From Leptospiraceae bacterium (GTDB lineage Bacteria; Spirochaetota; Leptospiria; Leptospirales; Leptonemataceae): DNA of 64,000 bases. The stretch covers positions 672,001 through 736,000 of the forward strand of contig JAVJNR010000003.1 in the NCBI GenBank assembly GCA_040217195.1, written 5' to 3'. The translations under genes and the position numbers were made by a program. The notes under the pieces are model-generated. The model worked only from the letters and a program-made list of their open reading frames with translations, was not told the DNA's origin and did not search any database. This document shows, in pieces, positions 1 through 64,000 of the stretch; position 1 is the first letter of the stretch; each line of letters opens with the position of its first letter.

Positions 1-973
1 AAGAATTAGCAGCCCGGAAAAACCTATCCTGGATGCACCGGCGCAAAATGGACTCATCGCATTGCCGGCTCACAGAATTCTATACAAGAAAAGCAAGGCC
101 AATGTGCGGGCCACACCTCTGGCCCGGAAAATTGCCCGCGAAAAAGGTCTGGACCTGACTTTGATTCAACCAACCGGTCGGGGAGACACAGTAACTGAGG
201 ACGATGTAAACGATTTTCAGAAAATGCGCCCCACTGCTGCATCTGCAGGGTTTAATGTACCGCCTGACAGAAAGGTGCAATTGTCCAACATGCGAAAGGT
301 AATCGCTTCGCGACTTCACGATGCGAAAAACAATATTCCTCACTTCTATTTAACTGTGGAGTACAACGCAGAATCTATGCTATCACTTCGCAAATCTTTA
401 AATCAAGATCTTGCAGAAATGGCCCCAGAAGGCGAAGAGGCTCACCGGTTTTCTCTCAATGACCTGATTACTCGAGCTGTGGCTTTCAGTCTTAGAAGAC
501 ATCCAGTTGTAAATAGCTCCTGGAGGGAAGATCATGTTCTGGAGCATGGAAACATTGATATTGGAATAGCAGTTGCTATCGATGGTGGACTGATTACTCC
601 CTATGTTCGCAACGCCGACCAGGTTAGTTTGATTCAACTTTCGAAAAATGCTGTGGATCTTGTAGAGCGGGCACGTAGCCGAAAGCTCAGGCCAGAAGAA
701 TTTACCAATGGAACTTTTACTATCTCCAACCTTGGAATGTTTGGAATTAAGGAATTCTCCGCCATTATCAATGAACCCGAGGCTGCCCTGCTAGCTGTGG
801 GCGGATTGGAGGATAAGCCGGTGGTCAAGGATGGTCAGATTATTATAGAAAAAACCATTACAGTAACTCTTAGCTGCGATCATAGAGTCATTGATGGGGC
901 CGAGGGAGCTCGTTTTCTACAAACCCTTAAAGGCTTTATCGAAAACCCATACACTTTAATTGTGGGTTCATGA
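1..973 (+). CDS. pdhC: Pyruvate dehydrogenase E2, dihydrolipoamide acetyltransferase (5' end outside the window)
   Basis: E3-binding motif ATPLARKIAREKGLDL; catalytic-domain motifs GTFTISNLGMFG and LSCDHRVIDGA; frame is open back to the window start. Confidence 0.9.
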   Translation, partial: RISSPEKPILDAPAQNGLIALPAHRILYKKSKANVRATPLARKIAREKGLDLTLIQPTGRGDTVTEDDVNDFQKMRPTAASAGFNVPPDRKVQLSNMRKVIASRLHDAKNNIPHFYLTVEYNAESMLSLRKSLNQDLAEMAPEGEEAHRFSLNDLITRAVAFSLRRHPVVNSSWREDHVLEHGNIDIGIAVAIDGGLITPYVRNADQVSLIQLSKNAVDLVERARSRKLRPEEFTNGTFTISNLGMFGIKEFSAIINEPEAALLAVGGLEDKPVVKDGQIIIEKTITVTLSCDHRVIDGAEGARFLQTLKGFIENPYTLIVGS

Positions 974-1392
974 TCCGAGACTTATTTGATCGCTCTGCGT
1001 ATTGGAAGGGCTGGCCTCTATGGCCCGCCGCAGTATTTGGCCTTTCTCTATACTGCTCGGACCCGCTTTCGGATCCTGCCGTTCAGGAGTTTAGAACCCA
1101 GGTCGCTACCGAGCATCAGCCAGGCTTTGACGCATACATCGAGCACAATTGCCAGGCCTGCCATGGGTTGAATGGCTCTGGCGGCGGTCCGCTAAATGCC
1201 TCCGGCAGGTTTAGCATTCCAGATTTTACGGATCCGTCCAGCTATCGACAGGGTTTTACAGCTTCAGAAATTCGCAATTCTATTGAATTCGGAGTGGAAG
1301 GTGGCCGAACTGGTATGCAAGCCTATCAGAACATCCCGCCCCAGCAGCTGGATGATATTTCCCGCTACATTCAATGGCTGCAAAAACAATGA
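970..1392 (+). CDS. Monoheme c-type cytochrome, probably exported or a lipoprotein
   Basis: CQACH heme motif, distal Met (GMQAY), hydrophobic N-terminus with LSLYC; ATGA overlap with the pdhC stop. Confidence 0.75.
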   Translation: MIRDLFDRSAYWKGWPLWPAAVFGLSLYCSDPLSDPAVQEFRTQVATEHQPGFDAYIEHNCQACHGLNGSGGGPLNASGRFSIPDFTDPSSYRQGFTASEIRNSIEFGVEGGRTGMQAYQNIPPQQLDDISRYIQWLQKQ

Positions 1393-3170
1393 GCCTGGAA
1401 AAAACGTTCACTAAGAGAATCATCGCCACTTTTCTACCGCCCTGGACCGAAAGGGTGGGATATCCTCCATCCAGACCAGAACTGGCAGTCCTATTTCCGG
1501 ATCGCACCAGTCCAATCCCCCTGGATCTGGCCCCCTCCTCCAGTCTGGATGGCATCTATCTGGACGGCGATGATGCCGCCAGGGATTCGCGCCAGCTAAC
1601 CGGGCAGCTAGAAACTCTTTCTCCCGGCGGGATAGCAGTAATGATTCTATCGAAGCAGTACTGGACCAAACGGGACTTAAAACAGGCCTGCGATGGAACT
1701 GGTTTCAGAATATTGTTTTCCAGCCCAATTCAAAGCGGGCAGAAAGTGAAAATTAGCAGCGAAGGACTTCCTGTGCCCGCCTCCTGGTATCAGCGAATCT
1801 TTCGTTCAGGTCGATTGGCCGCCTTTCCCGCTCTTTCTTTTCCCGGGGGCAAGGGGCTGTTTGTTGTATTGCAAAAGAAGTTTTCCCAGTCGCTTTCAAG
1901 TCGTATCGGATTGAGCGTAGTAATGCTGATGCCTGAAAATCGGGAAGCAGCGGCAAGAATGCTTCTTCGATGGGATTCCTTCTTGAAAGAAAAGAAATTC
2001 GACGATGCTCAGCTGGTTTACGTTGAGGATTCCCATCTGGATCCACCTCCTCTCAATTTGCAGGCAGATGCTGTGCGAAAGGTAGACCATTACCGACCCA
2101 CCGGACCTTACGGGGCCTTTCGGTCAGGCCTGGCCTTCAGTCGCGGCCGAAAAGTAATTGTGGATTTTTCCCGCGGGACGGTGGACCCTTCCCTTTGCAT
2201 GCCCCTCCTGGACAGATTTGTTCAAGAAGAAAAAAATATGGGCAAAAGGCACTTCGCAGTTCAGGGTGTGGACTACCGTATGCGAAACCCTTATGGCTGG
2301 CTCAGAGGGTTTTTCTTAAGATTTGTGGCAGGAACAGTGTATCCAGATTCGCCATTGCGCATCTATCCTTCCTGGACTGCATCTTTGCTGGCAGATTTAC
2401 ATCCTGAAGAAGTGGAAAAGTATCCGCTGCTCATGTCCATGATAGTCAAGAAGAACGGCGGCAGATTTATCAATGAAAAGCTGAATATTGCAGGAGTGAA
2501 GAATGCCCTGAAGCTGAGTATTCCTGGAATGCTCCTCTCCTATTTGCGACTCAGGGCCGGTAAGTTACTGGGATTATTGTTAATTAGTTTGCTTGCACTT
2601 TCGACTCTGCCCCATCTGCAAAAGGGAATGATTCAATTTCAAATGAGTCTGGGCAATCCAAATACATCTCTGGAATGGATACTGGCTGGATCGGCACTTA
2701 TATTAAGCCTGAATGGGACCATGGATTCCAGAAGTGGCACCGGGGCCATGTTCCACAGATATCTTCAGTCCCGAGTACCCGCCTGGAAAGCGAATCTCAA
2801 CCGATTCAGGCAGAGCATTGCCAGTTCCTGGGTGTTGCGAAACGGGCTGCTTTTTCTTCAGGCATTCATCGTATCCATTGGCTTTTATGTTGCATCCGCT
2901 TTATTGCTCTTTCGTCGCCCGGGCCGCGGAAGGTGGATACTTCTCACCTATTTCCTCCACATCCTGGCTATGGTCCATCTTCTGGTATTTAACGATTCCT
3001 TACCTCTTCAGACAGAGCACTGGGAAAAGGGTTTAAGCAGCCTGAATTCAATCATAGTTCAATTACTTTCGCCCAAGAGTGTTCCGCCAATTCTACTCTG
3101 GATTCTGGGTAGCCTTCAAATTGGCACTGCCCTGATTGTGATTCGCCTGTTTCGCAGAAAGAATCTCTGA
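1389..3170 (+). CDS. Hypothetical membrane protein with a degenerate GT2-like central domain and C-terminal TM helices
   Basis: Long ORF; LSVVML..YVEDS..GPYGAFRSGLAFSRG resembles GT2 elements; hydrophobic C-terminal third; ATGA overlap with the cytochrome c stop. Confidence 0.5.
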   Translation: MSLEKTFTKRIIATFLPPWTERVGYPPSRPELAVLFPDRTSPIPLDLAPSSSLDGIYLDGDDAARDSRQLTGQLETLSPGGIAVMILSKQYWTKRDLKQACDGTGFRILFSSPIQSGQKVKISSEGLPVPASWYQRIFRSGRLAAFPALSFPGGKGLFVVLQKKFSQSLSSRIGLSVVMLMPENREAAARMLLRWDSFLKEKKFDDAQLVYVEDSHLDPPPLNLQADAVRKVDHYRPTGPYGAFRSGLAFSRGRKVIVDFSRGTVDPSLCMPLLDRFVQEEKNMGKRHFAVQGVDYRMRNPYGWLRGFFLRFVAGTVYPDSPLRIYPSWTASLLADLHPEEVEKYPLLMSMIVKKNGGRFINEKLNIAGVKNALKLSIPGMLLSYLRLRAGKLLGLLLISLLALSTLPHLQKGMIQFQMSLGNPNTSLEWILAGSALILSLNGTMDSRSGTGAMFHRYLQSRVPAWKANLNRFRQSIASSWVLRNGLLFLQAFIVSIGFYVASALLLFRRPGRGRWILLTYFLHILAMVHLLVFNDSLPLQTEHWEKGLSSLNSIIVQLLSPKSVPPILLWILGSLQIGTALIVIRLFRRKNL

Positions 3171-4103
3171 AACTATAACTCCAGAAACGATCATCGCCGC
3201 TCCCAGGCTCTCTGTCCATCCAAGGAACTGCCCCAGAATAAGAAAAGCGAATACTCCTGCAAACACTGGTTCCATGGCATATATCAGGGATGCCCTCGCA
3301 GGCGATGTTTCCTTCTGAAATCTGACCTGAATCAATACAGTGCCGATGGTTGCCGGAATACTCAGATAAGTTAAACTTAGCAGTAGCTCAAGATCCCATT
3401 TCTGCTGGCCCAGAAATTCCAGACTGCCTTTTCCGTCCAGATACGGATCATCCATCCCAAGGATCGATGCCAGCGCTGCTGCCAGGCCAGTCCCCAGAAT
3501 CTGATAAAAAGTGAGGTCTGCCGTGGAGTATCGCCTGGAAAAGACATCCAGAAACGTAATCAGCAGAGCAAAGCTAAATGCGCAGGCTATGGTCAGCCAA
3601 TCTCCTTTATTCCAGTTGTCTCCCTCCGGCGTCCCCAGCAGAAAAAAGGCACCTGCAAGAACCAGCACCAGACCAATATAGGCACCGTTGACCACCCTTC
3701 TGCGCAGAAAGAAAATCTGCATAGGAAATGTAAACAGTACCAGTAGCTGAGTAATAAAGGCAGATCGAGCCGGAGTGGTATAGACCAGGCCCTGGGTCTG
3801 CAGTCCATAACCGGCAAAAGAAATGAGCCCTAGAAAAAGTCCTGCCAGGGGACCTATTGAAAGTGAAAAACCGGAGGATAGTATCTTGCTTTCCGGGGCT
3901 TTGTCTGTGGAAGGTTGGTTTCCTGTCCTGCTCCTGAGATAAAGAAAACCAGGAAAGAAACAGAGAGCTGCCACCAGAAAACGGATGGCCACCATCAAAT
4001 AGGGAGGCATTTGATCTACGGCCAGCTCAATGGCCACAAAGGTACCTCCCCAGAACAGAGCACAAAGAAGTAGCATCAAATCTGCCCGAAAACGTAGGAA
4101 CAC
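3093..4103 (-). CDS. DMT/EamA family transporter (start uncertain: GTG 4103 or ATG 4076)
   Basis: LFWGGTF, AIRFLVA, LQTQGLVYTT, ASLIYAMEPVFA; about 10 TM segments. Confidence 0.85.
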   Translation of the reverse strand: MFLRFRADLMLLLCALFWGGTFVAIELAVDQMPPYLMVAIRFLVAALCFFPGFLYLRSRTGNQPSTDKAPESKILSSGFSLSIGPLAGLFLGLISFAGYGLQTQGLVYTTPARSAFITQLLVLFTFPMQIFFLRRRVVNGAYIGLVLVLAGAFFLLGTPEGDNWNKGDWLTIACAFSFALLITFLDVFSRRYSTADLTFYQILGTGLAAALASILGMDDPYLDGKGSLEFLGQQKWDLELLLSLTYLSIPATIGTVLIQVRFQKETSPARASLIYAMEPVFAGVFAFLILGQFLGWTESLGAAMIVSGVIVSEILSAKQANHNQGSANLKATQNPE

Positions 4104-4146
4104 GAAAATCAATTGCCGGGTGCGGGCTTCATCGTCATCTGAAAAA

Positions 4147-6087
4147 ATGTTTGCAGCCCTGGACTGGATCATACTGGCCATATACATAGGCATTGCCCTT
4201 CTGGCAGGCCTGGCACTGAGCAAGAAAGCCTCATCCAGTATGGAGTCCTACTTTCTGGCCGGACGCAACCTTCCCTGGTGGTGGCTGGGCACTTCCATGG
4301 TGGCAACTACCTTCGCAGCCGATACACCTCTCGCTATCACTGGAATTACCGTAAAGAGCGGCATATCAGGAAACTGGTTCTGGTGGAGCTGGGCACTTAC
4401 TTACATGGCAGGTGCTATTTTCTTTGCGCGAAAATGGAGGCGATCCGAAGTTCTAACAGACATTGAATTCATAGAGTTAAGATACGGAACCGCAGCAGGT
4501 TCCTGGCTCAGGCTTTTCAAGGCCGGATACATGAGCCTGATCATGAACAGCATAATTCTTGGCTGGGTATTTCGCGCCATGGCCAAAATTACCACTCCCT
4601 TTGTTCACTGGGATGAGATTCTTTCTCCGGAAATCTATTCTGTACTTCTTGCGCACTGGCCGAACATGCTCTTGTTTGGAGTGGAAGGATACTCTGATGT
4701 TTCCAACCTGAATCATACTATAACGTTACTTCTTTTGTTTGCAGGAGTCGTGGTTTATTCCATGCTAGGTGGTATTCGCGGAGTTATTCTTACAGATCTA
4801 ATTCAGTTTGCCATGGCCATGATTGGATCCTTTATATTTGCCTACCTGGCCGTGGATTATGCCGGTGGAATGGACAATGTAGTATCTTCCATTCAGTCCC
4901 AGTACGCCGGAGGCGGACAGAGCAAGCTTTCGCTCATGCCGGACCTGACTACAATGACCATCAGTCTATTCGCAGTGTATTTCCTGATTCAGTGGTGGAG
5001 CCAGTACTTTTCGGATGGATCTGGCTACCTGGCCCAGAGAATGAACACCGCGAAGACACCCCAGGATGCAACTCGAGGATCTCTCTGGTTCGTATTCGCA
5101 AATTTCATGCTTCGCACCTGGCCCTGGGTTTTGATTGGCCTGGTTACGCTGGCACTGTTTCCGCTGGCAGTTCTGGACTCTGGTTTAACCGGCGATGCAC
5201 TTGCTGCCCGGTGCTCTTCGGCAGAACCCCTGGGATCTTCCATTTCCAGTTTTGCCACAGGCATTAGCACTGAAGATGTACGGATGGTCTGTGTTGATCC
5301 AGAAATGGGATATCCGGTTTTGATGAAATACGTTCTACCTGCCGGCTTACTGGGATTCGTATTTGCAGGTCTGATGGCTGCTTTCATGAGTACCGTGGAT
5401 ACCCACATCAACTGGGCGGGCTCCTATCTAGTAAACGATATCTATTTACGGTTCATCAAACCCGAAGCTTCCCAGAAAAAACAGGTTCAGGCCAGCCGAT
5501 GGGCCGTTTTTGTTGTAGCTGCCATTTCCATGATGGTGGCCTCACAGATAGGTAGCATTGAAGCTGCCTGGAAATTCTTAATCGCTCTGGCTGCAGGAAT
5601 GGGATTGCCACAAATCCTGAGGTGGATTTGGTGGAGAGCCAATGCATACACGGAAATCTCCGGAATGCTGGCATCGTTGCTTCTTACAATACTTCTCTAT
5701 TCCATCTATCCTACACTACAATCGACCTTTGGATGGGGCGAACTTAAGGCGGAACATGGCCTGGCATTTACAGCTCTCGGTTCAGCCTTTGTATGCATTC
5801 TGGTTACTCTTCGCACAGCCCCTACACCATCGCACGTTCTGGAAGGATTCCAAAAAAGGGTGGATCCCACGGGCTTCTGGCCTGATTCAAACCATCCCGC
5901 TCGAGCCAGAAAAGAATTCTTTCAGGATGTCCGATTGTGGCTTTCCGGTAACGTGGCCATCCTCAGCGGAATGCTAATTCCTGGTTATTTGCTACTGGGA
6001 GACTACCTGGGAGCAACTGTCTGCCTGATTGTGGCCGGACCAGCCTCTTACTTCACTCACCATCTCTGGAAGGCCAGGCGTCTATAG
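4147..6087 (+). CDS. Sodium:solute symporter (SSS family)
   Basis: YFLAGRNLPWW, SMVATTFAADTP, GGIRGVILTDLIQF, AAFMSTVDT. Confidence 0.9.
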   Translation: MFAALDWIILAIYIGIALLAGLALSKKASSSMESYFLAGRNLPWWWLGTSMVATTFAADTPLAITGITVKSGISGNWFWWSWALTYMAGAIFFARKWRRSEVLTDIEFIELRYGTAAGSWLRLFKAGYMSLIMNSIILGWVFRAMAKITTPFVHWDEILSPEIYSVLLAHWPNMLLFGVEGYSDVSNLNHTITLLLLFAGVVVYSMLGGIRGVILTDLIQFAMAMIGSFIFAYLAVDYAGGMDNVVSSIQSQYAGGGQSKLSLMPDLTTMTISLFAVYFLIQWWSQYFSDGSGYLAQRMNTAKTPQDATRGSLWFVFANFMLRTWPWVLIGLVTLALFPLAVLDSGLTGDALAARCSSAEPLGSSISSFATGISTEDVRMVCVDPEMGYPVLMKYVLPAGLLGFVFAGLMAAFMSTVDTHINWAGSYLVNDIYLRFIKPEASQKKQVQASRWAVFVVAAISMMVASQIGSIEAAWKFLIALAAGMGLPQILRWIWWRANAYTEISGMLASLLLTILLYSIYPTLQSTFGWGELKAEHGLAFTALGSAFVCILVTLRTAPTPSHVLEGFQKRVDPTGFWPDSNHPARARKEFFQDVRLWLSGNVAILSGMLIPGYLLLGDYLGATVCLIVAGPASYFTHHLWKARRL

Positions 6088-6297
6088 AATTGTGTCCACA
6101 GGAATTTAATGCATAAGCAATCCTGATCTCCCGGTCCGGGTGCAAAACCCGGGCTCTACGGCACTGTGGGCAGCCAGTGTTGCTTTTTCTAAGCTACCGA
6201 AGGGACTGTACAGATCAAGGTTCTATGCCTGGTTCCGTGGCAATCTCAAAAATCCGGACACCCTTAACGCCAGACCGGGATTAATTATTATTTCCGG

Positions 6298-9200
6298 TCA
6301 GATTCCAGTAGAGGTCTTCAGTTCCTCTATCTTTTCGCGAATCTTTGCATTTCTGTCTCCCTCTGGATCCAGACGTTCCGCAGTTGCCAGCATGCGTTCT
6401 GCCCTCTTAAGATTCTTCAAACGCATATAGATATCTGCCAGGAATAAATGAACATGGGGATCCTCCGGCTTTCGCAGACGCAACCTTTCTGCAAAATCCG
6501 CTGCTTTATCAAATTCGCCGGCTTTTCTGTAGAAGCTGGCAGAAGCGAAGATCATTTCCTCATCCTCGGGACGCAGGATACTGTATCGCTCAGAATAGAT
6601 GGCTGCCTTCCAGTATTCGCCCAGCCTGGTAGCCAGCGATGCCATTTTTCGATAAAGAGGGTCCAGGTCTGGAGTATCGGTGGCCACGGCTTCCAACAAG
6701 GTCAGAGCTCCTCGCAGATCCCCCTCGTTTTCCATCTCTCTAGCTTTAAGATACTTCTCTTTATTCTCTCCAGACAACACGGCAGCCTTGGCCGGCCAAT
6801 CCTCTTCGCGATATCCAAGACGCAACAAAGAGAAATCATCCATTAACTCTCCTGTGTTTTGAATCAAATGAAAGATGGCTTCCAGATCTCCTTCCGCTTT
6901 CTCAACATGCTTCAGGAAAATAGTCTCATCTTCGTTGATGATTCTGTGGCCATCACGCTCGCCCATCACCAGATCATCTTTGCCGTCTGATCCGACAAAA
7001 AGTACATCGCCGGGCTTCATCTGTAGAGTTTCCAGGTGTATGCCGCCTTCCACTCCTGTGGTTCCTAGCTTGCGATAATAATTTTTCTCTTCTACGAAAC
7101 TGGCCCCTTTATTTCTGTACAGCACTGCCGTGGGATGCTCAGCATTTATGAAATACACAAGTCCTGTAGCTTCATCCACCAGGCCAAAAATGCCAGAAAT
7201 TAGCATGGAGCCTTCAAAGCTTTCAAACACAGTATGCAGCTCAATGAAGGTATTCTTAAGCCATTTTTCCGGAAAACGATCCCGTTCTACCGGAGACATT
7301 CTGGTTCGCTCAATAATCGATTCCATCACGGAACCCAGTACCAGAGCTCCACTGGCTCCTTGCATGGATTTACCCATCGCATCCACGTTAAAGAAGAAAG
7401 TAAACGGCCGACTCTGCAGATAAATTCTATGAGCACCGCAAAGGTCGCCTCCGATTCGCTCTTTCCAGTGCTTGAACTCAAAGGATTTCTTCTGTTTTAG
7501 AATGAAATCTACAGAAACCGGGCCTTCAGGTACGGTATTGGTACCCAGAGGTTTAATCAGAAGTGAAGTCAGGAAGTAATCTCCATCCTGCTGGTGCTTT
7601 AGCTCTCGCACGGATTTCAGAGTCTCTTCCAGCTCCCGGGTCCGCTCCTGAACTTTCTCTTCTAGCTTGTCCGCGTAATCACGAAGTTCTTTCCTGGCTC
7701 CGCGAATCGACTGAACCATATCATTAAAGCTGCGCGATAGGAATCCAAGCTCATCCTCTACGCCCACCTTTAACTCAACATCCAGATCTCCGTCGTTAAC
7801 TCGACGAACGCCGCTGAGCAGAGATCGAAGGGGTTTCAGGAGCGCTGTATAGAAAAATAGAGGGTAGCCGATTATTACAACACTCATGATGCCCAGAATG
7901 ACAATAATAAAGCTTTCTGCCTGCGGATGAATGAAATGACGGTAGGTCAAATAATCGAAGCCCACTTCATGAATTCCTCCCTGTCGATACACAAGATAGG
8001 AAATAACACGCTGGTCGTTTTCCAGAGTCCGATAGATTCGCTCCCCCCGACCATACATGGGAGTTAGATACTGCATTATGCCTGACTTCAGATCCGATCC
8101 TTCAAGCTCCGAGTTGGCCACGAATTGTTCCATAACACTGGATAGAGGTTCCAGTGTGCCCTGATCCTTTTTCAGAAGTTCCAGAACCTTTGCGCGAAAC
8201 TCATCGTCGGGAAGCTTGCGAATTTTAGATTTGAAATAGGCTCGGTCGGTCACTGTTGCATCCCAGAGATCTACCAGGGAGCGGTTCGAATCCGCCATAA
8301 TCAATGCCATGTAGCCTTTTTGATAGTTTTCCAGGTAAGCGCGTCTGAGAAAAGCCTCTGGATCTCTGGCCTCCATGATCTGCCGCCTGAAGGCTGCATT
8401 CAGATATTCCCGGTCCCATGCTTCCTGCACAGGGGAACTGGACATTGAATTATAATCCACGCTAATCTTTCGCGAATCTGGATCATAATGACTTATGTAG
8501 AGTAAATCGTCTGGACGTTGCTCATCTTCCAGCAGGATCCTCTGAGCCCTTTCATAGTAGATCTTGTCAAAGTCCTTCTCTTTCTCCACAAATACTGGAT
8601 AACTGATTGCCTGGATGGCCAGAAGCGTGGTTGCCAGGCTGATGGCAAAGATTCGCGAAAGTAGTTTACTCTTCTCGCCGGATGTGGAAACAAAAAACAC
8701 CAGGATCCAGAACAATCCGATAACGCCAAGAGTAACCCAGAGAGTCTGGAATAGACCACGATCGATGGCACCGTCGCGGCTCAAAGCGTTAGCCATAGCA
8801 GGCACAATCACTGCAATTACAAAACCAGTATAAACACCAATTGCGCCAATTCGACTAAGTCCTTTCTCCTTGATCATTCTATAGACCGCAGGCACAGTAA
8901 ATAGAATTATGAATCCTAGAATCCACACCGCCACAAAGAGGGATGCCTTATCTGCGGCGAAATCCCAGTAATGCCCTTCGAAATGAAAGATCCTGGGCGC
9001 ATCCAGAGTCTGCCAGGCGAAATTTGCGGTGAGCAGAACACTGAGTACTATAGTAATTCCAAAGTAGAGCCAATACACCCAGCCCACAACAGGCCTGGGA
9101 AAGGACAGGAAATAGGTCCCAAGAAATAAACAGCCAAAGAATGTTGCCAGTACTGTTTGCCACCGGTGAAAGGCAAGGGACGGATCATCGTACGCCGCTG

Positions 9201-9369
9201 AGAAAAAATAGGCCACTCCCATACTGGTATAGAAGATAAATGCGATGGCCAGATTCCAGGTGGCCCGCGATTTTCCTTTGATGCTAAACAGAAAGACGCT
9301 GAAGAATGCAGCGAAAGCTACCATGTTTAGAGCAGCTACTGAGTAATAAGTATGCAGCATGAATTCCAT
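6298..9369 (-). CDS. Membrane sensor with HAMP, SpoIIE/PP2C phosphatase and C-terminal TPR domains
   Basis: About 7 N-terminal TM helices; HAMP (DELGFLSRSFNDMV); PP2C motifs GGD, DAMGKS, SDG, DDFSLL; TPR-like helical C-terminus. Confidence 0.85.
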   Translation of the reverse strand: MEFMLHTYYSVAALNMVAFAAFFSVFLFSIKGKSRATWNLAIAFIFYTSMGVAYFFSAAYDDPSLAFHRWQTVLATFFGCLFLGTYFLSFPRPVVGWVYWLYFGITIVLSVLLTANFAWQTLDAPRIFHFEGHYWDFAADKASLFVAVWILGFIILFTVPAVYRMIKEKGLSRIGAIGVYTGFVIAVIVPAMANALSRDGAIDRGLFQTLWVTLGVIGLFWILVFFVSTSGEKSKLLSRIFAISLATTLLAIQAISYPVFVEKEKDFDKIYYERAQRILLEDEQRPDDLLYISHYDPDSRKISVDYNSMSSSPVQEAWDREYLNAAFRRQIMEARDPEAFLRRAYLENYQKGYMALIMADSNRSLVDLWDATVTDRAYFKSKIRKLPDDEFRAKVLELLKKDQGTLEPLSSVMEQFVANSELEGSDLKSGIMQYLTPMYGRGERIYRTLENDQRVISYLVYRQGGIHEVGFDYLTYRHFIHPQAESFIIVILGIMSVVIIGYPLFFYTALLKPLRSLLSGVRRVNDGDLDVELKVGVEDELGFLSRSFNDMVQSIRGARKELRDYADKLEEKVQERTRELEETLKSVRELKHQQDGDYFLTSLLIKPLGTNTVPEGPVSVDFILKQKKSFEFKHWKERIGGDLCGAHRIYLQSRPFTFFFNVDAMGKSMQGASGALVLGSVMESIIERTRMSPVERDRFPEKWLKNTFIELHTVFESFEGSMLISGIFGLVDEATGLVYFINAEHPTAVLYRNKGASFVEEKNYYRKLGTTGVEGGIHLETLQMKPGDVLFVGSDGKDDLVMGERDGHRIINEDETIFLKHVEKAEGDLEAIFHLIQNTGELMDDFSLLRLGYREEDWPAKAAVLSGENKEKYLKAREMENEGDLRGALTLLEAVATDTPDLDPLYRKMASLATRLGEYWKAAIYSERYSILRPEDEEMIFASASFYRKAGEFDKAADFAERLRLRKPEDPHVHLFLADIYMRLKNLKRAERMLATAERLDPEGDRNAKIREKIEELKTSTGI

Positions 9370-9857
9370 CCTTTGAGGCCGCCAGACCCGAGCATACTGA
9401 GTCTAAGAGTCTCAGGGAGCAACGGTGCGGACCTGAAACAGGGGTCTTTATTCCCTATCGGCAAATCTCTTCTCGGAATCCTCCTCTTGCTTTTGGACTC
9501 TGTAAACAGTTTTAGTGCACAGTTAGTGTAAAAAGCGATCAGGCCCAAATAGCAACAAAGTAAGATTCAACACAGTATCTATCCCACGCTATTGCTGGCC
9601 CGGCTTCAAGCCATGATTCCGAATAGGCCCTTGAAATTGGACGATAAAGACCATTCGTTCCATACCCGGGTGCAAATCTGCTTCCATGGCGCTGCTTTTG
9701 GAGCCCAATTTCGGGCAGTTTGGCATTCCTGGATTTCAAGCCAGGGCATCTGGAAATATTGCGGGATGGCCTGGAATGTCCGGGAATCCGCCCTGTAATG
9801 GACAGGTTGCCTTTACACTGTGCGCTGCTGCCGGAATCCAGTAATCTGGAGTTAGTA

Positions 9858-11234
9858 ATGTCCCTTAAATCCATCAATCCGGCCAATGAAGAGATTATTC
9901 AGGAATACGAGCAACACACGGATAGTCAGATAGAGTCTATTCTTGAAAGGTCGCAGCAATCCTATTTCCGAATGGTTGCCCGCGGACCGGCGCCCTCGGA
10001 ACAAATTCTGTCATCGGTGCAAAAAATGGCCTCGATTCTCAATGATAGGGCGGATGAATTTGCAAAATTGATCACTGCTGAAATGGGAAAGCCCATCAGC
10101 CAGTCTGTAGCCGAGGTGAAGAAATGTGCAGGTCTCTGTGAATATTATGCAGAGAATGCATCCTCATTCCTTGATCCCAGACAGGCCAGTACAGAGAGCT
10201 TCAAAAGCTATGTTCGATACGATCCAATTGGGCCCGTGCTTGCAATCATGCCCTGGAATTTTCCATTCTGGCAGGTCTTTCGAGCGGCGGTGCCAGCCAT
10301 CTGCGCCGGAAATCCGGTTATCCTGAAGCATGCCTCCAATGTTACAGGCTCGGCTCTTAAGGTTGCTGAGATCTTTTTAGAGGCCGAGATTCCAGAGGAT
10401 CTATTCCAGGTACTACTAATTCCTGGATCAAAAATGGAAGCTATAGTGGCCCATCCCGCGATTCGAGGTGTGAGTCTAACAGGCAGCGAAGCAGCCGGAC
10501 GTTCTGTGGCCGGCCTGGCAGGTCAGAATCTAAAAAAATGTGTTCTGGAACTGGGAGGCAGCGATCCATTCATCGTTTTGAAAGATGCAAACCTCGAAAA
10601 AGCAGCCAGGACAGCCGCCCAGGCTAGATGTATTAATTCTGGTCAGAGCTGCATCGCCGCCAAACGATTCATCGTGGAGGAGTCTGTAAGCGAATCCTTC
10701 ATTGAGCATTTCCGCAAGGCCCTGGAGGATTTAAAGGTTGGATCCCCCACGGATGAAGATACAGACATTGGTCCACTGGCCCGGAAAGATTTGCGGGATG
10801 ATCTACATGAACAATTACAGCGAAGTATTCAGGAAGGGGCCCAGCTTCTTCTGGGCGGCAAGCCCCAGGATGGGCCAGGATATTTCTATACAACTACGCT
10901 CATTCAATCGGATTCCATTTACAACCATGCATTGCAGGATGAAACCTTTGGCCCCCTGGCAGCTGTAATCGTTTCAAAAGATGAAAGTGAAGCTGTGGAA
11001 CTGGCCAACCAGAGTCGCTTTGGCCTGGGTGGCAGCCTCTGGACCCAGGATTTAGAAAAAGCAGAATTGCTGGTTCGAGAATTGGAAACTGGAAGCGTCA
11101 CCGTAAATGATTTGCTTCGCTCCGATGTGCGAATGCCATTTGGAGGAATCAAGGATTCTGGATTTGGGCGAGAAATGGGCCCGGAAGGTATCCTTGAATT
11201 CGTGAACCAGAAATCCATTCGAATCAACAAGTAA
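9858..11234 (+). CDS. NAD(P)-dependent succinate-semialdehyde dehydrogenase (ALDH family)
   Basis: IMPWNFPFWQ, LELGGSDPF, SGQSCIAAKR, ETFGP, PFGGIKDSGFGRE. Confidence 0.9.
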   Translation: MSLKSINPANEEIIQEYEQHTDSQIESILERSQQSYFRMVARGPAPSEQILSSVQKMASILNDRADEFAKLITAEMGKPISQSVAEVKKCAGLCEYYAENASSFLDPRQASTESFKSYVRYDPIGPVLAIMPWNFPFWQVFRAAVPAICAGNPVILKHASNVTGSALKVAEIFLEAEIPEDLFQVLLIPGSKMEAIVAHPAIRGVSLTGSEAAGRSVAGLAGQNLKKCVLELGGSDPFIVLKDANLEKAARTAAQARCINSGQSCIAAKRFIVEESVSESFIEHFRKALEDLKVGSPTDEDTDIGPLARKDLRDDLHEQLQRSIQEGAQLLLGGKPQDGPGYFYTTTLIQSDSIYNHALQDETFGPLAAVIVSKDESEAVELANQSRFGLGGSLWTQDLEKAELLVRELETGSVTVNDLLRSDVRMPFGGIKDSGFGREMGPEGILEFVNQKSIRINK

Positions 11235-11312
11235 GCAGCAATACACTCTCAATGGTTTTCCCTGACGCAGCTCTGACCGCCCGGTGCACCTTATTGGTAA
11301 GGCTAGCCGTAC

Positions 11313-11342
11313 AAAAAAAGAGCCGCCTTTTACAAGGCGGCC
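11313..11342 (-). terminator. Rho-independent terminator of the beta-barrel gene
   Basis: Minus strand GCCGCCTT-GTAA-AAGGCGGC followed by a T-run. Confidence 0.8.
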
Positions 11343-11373
11343 AGAGCGACAGATCGGAAGATTCTAAATTAAA

Positions 11374-12504
11374 TTAGAAGCTCGTGCTATATCCCAGCGA
11401 TACATAGTATACAACTGAGGGAAGCTTTTGACGCGGTGTGTAAGTCCAGTTACCGGACGGATCAACTGAAGTGGACACCAGGCTGTTGAAATAGCTGTTA
11501 GAGAGACCAGTAGTTTTACTGGGATCTTCAACCATGCCATCAAATCCAGTGGATCCACCGTTAACCCATGCCAGGCCGTTCTTACCAGCTGTATCACCGT
11601 CGAACCAGGATAGGTCCGGACGATACACTGCGTTCAGTCCAATTGAGAAGTTGCCGAATCCCAGAGATACTCCAGCATCCACATTTCTCCAGTTCTGATA
11701 ACCGCTTGCTGTTTGATAACCAGCACCAACGTTGAAACCTACACTCATGCTATCGGAAAGATCCATTCCGTAATCGTAACCGATGTAGCTGTAAGTAGTT
11801 CCTTCGCTACCATCGCCGTTTACTTCAGCGTAGTAGGTCAGACTAATTGATCCAGCCTCTTCGGGTAGAATAGCAGGAGAGAAGCCAACGAAGAATTCAG
11901 TGAATTGGTCAGCACCCACAACACCGGTAGTAGTGTTGGGCAGAACGTAGGCAATAATACCGCCGCTCATAGTTCCAAATTTGCTATCAACTTCATAACC
12001 CAGAGTCAGGTCCACTTCATCAAAACGACGCAGACCGTTCGCTTCGTTATAGAGACCGGGAGCCTGATAGGTTCCATTAGCAATCTGAGTGGCAGTAGGG
12101 CCTGTTCCTGTTACCGCTGCAATTTCTGCAGTAGTAGCTGAAAGAACGTTAACCCCGGCTCCTGGGCCAGATGCTCCTGGACCTGTTTGATACAGACCAT
12201 CGGTATCTACGTCTTCACGTCCGGTTAGAGCAAAGGAAGTCCATACGTTAAAGAACATTCCATTGTCCAAATTAAAGTTGATGCTCGGCTGGAAGGCCGG
12301 AGCCAAATTGAAACCGGAGATTTTCTCTCCGTCCTGGCTGAACTTACCCTGATATAGATCGGATCCACGGAAAATGTAGCTAGAGACTACGGTAGCATCA
12401 ACATCGATGCCAGGTTCCGCCTGGACCGTACCTGCTGTTAGCAGTACTGAACCAATCAGGATAGAGGACCAGGTTTTCTTAATTGCACTTCTTCTGGTTT
12501 CCAA
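11374..12504 (-). CDS. Outer-membrane beta-barrel protein (TorF/Gcw_chp-like putative porin)
   Basis: AGGAGG RBS 8 nt before a TTG start; signal peptide; N-terminal VSSYIFRG motif; amphipathic strands; C-terminal YYVSLGYSTSF with terminal Phe. Confidence 0.7.
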   Translation of the reverse strand: METRRSAIKKTWSSILIGSVLLTAGTVQAEPGIDVDATVVSSYIFRGSDLYQGKFSQDGEKISGFNLAPAFQPSINFNLDNGMFFNVWTSFALTGREDVDTDGLYQTGPGASGPGAGVNVLSATTAEIAAVTGTGPTATQIANGTYQAPGLYNEANGLRRFDEVDLTLGYEVDSKFGTMSGGIIAYVLPNTTTGVVGADQFTEFFVGFSPAILPEEAGSISLTYYAEVNGDGSEGTTYSYIGYDYGMDLSDSMSVGFNVGAGYQTASGYQNWRNVDAGVSLGFGNFSIGLNAVYRPDLSWFDGDTAGKNGLAWVNGGSTGFDGMVEDPSKTTGLSNSYFNSLVSTSVDPSGNWTYTPRQKLPSVVYYVSLGYSTSF

Positions 12505-12536
12505 GGTGTTATCCTCCTGTGTTTTGCCCCTAGCAA

Positions 12537-12552
12537 TGCAGGAACCGTGCCA
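12537..12552 (-). promoter_or_regulatory. Sigma54 (-24/-12) promoter
   Basis: TGGCACGGTTCCTGCA matches TGGCACG-N4-TTGC with one mismatch and correct GG/GC spacing, 32 nt upstream of the start. Confidence 0.75.
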
Positions 12553-13039
12553 ACAATATTGGTGCACATGGACCATTTGGTAGGGGGCAGAAAGCCCAAG
12601 GTGCCCTGAAACTGGACTTCTGCCTACTAAATAAGCATCTCGCCTTAAATAATTTCGCATCCGAAGTCAAAATTTCCAGGCGTTCCGTGCACTCCACTGG
12701 ATCTGGAGGCATTCCCCGAATCTATTGCTGCGCTCCCGGTCCTTTTTTCTAATTCTTCACCGAATTTCTGGAAATTTTTTGCGGTAACCAATGTTCCGCA
12801 TATCTTATACTCATGCCCACGCAGAAAACAGAAGAAGATACCGCACTACATAGCTGCCCCTTAACCTGCAGCGTCGAAAGTCTTAATGTTGAATACAAAA
12901 ACAGATTGAGTATGTTTTAGATCTCTGGAACAGGCTGCAATTCGGAGCCGGACAATACCTGTAATGATTTGCAGATCCGATTAGAAGCGCTAAAAAAGGA
13001 ATTGCCTCAAACCATAACTCTTTCGACATCTAATGGAAG

Positions 13040-14215
13040 ATGTCCGAGCCCGTTCAAGAAAGAGACCTGGAGTACCTGTACAGCGCAGACAAGATTCAGC
13101 ATCTGCTGGCCCGACATCTAAAAGGCCGCACCATGTTCTTAAAAGGGCAGGATCCTCCTGCAGAGGCGCTGGTCCATGAGTTTGACCTGAATAATCGAAT
13201 TCTTCTGGAAAGCCGCAAACTTACCCTGGAGCCAGAGATGAAGCTCCAGCTGTTTCGAATTCTTGGACGTTATATTGAACTACACTGTGAAGTACTCAAA
13301 GTAAATGGTGATCACAAGTTTAGCATTCAAGTAGTTAGCGCAGCCATTGCAAAAAAAGAGCGATCCAACATGCGGGTAGCTCTGAATGCTGATCAGGCCC
13401 ATATAACAAACATACTGGCCAGTCGCCATACAATCGACACCGATACGTTGACCATTCCCACATCTGTCAAAGTGGGCTTTGGAGAGTATGAGCAGATTTT
13501 AAAAAAAGAATTTGAAAATGTTAAGATCGATGCATTTGGAAAGCGGGGCACCTGGCTGGATCAGGTAAAAAAACAAAGCAAATCTATCTATATACCCAAT
13601 ACAGAGGATCCCCATACCTACAGACCCGCGGATAACCGTTGCCTGGATGCATCAGCCATACTTGGAAAGAAGCTCCAGGAAAAGATAATCGAATATAGAA
13701 ATCATAAAGTCCGGGCAGAAGCTATTGTTCCTGTTATCTATACCACTCATGATCGCAGCACCATCCCTATTGGTTATATTCATGTGCAGAGTCGAAGAGA
13801 AGCATTCCCGGAAGGAACCCTGGACCGACTCTATACCGCTTCAGCAGATATGGTTGAGAAAATTCGCGGATCGAACACGGTTATGATCAAGGAAAGGCAG
13901 CAGGTACTGAACGTTTCCCGTGGAGGAATACGAGTGCGAATTACGCACGATGAACTTCGCACCTATCTAGCCCGTCAAAACGGATTCACCTTCGATCTTG
14001 TTTTTCGTATGCAGGCCCCAATTACTCTTTTTGGCCAGATCCGATCGCAGAAGAAGATGGCATCCGGCGAACTATTGCTCGGGGTTCAAATCGCCGGCAA
14101 CTCCAATGAAGCCAGTTACAAGCGCTTTCTGGGCAATGTGGACAAACTGGAGCAGGAAACCAGAGCTCGGCTGGAAGCGAAAAAACAACAGGCTCGACGA
14201 ACAAAATCAAGTTAG
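13040..14215 (+). CDS. DUF1577-like protein with PilZ-type motifs
   Basis: RSNMR (RxxxR) and NVSRGG (D/NxSxxG) motifs; size and layout resemble the Leptospira DUF1577 family. Confidence 0.6.
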   Translation: MSEPVQERDLEYLYSADKIQHLLARHLKGRTMFLKGQDPPAEALVHEFDLNNRILLESRKLTLEPEMKLQLFRILGRYIELHCEVLKVNGDHKFSIQVVSAAIAKKERSNMRVALNADQAHITNILASRHTIDTDTLTIPTSVKVGFGEYEQILKKEFENVKIDAFGKRGTWLDQVKKQSKSIYIPNTEDPHTYRPADNRCLDASAILGKKLQEKIIEYRNHKVRAEAIVPVIYTTHDRSTIPIGYIHVQSRREAFPEGTLDRLYTASADMVEKIRGSNTVMIKERQQVLNVSRGGIRVRITHDELRTYLARQNGFTFDLVFRMQAPITLFGQIRSQKKMASGELLLGVQIAGNSNEASYKRFLGNVDKLEQETRARLEAKKQQARRTKSS

Positions 14216-15184
14216 ATGCGGAATGCTCCGATTAATTCAGCTCAGCGAGGCAGCACAGGACGCTTCATGCGGCATTTTAATTCAGGTTACTTTCCAGGTT
14301 TCCAGTTTCTATTTCCTGTATTGCTGATCCTTCTTTCCTGCGAAGCTCGAATCACGACTCGGCCCGGTGCAGACGTGGATGTACAGAGGGCCCGGCAGGG
14401 CAATCGACCGCTGATGGTTCCCGATTACCGACGGGCAAATACAGCCCTTCGGGGAATCTATACTGAACTACCGGAGCCCACAATCTACTGCAATTGCAAC
14501 TTTGATCCGAAAGGAAAATGGGCTCCAGCTACAGGATGCTCCTTTTCGCCTAGGGATCCGGCAGACAGAGACATTAGATATAAAGTTCACTGGGAGCATG
14601 TGGTCCCGGCTTCACGATTGGCAGAGGGGCGATCCTGCTGGGATGACGATCCATGTATTCGAGGAAATGGAAAAAGATACGGAGGTCGCAGCTGCTGTAG
14701 AAAAACGGATACTCTGTTTCGCGCCATGGAAGCAGATTTGCACAATCTTAGACCGGCCATTGGAGAAATAAATCGTCACAGACAGAACTATTCTTTTGAA
14801 GAAATACCAGGCGAAGATAGGATCTACGGTGCCTGCGATATGGAAATCTCATCGAATACAAAGACTGCAGAACCGCCGGAATCTTCTCGCGGCCTCATAG
14901 CCCGTACTTATCTTTATATGGATGCTGTTTATGGCATTGGGCTTACGTATGAGGAGCGAAAGCTTTATGAAAACTGGCATCGATTGTATCGGCCCACTTC
15001 AGCTGAAGTGGCCAGGGATATTGCTATTCGTGAACTCCAGGGAAATTCCAATCCATTCATCTACGATTACAGACCTGAAGCCCAGGTTTCTGAAGCCGGG
15101 CAGCCAATTGATCCGGACTATGAGACTGTAGATGACAAAATGGAGGCGGGAAACTCTAATCGCGGTTCATGCCTTCTTCAATAA
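14216..15184 (+). CDS. Endonuclease I (EndA/Vvn/Dns family), probable lipoprotein; true start may be 14267
   Basis: WEHVVPAS, MEADLHNLRPAIGEIN, EPP..SRGLIARTYLYM; LLSC lipobox. Confidence 0.85.
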   Translation: MRNAPINSAQRGSTGRFMRHFNSGYFPGFQFLFPVLLILLSCEARITTRPGADVDVQRARQGNRPLMVPDYRRANTALRGIYTELPEPTIYCNCNFDPKGKWAPATGCSFSPRDPADRDIRYKVHWEHVVPASRLAEGRSCWDDDPCIRGNGKRYGGRSCCRKTDTLFRAMEADLHNLRPAIGEINRHRQNYSFEEIPGEDRIYGACDMEISSNTKTAEPPESSRGLIARTYLYMDAVYGIGLTYEERKLYENWHRLYRPTSAEVARDIAIRELQGNSNPFIYDYRPEAQVSEAGQPIDPDYETVDDKMEAGNSNRGSCLLQ

Positions 15185-15752
15185 AATCAGACTTCTTGAA
15201 CATGCTAAGTAGTTCCACAGATTCCTGAGCCAGAGCCTCCTGCCCCCCTTCCTGGCGGTCTACGATGCAGAGTGCCTGATTCACAACAAATCCGGCCTCC
15301 CTCAGAGCTTTGATCGCCTTAAGGGTGCTACCCCCTGTTGTGATCACATCGTCCAGGGCCAGAACAGTGGCTCCCTTCAAAGTTTCCACTTCGCCTTCGA
15401 TTTGTTTTCCTGTACCGTGTCCCTTGGCCTCCTTTCGCACAATCAAAGGATAGCATGTATGATTTCGCCTTAGACACTCCAGACTCAGGCCGTAGGAAAT
15501 GGGGTCCGCCCCCAGGGTCAGTCCTCCGACGGCAGAAGGTAACCTCATCCGATTATTTCCGAAGAAATCATCATAGATGTTTTCGCATAGCAGGGCAAGC
15601 CTGGATGGATGTAACGTAATCTTCTTGCAATTGAAGTAGTGATGAGACGTTTTGCCTGAAGCTAATGTAATAGGATCCTGCCTGTAAGCATAGGCATGAT
15701 CCTTGATCAGATTATATAAAGAATTCGCATCGGACGCAGAACCGGGAGTCAT
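15156..15752 (-). CDS. pyrE: Orotate phosphoribosyltransferase
   Basis: TLASGKTS, VRKEAKGHG, LDDVITTGGS. Confidence 0.92.
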   Translation of the reverse strand: MTPGSASDANSLYNLIKDHAYAYRQDPITLASGKTSHHYFNCKKITLHPSRLALLCENIYDDFFGNNRMRLPSAVGGLTLGADPISYGLSLECLRRNHTCYPLIVRKEAKGHGTGKQIEGEVETLKGATVLALDDVITTGGSTLKAIKALREAGFVVNQALCIVDRQEGGQEALAQESVELLSMFKKSDFIEEGMNRD

Positions 15753-15754
15753 AG

Positions 15755-17731
15755 ATGATTAAGCTCTGGAAAGCCCCCTTTCAATCAATGGTTTTTTCTG
15801 CCATACTGTTTGGCATTCTGTCAGCATTGTCGCTGGCACCGTTCAATTTTCCTTTAACAACATATCTGGCACTGTGGATATTATTCTATCAGGCACAGCT
15901 ACAGAGCCTTTCGGCAAAGAAGCTTCTATGGTTTGGCTTTATGGCTGCATTCTGGCTCTGTGTTTTTGGATTTTACTGGACCATCCATCTATTCACAGTG
16001 TATGGCGGGCTTCCTGTATATCTTGCAGTCTTTACTTTTATTCCGTATACATTCCTGCTAAATCTGAAGATCCCATTTCTGATGCTGGCTCTGGGAGTGC
16101 TGAATAGGAAAAAATATCGAAAGCTGGGTCTTCCCTCTTTGATTCTGGTGCCAACGGTGGCTGTTACGCTGGACCTGATTTTTCCTCAAGTGTTCAACTG
16201 GTACTGGGGCAACCTGATAGCCGGAAATCCGTATTTCTCTCAGCTTGCGGAATATGTTGGCATACATGGCCTGAGCTTTCTACTATTCTTCCTTTCCTAC
16301 GGTTCATTCAAGTTGCTAAAAGGAAGCCCCTGGAAATTGCAGTACTGGAAACGGTTTCAGAGCATTCAGCGATGGAAGGTTGCCAGCCCAATCGCCCTGG
16401 TGGCTGTTCTGGGGCTGCTTTTTGGAGCCTACAAGAAGTCCAGCGTTGAGGAGTTTCAGGCCGAGCTTCCCCATGTAACGGCTCTTACCATTCAGCCAAA
16501 TGCTCCTCTGGAAAAGGCTGGAGCCCAGGATGTTACCTGGCCTGTGATTCGTAAGCTACTCACAGGAACCATACCGGAAATAGCAAATAAGGCCCAAAAC
16601 GCTGCAAAACAAAAAGAGCTAAAAGTGGATCTGGTGGTTCTTCCTGAGTCCGCCGTGCCTTATTTTACCACCCAGGATAATTTCATCACCAGAAAGCTGT
16701 CTCCTTCCAATCGAATGCCAAGCATCTACAGACCGGAATATGAGGAACTGGTGCTTAAACTGGCCAGGTCATTCGATGCAGAGGTTTTTATTAACCAGAA
16801 TGCCTATGGTGCCAGCCGCGATCCGTCCACGGGAACTCCCAGAATCGATGCCTATAACTCCTCAGCACTGTTTGCACGAAACGGAAAGCGAGCCGGATAT
16901 TACCACAAACAAATCCTAATCGCATTCGGAGAACAGATACCTTACGCAGAATTTCTGGATGACACCGGGTTGATCCAACTGGTTCCGGAAAGCGTTCGAT
17001 ATAGCCGTTTCAGACCAGGGAAAAAATTTACCCTAATTCCCTATCAATCCCCTGCTCTGGAGCCAGAGCAGCCCATCGAAGTAAGCTACGGTTCACTGTC
17101 AGACCCGAAGGCAATCAAAACCCAGGCCGTTCAAGATCTGCGGGAGGAGCTCTCAGAAAAGCAGTTCTTCCCCACCGGTCAGTTCATGCCACTCATCTGT
17201 TACGAAGTATTGAGCCCCAATTATATTCGTGACTATTTCCATGAGAACAATGCGAATCCAGACTTCATGGTAAATATTACCCAGGATAAGTGGTATGGAA
17301 AAACCATCGAAACCTTTCAGCACTTTGAGCTTGGTAGAATTCGAGCCATAGAAACCAGAAGAGCGCTTTTGCGATCCACAAATAGCGGTACTTCAGGCAT
17401 GGTGGATCTGGCAGGTAACTATTCAGAACCCGAAGTAGGGATGCGACTTACAGGTCAGGAAGTGGAGGATTTTCAAATCTTTCGCGTACCTGTGCATCGT
17501 GGCGAGGACACCGTCTACGTAACCTATGGCGATACATGGTTCCTTTTGCCATTTCTGACTCTGGGTGCCTTCTGGTTTGTACGGCGACGCAGATCCAGGG
17601 CAGGATCAGACCGGACTTCCAGGCAGCCCACATCTGCAGTAGGTCCCGCAGACGGAGCTTCAGTCAGGGTTCAAATACCGCGGAAGAAATCTACTCCACG
17701 TCCTCCCACTCGTCGCCGTAATGGAAAGTGA
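15755..17731 (+). CDS. lnt: Apolipoprotein N-acyltransferase
   Basis: N-terminal TM region; nitrilase-fold motifs LPES, YHKQILIAFGE, LICYE; RAIETRR..RSTNSG. Confidence 0.9.
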   Translation: MIKLWKAPFQSMVFSAILFGILSALSLAPFNFPLTTYLALWILFYQAQLQSLSAKKLLWFGFMAAFWLCVFGFYWTIHLFTVYGGLPVYLAVFTFIPYTFLLNLKIPFLMLALGVLNRKKYRKLGLPSLILVPTVAVTLDLIFPQVFNWYWGNLIAGNPYFSQLAEYVGIHGLSFLLFFLSYGSFKLLKGSPWKLQYWKRFQSIQRWKVASPIALVAVLGLLFGAYKKSSVEEFQAELPHVTALTIQPNAPLEKAGAQDVTWPVIRKLLTGTIPEIANKAQNAAKQKELKVDLVVLPESAVPYFTTQDNFITRKLSPSNRMPSIYRPEYEELVLKLARSFDAEVFINQNAYGASRDPSTGTPRIDAYNSSALFARNGKRAGYYHKQILIAFGEQIPYAEFLDDTGLIQLVPESVRYSRFRPGKKFTLIPYQSPALEPEQPIEVSYGSLSDPKAIKTQAVQDLREELSEKQFFPTGQFMPLICYEVLSPNYIRDYFHENNANPDFMVNITQDKWYGKTIETFQHFELGRIRAIETRRALLRSTNSGTSGMVDLAGNYSEPEVGMRLTGQEVEDFQIFRVPVHRGEDTVYVTYGDTWFLLPFLTLGAFWFVRRRRSRAGSDRTSRQPTSAVGPADGASVRVQIPRKKSTPRPPTRRRNGK

Positions 17732-18329
17732 GCTCCTCATCGGGCTCAATGGCGCGAATGCTGTAAAGACGGTTCTCGTCCCATTCTACATTGGGACGGG
17801 AGCTGTGGTTCAGATAACGCAGCTCATTCTTTCCATCAATGCCTCTCCAGGATCCGCTGTCCTGCTCTACCCATAGTACGTAGATATCATCATCCAGGGA
17901 TGGAATCCCTTCATAAGATCCCACATACGCACCCTTTGGAATTCGGCTCCTGGCAAAAGCGCCCATTCCATGAATGCCGCTCTTTTTATTATAAACGTAC
18001 TTCTCAATGGCCTTGTTCGATCGAGCCGAGAATTTCAGAGGAAAGGGAGTGTCTTTGGGAAGAATCCGAGGCCTTTGGGCAGCCTTCGAATGCTTCTTTT
18101 CTACAGCCCGGTGGCCGGTTACACTACTGGCAGGCTTACTGGCCTTTTTGGGGCTGGCCGGCTTTTTTTTACCAGCCGGCTTTTTCTTCGATACCGGCTT
18201 CTTGTTCGTAGCCGACTTTTTCTTCGATGCCGGTTTTTTCTTACCAGCCGGTGTCTTCTTCGTTGCTGGCTTCTTTACAGTTCTTGATGTGCTATTATTC
18301 TTTTTCTTGGTAGAGGTTTTCTTTTTCAT
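17691..18329 (-). CDS. SET-domain protein-lysine methyltransferase with a Lys/Pro/Ala-rich N-terminal tail
   Basis: SGIHGMGAFA, RYLNHSSRPN, EELTFHY; first ~70 aa are KKKPA-type repeats. Confidence 0.85.
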   Translation of the reverse strand: MKKKTSTKKKNNSTSRTVKKPATKKTPAGKKKPASKKKSATNKKPVSKKKPAGKKKPASPKKASKPASSVTGHRAVEKKHSKAAQRPRILPKDTPFPLKFSARSNKAIEKYVYNKKSGIHGMGAFARSRIPKGAYVGSYEGIPSLDDDIYVLWVEQDSGSWRGIDGKNELRYLNHSSRPNVEWDENRLYSIRAIEPDEELTFHYGDEWEDVE

Positions 18330-18337
18330 TCGTTACT

Positions 18338-19411
18338 TCAGGATTGTTTTCTGGCTTTCAGTCGTTCCGCCTGACTTACAATATCCGTTACACGAACACC
18401 GAAGTTCTCGTCAATTACAACAACCTCTCCCTTGGCAATAAGCTTACCGTTTACCAGGAGATCCACAGGCTCACCAGCCAGCTTATCCAGTTCAATAATG
18501 GAGCCTTCACCGAGACTGAGAATTTCCTTGATGTATTTTTTGGTCCGACCCAGCTCCACAGTAAGGGTCATCTCCACATCCATGAGTAAATCCATGTTGG
18601 GAGTAAGTGGGCCCATGCCTGCATTGGAGAGCTGAGGGAAGCCTACATTCTTTAATGGATTTTGTCCCGGCTGCGGTCCCTGAGGCTGATGGCCCATTTC
18701 CGGATTCATCATCTGGGAGCCGGCTGCCGCACGACGAGATCGCTCATGCAGGGATCTGGCCATATCCAGGGGCAGCAATAGCGTTACCCGGGAATCCACT
18801 GTATTTTCGATCTTCAGTGGAATCTGTACTCGAAGTAATCGGCCGCCGCCCACCGGAAATGTGGGTTCATCGGCTACGTTCTTAACATCCAGGCCCAGAG
18901 GGGTTACCGCTTCCCCGGCTTTTACGGAGAACTGATTCACCATAGAAAAGAGCAAGGGGCCCATAGCATCCTTGATGGTGGCTATCTGAGCACTATCCAG
19001 GGTCTCTACGGCTTCTTCCGTGGCATCACCGCCCATAAGAAGAGAGCTAATTTTGCTAGCATCCGAGGTGGACAGAAATAGGGCCACGGAGCCAGATAAG
19101 GCACCGGTGAGATTCTGAGAAAAATATACGTAACCGGATGAGAGTTCCTTTTCTGCCTCTTCGGCGGATCGAACCTCAGCATAGGGATTTCCCAGATTTA
19201 CAGATCTGGAAAGTATCATGGATAAGGATTGAGTCCCGGATCTCAGGCCCTGATAGGCAATGTCTGCCAGGCTCTCCTTTTCCAGAGGAGAGAGATCTTC
19301 GCCCCCACCCTGATTCTGTGCAGGACCAGCCTCCGAGGCCTGACCGGATAAATCATCCGCCCCCTGCAACAAAAGATCTATTTCTTCCTGCGTTAATGAA
19401 CCGTCCGCCAT
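18338..19411 (-). CDS. fliY: Flagellar motor switch protein FliY/FliN (CheC-like plus SpoA domain)
   Basis: N-terminal LTQEEIDLLL CheY-binding peptide; C-terminal LMDVEMTLTVELGR..GEVVVIDENFGVRV. Confidence 0.8.
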   Translation of the reverse strand: MADGSLTQEEIDLLLQGADDLSGQASEAGPAQNQGGGEDLSPLEKESLADIAYQGLRSGTQSLSMILSRSVNLGNPYAEVRSAEEAEKELSSGYVYFSQNLTGALSGSVALFLSTSDASKISSLLMGGDATEEAVETLDSAQIATIKDAMGPLLFSMVNQFSVKAGEAVTPLGLDVKNVADEPTFPVGGGRLLRVQIPLKIENTVDSRVTLLLPLDMARSLHERSRRAAAGSQMMNPEMGHQPQGPQPGQNPLKNVGFPQLSNAGMGPLTPNMDLLMDVEMTLTVELGRTKKYIKEILSLGEGSIIELDKLAGEPVDLLVNGKLIAKGEVVVIDENFGVRVTDIVSQAERLKARKQS

Positions 19412-19476
19412 ATTGCTACCTGTGGGTATTATCGGACATATTGTCAAATAGAGCCATTAGTTTCTTCCATTGAAAA

Positions 19477-19788
19477 CCCGCAAACTGCGTCCTGCAGTTT
19501 GCGGGAAAGCTTTGCAATGAGCTCCATATGGAGCTCACAGACATCCTGTCTGTAGTGCTCTGCCATGCAGAGCACGGGGGCGGGCTGCGCCCTATACAAA
19601 CTTCCTGTTTGTGCATGATTTCTACGAAATCATGCTGAGTGCCCGCATGGATATAGAATCCGGACATTCGTCCAGGCCGGCCAAGGGTGCGGAAAAGCGA
19701 TGTAAACAGCTCCACCCGGAGCTCATAGACATCCTGTCTGTAGTGCTCTGCATGGCAGAGCACGGGGTGCGGGCTGCGCCCTATACAA
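19477..19788. repeat. Intergenic REP/MITE-like multi-hairpin element; ~80-bp unit duplicated at 19520-19599 and 19708-19788
   Basis: Two near-identical copies, each with four hairpins, plus a 12-bp-stem hairpin at 19477-19505. Confidence 0.85.
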
Positions 19789-19852
19789 TCTCCCGGCTCT
19801 CACACTTCCTTTGCTTCGCCGCACTGGGACTTCCTGTCCGGCGTCCTGTTCG

Positions 19853-21784
19853 CTAAAGCTTCGTGAAGAAGCTTTCATAAGGAGCCATGCTTACAGAAAT
19901 TTTGTCTTTCGTTACGGTCCAGGGTATGAGCTGGCCATCAAATAGGTCCACGCGGCGCTTTAGATCACCGGTAGTCAGAGCCTCGGGCAAAGGTACTTCG
20001 ATTCGGGCCGGTTTGTCCGTGGGATTCCAGATGCCCAGGTATCCTGCAGGATTATAGGCACCCAGAGGAAAGGGATGATCCAATCCAGCCAGAGGAATGG
20101 ATGTGCGACTAGAACACTTTTTATTGATTTCCAGGATCTTATCCAGCCATTGAAACCTGGCTCCGTCTAGAATCTGCAAATCATCGCTGATCAAAATCAT
20201 GCCTCCTACCAGAGTCATGATCACAGCAGATAATCGAATCTGAGCATCCGTCAGTTCTGTTTCCCGGTTTCGCAGCATCAGACAATCCGGATCATTGAGC
20301 CAGAGCCTTTGATGCATAAAAGAGCGAAGCAGGTTGTTTTGTAATGCAGGACGCAATGCAGGAAAATTGCGATCTCCCAGAAGATTTCCCAGGAAAGGCT
20401 TTTCCCACATATGGTTCACATCCATACTAACTCGCTGTCCATCTACAATGCCAATGCTGGGATATAGCGGACAACCACATCCAAGAAGGAAGGTCTTTCT
20501 GCCAGCGGCCTTACGAATCACCTCCAGAGCTTTTCGAAGACGCATGGATCCAGTTGTATCCATAGAATGATAGCGACCACGGAAGTAAGGAGTGAATAGA
20601 AAATCCAGCTTTAGATAAGTAAATCCCTGATCTACAAAGTGCCTGGTTACCCGGGAAATATAATCCAGGAATACTGGATGAGTTACATCCAGTGCATAGG
20701 TTTTGCCACCCCAGTTCGGATTGATTAATGCTCGCACAGGTCGGCCGGATGGGCTTCGCAGCAGTATCTCCGGATGCTTCTTGATTAGATCTGCGTCGGG
20801 CCTGGCAAGGAAGGGAGCGAACCAGACGCCGGCCCTGTAGCCGGATTTCTTGATTTCTTTTACAAGCGGTGCCAGACCATTGGGGAACTTCTCATTTGTG
20901 CTAAGCCAATCTCCAATATTTTTCTGATAACCGTCGTCAATCTGGAAGACATCCATCTTAACTTCCCGTGCTTTCAGAAGCATTAGATTGTGCGAAAGAT
21001 TCTCCTCATTTATTCCAGTATAATAATGATACCAGGAACACCATCCACTGAAATTAGCAGACCGATTGGGCGGATCCGGCAGATCCCGACTAATCTCATT
21101 AAAGCATTTGTCGATGAAACTAAAGAATTCCAGTGGCTCATTCTGGGTGCGAAAGCCCTTTACCAGCGAAAGAGGAAGAATGGAATGGGAGACGGATTTT
21201 TGCCCGTTAAAGTCCCAGATAATTCGAAGGTCATTCAGTGAACCATCTGATGGATTTAGATGAACTTTGTAACGAACATGCTGCAGGCCTATCTCTGCCT
21301 GACCCAAAAAGAGCATTTTCCCGGAATCGGCCACCAGAGAAACCAGGCCTTCGGAATGAAATAAGCCTCGGCGGGCCATAGAATGCAGCCGGCCGGGAAT
21401 GCGGGAAGGGAAATCAGTTTCTGGATTTTCATCCATGTCATGCTTCCAGCGAAAGCGCGATTGTAGATCCCGATCTTTTGCCCCTACCACCTGGCACACG
21501 GACCAGGAGTGATAACCATGCTGAAAAATTCGAATTCCATGCTGCCCTGGATAGAATCTGCCCTGGGGGTCGTTAAACCGAACTTCGAACCTTTCAATAT
21601 TCAGCTCTTGATCCGAAAGCTGTTTTAACCTGAAACGAAGAGAATCCTCGCCACTCTGATCCTTCAGCTGGAAGGTATTGCGGGAACTGCTGCGTACAAT
21701 GCCGCTGCGTTCAAAGTCCTCCTCTACCAGTTTTCCGGATTTCTTGTACGCTATGTGACAGGAATAGTCTTGGAATAAGGACAT
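19853..21784 (-). CDS. Glycoside hydrolase family 36 (alpha-galactosidase-like)
   Basis: GWCSWY, FQIDDGYQ, KFPNGL, YLKLDF, WLNDPDCL. Confidence 0.85.
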   Translation of the reverse strand: MSLFQDYSCHIAYKKSGKLVEEDFERSGIVRSSSRNTFQLKDQSGEDSLRFRLKQLSDQELNIERFEVRFNDPQGRFYPGQHGIRIFQHGYHSWSVCQVVGAKDRDLQSRFRWKHDMDENPETDFPSRIPGRLHSMARRGLFHSEGLVSLVADSGKMLFLGQAEIGLQHVRYKVHLNPSDGSLNDLRIIWDFNGQKSVSHSILPLSLVKGFRTQNEPLEFFSFIDKCFNEISRDLPDPPNRSANFSGWCSWYHYYTGINEENLSHNLMLLKAREVKMDVFQIDDGYQKNIGDWLSTNEKFPNGLAPLVKEIKKSGYRAGVWFAPFLARPDADLIKKHPEILLRSPSGRPVRALINPNWGGKTYALDVTHPVFLDYISRVTRHFVDQGFTYLKLDFLFTPYFRGRYHSMDTTGSMRLRKALEVIRKAAGRKTFLLGCGCPLYPSIGIVDGQRVSMDVNHMWEKPFLGNLLGDRNFPALRPALQNNLLRSFMHQRLWLNDPDCLMLRNRETELTDAQIRLSAVIMTLVGGMILISDDLQILDGARFQWLDKILEINKKCSSRTSIPLAGLDHPFPLGAYNPAGYLGIWNPTDKPARIEVPLPEALTTGDLKRRVDLFDGQLIPWTVTKDKISVSMAPYESFFTKL

Positions 21785-21915
21785 GCCTACGCTGTGAAAT
21801 GGTACCGGCACCGGGCAATTCTTTTTCAAGGTCCCTGAACAGAGCGGATCCGGTAACGGAGCCACTGAACTCTTTATAGGCTTGATCTTGTATAGGATAT
21901 GCATTCACTGACGCT

Positions 21916-22596
21916 GTGGCAAACCAGGCGGCCATTTTTGATTTCGACAGTGTACTCTTTCACGATAGCAATATCTGGAAAGTGAAGCATCCGGCTGTGG
22001 GAATCCTGGGCATGGCAGCCAGCACAAGCGATGTACTGCAGCATTTCCAGAAAGGTATCTTAAAGACCAATGGAAAACATCTACCAGACTATTACTCCCT
22101 GGATGAGTTCCCCTACGACTTACTGGATGACTCATCCAGCTTCAATATATTGCCGCCAGAATTGGTCCGCACAACGGCCAGGTCTCATGGGCAAAAAAGA
22201 AGGGATCTATTCGTTTTGAGTATGACTCGCAGAACCGGTATTCTGAACTTTCTTTGCGATTTGATCCCACCGGAAAAAGGTCCGATTCCATTTCCCAATC
22301 CATTCGAAACATGCGATGTTCTGGAACTCCGAACCGAAGACCTGGATGAAATAAAAAGAGCTCAGGACCTACCTCTGGCCAGGATGCGCCGAATGCTATC
22401 CCTTCTGAGCTATAATGATGGAAGGCCTACAGCAGCACCCGGGCCTTATGAGCGAATTTTCTATCATACAACAGATCGTGTGGCCGCAGAACTGGTCAGC
22501 GGATACGTTCACAAAAACCATTCATTGCTGGAAGATGGTCGAAATGCCATTCTGGTTTATTATATTGCTCGGGCACGAGATCTGGCAGAAATCTAG
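21916..22596 (+). CDS. Hypothetical protein
   Basis: 226-aa ORF filling the gap between neighbours; no recognised motif. Confidence 0.55.
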   Translation: MANQAAIFDFDSVLFHDSNIWKVKHPAVGILGMAASTSDVLQHFQKGILKTNGKHLPDYYSLDEFPYDLLDDSSSFNILPPELVRTTARSHGQKRRDLFVLSMTRRTGILNFLCDLIPPEKGPIPFPNPFETCDVLELRTEDLDEIKRAQDLPLARMRRMLSLLSYNDGRPTAAPGPYERIFYHTTDRVAAELVSGYVHKNHSLLEDGRNAILVYYIARARDLAEI

Positions 22597-22681
22597 ATTC
22601 TTGCAGTTCATAGTAAGGATTTGATCGCTTTCGCACTGGAATCGAAATCTCGCTTCCTACAGCTTCAATTGATGTTCAGGT

Positions 22682-23788
22682 CTAGCGCCAGAAAATAAGG
22701 TTATCCGTAAAGGAATCATCCGTTCTTGCCTCGGCTCTGGCAAAAACGATATCGTCTGCATTGAAATGTACTTCGCCCTTTTCGGTTTGAAGCACCCATT
22801 CGTATCGGGACCGTAGAATTAGATCTCCACTTACCTTCAAGCCACTTCGAAGCATTACGTATCCATGCTGACCCACAGTAAGATCCATACCTTCTGCAGG
22901 AGTCCTGGACGATCTAGAATCATCAGGACGCAGTTGAATTCTACCAAATTCTGATTCTAGCTGCGTATTGTAGCCGTCGAATTCTGTCGTCTCATAGGCT
23001 AGATTCATTCCGCTGGAGAGATCCAGAGAATCCTCTGCATTTATTCTGTTCTTTACCGCTTCCAGATCAGAAGAATCAATAATTCTCTCCGGCCGGCTAC
23101 CATCGGAGGAAGCCGGAATTTTCATCTGCTCAATCTCTGAGGTGTGAAACTCCATAAAACCGGCCGATGTTTCCAGAACATAATGCTGGCCATGCTTCTC
23201 TACAATCTGAGCTTTGATTTCCTGTCCACTCCAGAGCCGAACAGTGCCTCGAGTTTTTTCCAGGCGAAGAGCTTCCAGGCGACGCCTCTCCTGCTGCCGG
23301 GCCGATTCTATTTCATTTCCCGGCTCCTTTTCACCAATTTCATTTTCAGCCTGCCTGGCTACTTCCTCTACAAGATCTTCTCGATCGGCTAACTCAGCCT
23401 CTCGTTGCTCTTTTTCACGTTTTTCCCGAAGCTCTTTATCCCGGCGCTTTCTATCCTCTTCGCGTTTTTTCTTGAGTTTCTCTTCCCGTTCTTCCTTTGC
23501 TTCCTCTTTCTTCAAAGCAACAAGTTTGATTTCTTGCTTATCCGTTTCCCTTCTGGAAAAATAAAAGATTGAGGCGATGGTAGATTTGGAAATGAGCTGA
23601 ACTCGCCCATCGTCGCCTACGAAATTAACATTCGAGATAGTCTGACCGGTAACAGAACCTTCCAGTTTCTCTCCATTTCGAAGCACAACCAGGTCCGCAA
23701 AGGCAGGAACAGAGATTCCATAACCAATGCCAAGGGCCATTGCAAGAGCTTTCTTTTCGGACGGTCGCATGAGATACCTCGTACCCAT
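22682..23788 (-). CDS. Exported protein with repeated LA_0442/LA_0875-type beta modules and a charged coiled coil
   Basis: Signal peptide; VVLRNGEKLEG, VRLWSGQEIKA and VMLRSGLKVSG repeats; E/K/R-rich segment. Confidence 0.6.
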   Translation of the reverse strand: MGTRYLMRPSEKKALAMALGIGYGISVPAFADLVVLRNGEKLEGSVTGQTISNVNFVGDDGRVQLISKSTIASIFYFSRRETDKQEIKLVALKKEEAKEEREEKLKKKREEDRKRRDKELREKREKEQREAELADREDLVEEVARQAENEIGEKEPGNEIESARQQERRRLEALRLEKTRGTVRLWSGQEIKAQIVEKHGQHYVLETSAGFMEFHTSEIEQMKIPASSDGSRPERIIDSSDLEAVKNRINAEDSLDLSSGMNLAYETTEFDGYNTQLESEFGRIQLRPDDSRSSRTPAEGMDLTVGQHGYVMLRSGLKVSGDLILRSRYEWVLQTEKGEVHFNADDIVFARAEARTDDSFTDNLIFWR

Positions 23789-23913
23789 AAATAGACGAAT
23801 AGAACGATGACCTTGTTTTGCGAAAAAATCGCAGGTTCAGCACCAATATAACACCCAGTTGGCCGGAACAGCCAACGCCCGCAGGATTATGTCACTCCTT
23901 CGCGATTCAGATC

Positions 23914-24366
23914 CTAGTTGAAACCGAAGTGCAATCGTCTGGTTACCCGCACCACTTCTATGGCACCACCCGTAATCAGAATCTCTTTTCCATTGAGGTC
24001 AACAAATTGTGCCCTTGCCGGTCCACCCTTCGGATTCAGCATACCGGGAGCCAATCCCATAAGATCGGTGATGCCATCGCCATAAGCTTTTCCAAAGCAA
24101 CCAGAAGCGCCAAAGTTGGGATAATTGATACCGTTGGACTTCATGTAAGGCTGAAGATAGAATAGTCCCACCGCCCAATGGAAAGGAGATATGACGCAGT
24201 CCAATACAGTTCCTGTTCCGGTAAAAACGGTGTCTGTAACGTACGTGCGAGTCTTTCCGGTCTCATCTATGTGTCGCACTTGAAATGCAGAACAGCTCAA
24301 AGCAAGAGACACAATACCAATTAGAAATGCCGTTCGTAACGCTCGAATAATCTGCAATGGATTCAT
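23914..24366 (-). CDS. Hypothetical lipoprotein
   Basis: GGAGG RBS, LALSC lipobox. Confidence 0.65.
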   Translation of the reverse strand: MNPLQIIRALRTAFLIGIVSLALSCSAFQVRHIDETGKTRTYVTDTVFTGTGTVLDCVISPFHWAVGLFYLQPYMKSNGINYPNFGASGCFGKAYGDGITDLMGLAPGMLNPKGGPARAQFVDLNGKEILITGGAIEVVRVTRRLHFGFN

Positions 24367-24639
24367 TTAATCCCTCCTGATCCTGCTTTCAAAATCGGTC
24401 GTATCCTACCAGACATTCAAAGGCTACCATTAAATTTACCTTTTTTTACAAACAATTACCACGTACCGAAGTACGATCATAGAAATTTCGCTGATCAGCA
24501 AGAATGCCAGCGGTTCTATTGCTGCTCAGCGTCAAGGTCCCATGCCTAAAATCCATCCGACGTTGGTCTGCGCAGAATTCTTTTGCTTTACAGACTTTAA
24601 TTCTGGCTTCGGAATCACGAAAATAGGGATACCCCGGAA

Positions 24640-25455
24640 ATGAAAACAGGCATTGCGATGAAAACAGTAATTGGAATTTTGATTGGTCTAATAATATTCT
24701 CTACCGGCCTTTCTGCAGAGGTCATTCGACTGAACGGAGGACAGATCCTGGAAGGGGAAGTAATCGATGAATCGGACAAGCTTCTGGTCATAGAAACTGG
24801 AACGGGAACCTTCACCATACGCAAAGAAGATATTCTGGAGCGGGAAAGGCCTGGCGGTCCTAAAATCGTAAGACTGGACCGTCAATCTCTGAGCCCCATG
24901 GGAGCTGCTGCTCGAAGTTTCATTCCGTTCTACAGTGGTTTTTACGAAACAGAGGATGAAGAGTTCGGACTTCTTTTCGCCACTCTGCAGGGAGTCTATG
25001 CACTTGGAACCATCGACAATATGCCGGGCCTTCGCCGCGACATCGGCTGGAACAATCCCCAATACTGGAAAGGGCCCCTGGATCATGGCCAATCTGCCAA
25101 TGAATTTCTGCAAGGGCTGGACTTCGGAGCTTTCTTTACCAGAAGTGCCGTAGATAATTACGTAACACTGGAAGCCCTAACTAAGTACAATGACAGTTTC
25201 TATCCGGTGAAGACTGTTCTTACTCAGAAGGTACGATCCAAAAAAGACTCCGATAGCAATTTTCGCAACAATCTCCGCGGATACTTGATCACATCGCTCA
25301 TCCATGCTGGCCTCACCTACTGGCATGTAAATTCCTATGAGGGCGGCTCCTGGCTATCTCAGGAACCAGAAGCTCTAACTCCCGGTCGGGTTTATGGCTA
25401 TGTAGTACCAGGAGGAAAGGATAGCGTTCATTTTGGAATGATGATGGTCTTTTAG
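24640..25455 (+). CDS. Exported LA_0442/LA_0875 N-terminal-domain-like protein
   Basis: Signal peptide; AEVIRLNGGQILEGEVI; AAARSFIP; C-terminal Phe. Confidence 0.6.
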   Translation: MKTGIAMKTVIGILIGLIIFSTGLSAEVIRLNGGQILEGEVIDESDKLLVIETGTGTFTIRKEDILERERPGGPKIVRLDRQSLSPMGAAARSFIPFYSGFYETEDEEFGLLFATLQGVYALGTIDNMPGLRRDIGWNNPQYWKGPLDHGQSANEFLQGLDFGAFFTRSAVDNYVTLEALTKYNDSFYPVKTVLTQKVRSKKDSDSNFRNNLRGYLITSLIHAGLTYWHVNSYEGGSWLSQEPEALTPGRVYGYVVPGGKDSVHFGMMMVF

Positions 25456-25741
25456 TAATTAGATTGATTTGCCCCGGGGCCCCCGGCCATCTACCTCTGC
25501 AATCTACCATGAAGCATAGTTCTTCCCGGCAAATAAGCCGGTAGGCAAGCCCTTCTCCGGATTCCGGCAACTGAACCGGCAGCGGAGCTTGCTTGCATTG
25601 TAAATAACTGGTCCTCAAAGGCGGGTAAAAGATGGAAGGCAATCCGGCTATCTTCCGCTGGCCCAGGCCCTGGCCTATCAAATCAAAGGATAGGCCGGAG
25701 CCTGGCAGAAAGGATGTATTCGTTGGCCCCTGAGACTCTGG

Positions 25742-26197
25742 CTATGCTTTCGTGTCTGAAGGGATGCTCCGGGAGTCTAAAAGCGATGTCAGCCTATCTC
25801 GATGGCTCCACAGAATCCAACCTTCTACTGCCAGTAGAAATAATCCCATGGGAATCCCTGGACCGGTTCTGGCCAGAATCCAGAGATACGGCACAATATG
25901 GGCGATCACCGGTAAAAGTAGCAAGGCTCCCAGAAGCTGTGTCCTTCTGGCTACGAGAAGGGCCCCACCCAGTATTTCCACTGCGCCCACGAATTGCCAG
26001 ATGTAGCCGGTGGCCAGAAGCGCCCCCAGAAATCGTCCGGCTTCAGGAGGAATTGGCGGCGTGGGCATAAAGGGATAGAATTTTGAGCTACCGAACAGCA
26101 GGAACAAGGCGCTCATCAACCAGACCGGGACATTGCCCAGTATCTCAATCCAACGATTATTAACCAACGACTCATTAATATAGGTTTTTTTTCTCAT
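25742..26197 (-). CDS. DoxX-like membrane protein
   Basis: LFLLFGSSKF, VGAVEILGGALL, LGALLLLPV; AGGAG RBS. Confidence 0.7.
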   Translation of the reverse strand: MRKKTYINESLVNNRWIEILGNVPVWLMSALFLLFGSSKFYPFMPTPPIPPEAGRFLGALLATGYIWQFVGAVEILGGALLVARRTQLLGALLLLPVIAHIVPYLWILARTGPGIPMGLFLLAVEGWILWSHRDRLTSLLDSRSIPSDTKA

Positions 26198-26235
26198 TTT
26201 ATACTCCTGGCCGCTCTAGGAAGAACGGCATTTTT

Positions 26236-26325
26236 TACTTGTCCACACAACTTTATGCGACCCCTTTACTTGTGTAGACAAGTATTTTTCGCCAGGCCCG
26301 ACAAAAAAAGTTGTCAGCACAACTA
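26236..26325. promoter_or_regulatory. Three palindromic operators, probably for the adjacent MarR
   Basis: TACTTGT-CCAC-ACAACTT (26236), TACTTGT-GTAG-ACAAGTA (26267), AAGTTGT-CAGC-ACAACTA (26308). Confidence 0.75.
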
Positions 26326-26343
26326 ATTTATTCAGCTTGAGAC

Positions 26344-26787
26344 ATGGCTCTTAAACTGGAAGATCAGCTGGGATATAATCTAAATCGGACGGCCATGCTA
26401 TTCCGGCGGGAACTGGGGCGGTCATTGAAGCCATTTGGCGCAATGACGCCCGAGCAATGGCAAACCATGAATACACTCTGGGAAAGCCCGGATGGTTTGA
26501 GCCCCAGCGAAATACGGGACATCACTTTGCAGGATTTGCCCTCCATTTCTCGTATGGTGAAGCGCATGGAAGAACACGGATGGGTGGAGCGGCTAGCGGA
26601 TCCAGAAGACAGGCGCTCCTTTCGCATAAAGCTTACAGCAAAAGGTATGAAACTGGAAAAGGAGGTGCCAGATAGACTACAGTCTCACTTCCAGAGCATT
26701 CTGGGCTCTCTAAGCAAGAAGGAAGGACAGGATTTGCTTTCCTCTTTGAAGAAACTGCGAACAGCTCTTGGCGATGAATACTCCTGA
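26344..26787 (+). CDS. MarR family transcriptional regulator
   Basis: TPEQW, ISRMVKRMEEHGWVER..DPEDRRS..LTAKG. Confidence 0.9.
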   Translation: MALKLEDQLGYNLNRTAMLFRRELGRSLKPFGAMTPEQWQTMNTLWESPDGLSPSEIRDITLQDLPSISRMVKRMEEHGWVERLADPEDRRSFRIKLTAKGMKLEKEVPDRLQSHFQSILGSLSKKEGQDLLSSLKKLRTALGDEYS

Positions 26788-26850
26788 TATGAGCAGAAAG
26801 ACTTTTCGTAGCATCAATGTTTCTCGAAGGGCCTCCGACTTTCGCTGCAG

Positions 26851-26875
26851 AAAAAAAGGCCGGGAAGGCCCGGCC
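26851..26875 (-). terminator. Rho-independent terminator
   Basis: Minus strand GGCCGGG-CCTT-CCCGGCC then T7. Confidence 0.75.
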
Positions 26876-26909
26876 GCTTGTCGCTTTCCTGTTATCTCTT
26901 TTTATGATT

Positions 26910-28013
26910 TCAGGGCCCGGAGTCGCTGGATGGCGCCAGTGTGCTGCCGGGATCCAGAAAGGTAACGTTCAGTCCATCAATGGTTGCCTGACGTAAATCC
27001 TCGTAGGAGGTGGTTTCTGTAAGAATCTGATCGAAAAGTGTATCTATGGCCGATCCAGACCTGAAATCGGCCGGTACGCTTCCTTCCGCTACGTTATCGT
27101 TTATAAAACCATTACCATTGAACAGTCCATAGTCCAGACTCGGATCCACTCCACAAGCAGTCCTTTCCGTTCCGTACTGGGCCCCCTCCCATACAGCCAC
27201 TTTCGCAGTAGTTTGAAACGGCGAAGCAGTTTTTTGGCCATAGGCGATAGCATAGTAAAGAGGTGTCGTATCACATAGAGGATTTGCCGACTCAATCTGA
27301 GATGCCGTACTAGAGTTCAGGCGAACTACTGCTTTCACGCAGAGTAAAGCTCCGCCGTCCATATTCTCTAAGAAAATTCTCGCTCTATCCGTAGGTCCAC
27401 CGCTGCTTAGAGGGCCATTGCTCCATGTGTATGTCTGAATATTGCCGTCTGAGCCAGATTGCACCCAGCTTTCTACAAATGTATCGTTCCCATTGAATTG
27501 TGTAGGATTCAGGACGTTCGTTCTATAAATCACCAGAGCCCCGGATCCACTTACATCTCCGTAATCGTTGAAGAAAAGCTCTAGAGCTTTTGCATCGTCT
27601 GATTGCCGCCATATGATCAATCTATGCTTAAAGCCTTTCGCTGACCCGCAGGCAGAGCAGGTAACATTATACGTGGATGTTGCATTTTTTGTAATATGAA
27701 TCTTCCCGGTGAAAGTTCCCAGTTGAACGTTCACTCGAGCTACAGTTGTACCGTCTGGCCATTGAAAGAAATTTGCACTATTGAGCCCGGTAAGTATTGA
27801 GTCGATCAAACTGGAATTCGCATTCGCCCAGGTAACCGATTGCCGAACCCCGCCCCAGGCGTTTTCAGCAGCCTGAGCTTCTTTAATTCCAGAGATGTCC
27901 AGCCTCAGCTCAATCGGACGATCAATCCTATAGGTCTTAACTTCATAAATAGTGATGGATGCTCCCAGAAAGGCAAGCAGAGCCATGGTTCCAAAAATCC
28001 ATTTTCTATTCAT
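26910..28013 (-). CDS. Exported or membrane-anchored hypothetical protein (beta-rich, Cys-containing)
   Basis: N-terminal hydrophobic segment; RBS; 9 bp downstream of the small lipoprotein gene. Confidence 0.65.
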   Translation of the reverse strand: MNRKWIFGTMALLAFLGASITIYEVKTYRIDRPIELRLDISGIKEAQAAENAWGGVRQSVTWANANSSLIDSILTGLNSANFFQWPDGTTVARVNVQLGTFTGKIHITKNATSTYNVTCSACGSAKGFKHRLIIWRQSDDAKALELFFNDYGDVSGSGALVIYRTNVLNPTQFNGNDTFVESWVQSGSDGNIQTYTWSNGPLSSGGPTDRARIFLENMDGGALLCVKAVVRLNSSTASQIESANPLCDTTPLYYAIAYGQKTASPFQTTAKVAVWEGAQYGTERTACGVDPSLDYGLFNGNGFINDNVAEGSVPADFRSGSAIDTLFDQILTETTSYEDLRQATIDGLNVTFLDPGSTLAPSSDSGP

Positions 28014-28022
28014 AAATCCCTC

Positions 28023-28217
28023 CTAATCCGTTACAAATCCTGGCGGTATGCAGACCACCATGCCGGAGTTATTCGTACAACTGGTGCCTGGTTGTAGCAA
28101 AGCCCAGAGAGCCAGCAGTTGCAGACTATTATCATCCTTCTCCTCTTCCAGGCCCAGCAGACTACAGGAAGAAAGGGAAAATGCGCAAAATGAAATTATA
28201 GCCAGGAATCTCTTCAT
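28023..28217 (-). CDS. Small spirochaete-type lipoprotein
   Basis: GGAG RBS; MKRFLAIISFCAFSLSSC lipobox followed by EEEKDDNSLQLLAL. Confidence 0.65.
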   Translation of the reverse strand: MKRFLAIISFCAFSLSSCSLLGLEEEKDDNSLQLLALWALLQPGTSCTNNSGMVVCIPPGFVTD

Positions 28218-28496
28218 AACACTCCTCCGGAAGCCTCCAGTTCTGCCCGGTGCTTCCACGGGCCTCGGTCAGGCCCTCAATACGTACTACATTCGCTACA
28301 GCAGGATTTCCACAAAAAAATTCATCCCTAACCTGCGCCGGTATAACCCAGGGTCGGTCGACATCTTAGCGTCACATTCCAGGGATTACTACGCAGGGCG
28401 TACGATTGCAGAATACCCCGGTACCGGATCCCAAATATATCCTTCGGGCTACGGGTTTCTGGTTTGAATGGAAGTTAGCGAGTGGATAGAGTGAAA

Positions 28497-28530
28497 GAAC
28501 TTCAGGCCGAGCAGATTCGGCCTGAAGTTC
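28497..28530. terminator. Perfect 14-bp inverted repeat downstream of xerD (terminator-like)
   Basis: GAACTTCAGGCCGA-GCAGAT-TCGGCCTGAAGTTC. Confidence 0.6.
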
Positions 28531-28541
28531 ACAGGCAGGAA

Positions 28542-29432
28542 TTAGCCCCGGGGATGAAATTTCTTATGCACTTCTTTCAGGGTGCGACTGGCCATGTGAG
28601 TATAGATCTGTGTGGTCGAAATATCCAGATGTCCCAGTAGTTCTTGAACGCTTCGTAGATCTGCATTGTTTTCAATCAAATGTGTTGCGAAGCTGTGTCG
28701 AAAGGTATGCGGAGTAACTGGCTTTTTGATTCCAGTCCGAGAGATGTATTTCTTTAGAAGCCGCCAGACAGACTTACGGTTCAGCAAATCGCCTTTCTTG
28801 CTAATAAAAAGGTACTGGCTGTAGCGGGATTTGAGAATTTTCTCCCTGGCGTTGTCCATATAATTCTGAATCACTTCCAGAGATTTCTGACCAAACGGCA
28901 CCAGTCGCTCTCGCCCGCCTTTTCCGCGAACCGTCAAAAAGAGGTTCTCCAGATCAAGATCTTCCAGCCGCAGATTGCAGGCCTCGGAAATTCTCAGTCC
29001 ACTGGAGTACAGCAATTCGAAAATCGCCTTATCCCGCATTTCGTAAGGGTCCTTTTCGTTAAAGCAATCAAAGAGTTCTTTGATCTCTTCTACAGTTAGA
29101 TAATCCGGCAGAGTCTTTTTAACTTCCGGTGTATCAACATTCTCAGTTGGGTTAGCTTCCAGCCGGTTTTCATCTTTAAGGTACCGGTAAAACTGCCGCA
29201 GAGCTGCTAAAGCCCTTGCACGTGATCTGCTGGAGATCTGCTTCTCTTTTTGATCTTGAAGAAAGCCCACCACATCTTCAGTGTTTACGGTGAGTAGATC
29301 TTTGCGACGGGCTGCCACAAAGTCCTCAAACTTCTTCAAGTCGTAGGAGTAAGCATGAATGGAGTTCTCACTCAATCCTCGCTCCACCAACAGAAAATCT
29401 TGGAATTCTTTCAGTATATTAGGCCTGGTCAA
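28542..29432 (-). CDS. xerD: Tyrosine recombinase XerD
   Basis: ERGLSENS..AYSYDL, LLYSSGLRISE, GKGGRERLVP, PHTFRHSFATHL, VQELLGH..ISTTQIYTH, HKKFHPRG. Confidence 0.88.
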   Translation of the reverse strand: MTRPNILKEFQDFLLVERGLSENSIHAYSYDLKKFEDFVAARRKDLLTVNTEDVVGFLQDQKEKQISSRSRARALAALRQFYRYLKDENRLEANPTENVDTPEVKKTLPDYLTVEEIKELFDCFNEKDPYEMRDKAIFELLYSSGLRISEACNLRLEDLDLENLFLTVRGKGGRERLVPFGQKSLEVIQNYMDNAREKILKSRYSQYLFISKKGDLLNRKSVWRLLKKYISRTGIKKPVTPHTFRHSFATHLIENNADLRSVQELLGHLDISTTQIYTHMASRTLKEVHKKFHPRG

Positions 29433-29568
29433 AGTTCCGCTCCCTACAACTACATAATCGGTTCGCTATGTCTCTTTTTTTGAAACATTTTTGGCGGAAG
29501 GGCCGTCCGGAGGCTTTTTTTGCAGGAATAAATGTTGCTCCATGATCCAGCCAAATAGACCTGTACGC

Positions 29569-30951
29569 ATGGCCATCGAAGATCCATTGAAAGATATAGT
29601 AGCATTGTGTAAGAGAAGAGGCTTTGTATTCCCGGGCTCAGAGATATATGGAGGACTTTCCAATACCTTCGATTATGGTCCGTACGGTTCCGAGCTGTTG
29701 AGAAACCTGAAAAATCGATGGTGGAAATCCTTTGTCAGCGAAAGAGCCGATGTTGTTGGTCTGGACAGTGGAATATTATTGCATCCCAGAGTCTGGGAAG
29801 CCTCCGGTCATGTTTCCAGCTTTAATGATCCACTGATAGACTGCAAACAGTGCAGATCTCGATTTCGAGCAGACAAGTATCTGGAAGATCAGCTGGGTAT
29901 TGAAACATCCAATCTGGATCTGGATGGTATAAAGAAGAAATTCCTGGAAAATCCTGATCTAAAGTGTCCTAGCTGCGGATCCAGAGACTTCACCGAGCCC
30001 AAGCAATTCAATCTAATGTTTGAAACCAAGATGGGAGCTACGGCAGATTCGGATATGAATGTCTATTTGCGCCCGGAAACTGCGCAGGGAATCTTTATTA
30101 ACTTCCGGAACGTCGTGGATACATGTCGCGTGCGAGTTCCCTTTGGCATTGCGCAAATTGGAAAGAGCTTTCGAAATGAAATTATAGCCCGACAATTTGT
30201 GTTTAGAACCAGAGAGTTCGAACAAATGGAAATGGAATATTTCTGCGCGCCAGGCACCCAGAAGGACTGGTTTGAGCACTGGGTGGAATTCTGTAAAAGC
30301 TGGCTGGAAGGACTGGGTCTTCACGGTGAGAATCTGAGGGTAAGGTCCCACGATCCAGAGGAACTGGCTTTCTATTCAGAAGGGACAGTGGATCTGGAAT
30401 ATAACTTTCCTTTTGGCTGGGGCGAACTATGGGGCATCGCCTCCAGAACAAGCTATGACCTGGGGAAACATATGGAATTTTCCGGTAAGAAGCTGGAGTA
30501 TCAAGACCCGGAAACTAAAGAAAAGTATGTTCCTTACGTGGTTGAGCCAGCCCTGGGATTGAATCGACTCTTCCTAGCCGTACTATGTGATGCATATGCC
30601 GTGGAAGATGCAGGAACCAAAGAGCAAAGGGTACTACTGAAATTGCATCCAGATCTGTCCCCGGTAAAAGCAGGTATCTTTCCATTGGTTAAGAAGGATG
30701 GATTGCCTGAGATCGCAGAAAAACTCTACAGAGACCTGGCAAAACACTGGCCGGTGGACTACGACATTTCCGGAAACATTGGCAAGAGATACTACAGACA
30801 GGATGAACTGGGCACCCCGTTCTGCATTACTGTGGATTATGATTCCAAAGAAGATCAGAAAGCGACAGTTCGCGAAAGGGACTCCAAGAAACAGGAAAGG
30901 GTTAGTCTGGATAAGATGGTGGATTACATTCGCGACCATATTGAAATCTAA
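29569..30951 (+). CDS. glyQS: Glycine--tRNA ligase (homodimeric alpha2 type)
   Basis: EIYGG, LRPETAQGIF, FRTREFEQME, ELWGIASR, anticodon domain GTPFCITVD. Confidence 0.93.
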   Translation: MAIEDPLKDIVALCKRRGFVFPGSEIYGGLSNTFDYGPYGSELLRNLKNRWWKSFVSERADVVGLDSGILLHPRVWEASGHVSSFNDPLIDCKQCRSRFRADKYLEDQLGIETSNLDLDGIKKKFLENPDLKCPSCGSRDFTEPKQFNLMFETKMGATADSDMNVYLRPETAQGIFINFRNVVDTCRVRVPFGIAQIGKSFRNEIIARQFVFRTREFEQMEMEYFCAPGTQKDWFEHWVEFCKSWLEGLGLHGENLRVRSHDPEELAFYSEGTVDLEYNFPFGWGELWGIASRTSYDLGKHMEFSGKKLEYQDPETKEKYVPYVVEPALGLNRLFLAVLCDAYAVEDAGTKEQRVLLKLHPDLSPVKAGIFPLVKKDGLPEIAEKLYRDLAKHWPVDYDISGNIGKRYYRQDELGTPFCITVDYDSKEDQKATVRERDSKKQERVSLDKMVDYIRDHIEI

Positions 30952-31153
30952 TTTCGTCGCCCGGGCCCCGTATTGCTTCAATGATAGTCAGAACAGGCAA
31001 TAGCCGGACTTGAGCGACAGAGCTATCAAGAGAGTATGCAACATTACCTGCTGCGACCTTTTTTCTGGAGGCATAATTCTTCCAGGCCTGCGATGATGAA
31101 GTTTTTCAGGCTAACAGCATAGATTGATTCGCTTAGCTTTCTGTTTATATAAT

Positions 31154-31600
31154 ATGATAGACTGGATATCCTGGATCCTCAACGGGCAAACATTGGCCAC
31201 CGGTTTCATGACCGGCCTGGTATGGTTCGTACAGATCAATCATTATCCGCTTTTTCAGAAGATACCGGAAAATTCATTCAAAGACTATGAAAGGGAGCAT
31301 GTGAGACGCACCGGCTGGATTGTAGCTCCAACCATGCTTCTGGAACTGATTTGCTGCATCGCTCTGGTTATTCTGATTCAGTCTTCAGGCGCGCATGGCT
31401 TCAAGGCTTTCTGGCTAAACTATGCCAATCCTGCGCTAGTTGGCCTGAACTGGGTCTCCACCTTCTTCGTTCAGATACCCATTCATAATCGATTACAGAG
31501 CGGCAAGGACTACTCCGCAATTCGAAAGCTGACTCTAAGTAATTGGCCCAGGACTATCCTCTGGACTGTGGCCTTCATTGGCCTGGTCTTTGTTCGCTGA
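31154..31600 (+). CDS. Small membrane protein (DUF1772-like)
   Basis: GLVWFVQINHYP, QIPIHNRL, NWPRTILW; 4 TM segments. Confidence 0.6.
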   Translation: MIDWISWILNGQTLATGFMTGLVWFVQINHYPLFQKIPENSFKDYEREHVRRTGWIVAPTMLLELICCIALVILIQSSGAHGFKAFWLNYANPALVGLNWVSTFFVQIPIHNRLQSGKDYSAIRKLTLSNWPRTILWTVAFIGLVFVR

Positions 31601-31678
31601 TTCCAGAATAATCCATAGGTTCCAGGACCAGTTTTTCATTGCACTGCGCCGACCCTACCTTCCGTTGTTGTAACCGAA

Positions 31679-33025
31679 ATGATGATACATTCTGACAGGG
31701 AGCCCCGGCTCCGATTCGCTCTGATTAATGCGATACGCACTCTGTTTACCGGCCTGGCATGTATGCTGGCTTTTCTGTCGGACCAACCCGGGGCAGGATG
31801 GCTTCTGGCCGCTCTGCTTGCTCTGGCCATTATCTGGCTGGTTATTACTACCTTCTGGGTCAGCGCCGAAAGACAGAGCGGATACCTTTCCCTTCTGCCA
31901 ACCTTCTCGGACATTACTCTACTGACGGCTTACATCTATTATACCGGTGGAAGTTTATCCACGGCGTTGCTCATCTATGTCTACGTAGTGGCTGTTTCGT
32001 CCATGAACTCCAGAATCCCTCAAGGATTGTTTGCTACCATCTACATAGTGCTTCTTTATTCTCTGGTTTCGCTTTCTCTTTCGCTAAATTGGGTACCGGC
32101 CAGCAACATCATTGGACCGCAACGGCAACCATCTGCCCTGGAAACGATCCAGAGCCTTTCGCTTGTAAGCATCATTTGCACAGGCGTCTTTTTCCTGATT
32201 CGAGGCCTGGTAAGATCCCTTGAGAGAAAGAACAATAAACTGGAAAAGCAGGCCCATCAATTCCAGAAAGTAAACCGCGACCTGGCTGCGAAGAATCGAA
32301 TGATCAAAGATGAACTGGCAGTGGCTCGCAGGATTCAGGAAACTTTAATTCCATCTACTATGCCTTCCGGAAAAGGATTTCGCATAGAAAGCAGATACCT
32401 TGCACTACATGAAGTGGGAGGAGATTATCTGGATTTCTTTGCTACCCGAGAAGGCTATCCTGGAATTCTTGTGGCGGATGCGGCCGGACATGGAGTGCCG
32501 GCAGCTCTTGTGGCCAGCATGACCAAAATGGCTGCGGATCGATTTCGCAAACAGATGCATAAGCCCAGGGATTTCCTGCATTCCCTGAACGGTGCCATTC
32601 TCGATCGCATCAACCTTCACTTTGTAGCCGCCTGCTATGCTTTCTACCATCCGCGTCGTCGACTTCTAAAATACTCAGTAGCCGGAAACCCGCCTCCGTA
32701 TTTGCTGCGACCAGGTAAAACGGCAGTGGCTCTGGAAGGCCAGGGTAGCGTACTTGGCATTCATTCCGAACCAGTACTACATAAATATCGAATACAGCTG
32801 GAGGTAGGAGATCGAATTGTAATGTTTACAGATGGAATCGATGAATGCAGAAACCGACAGGGCGAACAACTTTCGCGAATTCAACTGGAGGCATTGCTCA
32901 CCGGTGTTGCTTCCCTGCCGCCTACCGAAAACACGGCAGATACCATTGTTCGCGAACTGGAAGGCTTCGCATCTGGCCGGGGGTTTGAGGACGATGTAAC
33001 TCTTGTAGTGCTGACTGTGGAATAG
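31679..33025 (+). CDS. Membrane PP2C/SpoIIE (RsbU-like) phosphatase
   Basis: ARRIQ, VGGDY, ADAAGHGVPAA, FTDG, EDDVT. Confidence 0.88.
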   Translation: MMIHSDREPRLRFALINAIRTLFTGLACMLAFLSDQPGAGWLLAALLALAIIWLVITTFWVSAERQSGYLSLLPTFSDITLLTAYIYYTGGSLSTALLIYVYVVAVSSMNSRIPQGLFATIYIVLLYSLVSLSLSLNWVPASNIIGPQRQPSALETIQSLSLVSIICTGVFFLIRGLVRSLERKNNKLEKQAHQFQKVNRDLAAKNRMIKDELAVARRIQETLIPSTMPSGKGFRIESRYLALHEVGGDYLDFFATREGYPGILVADAAGHGVPAALVASMTKMAADRFRKQMHKPRDFLHSLNGAILDRINLHFVAACYAFYHPRRRLLKYSVAGNPPPYLLRPGKTAVALEGQGSVLGIHSEPVLHKYRIQLEVGDRIVMFTDGIDECRNRQGEQLSRIQLEALLTGVASLPPTENTADTIVRELEGFASGRGFEDDVTLVVLTVE

Positions 33026-33180
33026 AGCAAAGTCCGGACGGCTGTGGCTCACCGAAGAAGTCTCGGCAACCGGCGATACCAATCAAAAGGACCAATCGGT
33101 TTTATGAGGCCTGTCCGAGTTTTGCCTGCAGATAGGCCCCGCTCCCTGGTGATTCCGTTGACCCTGAGGTCGCGGTTTCT

Positions 33181-35265
33181 CTAACCAGTTACTCGAATCA
33201 CGTTTTGAGTTTCTGCCTGAAACGATTGAGGCTCTACCGTTTTGTAGATTCCTGCATCGATGAATATATCCAGCATCTTTTCATCCACTCGCTTTTCCCG
33301 GGCTTCAATCTTTAGAATGTCCAGGGCTTGCTCTGCAGACAGGGAACGTTTATAAGGACGATCCGGAGCTGTAAGTGCATCGAAAATATCGGAAATAGTC
33401 ATCATTTTAGACTGTGGCAGAATTTCTTCGCCTCGCAGCCTCAAAGGATATCCGGAACCATCAATTTTTTCATGGTGACCATGTGCAATGTCTGGAATAT
33501 TTCTTAGATCCGAAGTCCAGGGTATTTGAATCAAAAACCGGTAGGTATGAGTGACATGGCTTTCAATTTCAAGTCTCTCTGCCTGGTCCAGAGTACCTCT
33601 TCGCACCTGGAGGCTCACCAGTTCATTCTGCTTTAGAAATGGCACCTCTTTGCCGCTTTCCAGTAAAATCCTATTCTGAGCAATTTGTTCTAGCTGGGCA
33701 AAAGTAGCTGATTCCAGTACCGAAGGCTCATTGGATGCTTCGATAGTGTTGAGCATATGCTCCACTTCTTTCACTCGATCGCGCAATTCTAGATCCAGGT
33801 ATTTCTCATAATAATCGAATCCTGTATGGCCTCCGTCCTTAAGAAATGAAAGCTTCTTATCCAGGTATTCTTTTTCCAGAGCCTTCTTTATGTAGCGAAA
33901 GCGCCATTGAATCAGTTCCATCTGGTACTCGTATAGCTTCTTGGCTTTTACAAGTACTTGCTCTCTTACACCAACTTTTCCAAAGTCATGCAAGAGACTG
34001 GCATATCGAATCTCTCGAATCTGATCAGGCGAAAACTTGAGTGGAGCAAATTCTCCGTCCCTGGTTCGATCCAGAGCCATGGCCAGATGGGTTGTGTATT
34101 CGGCAACTCGAAAGGAATGACCGGATGTAGTTGGATCCCTCTGCTCAATGGCAGTTACCGACGCTTTTACAAAACCTTCAAACAGGTTATGGATGTTCTG
34201 CAGTAATTTATTGTTCTGAATTGATACAGCCGCCTGCCCGGCCAGAGCACTGACCATCTCATTGCACTTTTGAGTAAATGGTCTTACTTCTCCGCCTCGC
34301 ATTTCTTCCAGGTTCAAAGCCCGATTGAAGTTGGTCCGCTTATTGATTAATTGAATGACTCCAATTACTTCACCGGCATGATTCTTCATGGGAATCACAA
34401 GCATGGAACGAGTGTAATAGCTATGTAATCGATCAAATTCAAAATTGAAGCGATAGGGCTCATCGCCGTTCAAAGCATACACATCATCGATAAGCAGCGA
34501 TTCACCGCGTAATGCTACATAGCCAGCAATGGAGGAGGAATCTATGGGTAAAAGAAACTCGTTAGCATTCAATTCCAGAGCTGACTTCTTGAAGCGAATA
34601 TATTGAGGACGCTCATTTCCTCTAGGAGATTCAGTTACATAGATGGAACCCGCATCGGCACCTACCAGTTCTCTGGCCTGATGCAGAATCAAATCGATGA
34701 GTTTATCAAAGTCCCGTTCTGTGGACATGGCCTGACCCACGCGAATGATTCGCCGCATTTCCTGGGTGCTCAGTGCCAGTCTGGATTGTAAACTCAGCCG
34801 CTCATAGCGCAGCTCAAGTTGGTAATGTGCATTTCGAACTACGTCCACCAGAATCGAAGGAGATACCTGCACCGGAAGTATAAGATGGATCAGTTCTTCG
34901 GGTAGCGGATTCAGGGATTGCGGATCCAGCTCTTCATCGCTCAGTACAATGAATCGAACCTCTCGAAGTGGACTGTCTTTGATCCAGGTCCATAGATCCA
35001 GACGGAATCGTTCCAGGAAGTCTCGACTGACCAGAAAGGCCACAAGTTCCATGCAGCGGGCATCGGCGGAATGATCTGCAAGCTGAGGAAGATAATCATT
35101 TTCCGGCAGCACATGCACATCCATGGATTCTGGCAGCGCAGATGAAAATCGAGACAGGGAGGCATCCAGAATGCAAATTGGTTGCAGGCTGATTTCCGTT
35201 TCTCCGGGATCCTGTTTTAGCGGTTCAATGTCAGAAGGTTTTCCTTGGTTATCTCGCACATTCAT
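33181..35265 (-). CDS. GAF plus HD-GYP c-di-GMP phosphodiesterase
   Basis: GAF (TRSMLVIPMKN), TSGHSFRV, LHDFGK, HHEKIDGSGYP, SDIFDALT..RPYK. Confidence 0.9.
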   Translation of the reverse strand: MNVRDNQGKPSDIEPLKQDPGETEISLQPICILDASLSRFSSALPESMDVHVLPENDYLPQLADHSADARCMELVAFLVSRDFLERFRLDLWTWIKDSPLREVRFIVLSDEELDPQSLNPLPEELIHLILPVQVSPSILVDVVRNAHYQLELRYERLSLQSRLALSTQEMRRIIRVGQAMSTERDFDKLIDLILHQARELVGADAGSIYVTESPRGNERPQYIRFKKSALELNANEFLLPIDSSSIAGYVALRGESLLIDDVYALNGDEPYRFNFEFDRLHSYYTRSMLVIPMKNHAGEVIGVIQLINKRTNFNRALNLEEMRGGEVRPFTQKCNEMVSALAGQAAVSIQNNKLLQNIHNLFEGFVKASVTAIEQRDPTTSGHSFRVAEYTTHLAMALDRTRDGEFAPLKFSPDQIREIRYASLLHDFGKVGVREQVLVKAKKLYEYQMELIQWRFRYIKKALEKEYLDKKLSFLKDGGHTGFDYYEKYLDLELRDRVKEVEHMLNTIEASNEPSVLESATFAQLEQIAQNRILLESGKEVPFLKQNELVSLQVRRGTLDQAERLEIESHVTHTYRFLIQIPWTSDLRNIPDIAHGHHEKIDGSGYPLRLRGEEILPQSKMMTISDIFDALTAPDRPYKRSLSAEQALDILKIEAREKRVDEKMLDIFIDAGIYKTVEPQSFQAETQNVIRVTG

Positions 35266-35568
35266 ACTCTGTTTTTATTTCGACTTCTTTTGTATCAGTT
35301 CTATAATCAGGTACCTGTTCTGCAGAACTGGCATCTGCCATAGTAGACTCGAATATATCCAGGATTGTTCCAAACCATCCCCAATTTCGTGCCAGCAGGC
35401 CCCATATCCTGCGCAGTTAAGAGGGAAACCGGTCCTCCGGGATTCCGAGCCTCTGGATCCAAGTCAATTCAGATCTGAATCGTCTCTATAGAGAAGAACC
35501 TCAGACCAGGACTTCGTCAATAGAAATACTTGACCCACTTTCGGCTCTTGACTTTTTTGAGAGTGGCC

Positions 35569-35934
35569 ATGTTTATATCTCTGTGTAAATCCAAGATCCA
35601 CAGGGCAACGGTTACCCAGGCTGAGTTGCACTACATGGGTTCGCTGACTGTGGATGAAGAACTGCTGGAAAGGGCTGGAATGCGTCCTTACGAGCAGGTT
35701 TCCGTGGTCAACGTGAACAACGGTGCACGATTGGAGACATATACTATCCGAGGGGAAAGAGGAAGCGGAGTCATCTGCCTGAATGGTGCAGCCGCCCGCC
35801 TGGGACAGGTTGGAGATAAGATTATCATCATTAGCTACGGCTTTTTCAACCCGGACGAAGTTCCCATGGATTTTGAACCCCAGGTGGTTCATGTAGATGA
35901 ATCCAATCGAATTCTAGAGCCTGCTGTTCTTTAA
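35569..35934 (+). CDS. panD: Aspartate 1-decarboxylase
   Basis: [35 protein letters not shown]. Confidence 0.95.
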
Positions 35935-36105
35935 CCCTTGTCCTTTTTTTGAATCATTGTTCTGGTGTGCCTCAGACTGTGCTAACCAGGTAGTGTTCTA
36001 CCGCATTAAAATCCCTTTTATCGCAAAGCAGCCGAATCCTCCAAACAGTGCCCCCGATTGCGGTAAATGCTTGAAATCAATCCCGCGAAATGGGATTCAT
36101 AAGGA

Positions 36106-36900
36106 ATGCAGATCGGTCTAAAGCCCAATATGAACCCTGGAAACAGTTTCCCTAAACGAGTGGGCCGCGGCTTTAAAGCCGGAGTGGAAGGACTGAAATC
36201 GCTCTTTCAAGAAGGGTTGATTATTTATGCCATATTACCGGCATTCATTGGGCTTGTTTCTGGTGCAGCCCTGGCATTCGGCACCTATACGTTGCTGGAA
36301 TACTGGATGATTGAAGGTCTGGGAGCCACCGGCGCTCTGGACAGTAGCTGGTTTTCCTGGCTGGGTTCCATCGCAGTGGTTCTTAGCATCATCGCATCGT
36401 TCTTTGTATACATCGGTCTTTATCGATTCATCATTTCCATTGTGATTTTTCCATTGCTGGGACCAATGATTGACCGACTGGAACTGGAATATCGCGGCAA
36501 GAAAACGGAAACTACATTCAAGCAAGATTTAGGGGCTGCCATTTACGGAGGCTGGATTGGTCTGCTGCAGGCTCTGGCCGGATTGCTAATTCTGGTGGTC
36601 TCCTTCTTTACCGGCCCGCTTCAGCCTTTCCTGTTGGCTCTTGCCGATGGCTACTTCTACGGCTATGGTGCTTTTTCTGTAATACTGGAACGAGATTTTC
36701 CAGACAATCGCATTCGCAGACATGAATTTTCGCGATATCGAGGGGAGATCCTGGGGCTTGGACTGCTTTTTGTGGCTTTACTGGCCATACCGTTGCTGGG
36801 AGCTCTTCTGGCACCCATTGCCTGCGTTGCCGGTGCCTCCAAACTGTACTACACTCGCATGGCACCCTCTCTTTCGCAAGTATCCACACAACAATCCTGA
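36106..36900 (+). CDS. EI24/CysZ-like membrane protein
   Basis: TM pattern, YAILPAFI, AIPLLGALLAP. Confidence 0.6.
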   Translation: MQIGLKPNMNPGNSFPKRVGRGFKAGVEGLKSLFQEGLIIYAILPAFIGLVSGAALAFGTYTLLEYWMIEGLGATGALDSSWFSWLGSIAVVLSIIASFFVYIGLYRFIISIVIFPLLGPMIDRLELEYRGKKTETTFKQDLGAAIYGGWIGLLQALAGLLILVVSFFTGPLQPFLLALADGYFYGYGAFSVILERDFPDNRIRRHEFSRYRGEILGLGLLFVALLAIPLLGALLAPIACVAGASKLYYTRMAPSLSQVSTQQS

Positions 36901-37005
36901 GGCATTCATTGAATGAAAAAGGAGGCATCCTTGCAATACCCGGATCCTCCAGCCACTGGCCTATTCGCACCGGTCTCAGTAGTCAAAAAAAAGGCACAAT
37001 GGATT

Positions 37006-37509
37006 TCACGCCAGTTCAGCCCGGATTCGATCTTCGAGTTCTCTTAAGAACGGAACAGACTCTTCATCCGCTTCGGTGGGTGCCCAGGATGCAAACTCCT
37101 TATCGTCTGCAGGCTGATAGGGACCAGGCTTAACTTCATAGCAAATCGCTTCATCCGAAAGTACAACCAGGGTATGCCAGAGACCTGGTTCGATGTCCAC
37201 ACCCAGGCCCGAACTGGATAGATCCCCGAGGTTTTCGCCCAGAAGTTTGCATTCCAGGAGATTCCCATTTTCATCAAAAATGGCGAAAGCCACTGATCCA
37301 CGAATAATCAAGAATGACTCCGGCTTGGGAGGATGCAAATGCCGATGTGGTCTGATGTAAGTTCCCCTTAACATTACATTCAAAAACCGATGAGGATTGT
37401 CCTCCATGGATCCGTGGAAATTGAAATTCTTTCTTTTCCTGGGACTGGACCGAGCCTGGTGGAGCACCGTCTCAAAAAGATCTTCCGTTATCCATTGAAT
37501 GCCCTTCAT
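37006..37509 (-). CDS. WbuC-family cupin metalloprotein
   Basis: SPRKRKNFNFH, YIRPHRH..KPE, WHTL, EVKPGPY. Confidence 0.85.
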   Translation of the reverse strand: MKGIQWITEDLFETVLHQARSSPRKRKNFNFHGSMEDNPHRFLNVMLRGTYIRPHRHLHPPKPESFLIIRGSVAFAIFDENGNLLECKLLGENLGDLSSSGLGVDIEPGLWHTLVVLSDEAICYEVKPGPYQPADDKEFASWAPTEADEESVPFLRELEDRIRAELA

Positions 37510-37640
37510 GCAGTAAATAAAAGGGGCCGTAGATTCTTCCTCAATCAAATTCTATATGCGATTCGATTTTAGTTGCTGTCAATGCCAGGCGCAAAGAAAT
37601 AGCAGCTACGCTCAAATCCACTGAACTGAGCAGGTTTCCA

Positions 37641-38741
37641 ATGTCCGAAGATGAATCCATAATCCTGAAAGAGGAAGAAAACCCATTCGAGAACTATGCA
37701 GCCGTGGTAGAATCGGACCTTCGTACGGTGTATCTATACCTGTTGCCGACCAAGAATGAAAATCTGCCCGCACATGCTGTATGGCTTAGAAATCTGGTGG
37801 AAGCCCCGGAAGAACCGGACCGGGAGTCCATTCAGTCTGGTCGACCGCCGCTCATGCATGTGCAGGGATGCAACCATCCAGAGGGTGCAGATGCCTACGA
37901 TCCAGAAGGTCTGGACTTCGTATGGTTCCCTGAAGGCAACGGTGTATCCCTCTATCATAACGGGGAGCTTGAAGCCATATTACCCACCTGGTCGGGAAAA
38001 GAGGATGTGTCCGGCTACAGCCGGGAGGCCCTGGGCTATCAAAGTAATACACTTCCATTGCCACCGGAGAACTCGGCAATCTACGATAGATTGGAGGATA
38101 ATCTAAATTTCTGGGATCGCCGCACTGCCTCCGGAGACTGGGATAGCTTTCGCAATGATTTGCTGAATCATTACGAATCCATACTGGGCAAACATCAAAA
38201 GTACTATGCTCTCACCGATGTAAATTTTCCCACTCTGGCCATTGTAGAGTTTCGCCTGGAACATGGAATTCTTTATGCAACCCTGGGCATGTCCAGACAG
38301 CCCATGCCTGGAATCGAGATGATAAAGCAGGAACCGGAACACTTTGTACGAAGAGAAATATTTCTTTTTAGCCCGGATGTAGATGCACCCGGTATTGACT
38401 ATGCCTATGCCAGCCTGGAAGGAGCCCTGGATCCGTTACGTTCAAACTATCCAGGCCTGCTCGGACGGTTGGCGCGATATCCCTGGATTGTCTCTTCTGC
38501 TCTGGACCATGGCCATTTGTTCGAAAGCGGGATGGAAGCGAATTACTGCGACTTCATTTTCTCCGAAAGTCCAACGCCTACAGGGTTGTCCCAGGACATT
38601 ATGGCCGGACTAATGCAACATTACTCCGTGGAAGGGTTCAGTCTTTCGCCTCTGTTTGCCCTGCCTGCAACGCAGGAAGATCTGCTAGTAGCCAGACAAA
38701 AAGGGGCCGATTTCTGGATCGAAAAAAAGACCAGATCTTAA
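37641..38741 (+). CDS. Suppressor-of-fused (SUFU) domain protein
   Basis: YATLGMSRQPMP, ARYPW..LDHGH. Confidence 0.7.
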   Translation: MSEDESIILKEEENPFENYAAVVESDLRTVYLYLLPTKNENLPAHAVWLRNLVEAPEEPDRESIQSGRPPLMHVQGCNHPEGADAYDPEGLDFVWFPEGNGVSLYHNGELEAILPTWSGKEDVSGYSREALGYQSNTLPLPPENSAIYDRLEDNLNFWDRRTASGDWDSFRNDLLNHYESILGKHQKYYALTDVNFPTLAIVEFRLEHGILYATLGMSRQPMPGIEMIKQEPEHFVRREIFLFSPDVDAPGIDYAYASLEGALDPLRSNYPGLLGRLARYPWIVSSALDHGHLFESGMEANYCDFIFSESPTPTGLSQDIMAGLMQHYSVEGFSLSPLFALPATQEDLLVARQKGADFWIEKKTRS

Positions 38742-38892
38742 GATTAATACAGATTTCCAGCAATCCGCCCCGGCTCGGGAGCACTAACCGGGTTAAACCC
38801 CTGGGACACCAAGATGAGCCGATCCGCATGAACCGGCCTCACAGATGTCTACAGATATGTCCCGGAAGTCTGATTCTCTGATTCATGCGAAA

Positions 38893-39999
38893 TCAAGACG
38901 ATGTTGCTGAGGCCTGGCCTAATCGGGCCGGACCAGCTTCTCTATAACTCAACCAGTGCCCCTTCTCTGAATCGAATAGTTTGCATTTCATAGTAGCACG
39001 AAAGTAATCTCTAAAGACAGTGCGACGCTCAATTACATATTCACCGTACACCGATTTGATCCCCTCCAGAGCCTTCTTCAAGTTATAGAATGGAATCCGA
39101 ACCTGCACATGATGCGGCATGTGAATGAAGATATTGTGAAAAAAGAAATTGAATACAGCTGGAATGTGATAATTCACCGTTCCGAATAACTGTCCATAGG
39201 CGGGCGACCAGCCTTTACGATCCTTCCAGGGAATTTGATCGTTTATATGATGAACGTAAACGGTGAAACCAATGGTGTAGTTCCAGGCAATGAAAGGAAT
39301 AAAAAACATCTTTGTCCATAGCCAGAGACCAGCCAGCCAATCGAATCCAGCTCCCGCAAATGCGCCGCTCAGAAACAGTCCTGCACTTACGCCGGCTGCA
39401 AATCCCAGTACAAGAAGCTTATCGCGCAGGGCCCCTTTCTGTGGTGCAGTGTATAGTAACATTCCCTTTAGCCAGATCTCGACTAGATAATAGGGACCGG
39501 CGCCCAGGGCAGACCAGTAAAGACGATGAAGCATTCGCTGGATCAGATTCATTTTCTGAAATTCAGTAGGGGACACCGGATGCCAGACAAAATCGGCACC
39601 CAATTTCACCGTATGTCCATGGTGAACTCGATTATGACCGTAGCACCATTGATTATATGCATGCAAAGATGGAAGCATGGCAATCTGCCCTACCCACCAG
39701 GAAAGACGTTTCGAGTTGAACAGAGCTCCATGAGCGGCATCATGGCCGATTACAAACAGTGAACTGATACTTAGAGCCGAAAGAAACCACAATGGGATTA
39801 GAAGGTACCAGCTCTCTGCAAAGAACAGTAGGCCAAAAATAGCACCAAATACGATCAGGTCCCGCAGGAAATAAAGCAAACCAGGAAGGGTTGGATTATC
39901 ATAGGCGCTATCTGGAATACTATCCTTGATCGATTTCCAGGTCAGTTTCCTTTCTGAAAACCGCGTCGCCGTGACATCATTATGAAGCGTCTGTTCCAT
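38893..39999 (-). CDS. Membrane fatty acid desaturase (delta12-like)
   Basis: His boxes HDAAH, HNRVHH, HMPHH; IPFYNL. Confidence 0.88.
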   Translation of the reverse strand: MEQTLHNDVTATRFSERKLTWKSIKDSIPDSAYDNPTLPGLLYFLRDLIVFGAIFGLLFFAESWYLLIPLWFLSALSISSLFVIGHDAAHGALFNSKRLSWWVGQIAMLPSLHAYNQWCYGHNRVHHGHTVKLGADFVWHPVSPTEFQKMNLIQRMLHRLYWSALGAGPYYLVEIWLKGMLLYTAPQKGALRDKLLVLGFAAGVSAGLFLSGAFAGAGFDWLAGLWLWTKMFFIPFIAWNYTIGFTVYVHHINDQIPWKDRKGWSPAYGQLFGTVNYHIPAVFNFFFHNIFIHMPHHVQVRIPFYNLKKALEGIKSVYGEYVIERRTVFRDYFRATMKCKLFDSEKGHWLSYREAGPARLGQASATSS

Positions 40000-40013
40000 C
40001 GTTACCCCTCAAA

Positions 40014-40049
40014 TCTAACAGTGTTCGACATATATTTAAGCCCGTTAGA
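40014..40049. promoter_or_regulatory. Two imperfect TCTAAC-N3-GTTAGA palindromes, probable TetR operators
   Basis: TCTAAC-AGT-GTTCGA (40014-40028) and TTTAAG-CCC-GTTAGA (40035-40049) between the divergent desaturase and tetR genes. Confidence 0.55.
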
Positions 40050-40132
40050 TACGGTCAATCATTCCGTGGCGCAGTGCACAAAAATTTGAGGAAATCACTT
40101 GTCAGCTCAAATACGGACGGAATGCTTCTGAG

Positions 40133-40759
40133 ATGCTGCCGGTGGACAAAATGGAAAAATCGCGCCGGGTTCGCGGAAGCCTGAGTCGAGAAGAGATCCT
40201 GGGCGCCGCTCTGGAAATACTGCACCGTGAGGGCCTGGAAAAGCTGAGCATGCGAAATATTGCTCGAAAACTGGGCTGTAGCGTGGCCAGTCCTTACGCC
40301 TATTTCAAGAATCAAGAGGACATTGTTCGCACCCTCATTATTCAGGGAGAGGCGGATTTAACGGAGCGATTACAGAAGGCCCGAAGGAGCTCCGAAGATG
40401 TTTTTGAACAACTTACGGCCATTGCTTATACTTACTGGGATTTTGCCACGGAGCATCGGGAGCTCCACCGAGTAATGTTTGGCACAGCCATGGGCGGAGC
40501 CACCTATAGAAGGGTCTTTCCATCCCTGCCCACAAGCTACCGGGTTTATCTTGAAGCCCTGCGCTCCGGTAGCCAATCCGGAGCCATTCCTCATGGAAGA
40601 GACCAGTACCGGGCCATCGCTCGCACTATGTGGGCCTGGATGTTCGGGGTCATAACACTGGAAATGACCGATCTGGTACATGCCCGGCCGGGGAATCATC
40701 CCATCGAAGAAGGGATTCGGATGTTTATTGCGCTGTTGCGTAGCGGCGTTGCCATTTAA
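40133..40759 (+). CDS. TetR/AcrR family regulator
   Basis: HTH: ILGAALEIL..LSMRNIARKLGCS..YAYFKN. Confidence 0.9.
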   Translation: MLPVDKMEKSRRVRGSLSREEILGAALEILHREGLEKLSMRNIARKLGCSVASPYAYFKNQEDIVRTLIIQGEADLTERLQKARRSSEDVFEQLTAIAYTYWDFATEHRELHRVMFGTAMGGATYRRVFPSLPTSYRVYLEALRSGSQSGAIPHGRDQYRAIARTMWAWMFGVITLEMTDLVHARPGNHPIEEGIRMFIALLRSGVAI

Positions 40760-41003
40760 CTATGGATTTCAGCCCCGGGCAGGCTTGCGAATTAGCCGGC
40801 TGCTGGAGATAGAACCAGGCCATCGCGGACTGGAAGAATCATGATGAATTGAACTTCAAGTCTTCCGGTTCGCAAAGCAGCCGGCCGCATGAATCAAGTC
40901 GAAACAGGTCCCAAATATACAGCTACAAAGTACGCATCGCGCCAAAAGCTGTCCGGCGAGATTACCCACTGCTACCCAGATCTCGACCCGGCCGCGGCGC
41001 CAA

Positions 41004-42335
41004 TCATGCGCCGCCCACAATCTCCTCCAATGACGATTCCAGAATCTCATACACAGTATCCAGTTGCTCCTCTTCAATGATTAGCGGAGGAGTAAGATAA
41101 ACTGTATTCGCAAGAGGGCGAATCAAGGCGCCCTTCTCTATAGATTTAGCTAACATCTGTGGCGCGAAATTACCGGTATAGCCGCTATCCAGGTTCACAT
41201 CCAGAGCTGCTACAGAGCCGTGGTAACGACAATTCTTTACATGCTTTCCGGCCGGACCTTCCATCAAGTTAATGAGAAAACGTCGATGCCATTGCTCCAG
41301 CTCTTCCACAACGCCGTTTTGCCGTAGCTCTTCAAAGATTTCCAGACTAACCAGAGATGCAATACATCCCATGGGGTTCCCTGTCATGGAATGACCATGA
41401 AAGAGTGTATGAATTCTATCATCGCTGTAGAATCCTTGATAAACCTTCTCTGTGGACAGGGTGGCAGCAAATGGAAAGTAACCTCCGGATAAACCTTTGC
41501 TCAGTGCAATTATATCCGGCCATACACCTGCCTGTTCAAATGCGAAGTAAGTGCCCAGTCTTCCGGTGCCAACGAACACTTCATCTGCTATCAAGAAAAC
41601 ATCATACTGATCGCAGAGTTTTCGAGCACCTTTCAGATACTCGGTAGAATAGAATTTCATACCCCCGGCTCCCTGAATCAATGGCTCCAGGATAAAACCG
41701 CAAATCTGGTCTGCTTTTCGCTTTAACAATGCCTCCAGGTCTGCAAGAGCCGCCTCACTGGCCTCAACCTTAACTTTTCCGGAAGCGAAATCAAATTCAT
41801 CCGCTGGAGAGGCCACATGATTCACATCAAAAAGCAGTGGCTCATAAAGTTTGTGAAAAACACTTCGGGTGCCAACGGACATTGTACCGATGGTGTCCCC
41901 GTGATAACCGTCCTTCAAAGAAATGAATTCGCACTTCTGAGAATTTCCCTGATTGCGAAAATACTGAAAGGCCATTTTTAGAGCGATTTCAACAGCTGTG
42001 GAGCCGTTGTCTGAGAAAAAAACTCGGGGAAGCGCATCCCCGGACTGACTGGAAAGGGCCTGACTTAGTTTAAGGGCCGGCTCATGAGTCATGCCAGCAT
42101 ACATGGCATGTTCCAGAGTTTCCAATTGCTTGATCACCGCTTCATTGATTCTTGGGTTGCAATGACCAAATAGATTTACCCACCAGGAGCCCACCGCATC
42201 AATAATCGCTCGGTCACCTTCGTAGAGAAATACCCCACTGGCCCGATCGATCTTGTACGGAGTATGAGCTAGTTTCATCTGGGTAAATGGCTGCCAGGCA
42301 TGTTTTTCATGAATCTCTTTGAAGCGTTCTTCCAT
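41004..42335 (-). CDS. bioA: Adenosylmethionine--8-amino-7-oxononanoate aminotransferase
   Basis: WQPFTQM, SWWVNLFGH, DNGSTAVEIALK, YHGDT, IADEV, LSKGLSGG. Confidence 0.92.
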   Translation of the reverse strand: MEERFKEIHEKHAWQPFTQMKLAHTPYKIDRASGVFLYEGDRAIIDAVGSWWVNLFGHCNPRINEAVIKQLETLEHAMYAGMTHEPALKLSQALSSQSGDALPRVFFSDNGSTAVEIALKMAFQYFRNQGNSQKCEFISLKDGYHGDTIGTMSVGTRSVFHKLYEPLLFDVNHVASPADEFDFASGKVKVEASEAALADLEALLKRKADQICGFILEPLIQGAGGMKFYSTEYLKGARKLCDQYDVFLIADEVFVGTGRLGTYFAFEQAGVWPDIIALSKGLSGGYFPFAATLSTEKVYQGFYSDDRIHTLFHGHSMTGNPMGCIASLVSLEIFEELRQNGVVEELEQWHRRFLINLMEGPAGKHVKNCRYHGSVAALDVNLDSGYTGNFAPQMLAKSIEKGALIRPLANTVYLTPPLIIEEEQLDTVYEILESSLEEIVGGA

Positions 42336-42426
42336 TGGTATACCCTGCAAAAGCACTCTTCATCGCCAAGGAAAAAGCCCCAGGAAAATGCTGGATTGGA
42401 GGGCGAAGAGACGTTTTGCTGTAGGT

Positions 42427-42819
42427 ATGGAACTTGATCTTGTAAGCTATTTGAAAGAGGGACCGACGATGGCTCTCGTAGGCGCTACGAACAACTCAAC
42501 AAAGTTCGGAAATATAATCTTCCGGGACATGGTCTCCAAAGGCTATGAGATCATTCCCATCAATCCTCGGGCAACCACGGTTAACGATGTTCAGGCCTAT
42601 CCGGATCTGGCCACTGCGAACCAGCAGCATGATCTGGACCTGCTGGTTTATGTTGTACCTCCGAAGCATACACTGGAGAGCCTGAAAGAGGCTCATGAAC
42701 TGGGTCTTAAACGGGTCTGGATTCAGCCCGGAGCGGGAAATCCAGACGTGCGAAACTACCTGAATGAAAATGGGTTTGAGTATTTGATGGATGCATGTGT
42801 AATGGTCGAAACCCGATAA
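42427..42819 (+). CDS. CoA-binding protein (YccU-like)
   Basis: ALVGA, PINP, VWIQPG, ACVMV. Confidence 0.85.
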   Translation: MELDLVSYLKEGPTMALVGATNNSTKFGNIIFRDMVSKGYEIIPINPRATTVNDVQAYPDLATANQQHDLDLLVYVVPPKHTLESLKEAHELGLKRVWIQPGAGNPDVRNYLNENGFEYLMDACVMVETR

Positions 42820-42861
42820 CAATTGCGGGCTTTTTTAATTACCCCATGTAAAGGACCAATC

Positions 42862-43614
42862 ATGAAGTTTAGCTCCAGGAGCCTAATTGCTCTTTCTCTA
42901 GTATCCCTTTCTTTTTTCCTCCAATGTGGTGCAGAAGTTCCCGATAGAAAAGGAATGTTTGCAGTTATTCATACCGACAAAGGTCAGCTTGTTGTGGAGC
43001 TATTCCCGGAAGCGGCCCCTAAAACCGTTGAGAACTTTGTAAAGCTGTCCAATGACGGCTTCTACGATGGTATCATCTTTCACCGGGTGATACCTCAATT
43101 CATGGCACAAACAGGAGATCCCGAGGGCACCGGACGGGGCGGACCTGGTTACAAATTCGAAGATGAGATTAGCGCGAAAGCCCTGGGCCTGGATGAACAG
43201 AAAGCCGGCGAAACAGGATACTACAATCGCCAGATCAGTCAGATAGCTATAGATCAGCTGGGGATCACCAGCCAGCAGGAGTTCAATCAGCGCCAGAATG
43301 AAGTTCAACGCGAAACAGATAAGCTAAGCCAAAAAAGCGCTGAGGAAATACTGAAAATGGTGGGTTATTCCTATAATAACGAGCTACCATCGATTCCGGG
43401 CAAGAAAGGGACCCTGGGGATGGCAAATTCTGGCCCCAATACCAATGGCTCCCAATTCTTTATAAACCAGGTGGAAACGCCGCATCTGAACGGACTTCAT
43501 ACCTTCTTTGGACAGCTTGAGGATGAAAGTTTTCCAGTTCTAAATGAGATTATCGCTGCCGGTAATGGGAACTCCAAAATCGAAAGTATTGAAATCGTAG
43601 ATAAACGACAGTAA
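42862..43614 (+). CDS. Cyclophilin-type peptidyl-prolyl isomerase, lipoprotein
   Basis: APKTVENF, FHRVIPQFMAQTGDP, GMANSGPNTNGSQFFI; FLQC lipobox. Confidence 0.9.
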   Translation: MKFSSRSLIALSLVSLSFFLQCGAEVPDRKGMFAVIHTDKGQLVVELFPEAAPKTVENFVKLSNDGFYDGIIFHRVIPQFMAQTGDPEGTGRGGPGYKFEDEISAKALGLDEQKAGETGYYNRQISQIAIDQLGITSQQEFNQRQNEVQRETDKLSQKSAEEILKMVGYSYNNELPSIPGKKGTLGMANSGPNTNGSQFFINQVETPHLNGLHTFFGQLEDESFPVLNEIIAAGNGNSKIESIEIVDKRQ

Positions 43615-43751
43615 TAGTCAATTCAATCTTTGACCCGGGCCTCGTCGGTAATCTACTGACGGGGCTGCCCTTCGCATTCCCTCCCTTTCTCTTTCCTACC
43701 CTTCCAACTTTCGAATAGAGGGCTTGCAGGCAGCGAAACAGACACAGGACC

Positions 43752-44147
43752 ATGGAAACACTGCTCTTACAGCATTATTTCTTTCAGGTATTTCACATCT
43801 GTCTTATTCTATTTAATCTTTTTGGCTGGGCATGGAGAAAGACGCTGCGCTGGAACCTATTCACCCTGCTATTGACTGCAGGCAGCTGGATTCTACTGGC
43901 ACCATTTTATGGACTGGGATATTGCCCACTTACAGACTGGCATTATCAAATTCTCTGGAAACTGGGCCACCTGGACCTACCCCGATCTTACATTGCCTAC
44001 CTGGTGCAGTCCGTTTCGGGAATTCGCCCGAACCCGGCACTCACTGATTTTATGACAGGCACTCTATTCTCCATGGCCCTGGTCACCAGTATAGCTCGAA
44101 ATCTGTGGACCAGCAGAAAAGAGGCTAGAAGTGATACTGCAGATTAA
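43752..44147 (+). CDS. DUF2784-like membrane protein
   Basis: GYCPLTDWH motif with TM segments. Confidence 0.7.
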   Translation: METLLLQHYFFQVFHICLILFNLFGWAWRKTLRWNLFTLLLTAGSWILLAPFYGLGYCPLTDWHYQILWKLGHLDLPRSYIAYLVQSVSGIRPNPALTDFMTGTLFSMALVTSIARNLWTSRKEARSDTAD

Positions 44148-44207
44148 TCAGCGAAAGCCACACCGGGCTTATTTCTTACTGATTCGCATTCGCCTCTTAC
44201 TCTGGAC

Positions 44208-45782
44208 TCAGAGTAATCTTCCCTGATTATCATCACCAAAGCGCTCCAGGTATTTCTTGAGTTTCACCTTCTTTCGCGTCTGCTCGGAAGTCATATAGCG
44301 AATCTTGCCGAATACTGGCCGCTCCTGCCAGGGCCGGTCAAATCGACCGAATACCCAGAATACGCCGCTGTAGCTATTTGGATTACGGCCATCGATGCTG
44401 TACTTGTTGTTCAGATGAAGAGTAATCTCCAGAGCTTCTCGGGGGCTCTTAGTCCATTCCAGAATCTTTTTTCCCCAGAGCATTCGCAAATAGTTATGAA
44501 TGATCCCGGTTTGCCTGAGCTGTCTCTGAGCCGCATTCCAGATTTCATCGTGTGTCTTTGCATTCTCCAGTGCTTCTGCCGAATAGATGTGTTCTCTGGG
44601 ATCCGAAGCATGCTCTAACAGTGTCCTTCGCGCCCAGTCAGGTAATGATTCGAATTGGTCAAAATCAGGTCGGTGGAAACAAAAATGATAACCGGTTTCT
44701 CTCCAGGTTAAAGCCTCATCCAGGAATGCATCCACTTCCGGAGGTCCGGGGAAAAACCCTCTGGATCCGTTATTGTAGATGAGTCCCTTCCACGAATCAT
44801 TCAGATCATATCTATCAAATACAGACTGAACAACCTCATGAATGCTTATCCTTCCAAAGTGCAGATAGGCCGATAGTCCGCTAGTGGCTGCTGCATCTGG
44901 ATCATTTCTTTGCTCCGTATAACTTGACATGGAAGAAACGAATCCCTGCATTCGCTTCATCGCCTCTCGTCGGCTACCAGACTGTACAATCCCCACCGAT
45001 TCATCCAGACGCAATGGGCTTAGAAGGGAGGCAGAGGCCTGCCCCCTCCAGTTTTCCAGAAGTCTTGACGTTGATTTGAGGCCCTCCTTCTGAAGTTTCG
45101 TCAGCGGTAGCTCCAGTGTCAGAGAGTGCTTTTGCTTTCGCATGGATAATGGCTTCTGTAAGGGGAAGTCCTGGTAGCAGGATGCAAATTTCTTTTGAAG
45201 GATCTTTCTGAATAAATAGGCGGAATACGGATCAGTCTGGCTTTCCTTGAGCGGTATGACTCCGTTGGAATCCACAGTCAGAAATGCAGTTTTTGACTCC
45301 CGTAGCTTTTTCTCAAGTGCCCTATTTTGTTCCGGAACTATGAATACCGGGAACTCATCTGTTATCACACAGGATGCACTTTCGCACAGTGTTTTGAAGA
45401 ATCCCCGGCTCTGTTCAGCGGATTCTGGGACAAAAGGCAGATAATGGGCCGGTCCGGCCCCCTTGCCAACCAATCGTTTTCCGTCCTCAGTTAGTTGAAG
45501 TAGCCATTCTTTTTTCCGGAAAAATTCGAAATGATCAGCCATTCCGTCCAGGATGAAGCCGTGGAATCTGGGGCTTGCATGGGGGTAGTCTGGTCGCAGA
45601 CCTTCGTAAATTAGAAGAGGCTTATCAAGCTTCTCTGCGATATGACAGGCATGCTGCAATCCAAAATTAGACTCCAGCCGGCGATGCATCTGCATCCAGT
45701 AAACGACGTACTGACCACTGGAAGAGGGAGGGTATGTGGTGCGCTGAAATACTCGATTCTCTGGAGCCGGTTGCAAAGCCAT
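44208..45782 (-). CDS. phrB: Class II CPD photolyase
   Basis: VVYWM, SGLSAYLHFG, HNYLRMLWGKKILEW, DGRNPNSY..FDRPWQERPVFGKIRYM. Confidence 0.88.
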   Translation of the reverse strand: MALQPAPENRVFQRTTYPPSSSGQYVVYWMQMHRRLESNFGLQHACHIAEKLDKPLLIYEGLRPDYPHASPRFHGFILDGMADHFEFFRKKEWLLQLTEDGKRLVGKGAGPAHYLPFVPESAEQSRGFFKTLCESASCVITDEFPVFIVPEQNRALEKKLRESKTAFLTVDSNGVIPLKESQTDPYSAYLFRKILQKKFASCYQDFPLQKPLSMRKQKHSLTLELPLTKLQKEGLKSTSRLLENWRGQASASLLSPLRLDESVGIVQSGSRREAMKRMQGFVSSMSSYTEQRNDPDAAATSGLSAYLHFGRISIHEVVQSVFDRYDLNDSWKGLIYNNGSRGFFPGPPEVDAFLDEALTWRETGYHFCFHRPDFDQFESLPDWARRTLLEHASDPREHIYSAEALENAKTHDEIWNAAQRQLRQTGIIHNYLRMLWGKKILEWTKSPREALEITLHLNNKYSIDGRNPNSYSGVFWVFGRFDRPWQERPVFGKIRYMTSEQTRKKVKLKKYLERFGDDNQGRLL

Positions 45783-46038
45783 GCTACAGTAAGCCAATTC
45801 GCCACTGTGTAGAAAAGTTAAATCGTTCTGGAATCGAGGACGAAGAAAGATACAGAAGAGGAAATTCCAAATGCAGGCTTGCTGGTAACCTGTGACAAAG
45901 ATGAGCACAGGATTCTGTGGCTTGATCTAAAACCAAATCACGTCACAGTGGAAAGTGAATGCAGACTCGGGGCTCTCTAAAGGGTTCCAATGACAATTGT
46001 CTAGCCCCGAATCATGCACTCCTGCCTACCTGGCATAC

Positions 46039-47250
46039 CTAGTAGGGGCGAACAGGCCGGCCCGATATCTTTTCCAGTTCGGGATCAGATAGCCCTTCCG
46101 GATTGCGGCCAAAGCTCATACCCATGGTTTCATAGATCCGAACTTCCTTTTCATCCACCAGCCGTTGAACAATAGCTTCTTTGGTATCCATATAATTGAT
46201 CTTTCCATCGTTGTAGCCAGCTACCGTAACGCCGAAGATACCCTGACTGGCCAGATAGAATGCACCTGCCCCTGCTTCCAGACCAAAGGCAGCATCGATT
46301 GGAGTTGTGAATCCACATCGCACCAGGTGACCTGGTCGTACTTCTCGAACTTCAGGAATCTCGTAGACACCTTCCACAAATTGACCGGTTCGAATCATGA
46401 AATCCTTGATTTCGGAATCTTCCTTAATTCTTTCCTCAATTTCCTTAACTACGTATTTTCCGGCACCCATTAACTTCTGGTGTCCAAAAGAATCCACTGG
46501 AGAATTCTCATCTACCAGCTCCTTTCCAGAAGCATCTCTCAAACCTTCAGCAACAAGAACCATTGCACTACCGGCTCGCACGTCGCTCAGTTCAACACGA
46601 TGCATAAATCGCTTCTTAAGGAATTCATAAAGATAATCAAAGTCCACTGGAAGCTCGGGAATAAGTACAGCATCCGCCTGGGCTGCCACGCCTCCCCGAA
46701 AAGCGGTATGACCGGCGTAACGACCAAATACTTCCATTACGATAATTCGATTATGGGTTTGACCGGTGGTCCGTAAATCCCGGGCAAATTCGGCTATGCG
46801 ATTAATGGTGGAATCTCCACCCACCGAATAAGTCATCAGGTCCAGGTCCATGGTCTTGGGCACATGCAAACAGGGAATACCTTTGTCTGCCAGGTCGGCC
46901 ACCACGGATCCTGTATCGTCGCCGCCCGCGATTACTACGGCTTCTATGCCAAATTTTTCCAGGCCCTTCCTTATACGTTCGTACTTATTGTCATCCTTGA
47001 TCTTTGCAATTTTAACCCGGGAGTTGCCGGCTTCACTGCCAGCAAGATAGACAGCAATTTCCGCCAACCTGTCTTCGGTAAGTTCCGTTAGTCCGGGAAG
47101 GTCCACAAGATTGTACAATCCTGCATATCCATTAGGAATTACAAATGTCCTGGTGCCGCGTTGTAGTGCGGTGAGAGCAACTCCGCGAATCACTCCATTT
47201 AGGCCCCCGCAATCTCCGCCGGAGGTGAGTACAGCGATTTTCTTCAGCAT
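46039..47250 (-). CDS. Phosphofructokinase, probably PPi-dependent
   Basis: LTSGGDCGGLN, GGDDT, PKTMD, EVFGR. Confidence 0.85.
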   Translation of the reverse strand: MLKKIAVLTSGGDCGGLNGVIRGVALTALQRGTRTFVIPNGYAGLYNLVDLPGLTELTEDRLAEIAVYLAGSEAGNSRVKIAKIKDDNKYERIRKGLEKFGIEAVVIAGGDDTGSVVADLADKGIPCLHVPKTMDLDLMTYSVGGDSTINRIAEFARDLRTTGQTHNRIIVMEVFGRYAGHTAFRGGVAAQADAVLIPELPVDFDYLYEFLKKRFMHRVELSDVRAGSAMVLVAEGLRDASGKELVDENSPVDSFGHQKLMGAGKYVVKEIEERIKEDSEIKDFMIRTGQFVEGVYEIPEVREVRPGHLVRCGFTTPIDAAFGLEAGAGAFYLASQGIFGVTVAGYNDGKINYMDTKEAIVQRLVDEKEVRIYETMGMSFGRNPEGLSDPELEKISGRPVRPY

Positions 47251-47425
47251 GGCGGTAACGTGGGTGGAGCTTCCGTAGATTCAACCATTATTCGAATCCC
47301 GGTCCATAGATTCCTCCTTCGGAACAAAAGGATGTATAACAGATTAGTTGCGATAAAGCCCGGCAATTGTCCCTGCTCGCTGCGCTGCTCCGGCAATCAG
47401 AAAACAAGTGTCCTGTGACGATTTC

Positions 47426-47479
47426 GGAGATGCTGGAATCGTTGGAGATGCTGGAATTGTTAGAGATGCTGGATATGGT
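47426..47479. repeat. Imperfect 18-bp tandem repeat, three copies
   Basis: GGAGATGCTGGAATCGTT / GGAGATGCTGGAATTGTT / AGAGATGCTGGATATGGT. Confidence 0.8.
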
Positions 47480-47539
47480 AGAACTGCCCGAAAGTCTTCT
47501 CTCTCAGAGGGGTCTCCTGGAGGGGAATTTCGATGATTC

Positions 47540-49330
47540 TTATTGGGGAATTTCCACACCATATTTGGTGAGTCGTTTTTCAATGCCCTGGATTTCTGAT
47601 TTAAGCCTGGGTATGGATGCTAGAGTCCTTACCAGCTCATCGTCTCTAAAAATGTACAGATAATTGTACAGGTTCATTACAATGGTTTCCAGAGCTTCGT
47701 CGATTCGCATTCCGTTTAACCGGGTGCTTCCGGCAAGAATGCGATCATGCATTGGGATAAATCGAATGGAAGGCTCCAGAATTTCAATAGGATAGGTCTT
47801 GGTCCTGAGCAAATTGTCACTGGCCTTTTTATTCGCCTCTTTTTCCACCGCCTGCTCATGGTTATGAAGTACCAGCCGCAGACTGGCCACGGTTCTACGA
47901 AACAATTTGTTGGCCCGAGCCACCACATGAGCGAACCCAGCAATCATAGCATCTTTGCTACCAGCTTTAAGACCTGCGATGTAAGCTTGAAATGTGAAAG
48001 TGGTATTCTTATATTTGCGAAGGAACTCTTCCATTTCCCGGTGCACGCCCAGACTTTCATCTGCTTCCAGTTTAAAGAGTCCCGATTTAAACAAAATTCC
48101 ATCCCCTACTCCACCGGTCTCATGATCCACCTGCACCGTTCCGGTAAGAAGACTTAAAACGGTCATTTCATAGTCCGCCAGTAGCAGATGCATTAGCCGA
48201 TGGGGTTCAGATTTCTGGGCTTTGATGTAGTCCTGATTCATGCCCTTATCTGGCTGGGTTTTACGAATCACAGATCCCAGTATCTGATCCAGAAAATCCA
48301 CGGTTACTCTGCCATTGGAGTCAGTTTTAAAATAATTCTTTCTGACTTCCTGAATCTCTTCAATGGACTCTCGTCTGGTGCGAATCTCTTCTTTTAGTTT
48401 GGAAATCTTTTTATTGATTCGCTGCATTACCGAATCTGGAGCCCGGTACTCATCCATGACGGGCTCTTTGACTTTTAGCTCATCCAGCAGCTCCGGCCAA
48501 CCCAGGATCTTCTTTCGCTCCAGTGCGTATAGGGCCAAAAAGCAATCGGAAAGCTTGGGTCTGGTCTTTTCCAAACCTACCAGCTGCCTCATTACCTTTT
48601 CCGTTGGATTTGCCAGCTTAGAGATATCTTCGCTTCCTCCAACCCAGGGTGGAAACTCATCAACCAGCACCTTTTCCCAGCCTGGCATCTTTAATAGCTG
48701 CGAATACAATACCTGCGCTTTAAGTGTTTCCTGAATGATAGTAGCCGGACTGTCCTGCTTCTTGAATAGAACTGGAACTTTGATTAATTCCTGAAAGAAC
48801 TGATACGCACAAACCAGTACGTTGTATTTTTCAGGAGGAAAGGATTCCCAGGCATTGACTACTGCGAAACGAAAAGCCCGAATAGCAGATACAATGCTTT
48901 CCTCATCAAACTGATCAAAGACTCGGGGGACGGATTTAGATAATTTTAAATTAAGTGCAAGGAACCCGGAATCAAGAGTTCCGGTTCTCTCTCCCCACTT
49001 TGCCAGGTCGCCACCGAACAATGAAGTAAGGAAGCCCGGCTTGGCTGGCGCCGCTGATCCTTTCTTTGCAGGCGCTTTTTTGGCCGGTGCCTTTTTGCCG
49101 CCTGGGCTTCCGCCGCCGCGTCTGCGACCATCGCCCCCCCTGGTTTCAACCCCTCGGGAGCCACCACCTTCCCTTTCATCCACCTCTTCAATTCGCTTGA
49201 TACGAACGAAGATATCACTCACGTTCTTTACAATGTCATCCACCTGCTTCTGAGCGTCTGGAGATCGCTGCTTCTGATACAGCTCTCCAAAATACCGGTG
49301 CGCCTGGGATCGTGTTAACGTGGGATCCAT
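47540..49330 (-). CDS. Hypothetical helical protein with a KKAPAKKAPAKK segment
   Basis: 596-aa ORF; Gly/Arg- and Lys/Ala/Pro-rich linker; coiled-coil stretches. Confidence 0.7.
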   Translation of the reverse strand: MDPTLTRSQAHRYFGELYQKQRSPDAQKQVDDIVKNVSDIFVRIKRIEEVDEREGGGSRGVETRGGDGRRRGGGSPGGKKAPAKKAPAKKGSAAPAKPGFLTSLFGGDLAKWGERTGTLDSGFLALNLKLSKSVPRVFDQFDEESIVSAIRAFRFAVVNAWESFPPEKYNVLVCAYQFFQELIKVPVLFKKQDSPATIIQETLKAQVLYSQLLKMPGWEKVLVDEFPPWVGGSEDISKLANPTEKVMRQLVGLEKTRPKLSDCFLALYALERKKILGWPELLDELKVKEPVMDEYRAPDSVMQRINKKISKLKEEIRTRRESIEEIQEVRKNYFKTDSNGRVTVDFLDQILGSVIRKTQPDKGMNQDYIKAQKSEPHRLMHLLLADYEMTVLSLLTGTVQVDHETGGVGDGILFKSGLFKLEADESLGVHREMEEFLRKYKNTTFTFQAYIAGLKAGSKDAMIAGFAHVVARANKLFRRTVASLRLVLHNHEQAVEKEANKKASDNLLRTKTYPIEILEPSIRFIPMHDRILAGSTRLNGMRIDEALETIVMNLYNYLYIFRDDELVRTLASIPRLKSEIQGIEKRLTKYGVEIPQ

Positions 49331-49463
49331 GGAGTTGGGTTCTATTCCGAAAAAAACTTCCTGATAAGCAAGTAAACAGGTTCAAGGTTCAACAAGTTCT
49401 GTCTAACTGTCACGTCAAATCCTGTGCTGAAAGCTGCAAATACCTGCAGTATGGATATCAAAT

Positions 49464-49490
49464 AAAAAAGCCCCCTGATTCAGGGGGCTT
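49464..49490 (-). terminator. Rho-independent terminator of etfBA
   Basis: Minus strand AAGCCCCCTGA-A-TCAGGGGGCTT inverted repeat followed by a T-run. Confidence 0.8.
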
Positions 49491-49525
49491 CTCGACCGCC
49501 CGGGGCGGCAGATAGTCGGCCTGGT

Positions 49526-50464
49526 TTAGCCCAGTACCTTTTTGAACTCGTCCGTAAGCGCTGGAACTACCTTGAAGAGGTCATCCACTACTCCATAGGT
49601 AGCCACTTTAAAGATAGGAGCATCCGGATCTTTGTTAATTGCAACAATGTACTTGGATGAACCCATCCCTGCCAGGTGTTGAATGGCACCGGAGATTCCG
49701 CAGGCGATGTAGCAATTGGGAGACACAGTCTTACCGGTCTGGCCCACCTGATGGGAGTGGGGAATCCAGCCTGCATCTACGGCTGCTCTAGAGGCGCCCA
49801 GTGCAGCTCCAATAGTATCGCAAAGAGCCTGCAGAAGTGGCCAGTTTTCCGGGCCCTTAATTCCACGACCGCCGGATACAATGATAGAGGCATCAGCCAG
49901 AGTTACGGTGCTTCCCGCAGAGGCATCCACATCCTTCAGCACATCCTTTACATCTCCGCCATTGCTTTCAGTGGCTTCGATCGTTTCAGGTCCTTTGTGA
50001 TCGGTTACTTCTTGAGAGTTAGGACGAATGGTAATTACCGCTGGAGACTTTAGCTTGATATTGGCGAAAGCTTTTCCTGAATAGATAGGCTTTTTAACTT
50101 CCACTTCATCGCCGCCGCCTTTAACTTCAACCACGTCGGCTACAGCCGTTCCATCCAGTGCGATTGCCAGACGACCGGCAAAATCTCGACCTTGAACGGA
50201 ATGAGGAACCAGAACAAACTTGGCACCTTTCTCTTTTGCAACTTCCGCTGCAATGTTCGTCCAGGCTTGAGGTGAGTAATCGGAAACGGTGGCTTTTACA
50301 ACCACATCGGCACCCGCGCCAAAGAGTTCCTTGGCATGATCATCGGTTCCGTTAATAAGTAGAGCGGTTACAGGTCCGCCGATTTTTTGACCGGCAGATA
50401 CCAGCTCTTTGGAGATTTTTTTCAGGGCATCGCCCTTGATTTCTGCTACTGCTAATACTGACAT
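49526..50464 (-). CDS. etfA: Electron transfer flavoprotein alpha subunit
   Basis: IVSGGRG, GASRAAVDAGW, QVGQTGK, GISGAIQHLAGM. Confidence 0.95.
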   Translation of the reverse strand: MSVLAVAEIKGDALKKISKELVSAGQKIGGPVTALLINGTDDHAKELFGAGADVVVKATVSDYSPQAWTNIAAEVAKEKGAKFVLVPHSVQGRDFAGRLAIALDGTAVADVVEVKGGGDEVEVKKPIYSGKAFANIKLKSPAVITIRPNSQEVTDHKGPETIEATESNGGDVKDVLKDVDASAGSTVTLADASIIVSGGRGIKGPENWPLLQALCDTIGAALGASRAAVDAGWIPHSHQVGQTGKTVSPNCYIACGISGAIQHLAGMGSSKYIVAINKDPDAPIFKVATYGVVDDLFKVVPALTDEFKKVLG

Positions 50465-50487
50465 TCTATTCTCCCTTTAATCGTGCC

Positions 50488-51249
50488 TTAGACGACTTTG
50501 GCCTCGTCACGGAGTAGTTTAACAAGCTCAGCGGCTTTAGCTTCAGGCTCTTCGCCTTCGATAATGCGACCTTCGGGACGTGCCGGAGGCATTTCCAGAG
50601 AGGTTACTTCGATTTTAGGAGGCTCAACTCCCAGAGAGGAAGCCTCAACGGTTTCAATCTGCTTTTTCTTCGCAGCCATAATTCCTTTCAGAGAAGGGTA
50701 GCGAGGATCGTTCAGATTCTTCGCAGCCGTAACGACTGCAGGCGAAGGAACTTCCATGTTGGCTGTTCCGCCTTCTACTTCGCGCTTGGCTTTTACAGTT
50801 CCGCCTTCCACGGAAAGCTCTACGGCATTGTTAATGCTGGCAGCTCCCATGAGCTGTGCTACCATAGTGGGCACCAGGGAAGAAGAAGAATCAATAGCCA
50901 CATGACCTGTGAGCACAACGTCAGGGGCCTGATCTTTCAGGTAGGCAGCCAACAAACGAGCTGCATAGCCAGTATCCAGGACGTTATAGGATTCATCTTT
51001 AATATGAACGGCCTTGTCAACACCCAGAGCATAGGAAGTACGCAGAGCTTCTACGCAGCGATCCGGTCCCAGGGATACAGCGGTGATCTCGCCGCCGGTC
51101 TTTTCGCGCAGACGAAGAGACTCCTCCAGAGCATGCTCATCGAACGGAGATACAATCCATTTAACTCCGCCTTCTACAATTGATGCGCCGGATACCTTAA
51201 TGGATGTTTCGGTATCGGGCACTTGTTTTACCAGTACGAAAATTTTCAT
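50488..51249 (-). CDS. etfB: Electron transfer flavoprotein beta subunit
   Basis: VKQVPDT, PFDEHALEE, REVEGG, PRYPSLKGIMAAKKK. Confidence 0.95.
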   Translation of the reverse strand: MKIFVLVKQVPDTETSIKVSGASIVEGGVKWIVSPFDEHALEESLRLREKTGGEITAVSLGPDRCVEALRTSYALGVDKAVHIKDESYNVLDTGYAARLLAAYLKDQAPDVVLTGHVAIDSSSSLVPTMVAQLMGAASINNAVELSVEGGTVKAKREVEGGTANMEVPSPAVVTAAKNLNDPRYPSLKGIMAAKKKQIETVEASSLGVEPPKIEVTSLEMPPARPEGRIIEGEEPEAKAAELVKLLRDEAKVV

Positions 51250-51458
51250 AAAGCAAGGGCTCCTTGAATTTTGCATCGTTCGGACAAGCCGAAGCAGTCG
51301 AACCGAAGGACAATTTTTGGGTTATTGGACTCGGGTCAATGAAATAAACCGCAGAGCCAAAGACTGTGCATGCGACAATTAAGGGGCAATGGATGGATAC
51401 TATTGCCGGGCCGAATCGATTTATGTCCCCCGGATTTGGTGCCCCTGTTCAGTCAGTT

Positions 51459-51833
51459 TTAGAGCTGGCCCGGGTATATATGTTTTAGGAGCTGAAGGCT
51501 GGTCAGGATTCCCGCTGCCACTCCCAGGAAATTAATGTCGGATCTCAGGAAGAAGCCAAAGAATATCAGCGGTACGAGCAGATGCATTAAGAAATAGTGA
51601 ATGGTGCACTCCAGCGGAATGCGACTCAAATCACCATCTCTAAAGACTCGGTGGATATGGCTTCTGTAGAAGTGGATGAGCCCTGCACTTTTCTCCTGAA
51701 CACTGGTCAAAGACCAGCGATAGTGCGTCTGGATCTGGTAGGACAGAAAGGCCAGAAGCGAAACCACAACGGCGGATATGATCAGACAAAGGCTACACAT
51801 GGTTGTTGCAGTAAAAAACCCGGAAGGATACAA
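51459..51833 (-). CDS. Small hypothetical membrane protein (start uncertain)
   Basis: About 3 hydrophobic segments; fills the gap between neighbours. Confidence 0.45.
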   Translation of the reverse strand: MYPSGFFTATTMCSLCLIISAVVVSLLAFLSYQIQTHYRWSLTSVQEKSAGLIHFYRSHIHRVFRDGDLSRIPLECTIHYFLMHLLVPLIFFGFFLRSDINFLGVAAGILTSLQLLKHIYPGQL

Positions 51834-51874
51834 TTCTGATTGCGAGTATTTGCTGAAAAGAACAATCTGAAAAA

Positions 51875-53071
51875 ATGCAGACCTTGAATAGCCAAACCGC
51901 AGCCAACGACCTATTTAATCCTACTGAAGAGCATGCACAGCTACGAGAAATGGTGGAGAAATTCACCTGGCAAACCCTGGAAGGACAGGCCGCCGAGCAC
52001 GATGAGAAAGAAACGTTTAATAAAGATTTGTTTCATACCCTGGGCAGTGAACTGGGCATCTTTGGGCTAACCGTTTCTCCTGAATTCGGCGGAGCCGGCA
52101 TGGATCCTGTGGCCGAAGTAATCGTTCATGAAACCATGAGCATGGCAGATCCGGCCTTTACTTTGAGCTACCTTGCTCATGAAGTACTATTTGTTAACAA
52201 TCTCTTTGTTAGCGGCAATGAAGCTCAAAAGAAGAAATATCTGCCCGGGGTAATCAACGGAGAGAAAATTGGGGGCATGGGCATGACGGAACCCGGAGCA
52301 GGAACGGATGTTCTTGGGCTTCAGACCATGGCTCAAAAGAAATCCGATCGGTATGTACTGAATGGCTCCAAGCAATTCATTACCAATGGAAATGAAGGCG
52401 ATGTTTTTATCATATATGCAAAGATCGACGATAGAAGCAAAAGACAGATTACTTCCTTCCTGGTAGAATCCAGTTATTCCGGTTTTCGCGTAGGTAAGAA
52501 AGAGGAAAAGATGGGAATGAAGGCCTCCAGCACAACTGTGTTGCATTTCGACGATGTTGAAGTACCGGCCGAAAATCTGATTGGAACAGAAGACAAAGGC
52601 ACCAGTTCCATGATGCGAAATCTGGAAATCGAAAGAGTAACCCTTGCAGCCCAGTCCCTTGGAATTGCTCGGCGCTGCATTGATATGATGTGCCAGTATT
52701 CCATTCGGGACAGAAAAGCATTTGGTAAGCCTCTGATCGACCTGGGGCAGATTCAACGACTTGTTTCCGAGAGCTATGCTAAATGGGAGGCAGCCCGAGC
52801 ACTGGTTTACAATGTTGCAGCGAATATGGATCCAACCAGGCGCAACTCCCTGGGAGCAGCCAGTGCGAAGCTGGTAGCCACAGGCATGGCTGAAGAAGTG
52901 GCAAGAAATGCGATTCAGGTCCTTGGGGGCTACGGTTACATCCGCGAATATCCGGTAGAACGAATGCTAAGAGATGCGATCTTGCTTAGCATTGGTGGAG
53001 GCACCAATGAAGCTATGCAGAAGAATATTTCCGCCGATCTAAAACGTATGTATGAAAACCTGGGAGGTTAA
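51875..53071 (+). CDS. Acyl-CoA dehydrogenase (isovaleryl-CoA dehydrogenase-like)
   Basis: GMTEPGAGTD, LNGSKQFITNG, IQVLGGYGY..VERMLRDA, IGGGTNE. Confidence 0.9.
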   Translation: MQTLNSQTAANDLFNPTEEHAQLREMVEKFTWQTLEGQAAEHDEKETFNKDLFHTLGSELGIFGLTVSPEFGGAGMDPVAEVIVHETMSMADPAFTLSYLAHEVLFVNNLFVSGNEAQKKKYLPGVINGEKIGGMGMTEPGAGTDVLGLQTMAQKKSDRYVLNGSKQFITNGNEGDVFIIYAKIDDRSKRQITSFLVESSYSGFRVGKKEEKMGMKASSTTVLHFDDVEVPAENLIGTEDKGTSSMMRNLEIERVTLAAQSLGIARRCIDMMCQYSIRDRKAFGKPLIDLGQIQRLVSESYAKWEAARALVYNVAANMDPTRRNSLGAASAKLVATGMAEEVARNAIQVLGGYGYIREYPVERMLRDAILLSIGGGTNEAMQKNISADLKRMYENLGG

Positions 53072-53102
53072 CTTGCCCGGTTTCTAAGCATTATGATTAG
53101 TT

Positions 53103-53136
53103 GTTCATCCGGGCCCATCCAATGACCCGGATGAAC
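53103..53136. terminator. 11-bp inverted repeat after the acyl-CoA dehydrogenase gene
   Basis: GTTCATCCGGG..CCCGGATGAAC. Confidence 0.5.
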
Positions 53137-53279
53137 CGAAGTCTTTCGCGGGTCTGCCATTCGGTGCAACCCGTTCAACCACCAGCCCATTAACTCTTCC
53201 AGGCAAGGATAATCGAGTTACGAAACCTGTGATTCGCTTTTTGCGTTGATGCTTACTGTGTACTTAAATCCATGGGTCT

Positions 53280-55667
53280 ATGAGGCGAATCTTTGCAACC
53301 TGTGTAATACTCTTAATCATTCCTTCCGGCTTATTTGCCAGTGACGGTGTTGCGGCCTTCTCCCATGCAGAAGCAGATATATTGTGGGTCATTATCGCCT
53401 CCGCCCTGGTTCTATTCATGCAAGCCGGATTTCTCATGCTGGAAACCGGCATGGTTCGAGCCAAGAACACAATTAATGTAGCTTTTAAGAATCTGTTCGA
53501 CTTCTTCATTGGCGTTGTGGCCTTCTTCGCTTTAGGTTATGGTATAATGTTCGGAAGTTCCTACCTGGGGTGGATCGGAACAGATAACTTCTTTCTGGCT
53601 CAGGTAAAGGAGCCTTCTAAGTTCGCTTTCTTTCTTTTTCAAGCCACCTTTCTAGGAACAGCGGCCACTATCGCATCCGGTGCAGTGGCCGAACGAATGA
53701 GGTTCAGCGCTTACATCCTCATTTCACTGTTTGCATCCATCTGGATTTATCCAGTCTTCGGGCACTGGGCCTGGGGCGGAGGATGGTTAAGCGAAATGGG
53801 ATTTATCGATTTCGCAGGCAGCACAGTGGTGCATTCCACTGGCGGATGGATTGCTCTGGCAGCGATCATTATGCTTGGGCCCCGTCAGGATAAATTCGAT
53901 GAATCCGGTAAACCCCGGAAAATCACAGGCCATAATCTTCCGGCCGCTGCCCTGGGAACCTTTATCCTGATGTTTGGCTGGCTGGGATTCAATGGCGGAA
54001 GCACTCTTGCATACACAGATGCAATACCTCTTATTCTAGTAAATACCACCATCGCGGCCGCCGGCGGAGCTCTTTCTGCCATGGTCGTAAGTTGGATTCG
54101 CTTTAGAGCTCCCGCTGTGGAAGATGGAATCAACGGGGTTCTGGGCGGTCTGGTTGCCATCACTGCAGGATGCCATATGATGTCGCCTGCCATGGCTCTG
54201 CTCGTAGGGGGCATCGCAGGCATTATTGCCTCTCTTTTTGTTATTCTTCTGGAGAACTTCTTTCGCCTGGATGATGTAGTGGGAGCATTCACCGTACATA
54301 GTGTATGCGGAGTCTGGGGAACCCTGGCCCTGGCACTGGTGGGAAATACATCAAGCTTTGCCACAACCAATGGTGAGCCCATCAGTCGCCTGGAACAGAT
54401 GGGAATTCAACTCATAGGCGTGGGCAGCAATACCCTGTGGGCCTTTGGTCTGGCTCTAATCTTCTTCTGGACTATCAAACGGTTCACTCCTCTGAGAGTG
54501 ACTGCAAAAGAAGAAAGCGATGGTCTTAACTTTTCGGAACACAATGCAAGAACCAACTGGTTCGAATTAATGCGATCCATGGATTCCATGGCACGAGGTG
54601 AAGGAGACCTGAGTACAAAACTGGAGGTGGAACCGGCCACTGCAGAAGGAGCCATTGCAGAGGTATTTAATCGAATCCAGGAAAGGATGTACGGTCTAAT
54701 CGCACAGATTCATACAAGTGTAGACCAAATGGAAATGGCTGCTTCAGATATGACAGAAGTTTCTGTGGATATCAACTCGACTGTAGAAGAACAATCGGCG
54801 CAGCTAGAAGAAATAAATGCACTGATGGAATTAATCAGTAAAGCGGTGAAAGATGTAGCTGAATTTACAGAAAAGCAAAACCATCTATCAACCCAGGTGG
54901 AGGCCATGATAGGCCGAACAGTGGATTCTGCTTCCAGGCTTCATAGTCGCATCGATCAGGCCACGGAACGGGCCGGAAATGGGCGAAATCTAGCCAGCGA
55001 AGGCCAGAAAGTTCTGGGCGAATTGTCCCATGGGATGCAGGGAATTGAGCAGGGGGCCGGCCAGGTAATGAACATCGTAAAGACTCTTCAGAAAATCTCC
55101 GAGCAGCTATCCTTTCTTTCCATCAATGCAAGTATTGAAGCGGCCCGTTCCGGTCATGACGGGATGGGCTTTGCTGTGGTAGCCGGAGAAATTAATAACC
55201 TGGCAGAGTTTACGGCAGCCCGTACCAAGGAAGCGCAGAGTCATATATCTGAAATGCAACGATGGGTGACCACGGGCAGCGCTGGAATCGACAGGACCAG
55301 AAATTCCTTCCGGACAATTGCTGAAGAAGTGGCCAACATCGATGAAGAACTCAAACAGATTCGTAGTATTAGTGAAGATCAAAACGAACAGGGAAAACGA
55401 ATCCCGGAACTAATGTCCGAGCTAGATACGATGGCAGAATCTATAGAAGAAAATGTAAAGTCCAGATCCAAAGAGATTGGAGAGATCTACGAATCCATTT
55501 CCGAGCTGAACGATTCGCTCACGGACATGAACAGGAGAACAGAAAAGCTACAGGATACAGGCAGTAGTCTCCATGAAAATGCTCTGGGCTTGCAGAAGCT
55601 TACGGCCCGCTTTCGCCTGGACAGGTTCGGCTCTCACCCAACCCAGGCATTGCCAGGCCAGGCATAA
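53280..55667 (+). CDS. Ammonium transporter (Amt) fused to a methyl-accepting chemotaxis signalling domain
   Basis: Amt motifs MQAGF, SGAVAER, DFAGSTVVH, GWLGFNGGS, DDVVGAFTVH; MCP tip INASIEAARSG..GFAVVAGEI in the same frame. Confidence 0.9.
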   Translation: MRRIFATCVILLIIPSGLFASDGVAAFSHAEADILWVIIASALVLFMQAGFLMLETGMVRAKNTINVAFKNLFDFFIGVVAFFALGYGIMFGSSYLGWIGTDNFFLAQVKEPSKFAFFLFQATFLGTAATIASGAVAERMRFSAYILISLFASIWIYPVFGHWAWGGGWLSEMGFIDFAGSTVVHSTGGWIALAAIIMLGPRQDKFDESGKPRKITGHNLPAAALGTFILMFGWLGFNGGSTLAYTDAIPLILVNTTIAAAGGALSAMVVSWIRFRAPAVEDGINGVLGGLVAITAGCHMMSPAMALLVGGIAGIIASLFVILLENFFRLDDVVGAFTVHSVCGVWGTLALALVGNTSSFATTNGEPISRLEQMGIQLIGVGSNTLWAFGLALIFFWTIKRFTPLRVTAKEESDGLNFSEHNARTNWFELMRSMDSMARGEGDLSTKLEVEPATAEGAIAEVFNRIQERMYGLIAQIHTSVDQMEMAASDMTEVSVDINSTVEEQSAQLEEINALMELISKAVKDVAEFTEKQNHLSTQVEAMIGRTVDSASRLHSRIDQATERAGNGRNLASEGQKVLGELSHGMQGIEQGAGQVMNIVKTLQKISEQLSFLSINASIEAARSGHDGMGFAVVAGEINNLAEFTAARTKEAQSHISEMQRWVTTGSAGIDRTRNSFRTIAEEVANIDEELKQIRSISEDQNEQGKRIPELMSELDTMAESIEENVKSRSKEIGEIYESISELNDSLTDMNRRTEKLQDTGSSLHENALGLQKLTARFRLDRFGSHPTQALPGQA

Positions 55668-55830
55668 AATTGAATTATAGGACCGGCAGAACGCCGGAGC
55701 AATCTACATTGAGAGATTAAGCCATCGAAAATACCTGACGGCAAAAAGCAGTCCGGCCTGAGATTGTCCGGGCCTGGGTTCGAGCACTTCAAAGTATTCG
55801 ACACAGGCTCGATTGGGACTCCATCAAAGT

Positions 55831-56379
55831 TTAGCCCCAGAGCTTCAAATGGCGAGGTTCTTCCTTCGATTCAGGACCGTTCATTCTATACTCTCGCTGC
55901 GCCTGACTCTGCAAGCTGTTGGCTTCGTTAGCAACAAGCATATCCGGTGCGGAAGGATCACCAGGTGCCATGGCCGCCAGACGAATCTGATTGGCCCGAG
56001 CGGCCGTGGCCTCCGGATCGCCAGGAACCGGGCTTGTATCGATTCGAACTTTCCCGCCTATTGCATAGGGCTTCCCATCCGGTCCAATGGCATATTCAAA
56101 TGTGGGTCCACCCTTGGCCAGGGTTCCCGCTGCAGCCATATGCTTCTGTTCATGGAGGCGGACTTCTCGATCCCGCTCCTTCAATTCATCTAGAAGGGCC
56201 TTTTCTTCATCCGAAAGTCTGGTCTCATTTTGCAAGCCTGATCGAGCAGACCTGCCTGGTTCCGCCCTTTCTACACCTTTGTCCGGACTCACATTTCTGG
56301 TGATAACCATGCCATTGGACATGATTCCCAGCAGATCTCGATTCGGATCCGCAATGATTCTTGAAATAGCCGGGGACAT
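55831..56379 (-). CDS. SprA-related family protein (putative metalloprotease)
   Basis: RDREVRLHEQKH, GPDGKPYAIGG, AAMAPGDPSAPD. Confidence 0.75.
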   Translation of the reverse strand: MSPAISRIIADPNRDLLGIMSNGMVITRNVSPDKGVERAEPGRSARSGLQNETRLSDEEKALLDELKERDREVRLHEQKHMAAAGTLAKGGPTFEYAIGPDGKPYAIGGKVRIDTSPVPGDPEATAARANQIRLAAMAPGDPSAPDMLVANEANSLQSQAQREYRMNGPESKEEPRHLKLWG

Positions 56380-56518
56380 ATATTGTTCAGAACCGCTCTT
56401 CGATTCAGTGATCGGAAAAAGTAGAATCGTACTTAATGGTTCAAAGAAAATGTTGACCGGCGGAAAGCCAGTCCCCGGATACTTGATTTTTCCAGTTCCA
56501 GGAAATCCGAGGACTCAG

Positions 56519-56962
56519 ATGTTGTTGGTGCGCACCTATATTGATCGCAGTGGAATTCATGGCATAGGATTGTTTGCAGATGAATTCATACCGGCAGGGA
56601 CAATGATCTGGCAGTTACTGCCGGCCTTCGATTTGATTATCAGCGAAACAGACCTGGCACAGCAGTCCAGGGTAGTCCAGGAATACGTGGGCAAATATGG
56701 CTACCTCAGCCCGGAAAGCCAGGGATACGTAATCTGTTCAGATGATGCAAGATTCTTCAACCATGCAGATGAGCCGAATACAAGATCCATCAGCCATGAG
56801 GTAACTCTGGCGCTCCGGGATATAGAGAAAGGGGAAGAACTAACCTGCAATTACTTCGAGTTTGATGCAACGGCCATCAATCATTTTCGCGGTCTCAGGG
56901 ACACGGAACCCGTGGCCGGTGCGATTCCGGATAATCCAGAAAATGGTAGGGAGGCTTCCTGA
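56519..56962 (+). CDS. SET-domain protein
   Basis: SGIHGIGLFA, RFFNHADEPN, GEELTCNY. Confidence 0.85.
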   Translation: MLLVRTYIDRSGIHGIGLFADEFIPAGTMIWQLLPAFDLIISETDLAQQSRVVQEYVGKYGYLSPESQGYVICSDDARFFNHADEPNTRSISHEVTLALRDIEKGEELTCNYFEFDATAINHFRGLRDTEPVAGAIPDNPENGREAS

Positions 56963-56999
56963 TATAAGAAGTCCATGGGCAGAGCAGACCAAACGAAAA

Positions 57000-58286
57000 T
57001 CAGGGCTGATCGGCGTTGTTTCTGAATCTGGCTGTAATTGGCTGCATAGCGCTCGGTGCCAGTGAGTTTCGGGCCAGTAGATCCACATACCTGGCTGAAA
57101 GCACTGTTACTCTGTAGCGATAACCACCCAGGGCTTCCGAATGATAGGAAACCGGATTGGCCAGCTGAATGACTACAGACCTGTCTTCAGGATAAACACA
57201 GATCTCAGAAAAAGTACCGTTCCATAGTCCACTATGGAAGAAAGTCTTCACCAGTCCATTGTGAGCTTCCACACGGAACCCGTGGGAGTAATATTGCATG
57301 TGCTTGGTCACGGGCATGAAAGCCGGAGGCTGCAGCATTTCCTGGACGGAATCTGGTCTTAGAATTTCCGCCCCTTCCAGGGTTCCACCGCCAAGCAGCA
57401 TTCGGCCAAAACGACCCAGGTCATGAATACTGGAAGAGATACCAGAGGAGCCTTTGATTCCTGGACTGGCAGTGCTATCTCGCATGCCCAGTGGCTCAAA
57501 AATAGCCTGTTCCAGGTATTCCGGATAAGTCATTCGACTGGCATTTTCGATTATAGCGGCCAGGTGGGCATAATTTCCGTTGGAATACTGATGCCGAATT
57601 CCAGGAGCATAGGATGGTAATGAAGAACCGTAAGAAATCCCGGACGTATGAAGAAGAAGGTCTCGAACTGTTATCTGACCGAATTCAGGCCGACTGACAT
57701 GGACCCCGTATCGTGATATGGGGGCATCCAGATCTACCAATCCGTCTTCCACCAGAGTCATAACAGCTACCGCGGTAAAAGACTTGGTAAGGGATGCAAT
57801 TGGCTGACTTCTGTGTGAATCCAGGCCCTGATAGATTTTAACTGCAGGCTGCTCTTCAAGATAGATCTCTACAGCTGCACTGGGTACAATTTGATCGGAA
57901 ACTGCGGATTTAACGTAACCCAGGAGCTCCTGTTCGGCCCTGAGAGCCGCCCGAGATCTTTGAATTCTGGCTTCCCGATGTCCCTGAGTCAGCCTCACCC
58001 TGGGTGGCTCATAGCTAATAGCCCGGTCTGTCCTGGCAGGAGGAGGTACATCCAGACCCACATCAGGAAATAGGTTATCTTCTGGAAACTGCAGTGAATC
58101 GGACGCCTCTTTATATGAGAAAACGGATGCCATGGGCATGGGAACGATCAAAAGCAAGGCAAGTGCTACCCGATGCGCAATTTTCTTTTTCTGCTCCGGG
58201 CGGAGCAAAGGCCTGGAAGGGGCGCCGCTCTCATAGGGAGAAAGGCGGGCCACTCGATTTCCCTGTGCGTCCATAATCAAAGGCAT
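57000..58286 (-). CDS. Serine hydrolase, beta-lactamase/class C-like family
   Basis: SLTK (SxxK), LLLHTSG, YSN, IFEPLGM, HSG; N-terminal TM segment. Confidence 0.85.
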   Translation of the reverse strand: MPLIMDAQGNRVARLSPYESGAPSRPLLRPEQKKKIAHRVALALLLIVPMPMASVFSYKEASDSLQFPEDNLFPDVGLDVPPPARTDRAISYEPPRVRLTQGHREARIQRSRAALRAEQELLGYVKSAVSDQIVPSAAVEIYLEEQPAVKIYQGLDSHRSQPIASLTKSFTAVAVMTLVEDGLVDLDAPISRYGVHVSRPEFGQITVRDLLLHTSGISYGSSLPSYAPGIRHQYSNGNYAHLAAIIENASRMTYPEYLEQAIFEPLGMRDSTASPGIKGSSGISSSIHDLGRFGRMLLGGGTLEGAEILRPDSVQEMLQPPAFMPVTKHMQYYSHGFRVEAHNGLVKTFFHSGLWNGTFSEICVYPEDRSVVIQLANPVSYHSEALGGYRYRVTVLSARYVDLLARNSLAPSAMQPITARFRNNADQP

Positions 58287-58585
58287 ATCCCTCTATAAAT
58301 CGGCCAAATGCTGATAAAATTCCAAAAAAAGCTAATGGATTGGCCCAAATGATTCGTCTAAGCTTGACTTTCAATTCTTTTTTGCACTGCACTGAGACAT
58401 TAGCTTCCGGGCCGAGCTCGGTCCATCCGGGAGCGTTCTTTCCCGGCCCTCCGCTCCTCAAAATCTTCCGTAAGCGATTGAATTTAACTCCAATCAGCCC
58501 TGCCTCCGCTCACTGGCTGGATTTCCTGGTTTATGCGGCCGGGACCGGAACCGATGGGATGGGATCTGTGGCGGATCCAGCCGAG

Positions 58586-59058
58586 TTATGTCGTATTACG
58601 GTGGTTCGCGCGGATTATGTCTCATTAGCTCTCCGGGGCCTGGATTATGTCTCATAAAGGATTGGCGGCGCCGTATTATGTCACATCGCCGTTCAGCGGC
58701 CGGATTATGTCGTATTTGAAGCCGGGCCGAAGGCCGGAACTCAGATTGGCCAGGAATCGCAAAATCGACCGACCCAGGACTGCTGAATCGCCCGTTTTAC
58801 AGGCAGATATCTCCCGCTTCTTAGCTCGCTTTGAGCCTCCCCCTCCGGTGAACACAGGGCCCAATTTTGTCGGGCGGCTGAGAGGACCGTTGAGTAGATT
58901 ATGTCGCATCGGGGGGATCGGATCGGATTATGTCACGTTGCCTTCAGAAGGAGAGAGATATTATGTAACATCTTGTCAGGGTCGCAAAATTATGTCGCAT
59001 CGCATGTGCAATGCTGTATTATGTCACATTACTGCGGTACTGAAGGATCATATCCTAT
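58586..59058 (+). repeat. Interspaced direct-repeat array: 2 x 5 copies of an 11-bp TTATGTC(G/A/T)CAT-type motif, modal period 29 bp, with unique spacers
   Basis: Copies start at 58586, 58615, 58645, 58676, 58705, then 58899, 58928, 58961, 58990, 59019; degenerate copy at 59048. Confidence 0.9.
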
Positions 59059-59162
59059 TGCCTTTTCGGCGGAGGTATAACATTCATACAATCCAGGTCG
59101 GACTTTCGCAGTGCCCTTTGCCAGACGACCAACCCGGGAATACTAAACTGGATACCTGCCAG

Positions 59163-59717
59163 CTATCCGGCAGATTTTCTCTCGCGAATCCAGTTTTCCA
59201 GTTCGCGATTCACTTTTTCAGCCATAGAACCAAAGGATTCCAGTTCCTCCGGGCGGAAATTGCCCAGTAAATAGGATGCTATCTCCCCTCTCTCCGGTCT
59301 ACCGACACCGATTCGCACACGGAAAAAATTGCCATTACCCAATCGAGCAATAATATCCCGCAGACCATTGTGCCCTTTATGCCCTCCATCCTTTTTTAGC
59401 CGTACATCTCCAAACGCCAGTTCGGCTTCATCGTGCAGAACAATGATATTTTCCTGTTTGATGCCGCTGGATGCCATAGCCTTTTGCAGAGGACCGCCGG
59501 ATCGGTTCATATAGGTCATAGGCTTGAAAAGGATCAAATTCATGGAGAAAAGCTCAGCTTCAGCCATATCTCCATCATGCTTGGTTCGCCAGCTCACCGG
59601 AAGTGGCAGGTCCTCTGCAAACCGGTCCAGGGCCAGAAATCCAGCATTGTGACGAGTCTTGCTGTACTGATTGCCCGGGTTTCCCAGACCTACAATCATC
59701 AATCGCGAACCAGACAT
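59163..59717 (-). CDS. pth: Peptidyl-tRNA hydrolase
   Basis: IVGLGNPG..TRHNAGF, KPMTYMNRSG, GHNGL, RVRIGVGRP. Confidence 0.95.
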   Translation of the reverse strand: MSGSRLMIVGLGNPGNQYSKTRHNAGFLALDRFAEDLPLPVSWRTKHDGDMAEAELFSMNLILFKPMTYMNRSGGPLQKAMASSGIKQENIIVLHDEAELAFGDVRLKKDGGHKGHNGLRDIIARLGNGNFFRVRIGVGRPERGEIASYLLGNFRPEELESFGSMAEKVNRELENWIRERKSAG

Positions 59718-59774
59718 GGAGCCAGAGGCCAGGTTGCACTTGACCCGAAAAGGAAAAAACAGCGAGTCTACAAT

Positions 59775-61229
59775 ATGAACCGCCCTGCTCACCTGGTGCT
59801 GGCCCGAAAGTATCGTCCATTGAAGTTTGCCGATGTGGTTGAGCAAACAACTGCGGTCCGTGCACTGCAAAATGCAGCCCTGGAAGATCGAATCGGTTCG
59901 GCTTATCTGTTTTTTGGTCCCAGAGGTGTAGGAAAAACCACAATAGCAAGGATCCTGGCACGTCGAATAAACTGCACCGACCCAAAAGAGGGGGAGCCCT
60001 GTAATCAGTGCGAATCCTGCCGATCAATTATCGACAGCAGGTCTCTAGATGTAATCGAAATAGATGCAGCATCAAACCGAAGGATCGAAGATGTAAGAGA
60101 GCTTCGCGAAAATGTGAAGTTCCAGCCGATGAATAGCAAGCGAAAGGTGTACATTATCGATGAGGTTCACATGCTTACCACGGAGTCTTTCAACGCATTG
60201 CTAAAGACCCTGGAAGAGCCGCCAGAGCATGCTGCCTTTGTCCTGGCCACCACCGAGCTGAATAAAGTTCCAGAAACCATACTTAGCCGATGCCAGGTAT
60301 TTACCTTTCGCAAGGTACCATTGCATCGGGTTCAGGAATACATGGCCGACATTTGTCGTAAGGAAAACATTGAAGCAGAAAACGATGCTCTATTCTGGAT
60401 TGCTCGCAAAGGCGATGGCTCGGTCCGAGATAGCCTGAGCTTTCTGGAACAGGCAATTAGCTTCTGCGGAAATAAAATAACATCAGAAAAAGTGCGCGAA
60501 TTGGCCGGAGTCTATCCTCTGGAATTGTTCCTTCAGCTCACAACGCTGCTTATGAATCCGGCCACCCCTTCGCAGGATCTGGCTATGCCTGTCATGGAAA
60601 TATTTGACCAGGGCGGCGATCTGAATCGTTTTATCTGGGACTACCTGGACCATCTTAGAATCATACGCTACATTCGCTCGGGCGTGGAAGATTCAGATTT
60701 TCTGGGAATTCCGGGAAGTCAAATTCAGAATATAAAGTCCAGAGCCATGGAGTTTGATCCTGCACGAATATCCTTGATTTTTGACGAAATTCATGGATTG
60801 CTCACCACCGCCTTCTTTCTTAAACTTCGCAACTCCTATGAATCTCGTATTCTGATTGAGATGGAGTTGTTGAAAATCCATGATCGTCTTAAGAAGCCTT
60901 CGGTGAGCGCACTTATCAGCAAGATCCAAAAGCTCAGTGTAAGTCTGGCAGGACAGGATTCCCGCCGGAGCGAAGATTTAATGGCTGACCTTCCGGAAGA
61001 TTCCGGTCTCACTTCGCAGGCCCAGCCGCAAAACCAGAACCCCCGACCTTCGCAGCCGCTGCCCGGCCAATCGGCGCCCGGCAAAGATCAAACACCAGGT
61101 CCATCCTCAGATAAAAGCGATTCTACAATCAAAGGTAATGATTCGATTCCGATTGAAGATGAGCTGCAAAAGCAGTTTCTTGGGACCATGGTAGATCCGG
61201 AAAGTGTGCCAAACGAACCGGACGAATAA
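59775..61229 (+). CDS. dnaX: DNA polymerase III subunit gamma/tau
   Basis: LARKYRP, GPRGVGKTT, Zn motif, IIDEVHML, FNALLKTLEEPP, SRC. Confidence 0.95.
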   Translation: MNRPAHLVLARKYRPLKFADVVEQTTAVRALQNAALEDRIGSAYLFFGPRGVGKTTIARILARRINCTDPKEGEPCNQCESCRSIIDSRSLDVIEIDAASNRRIEDVRELRENVKFQPMNSKRKVYIIDEVHMLTTESFNALLKTLEEPPEHAAFVLATTELNKVPETILSRCQVFTFRKVPLHRVQEYMADICRKENIEAENDALFWIARKGDGSVRDSLSFLEQAISFCGNKITSEKVRELAGVYPLELFLQLTTLLMNPATPSQDLAMPVMEIFDQGGDLNRFIWDYLDHLRIIRYIRSGVEDSDFLGIPGSQIQNIKSRAMEFDPARISLIFDEIHGLLTTAFFLKLRNSYESRILIEMELLKIHDRLKKPSVSALISKIQKLSVSLAGQDSRRSEDLMADLPEDSGLTSQAQPQNQNPRPSQPLPGQSAPGKDQTPGPSSDKSDSTIKGNDSIPIEDELQKQFLGTMVDPESVPNEPDE

Positions 61230-61249
61230 GGGGCATCAGGAGAAATGCA

Positions 61250-61576
61250 ATGGAGAACATGAATTTTTCAGATTTGTTCAAAAATCTGGGCGGAATGAAA
61301 TCTAAAATGGAAGAAGCCAAACGTAAAATCGAAAGAATTACGGTGTCCGGTGAATCCGGGGCGGGCATGGTCACAGCCAAAATGGATGGCTCCGGAAAGC
61401 TTCTTTCTGTTTCTGTGGATGAAAGACTACTGGATCCCAAAGAGAAAGATCTGATGGAAGAATTGATTACAGGCGCCGTAAACGATGCTCAAGCGAAAAT
61501 GAAAGAAGCGGTGGCCCATGAAATCAAGTCTGCAACAGGAATGGATATTCCAGGCCTTGGTGGAATGTTTGGATAA
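61250..61576 (+). CDS. ybaB: YbaB/EbfC nucleoid-associated protein
   Basis: GESGAGMV, ELITGAVNDA; lies between dnaX and recR. Confidence 0.9.
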   Translation: MENMNFSDLFKNLGGMKSKMEEAKRKIERITVSGESGAGMVTAKMDGSGKLLSVSVDERLLDPKEKDLMEELITGAVNDAQAKMKEAVAHEIKSATGMDIPGLGGMFG

Positions 61577-62172
61577 TGCAATTCCCTGCGCTGGAACAGC
61601 TAGTAGATGTGCTTGGATCTTTACCGGGTGTGGGCAAAAAATCTGCAAGGCGAATTGCTTTTCATATCCTGAAATCCGATCCGGAAGTTAGCAGACGACT
61701 CAGTGATTCCGTAGCTCATCTGCGAAAGGAAGTGCGTTTCTGTGCTCAGTGCGGTGGCCTTTCTCAATCAGAATTGTGTCACATTTGTTCCGATACACAT
61801 AGAAATCAAAGACTGCTGTGCGTTGTGGAGGATCCATCGGACATCTTTTCCATCGAAGACACAGGAGAATTCAGCGGACTCTACCATGTATTGATGGGAG
61901 CTCTATCTCCTCTGGACGGCATAGGCCCGGATGATCTTCGCATTCAAGAATTAAGCCAGAGGATTGAAACCCATCCTTTTGATGAGATCTTTATTGCCAC
62001 AAATCCTACTCTGGAAGGGGATGCAACAGCTCATTATATCTCTGAACTATTCGCTCACCGTGGATTTCGGTTTACACGAATTTCGCATGGCATCGCCACC
62101 GGGGCAAGCATCGAATATGCAGATAAAGGAACCCTGGCCAGATCCATACGCGAAAGAAAATCCCTGGAATGA
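61576..62172 (+). CDS. recR: Recombination mediator RecR
   Basis: LPGVGKKSARR, C4 zinc finger, YHVLMGALSPLDG, ATNPTLEGDAT. Confidence 0.95.
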   Translation: MQFPALEQLVDVLGSLPGVGKKSARRIAFHILKSDPEVSRRLSDSVAHLRKEVRFCAQCGGLSQSELCHICSDTHRNQRLLCVVEDPSDIFSIEDTGEFSGLYHVLMGALSPLDGIGPDDLRIQELSQRIETHPFDEIFIATNPTLEGDATAHYISELFAHRGFRFTRISHGIATGASIEYADKGTLARSIRERKSLE

Positions 62173-62236
62173 AAGATTTCCCCGGATCGATTATATACTT
62201 CACTCACATCATTGGCCCTATCCTTTATTAGTTTTT

Positions 62237-63181
62237 CTATTTATTCGTCTGTGATGATAGAGCGACGCTCGAGCGAGACGTAATATAGACTCCAGCCAGC
62301 ACAATCGAAGCTCCCAACCATTGATACATATGAGGCCAGGCTCCCAGGGCGATGGAAAGAAGCATCGCAAATACCGGCACCAGGTTGATAAATACAGAAG
62401 CCCTTGGAGCACCCAGGGCTCTCACTCCTTGATACCAGAATAGAAAGGCAAAACCGGATGCAAATAGTCCCAGGTACATTAAATGAAGCCAGGCCAGGCC
62501 ATAGACAGTGATGTCCAGAAGCTCCCAGGCAGGAAAACTGAACTCCTCACTGAATGGAAGCCAGCCCAGATACTCAAGTATACCCAGCGGCAGAAGTAGT
62601 AAGGCTCCAATGATGCAAGCTACAGTGGTGGTGCCCAGAACCGGCTGGGATTGCAGCACCTCTCTTCCCTTTACGGAATAGAAAGCCCAGCATATGGATG
62701 CACCAAAGATAAAAATGTCTCCTATCCTGAACTCCAGTGCTGAAAGCACAGCCCAGGAACCCTGGCTAAAGACCAGAATCAGGCCCAGAAAAGATAAAGC
62801 AATCCCTGCCCATCGCATCGCACTGGAATGTTCCTTTTTCCAGATACTACTGACCAGAGCCGTTACGGCCGGATTAGCAGCAACGATGAGTGATCCGGTG
62901 ACTGGATCACTGAGCTTAATGCCCATGAAAAAGCAAAGATTATAGAAGAACACTCCAACGATTCCAAGAAAAAGCAGATCCCGTTTCTGAGCTGCAGTGC
63001 GCATAGCGGGCCATCCACCATAGATGCTTGTTAAGACCGAAAGGAATGCACTGGCAAAAAAGAATCGAAAGAATGCGGCCAGATAGACTGGAAATACCTG
63101 AACCACCGCTGTAACTGAGAAAAAGGCCAGAGACCAGAAGAAAGCGGTGGCAATAAGACGAACATAGAAGCCCCTGTACAC
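62237..63181 (-). CDS. DMT/EamA family transporter
   Basis: FFWS, AFFRF, FLFWYQGV..RASVFINLVPV. Confidence 0.85.
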   Translation of the reverse strand: MYRGFYVRLIATAFFWSLAFFSVTAVVQVFPVYLAAFFRFFFASAFLSVLTSIYGGWPAMRTAAQKRDLLFLGIVGVFFYNLCFFMGIKLSDPVTGSLIVAANPAVTALVSSIWKKEHSSAMRWAGIALSFLGLILVFSQGSWAVLSALEFRIGDIFIFGASICWAFYSVKGREVLQSQPVLGTTTVACIIGALLLLPLGILEYLGWLPFSEEFSFPAWELLDITVYGLAWLHLMYLGLFASGFAFLFWYQGVRALGAPRASVFINLVPVFAMLLSIALGAWPHMYQWLGASIVLAGVYITSRSSVALSSQTNK

Positions 63182-63326
63182 AGACCCAGTCCATGAAGTC
63201 CGAACCTGGACACAAGTGGATTTGACGGATCAGGAATCGGAAGAGAGGCCTCCTGGCTGCGGCAGGATTTGCCCGATGCGGTGCATTCTCTTGCTCGCAG
63301 AAGAGTAGCTATTTTACAGTGTCAAT

Positions 63327-64000
63327 ATGAAACTATCCGGGGATTGGGTCATTGCTACGAGTCTGGGACTGGGACTTTTTATCATATATTTGAGCGCGCC
63401 GGTTTATTATGGTTCCGATGCAGAATACGCGGTACCCCAGATTGTCTCTATCTTGCAGCATGGAGATCAGAACCTGGATGAGTACGCTCATCTTTATAAA
63501 AAGCAATACCAGATTCTAAAAATAAACGGGCATTATTACGATGCATTTCCATTTGGAACGGTCTATCTTGGACTGGTACCGGCCCTTTTCCTTCAACTCA
63601 TCTATGATCCGAATTACATAAGCCTGCACAGGGAAGAGTTCGCCCTCATAATTGCCGGCATTCTGATGGCACTCGCATCTTCTATTTTCTATCGCCTGGG
63701 CAGACTGAATCATCTTTCCCTTCCAAAATCATTGTTACTGGCCTTGATCGCCGGACTTGGAACGTCCATTCTATCCACTGGGAGTCGGGCGTTGTGGCAA
63801 CAATCAGGCATAATGCTGATGTACACTCTGATTCTCTATTGCTACGAGTATTACCGGAAAACGGAAAGACCGATATGGATTGGCTTTATCAGCCTCTTGC
63901 TGGGCTTTTCCTTTGCCGTCAGACCACTGAGCGCTATACTAATCGTTTGCCTGGGAATCCAACTGTTTCTCACCCATTGGAAGAAGCCCCGGACCTTGCT
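63327..64000 (+). CDS. Polytopic membrane protein, GT-C (ArnT/PMT-like) glycosyltransferase; 3' end outside the window and absent from the ORF track
   Basis: Own translation: MKLSGDWVIATSLGLGLFIIY..GSD..NLDEY..FPFG..STGSRALWQQ..AVRP; no stop seen before the window end. Confidence 0.6.
   Translation, partial: MKLSGDWVIATSLGLGLFIIYLSAPVYYGSDAEYAVPQIVSILQHGDQNLDEYAHLYKKQYQILKINGHYYDAFPFGTVYLGLVPALFLQLIYDPNYISLHREEFALIIAGILMALASSIFYRLGRLNHLSLPKSLLLALIAGLGTSILSTGSRALWQQSGIMLMYTLILYCYEYYRKTERPIWIGFISLLLGFSFAVRPLSAILIVCLGIQLFLTHWKKPRTL

Follow-up and report, generated by a model that had tools for sequence, protein, structure and literature searches.

A natural array of predicted XerD half-sites beside pth belongs to a motif family found in front of genes in several spirochaete families

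The window analysed here is a stretch of 64,000 nucleotides from a Leptospiraceae bacterium (G000:C10:672001-736000, G000 being the source genome), and positions below are those of the window unless a contig is given. In this window, a gap of 877 bp between a serine hydrolase gene and pth contains ten 11-mers, all on the + strand, which start at 58586, 58615, 58645, 58676, 58705, 58899, 58928, 58961, 58990 and 59019 (Table 1). Their start-to-start periods are 29, 30, 31 and 29 bp in a first block of five and 29, 33, 29 and 29 bp in a second; nine of the ten copies are preceded by A and four by GGA. On re-reading and resampling, the copies, periods and contexts proved to be exactly as an earlier note on this DNA had described them, and the gap has ten copies with no more than one mismatch, whereas 2000 first-order Markov resamples gave 0.04 on average and never more than 2. 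All ten keep 9 or 10 of the 10 fixed positions of the motif. The eight short spacers are no more alike than shuffled sequences (p = 0.70), in agreement with the earlier description of unlike spacers between kept motifs. A motif-free gap similar to the one between the two blocks is found in the relatives G002 and G003 and is missing in G004. Regarding the decayed eleventh copy that had been proposed at 59048, it does lie in register and is preceded by GGA, but it has three mismatches at the ten fixed positions; a real eleventh unit is therefore plausible rather than proven. Another copy of the motif with one mismatch, at 61773-61784 within a recR-like gene, is probably a chance occurrence.

Table 1. 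Features around the pth array, and clusters of the motif elsewhere in the source genome (same strand, at most one mismatch unless stated)
Feature	Position	Strand	Remarks
xerD, predicted binding protein	28542..29432	-	TIGR02225 above cut-off; 29 kb from array; RKSVW helix
Serine hydrolase, beta-lactamase/AmpH-like family	57000..58286	-	all profile matches below cut-off; start 300 bp from first copy
Block 1, five predicted lone XerD half-sites	58585..58715	+	copies 58615 and 58645 identical to the genome's dif XerD arm
207-codon open frame over the array	58647..59270	+	NCBIfam: no match; taken as spurious
Motif-free stretch between blocks	58716..58897	.	194 bp start to start
Block 2, five predicted lone XerD half-sites	58898..59029	+	periods 29/33/29/29
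Probable decayed eleventh copy	59048..59058	+	in register; 7/10 fixed positions; GGA before; read from sequence
pth, peptidyl-tRNA hydrolase	59163..59699	-	array adjoins its 3' end
Motif cluster	C1:567.6 kb		6 copies
Motif cluster before groES	C10:399.8 kb		3 copies
Motif cluster, pth array	C10		9 copies by the stricter 12-mer
Motif cluster, gap between rpsD and a serB-like gene	C3:167.6 kb		4 copies
Motif cluster, gap between gcvH and gcvP	C4:333.2 kb		7 copies
Pair of sites	C9		2 copies

The repeat corresponds to the XerD arm of dif, XerD being an enzyme whose usual task is to separate fused chromosomes. The source genome has three full dif sites, made of a XerC arm ending TTCCGATAA, six bases and a XerD arm, the last reading TTATGTCTCAT at C5:423401 and C9:32134 and TTATGTCTCAA at C8:51869. 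The array copies differ from the dif XerD arm of their own genome at no more than one fixed position, and two are identical to it. The suggestion that the 11-mers are XerD half-sites, initially drawn from a likeness to the E. coli arm, is thus supported by the genome itself, since two of its three full dif sites carry an arm found unchanged in the array and its dif arm is not unrelated to the repeat. A further array variant, TTATGTCGTAT, serves as dif arm in the related genome G007. The middle base of the motif is free in the lone sites of the source genome (A in 12, C in 1, G in 18 and T in 13), as it is in the dif arms across the order, and a single substitution at any fixed position of the 12-mer ATTATGTCNCAT leaves just 0-6 copies genome-wide. 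At the outer end, dif arms vary more than lone sites, which would be expected if XerD must bind the latter without the help of XerC. The core is quasi-palindromic (ATG-N3-CAT), with T next in 30 of the 44 sites of the genome, and many copies have GG in front. None of the ten array copies follows a XerC arm (0-4 of 10 matches at that position), so these copies correspond to lone XerD half-sites, and the lone XerC arm is not enriched in the genome (7 occurrences vs 3.0 expected, three of the seven being dif sites); the XerC-like gene is on C4. Judged by its sequence, the array is made of closely packed lone XerD half-sites, and binding of XerD to each copy, most likely as one monomer per copy, appears very probable. 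Of the earlier idea of an iteron- or centromere-like array, what holds is the notion of a protein platform, likely for XerD; the array is not adjoined by rep or par genes, its neighbours being the serine hydrolase, pth and dnaX.

The array is also not an orphan, as it had been called. The 12-mer occurs 44 times in the source genome against 1.04 expected under a fifth-order Markov model, and the genome scan for motif clusters that the earlier note had proposed revealed four same-strand arrays besides the one at pth and one pair, the remaining sites being single. The pth array is the largest of the five, and arrays contain about half of all sites. Two of the five lie near xer genes (xerD, 29 kb away, for the pth array; the xerC-like gene, 7 kb away, for the gcv array, C4:333.2-342.0 kb), a proximity noticed post hoc. 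Elsewhere in the genome, lone half-sites flank parA-parB on C8 at the skew minimum (C8:201483 and 203124), and lone sites are found between parA and a rep-like HTH gene at C9:76039-76078, C9 being an 82-kb contig of 53% GC with a phage tail-type gene and its own full dif. An integron-integrase-like gene (G000:C6:3.0-4.6 kb) has a XerD-arm site with one mismatch upstream.

Gene calls were made with our own simple caller. The 44 exact sites of the source genome correspond to 28 loci, of which 13 are in divergent gaps, 13 in tandem gaps, none in convergent gaps and 2 within the opening 25 bases of a predicted gene; none of the 26 occupied gaps is convergent, though 18% of the gap DNA is (p = 0.006). 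The 20 sites of G024 are divided between divergent gaps (10), tandem gaps (9) and a predicted start (1), with 0 of 19 gaps convergent. In G033 and G035, 21 sites in 20 loci were found (10 tandem, 3 divergent, 2 convergent, 3 in genes and 3 unclassified), convergent gaps making up 2 of the 15 classified. G105, which belongs to another order, has 27 sites (14 tandem, 7 divergent, 1 convergent, 1 in a gene and 4 unclassified); the only convergent gap among its 22 classified ones is that of dif itself, and the tandem-gap sites are oriented 7 of 14 each way.

The genes whose starts neighbour these sites recur between families. In the source genome they include fliF, fliG, fliO, flhF, ftsQ-ftsA (ftsQ being identified by its place before ftsA), lexA, a dnaA paralogue, nrdJ, parA of C8, rpsL, rpsB and SpiroCoCo; in G024, fliG, fliO, flhF, a dnaA paralogue, nrdJ, ruvC, recC and SpiroCoCo; in G033, fliE, fliG, fliI, fliY, flhF and SpiroCoCo, and in G035 pcrA/uvrD; in G105, fliF, fliL, fliO, mraZ, rsmH, ftsZ, dnaE and der. 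Thus, fliF is shared by G000 and G105, fliO by G000, G024 and G105, fliG and flhF by G000, G024 and G033, the dnaA paralogue and nrdJ by G000 and G024, and SpiroCoCo by G000, G024, G033 and G040. Many site neighbours are metabolic, unnamed or otherwise not cell-cycle genes. Flagellar starts account for 4 of the 41 site-adjacent starts of the source genome (p = 0.0001-0.008, assuming 20-60 flagellar starts facing a gap). A second, divergent dnaA-like gene of this genome (G000:C5:323647-324966) has a lone site 177 bp upstream, and a site is also present at the paralogue in G005, G024 and G014. In G105, a near-complete dif-like site whose XerC arm has one base changed (G105:C20:12424-12448) lies 71 bp upstream of fliF.

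Published transcription start sites of Leptospira interrogans (PMC5243855, Table 4), in the part of this source available to us, place the motif close to several starts. By our own counts in the 80-nt strings of that table, the exact motif is at -21..-10 of flgC, at -49..-38 of a FtsQ-type gene, at -30..-19 of a weak soj start and at -55..-44 of a wHTH gene adjoining parB, and a copy with one mismatch is at -12..-1 of fliF. The motif search of that study reports, in the same available part, two other motifs and not the XerD-arm motif. Such varying distances from the start site (-55 to -1), together with both orientations, fit an operator and not a sigma element, and a sigma-factor core promoter element was rejected on these grounds. 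A sigma-70 -10 element was also discarded, as the one weak promoter-like match that uses a repeat is at chance level.

The history of the pth array was followed by comparing 30 of 42 matching pth loci (6 of the same genus and 24 of other genera). An array of 5-11 copies (at most one mismatch) with the same polarity is present at the 3' end of pth in all six same-genus loci and in none of the 24 loci of other genera; a sink at this place is thus not essential in the order. Array periods in the relatives range from 22 to 46 bp. Spacers are not recognisably common between genomes (of 10 cross-genome comparisons, one gave p = 0.04, as chance allows), and the alignment of orthologous loci showed the spacer turnover that the earlier note had asked about, with the motif kept in 6 of 6 loci. 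Near-identical spacer pairs are nevertheless kept within G004 and G005 (0 of 500 shuffles reach them). Given these pairs and the variable periods, tandem duplication followed by spacer drift under selection on the motif is suggested, and from the sequences compared the pth array is a genus-specific array born by tandem duplication, in which the motif is kept while the spacers drift. The linkage of hydrolase and array is kept in G002-G005. In G001, the array stays at the 3' end of pth between convergent genes while the hydrolase is about 4 kb away and has no array, indicating that no downstream promoter is needed. The rpsD, groES and gcv arrays occupy the same places in G005, and for one G005 array the orthologous gap of the source genome holds no counterpart. 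In 42 hand-collected periods (median 31) the helical phase was weak (R = 0.29), and no phasing is claimed.

Beyond this genus, the motif is widespread. The 41 genomes of the order have 3-69 copies each, and 0-3 of the reversed pattern used as control; the motif exceeds the control in 40 of them, the exception being G007 (3 vs 3). G040 has 69 copies, and most of those examined lie within a dispersed IS-like repeat; this repeat has an ORF of about 154 aa that matches nothing in NCBIfam, and it looks like a mobile element with a XerD half-site. A dif search in 25 genomes of other orders gave a clear site in 20: all ten with the TTATGTCNCAT arm carry 10-31 copies of the motif, whereas all ten with other dif arms carry 0-3. 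The AT-rich G050 and G074 show a weak excess over the control (13 vs 6 and 10 vs 9). A tree of 27 XerDs places 17 in a single clade (support 100/99), which is the motif-rich group, and all 17 have RKSVW in the helix that we take, from work on E. coli XerD, to be the reader of the XerD arm; the other ten have RKG in the five TTATGTCTACT genomes and RVG, RIS or RVS in the five TTATGTTAA(C/G)T genomes. Since the covariation of arm and motif is largely one clade contrast, it should not be counted as twenty independent tests. A reciprocal case is provided by G076, whose own, different arm occurs 17 times against 1 for the control, three of these being full sites, and which has 2 copies of the G000-type motif. 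The pooled other-arm pattern is above its control in G140 (42 vs 24), not above it by a clear margin in G052, G142 and G055, and without excess in the five TTATGTCTACT genomes; lone sites are therefore not a general property of XerD.

Several related sites and genes were met in this survey. Three full dif-like sites lie about 280 kb apart on one contig of G076 (G076:C1:137863, 420718 and 696208). In G033 (C2, L174:1907-1934) and G035 (C2, L176, about 1856-1883), two XerD-type arms face each other across six bases in a 28-bp site, some 1.9 kb into the second replicon and apparently in its origin region; G000 may have a degenerate counterpart at C8, about 201.36-201.39 kb. Species-representative genomes hold at least 118 tandem pairs of the motif; of the 80 that were sorted, 35 are spirochaete-labelled, 34 come from one Caldithrix-labelled assembly (label unchecked) and 11 are others. 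Just 3 tandem pairs were found in a viral collection, on three viral contigs. Turneriella- and Caldithrix-labelled assemblies have tandem arrays of up to 26 units with a period of 31-48 bp, many ending at contig breaks, in which a further element, of roughly palindromic sequence, accompanies the XerD arm at a distance of about 12 bp. The source genome also encodes a degenerate tyrosine-recombinase paralogue of 225 aa (G000:C4:235170-235844, - strand), in which several catalytic residues are absent by eye; with the query used, it was found in 4 of 30 genomes, all of the array-bearing genus, and in none of the 26 of other genera.

Neither the array nor the other sites are bound to the terminus. 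On the 4.86-Mb contig of G005, which has dnaA at 2.547 Mb and dif at 0.308 Mb, the orthologous array lies at 3.466 Mb, a position 0.35 along the arm and 1.7 Mb from dif. In five near-complete genomes, 65 loci were examined after collapsing clusters and removing dif; G040 was left out because its copies are mostly in the IS-like repeat, and G033 and G035 for lack of a located dif on their main chromosome. These loci are evenly spread along the arms (KS p = 0.59), with 6 of 65 in the last tenth, and 31 of 65 are on the leading strand with no switch of orientation at dif, so that terminus enrichment and polarity are rejected for the sites in this order, and with them a KOPS-like polar motif. Of the five arrays of G005, four share an arm, within 0.27-0.50 of its length. 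In G076, all 14 loci of its own arm type are in the dif-proximal half (KS p = 0.0009), two of them being full sites and one of the three full sites having been chosen as dif. The comparison with GC skew and dif that had been called for gave a divided answer: the dif sites on C5 and C8 do lie near skew switches (25 kb from the GC-skew switch of the contig for C5:423401, 4 kb from the skew maximum for C8:51869), but motif clusters are not terminus-bound. The terminus-type model of SMC unloading is consequently not directly transferable to these sites.

Taking these data together, we propose, with a probability of roughly 0.4, that the array is a XerD platform that does not recombine and probably works as a sink for promoter-bound XerD, and that the single sites let XerD act on promoters. 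Each array copy would load XerD, and the platform would not recombine as dif does, the normal reaction being precluded because no XerC arm is present. At single sites, XerD might act on the promoters of flagellar basal-body, division and replication or partition genes. The arrays would buffer free XerD, and the sink would double as the fork passes, by analogy with datA, the E. coli site cluster that titrates the cell-cycle protein DnaA. A sink is favoured because the arrays are promoter-independent and contain about half of all sites. The wider proposal, in which XerD would be a global cell-cycle transcription regulator in a large spirochaete group with arrays titrating it in this genus, is more doubtful. 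The literature searched gave no paper in which XerD is shown to be a transcription factor.

The rival that comes closest to this proposal is that XerD on the array stalls or unloads SMC-ScpAB and so sets up a domain boundary in mid-arm, which would make the array the natural equivalent of the XDS array engineered in B. subtilis. An artificial XDS array is reported to block Smc-ScpAB and form a boundary (PMC11840125, after Karaboja 2021, in the part available), smc and scpB are present in the source genome, a barrier needs no promoter, and the dif-proximal own-arm loci of G076 indicate that an XDS-like layout exists in the phylum. Uniform, non-polar sites in this order do not suit a barrier, however, and with four of five G005 arrays on one arm unloading would be early and lopsided. 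Moreover, no match to the PF06470 hinge was obtained for SMC (928 aa) in five of five genomes, and the singles in front of genes are left unexplained; we regard a barrier as less likely than a sink. SMC is short in five genomes (928-1043 aa; G000:C6:64.5-67.2 kb), and scpB was not found in the readable bases of G035. It is less likely still that a different transcription factor binds the motif, its likeness to a dif arm reflecting shared use or convergence. The quasi-palindromic core, the promoter location, a gene set resembling a cell-cycle regulon and the degenerate tyrosine-recombinase paralogue found only in the array-bearing genus would all suit such a factor. Against it, the motif agrees with the dif arm at 10 fixed positions and also in which position is free, it is asymmetric, it switches with the arm type and the XerD helix, and the paralogue was not found in the 26 genomes of other genera, many of which are motif-rich.

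Other explanations concern the pth array itself. A multi-copy XerD operator for the neighbouring serine hydrolase gene would account for the short distance to the hydrolase start, for the linkage kept in G002-G005 and for an array of a motif whose single sites are promoter-associated, but the G001 arrangement, with the array at pth and the distant hydrolase without one, makes it improbable. Equally improbable is a by-product without function, the extra copies having arisen from a single useful site through slippage or unequal exchange promoted by XerD. The recent duplications visible in the spacer pairs of G004 and G005, the variable copy number and period, the G005 array without an orthologous counterpart and the long near-perfect tandem motif arrays of other assemblies are what such a by-product would leave; yet the ten copies of the source genome stay at 9-10 of 10 fixed positions while their spacers are as unlike as shuffles, which argues against neutral decay, as this would erode both alike. 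That the copies are stacked scars of Xer-mediated integration or pdif-like modules, as the earlier note had considered, seems very remote despite a period of 29 bp close to the 28-bp length of dif: the XerC-arm position matches at just 0-4 of 10, no cassette genes lie between copies, and the period itself is no fixed feature, as it ranges over 22-46 bp in orthologous arrays. A transcribed repeat-spacer RNA (CRISPR-, TIGR- or CsrB-like), to which the repeat-spacer look and the GG before many copies might point, is just as remote. Folding was no better than that of shuffles (z = +3.0 and -0.14), Rfam gave no match on 57500-60000, nor did any of 12 loci surrounding other sites have one at gathering scores, and the window has no tRNA genes. 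The best matches of the spacers to phage and plasmid sequences had E values of 2-5, none significant (short spacers weaken this search), and one metatranscriptome with 5% of the words, in which the organism is barely present, gave no cover over the array and is uninformative. Spacers here arise by duplication, and the motif is a DNA recombination arm found mostly as scattered singles in both orientations. A CRISPR-like unit was rejected for its periods, duplicated spacers and lack of a foreign match, and an integron attC for the absence of enrichment of the GTTATGC core (297 vs 293) and of cassettes in the array.

The XerD platform proposed here can be set against several known systems. CRISPR and other repeat-spacer arrays share with it a conserved repeat and unlike spacers; they differ in that the repeat here is of 11-12 bp, the period variable and the spacers locally duplicated, with no foreign match and no RNA structure. 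The CtrA regulon of Caulobacter, in which the sites of one protein stand before flagellar basal-body, division and replication genes, is like datA a functional analogy only, the proteins and motifs being unrelated. With chromosomal dif (XerC/XerD/FtsK) the array shares its repeat, which is the XerD arm of the dif sites of the genome, but it has no XerC arm, many copies and a location far from the terminus. The matS sites of E. coli, bound by the dedicated protein MatP, are also multi-copy DNA sites and are terminus-restricted, with an inhibition of the SMC family graded with site number (PMC10945525, PMC11894783, available parts); the spirochaete sites are arm-wide and match a recombinase arm. 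The XDS of B. subtilis are XerD sites acting in the terminus region (PMC11840125, PMC11894783, PMC10945525, PMC8242196, PMC13342612, available parts). As in that system, dif-like XerD sites are found outside dif, with a candidate job other than dimer resolution that is proposed here by sequence only, and the engineered XDS array, as described in these parts, shares its layout idea with the natural pth array. In contrast, the spirochaete sites are arm-wide, stand before genes and form natural head-to-tail arrays, the one at pth being 1.7 Mb from dif. Since the test of terminus location failed, the array is filed neither as XDS nor as dif.

Lone XerD sites or arrays in spirochaetes are not described in the literature searched, which scarcely reaches subscription journals. 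In the available parts of the five sources named above, lone XerD sites with a non-recombination job are reported from the B. subtilis terminus, and XDS arrays as engineered constructs only. The pth array is a natural one, and the arm-wide family of sites to which it belongs stands before similar kinds of genes in several families of spirochaetes. How flagellar gene expression is controlled in Leptospira was described in 2017 as not investigated, with few binding sites proven (PMC5243855, available part); the motif offers a site and a protein as candidates, together with target genes (fliF, fliO, fliG, flhF, flgC, ftsQ and soj). If XerD on the array were instead a barrier to SMC, this would be a natural mid-arm SMC roadblock made from a recombinase. 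If XerD does act as a regulator at these sites, chromosome resolution would be tied to motility and division.
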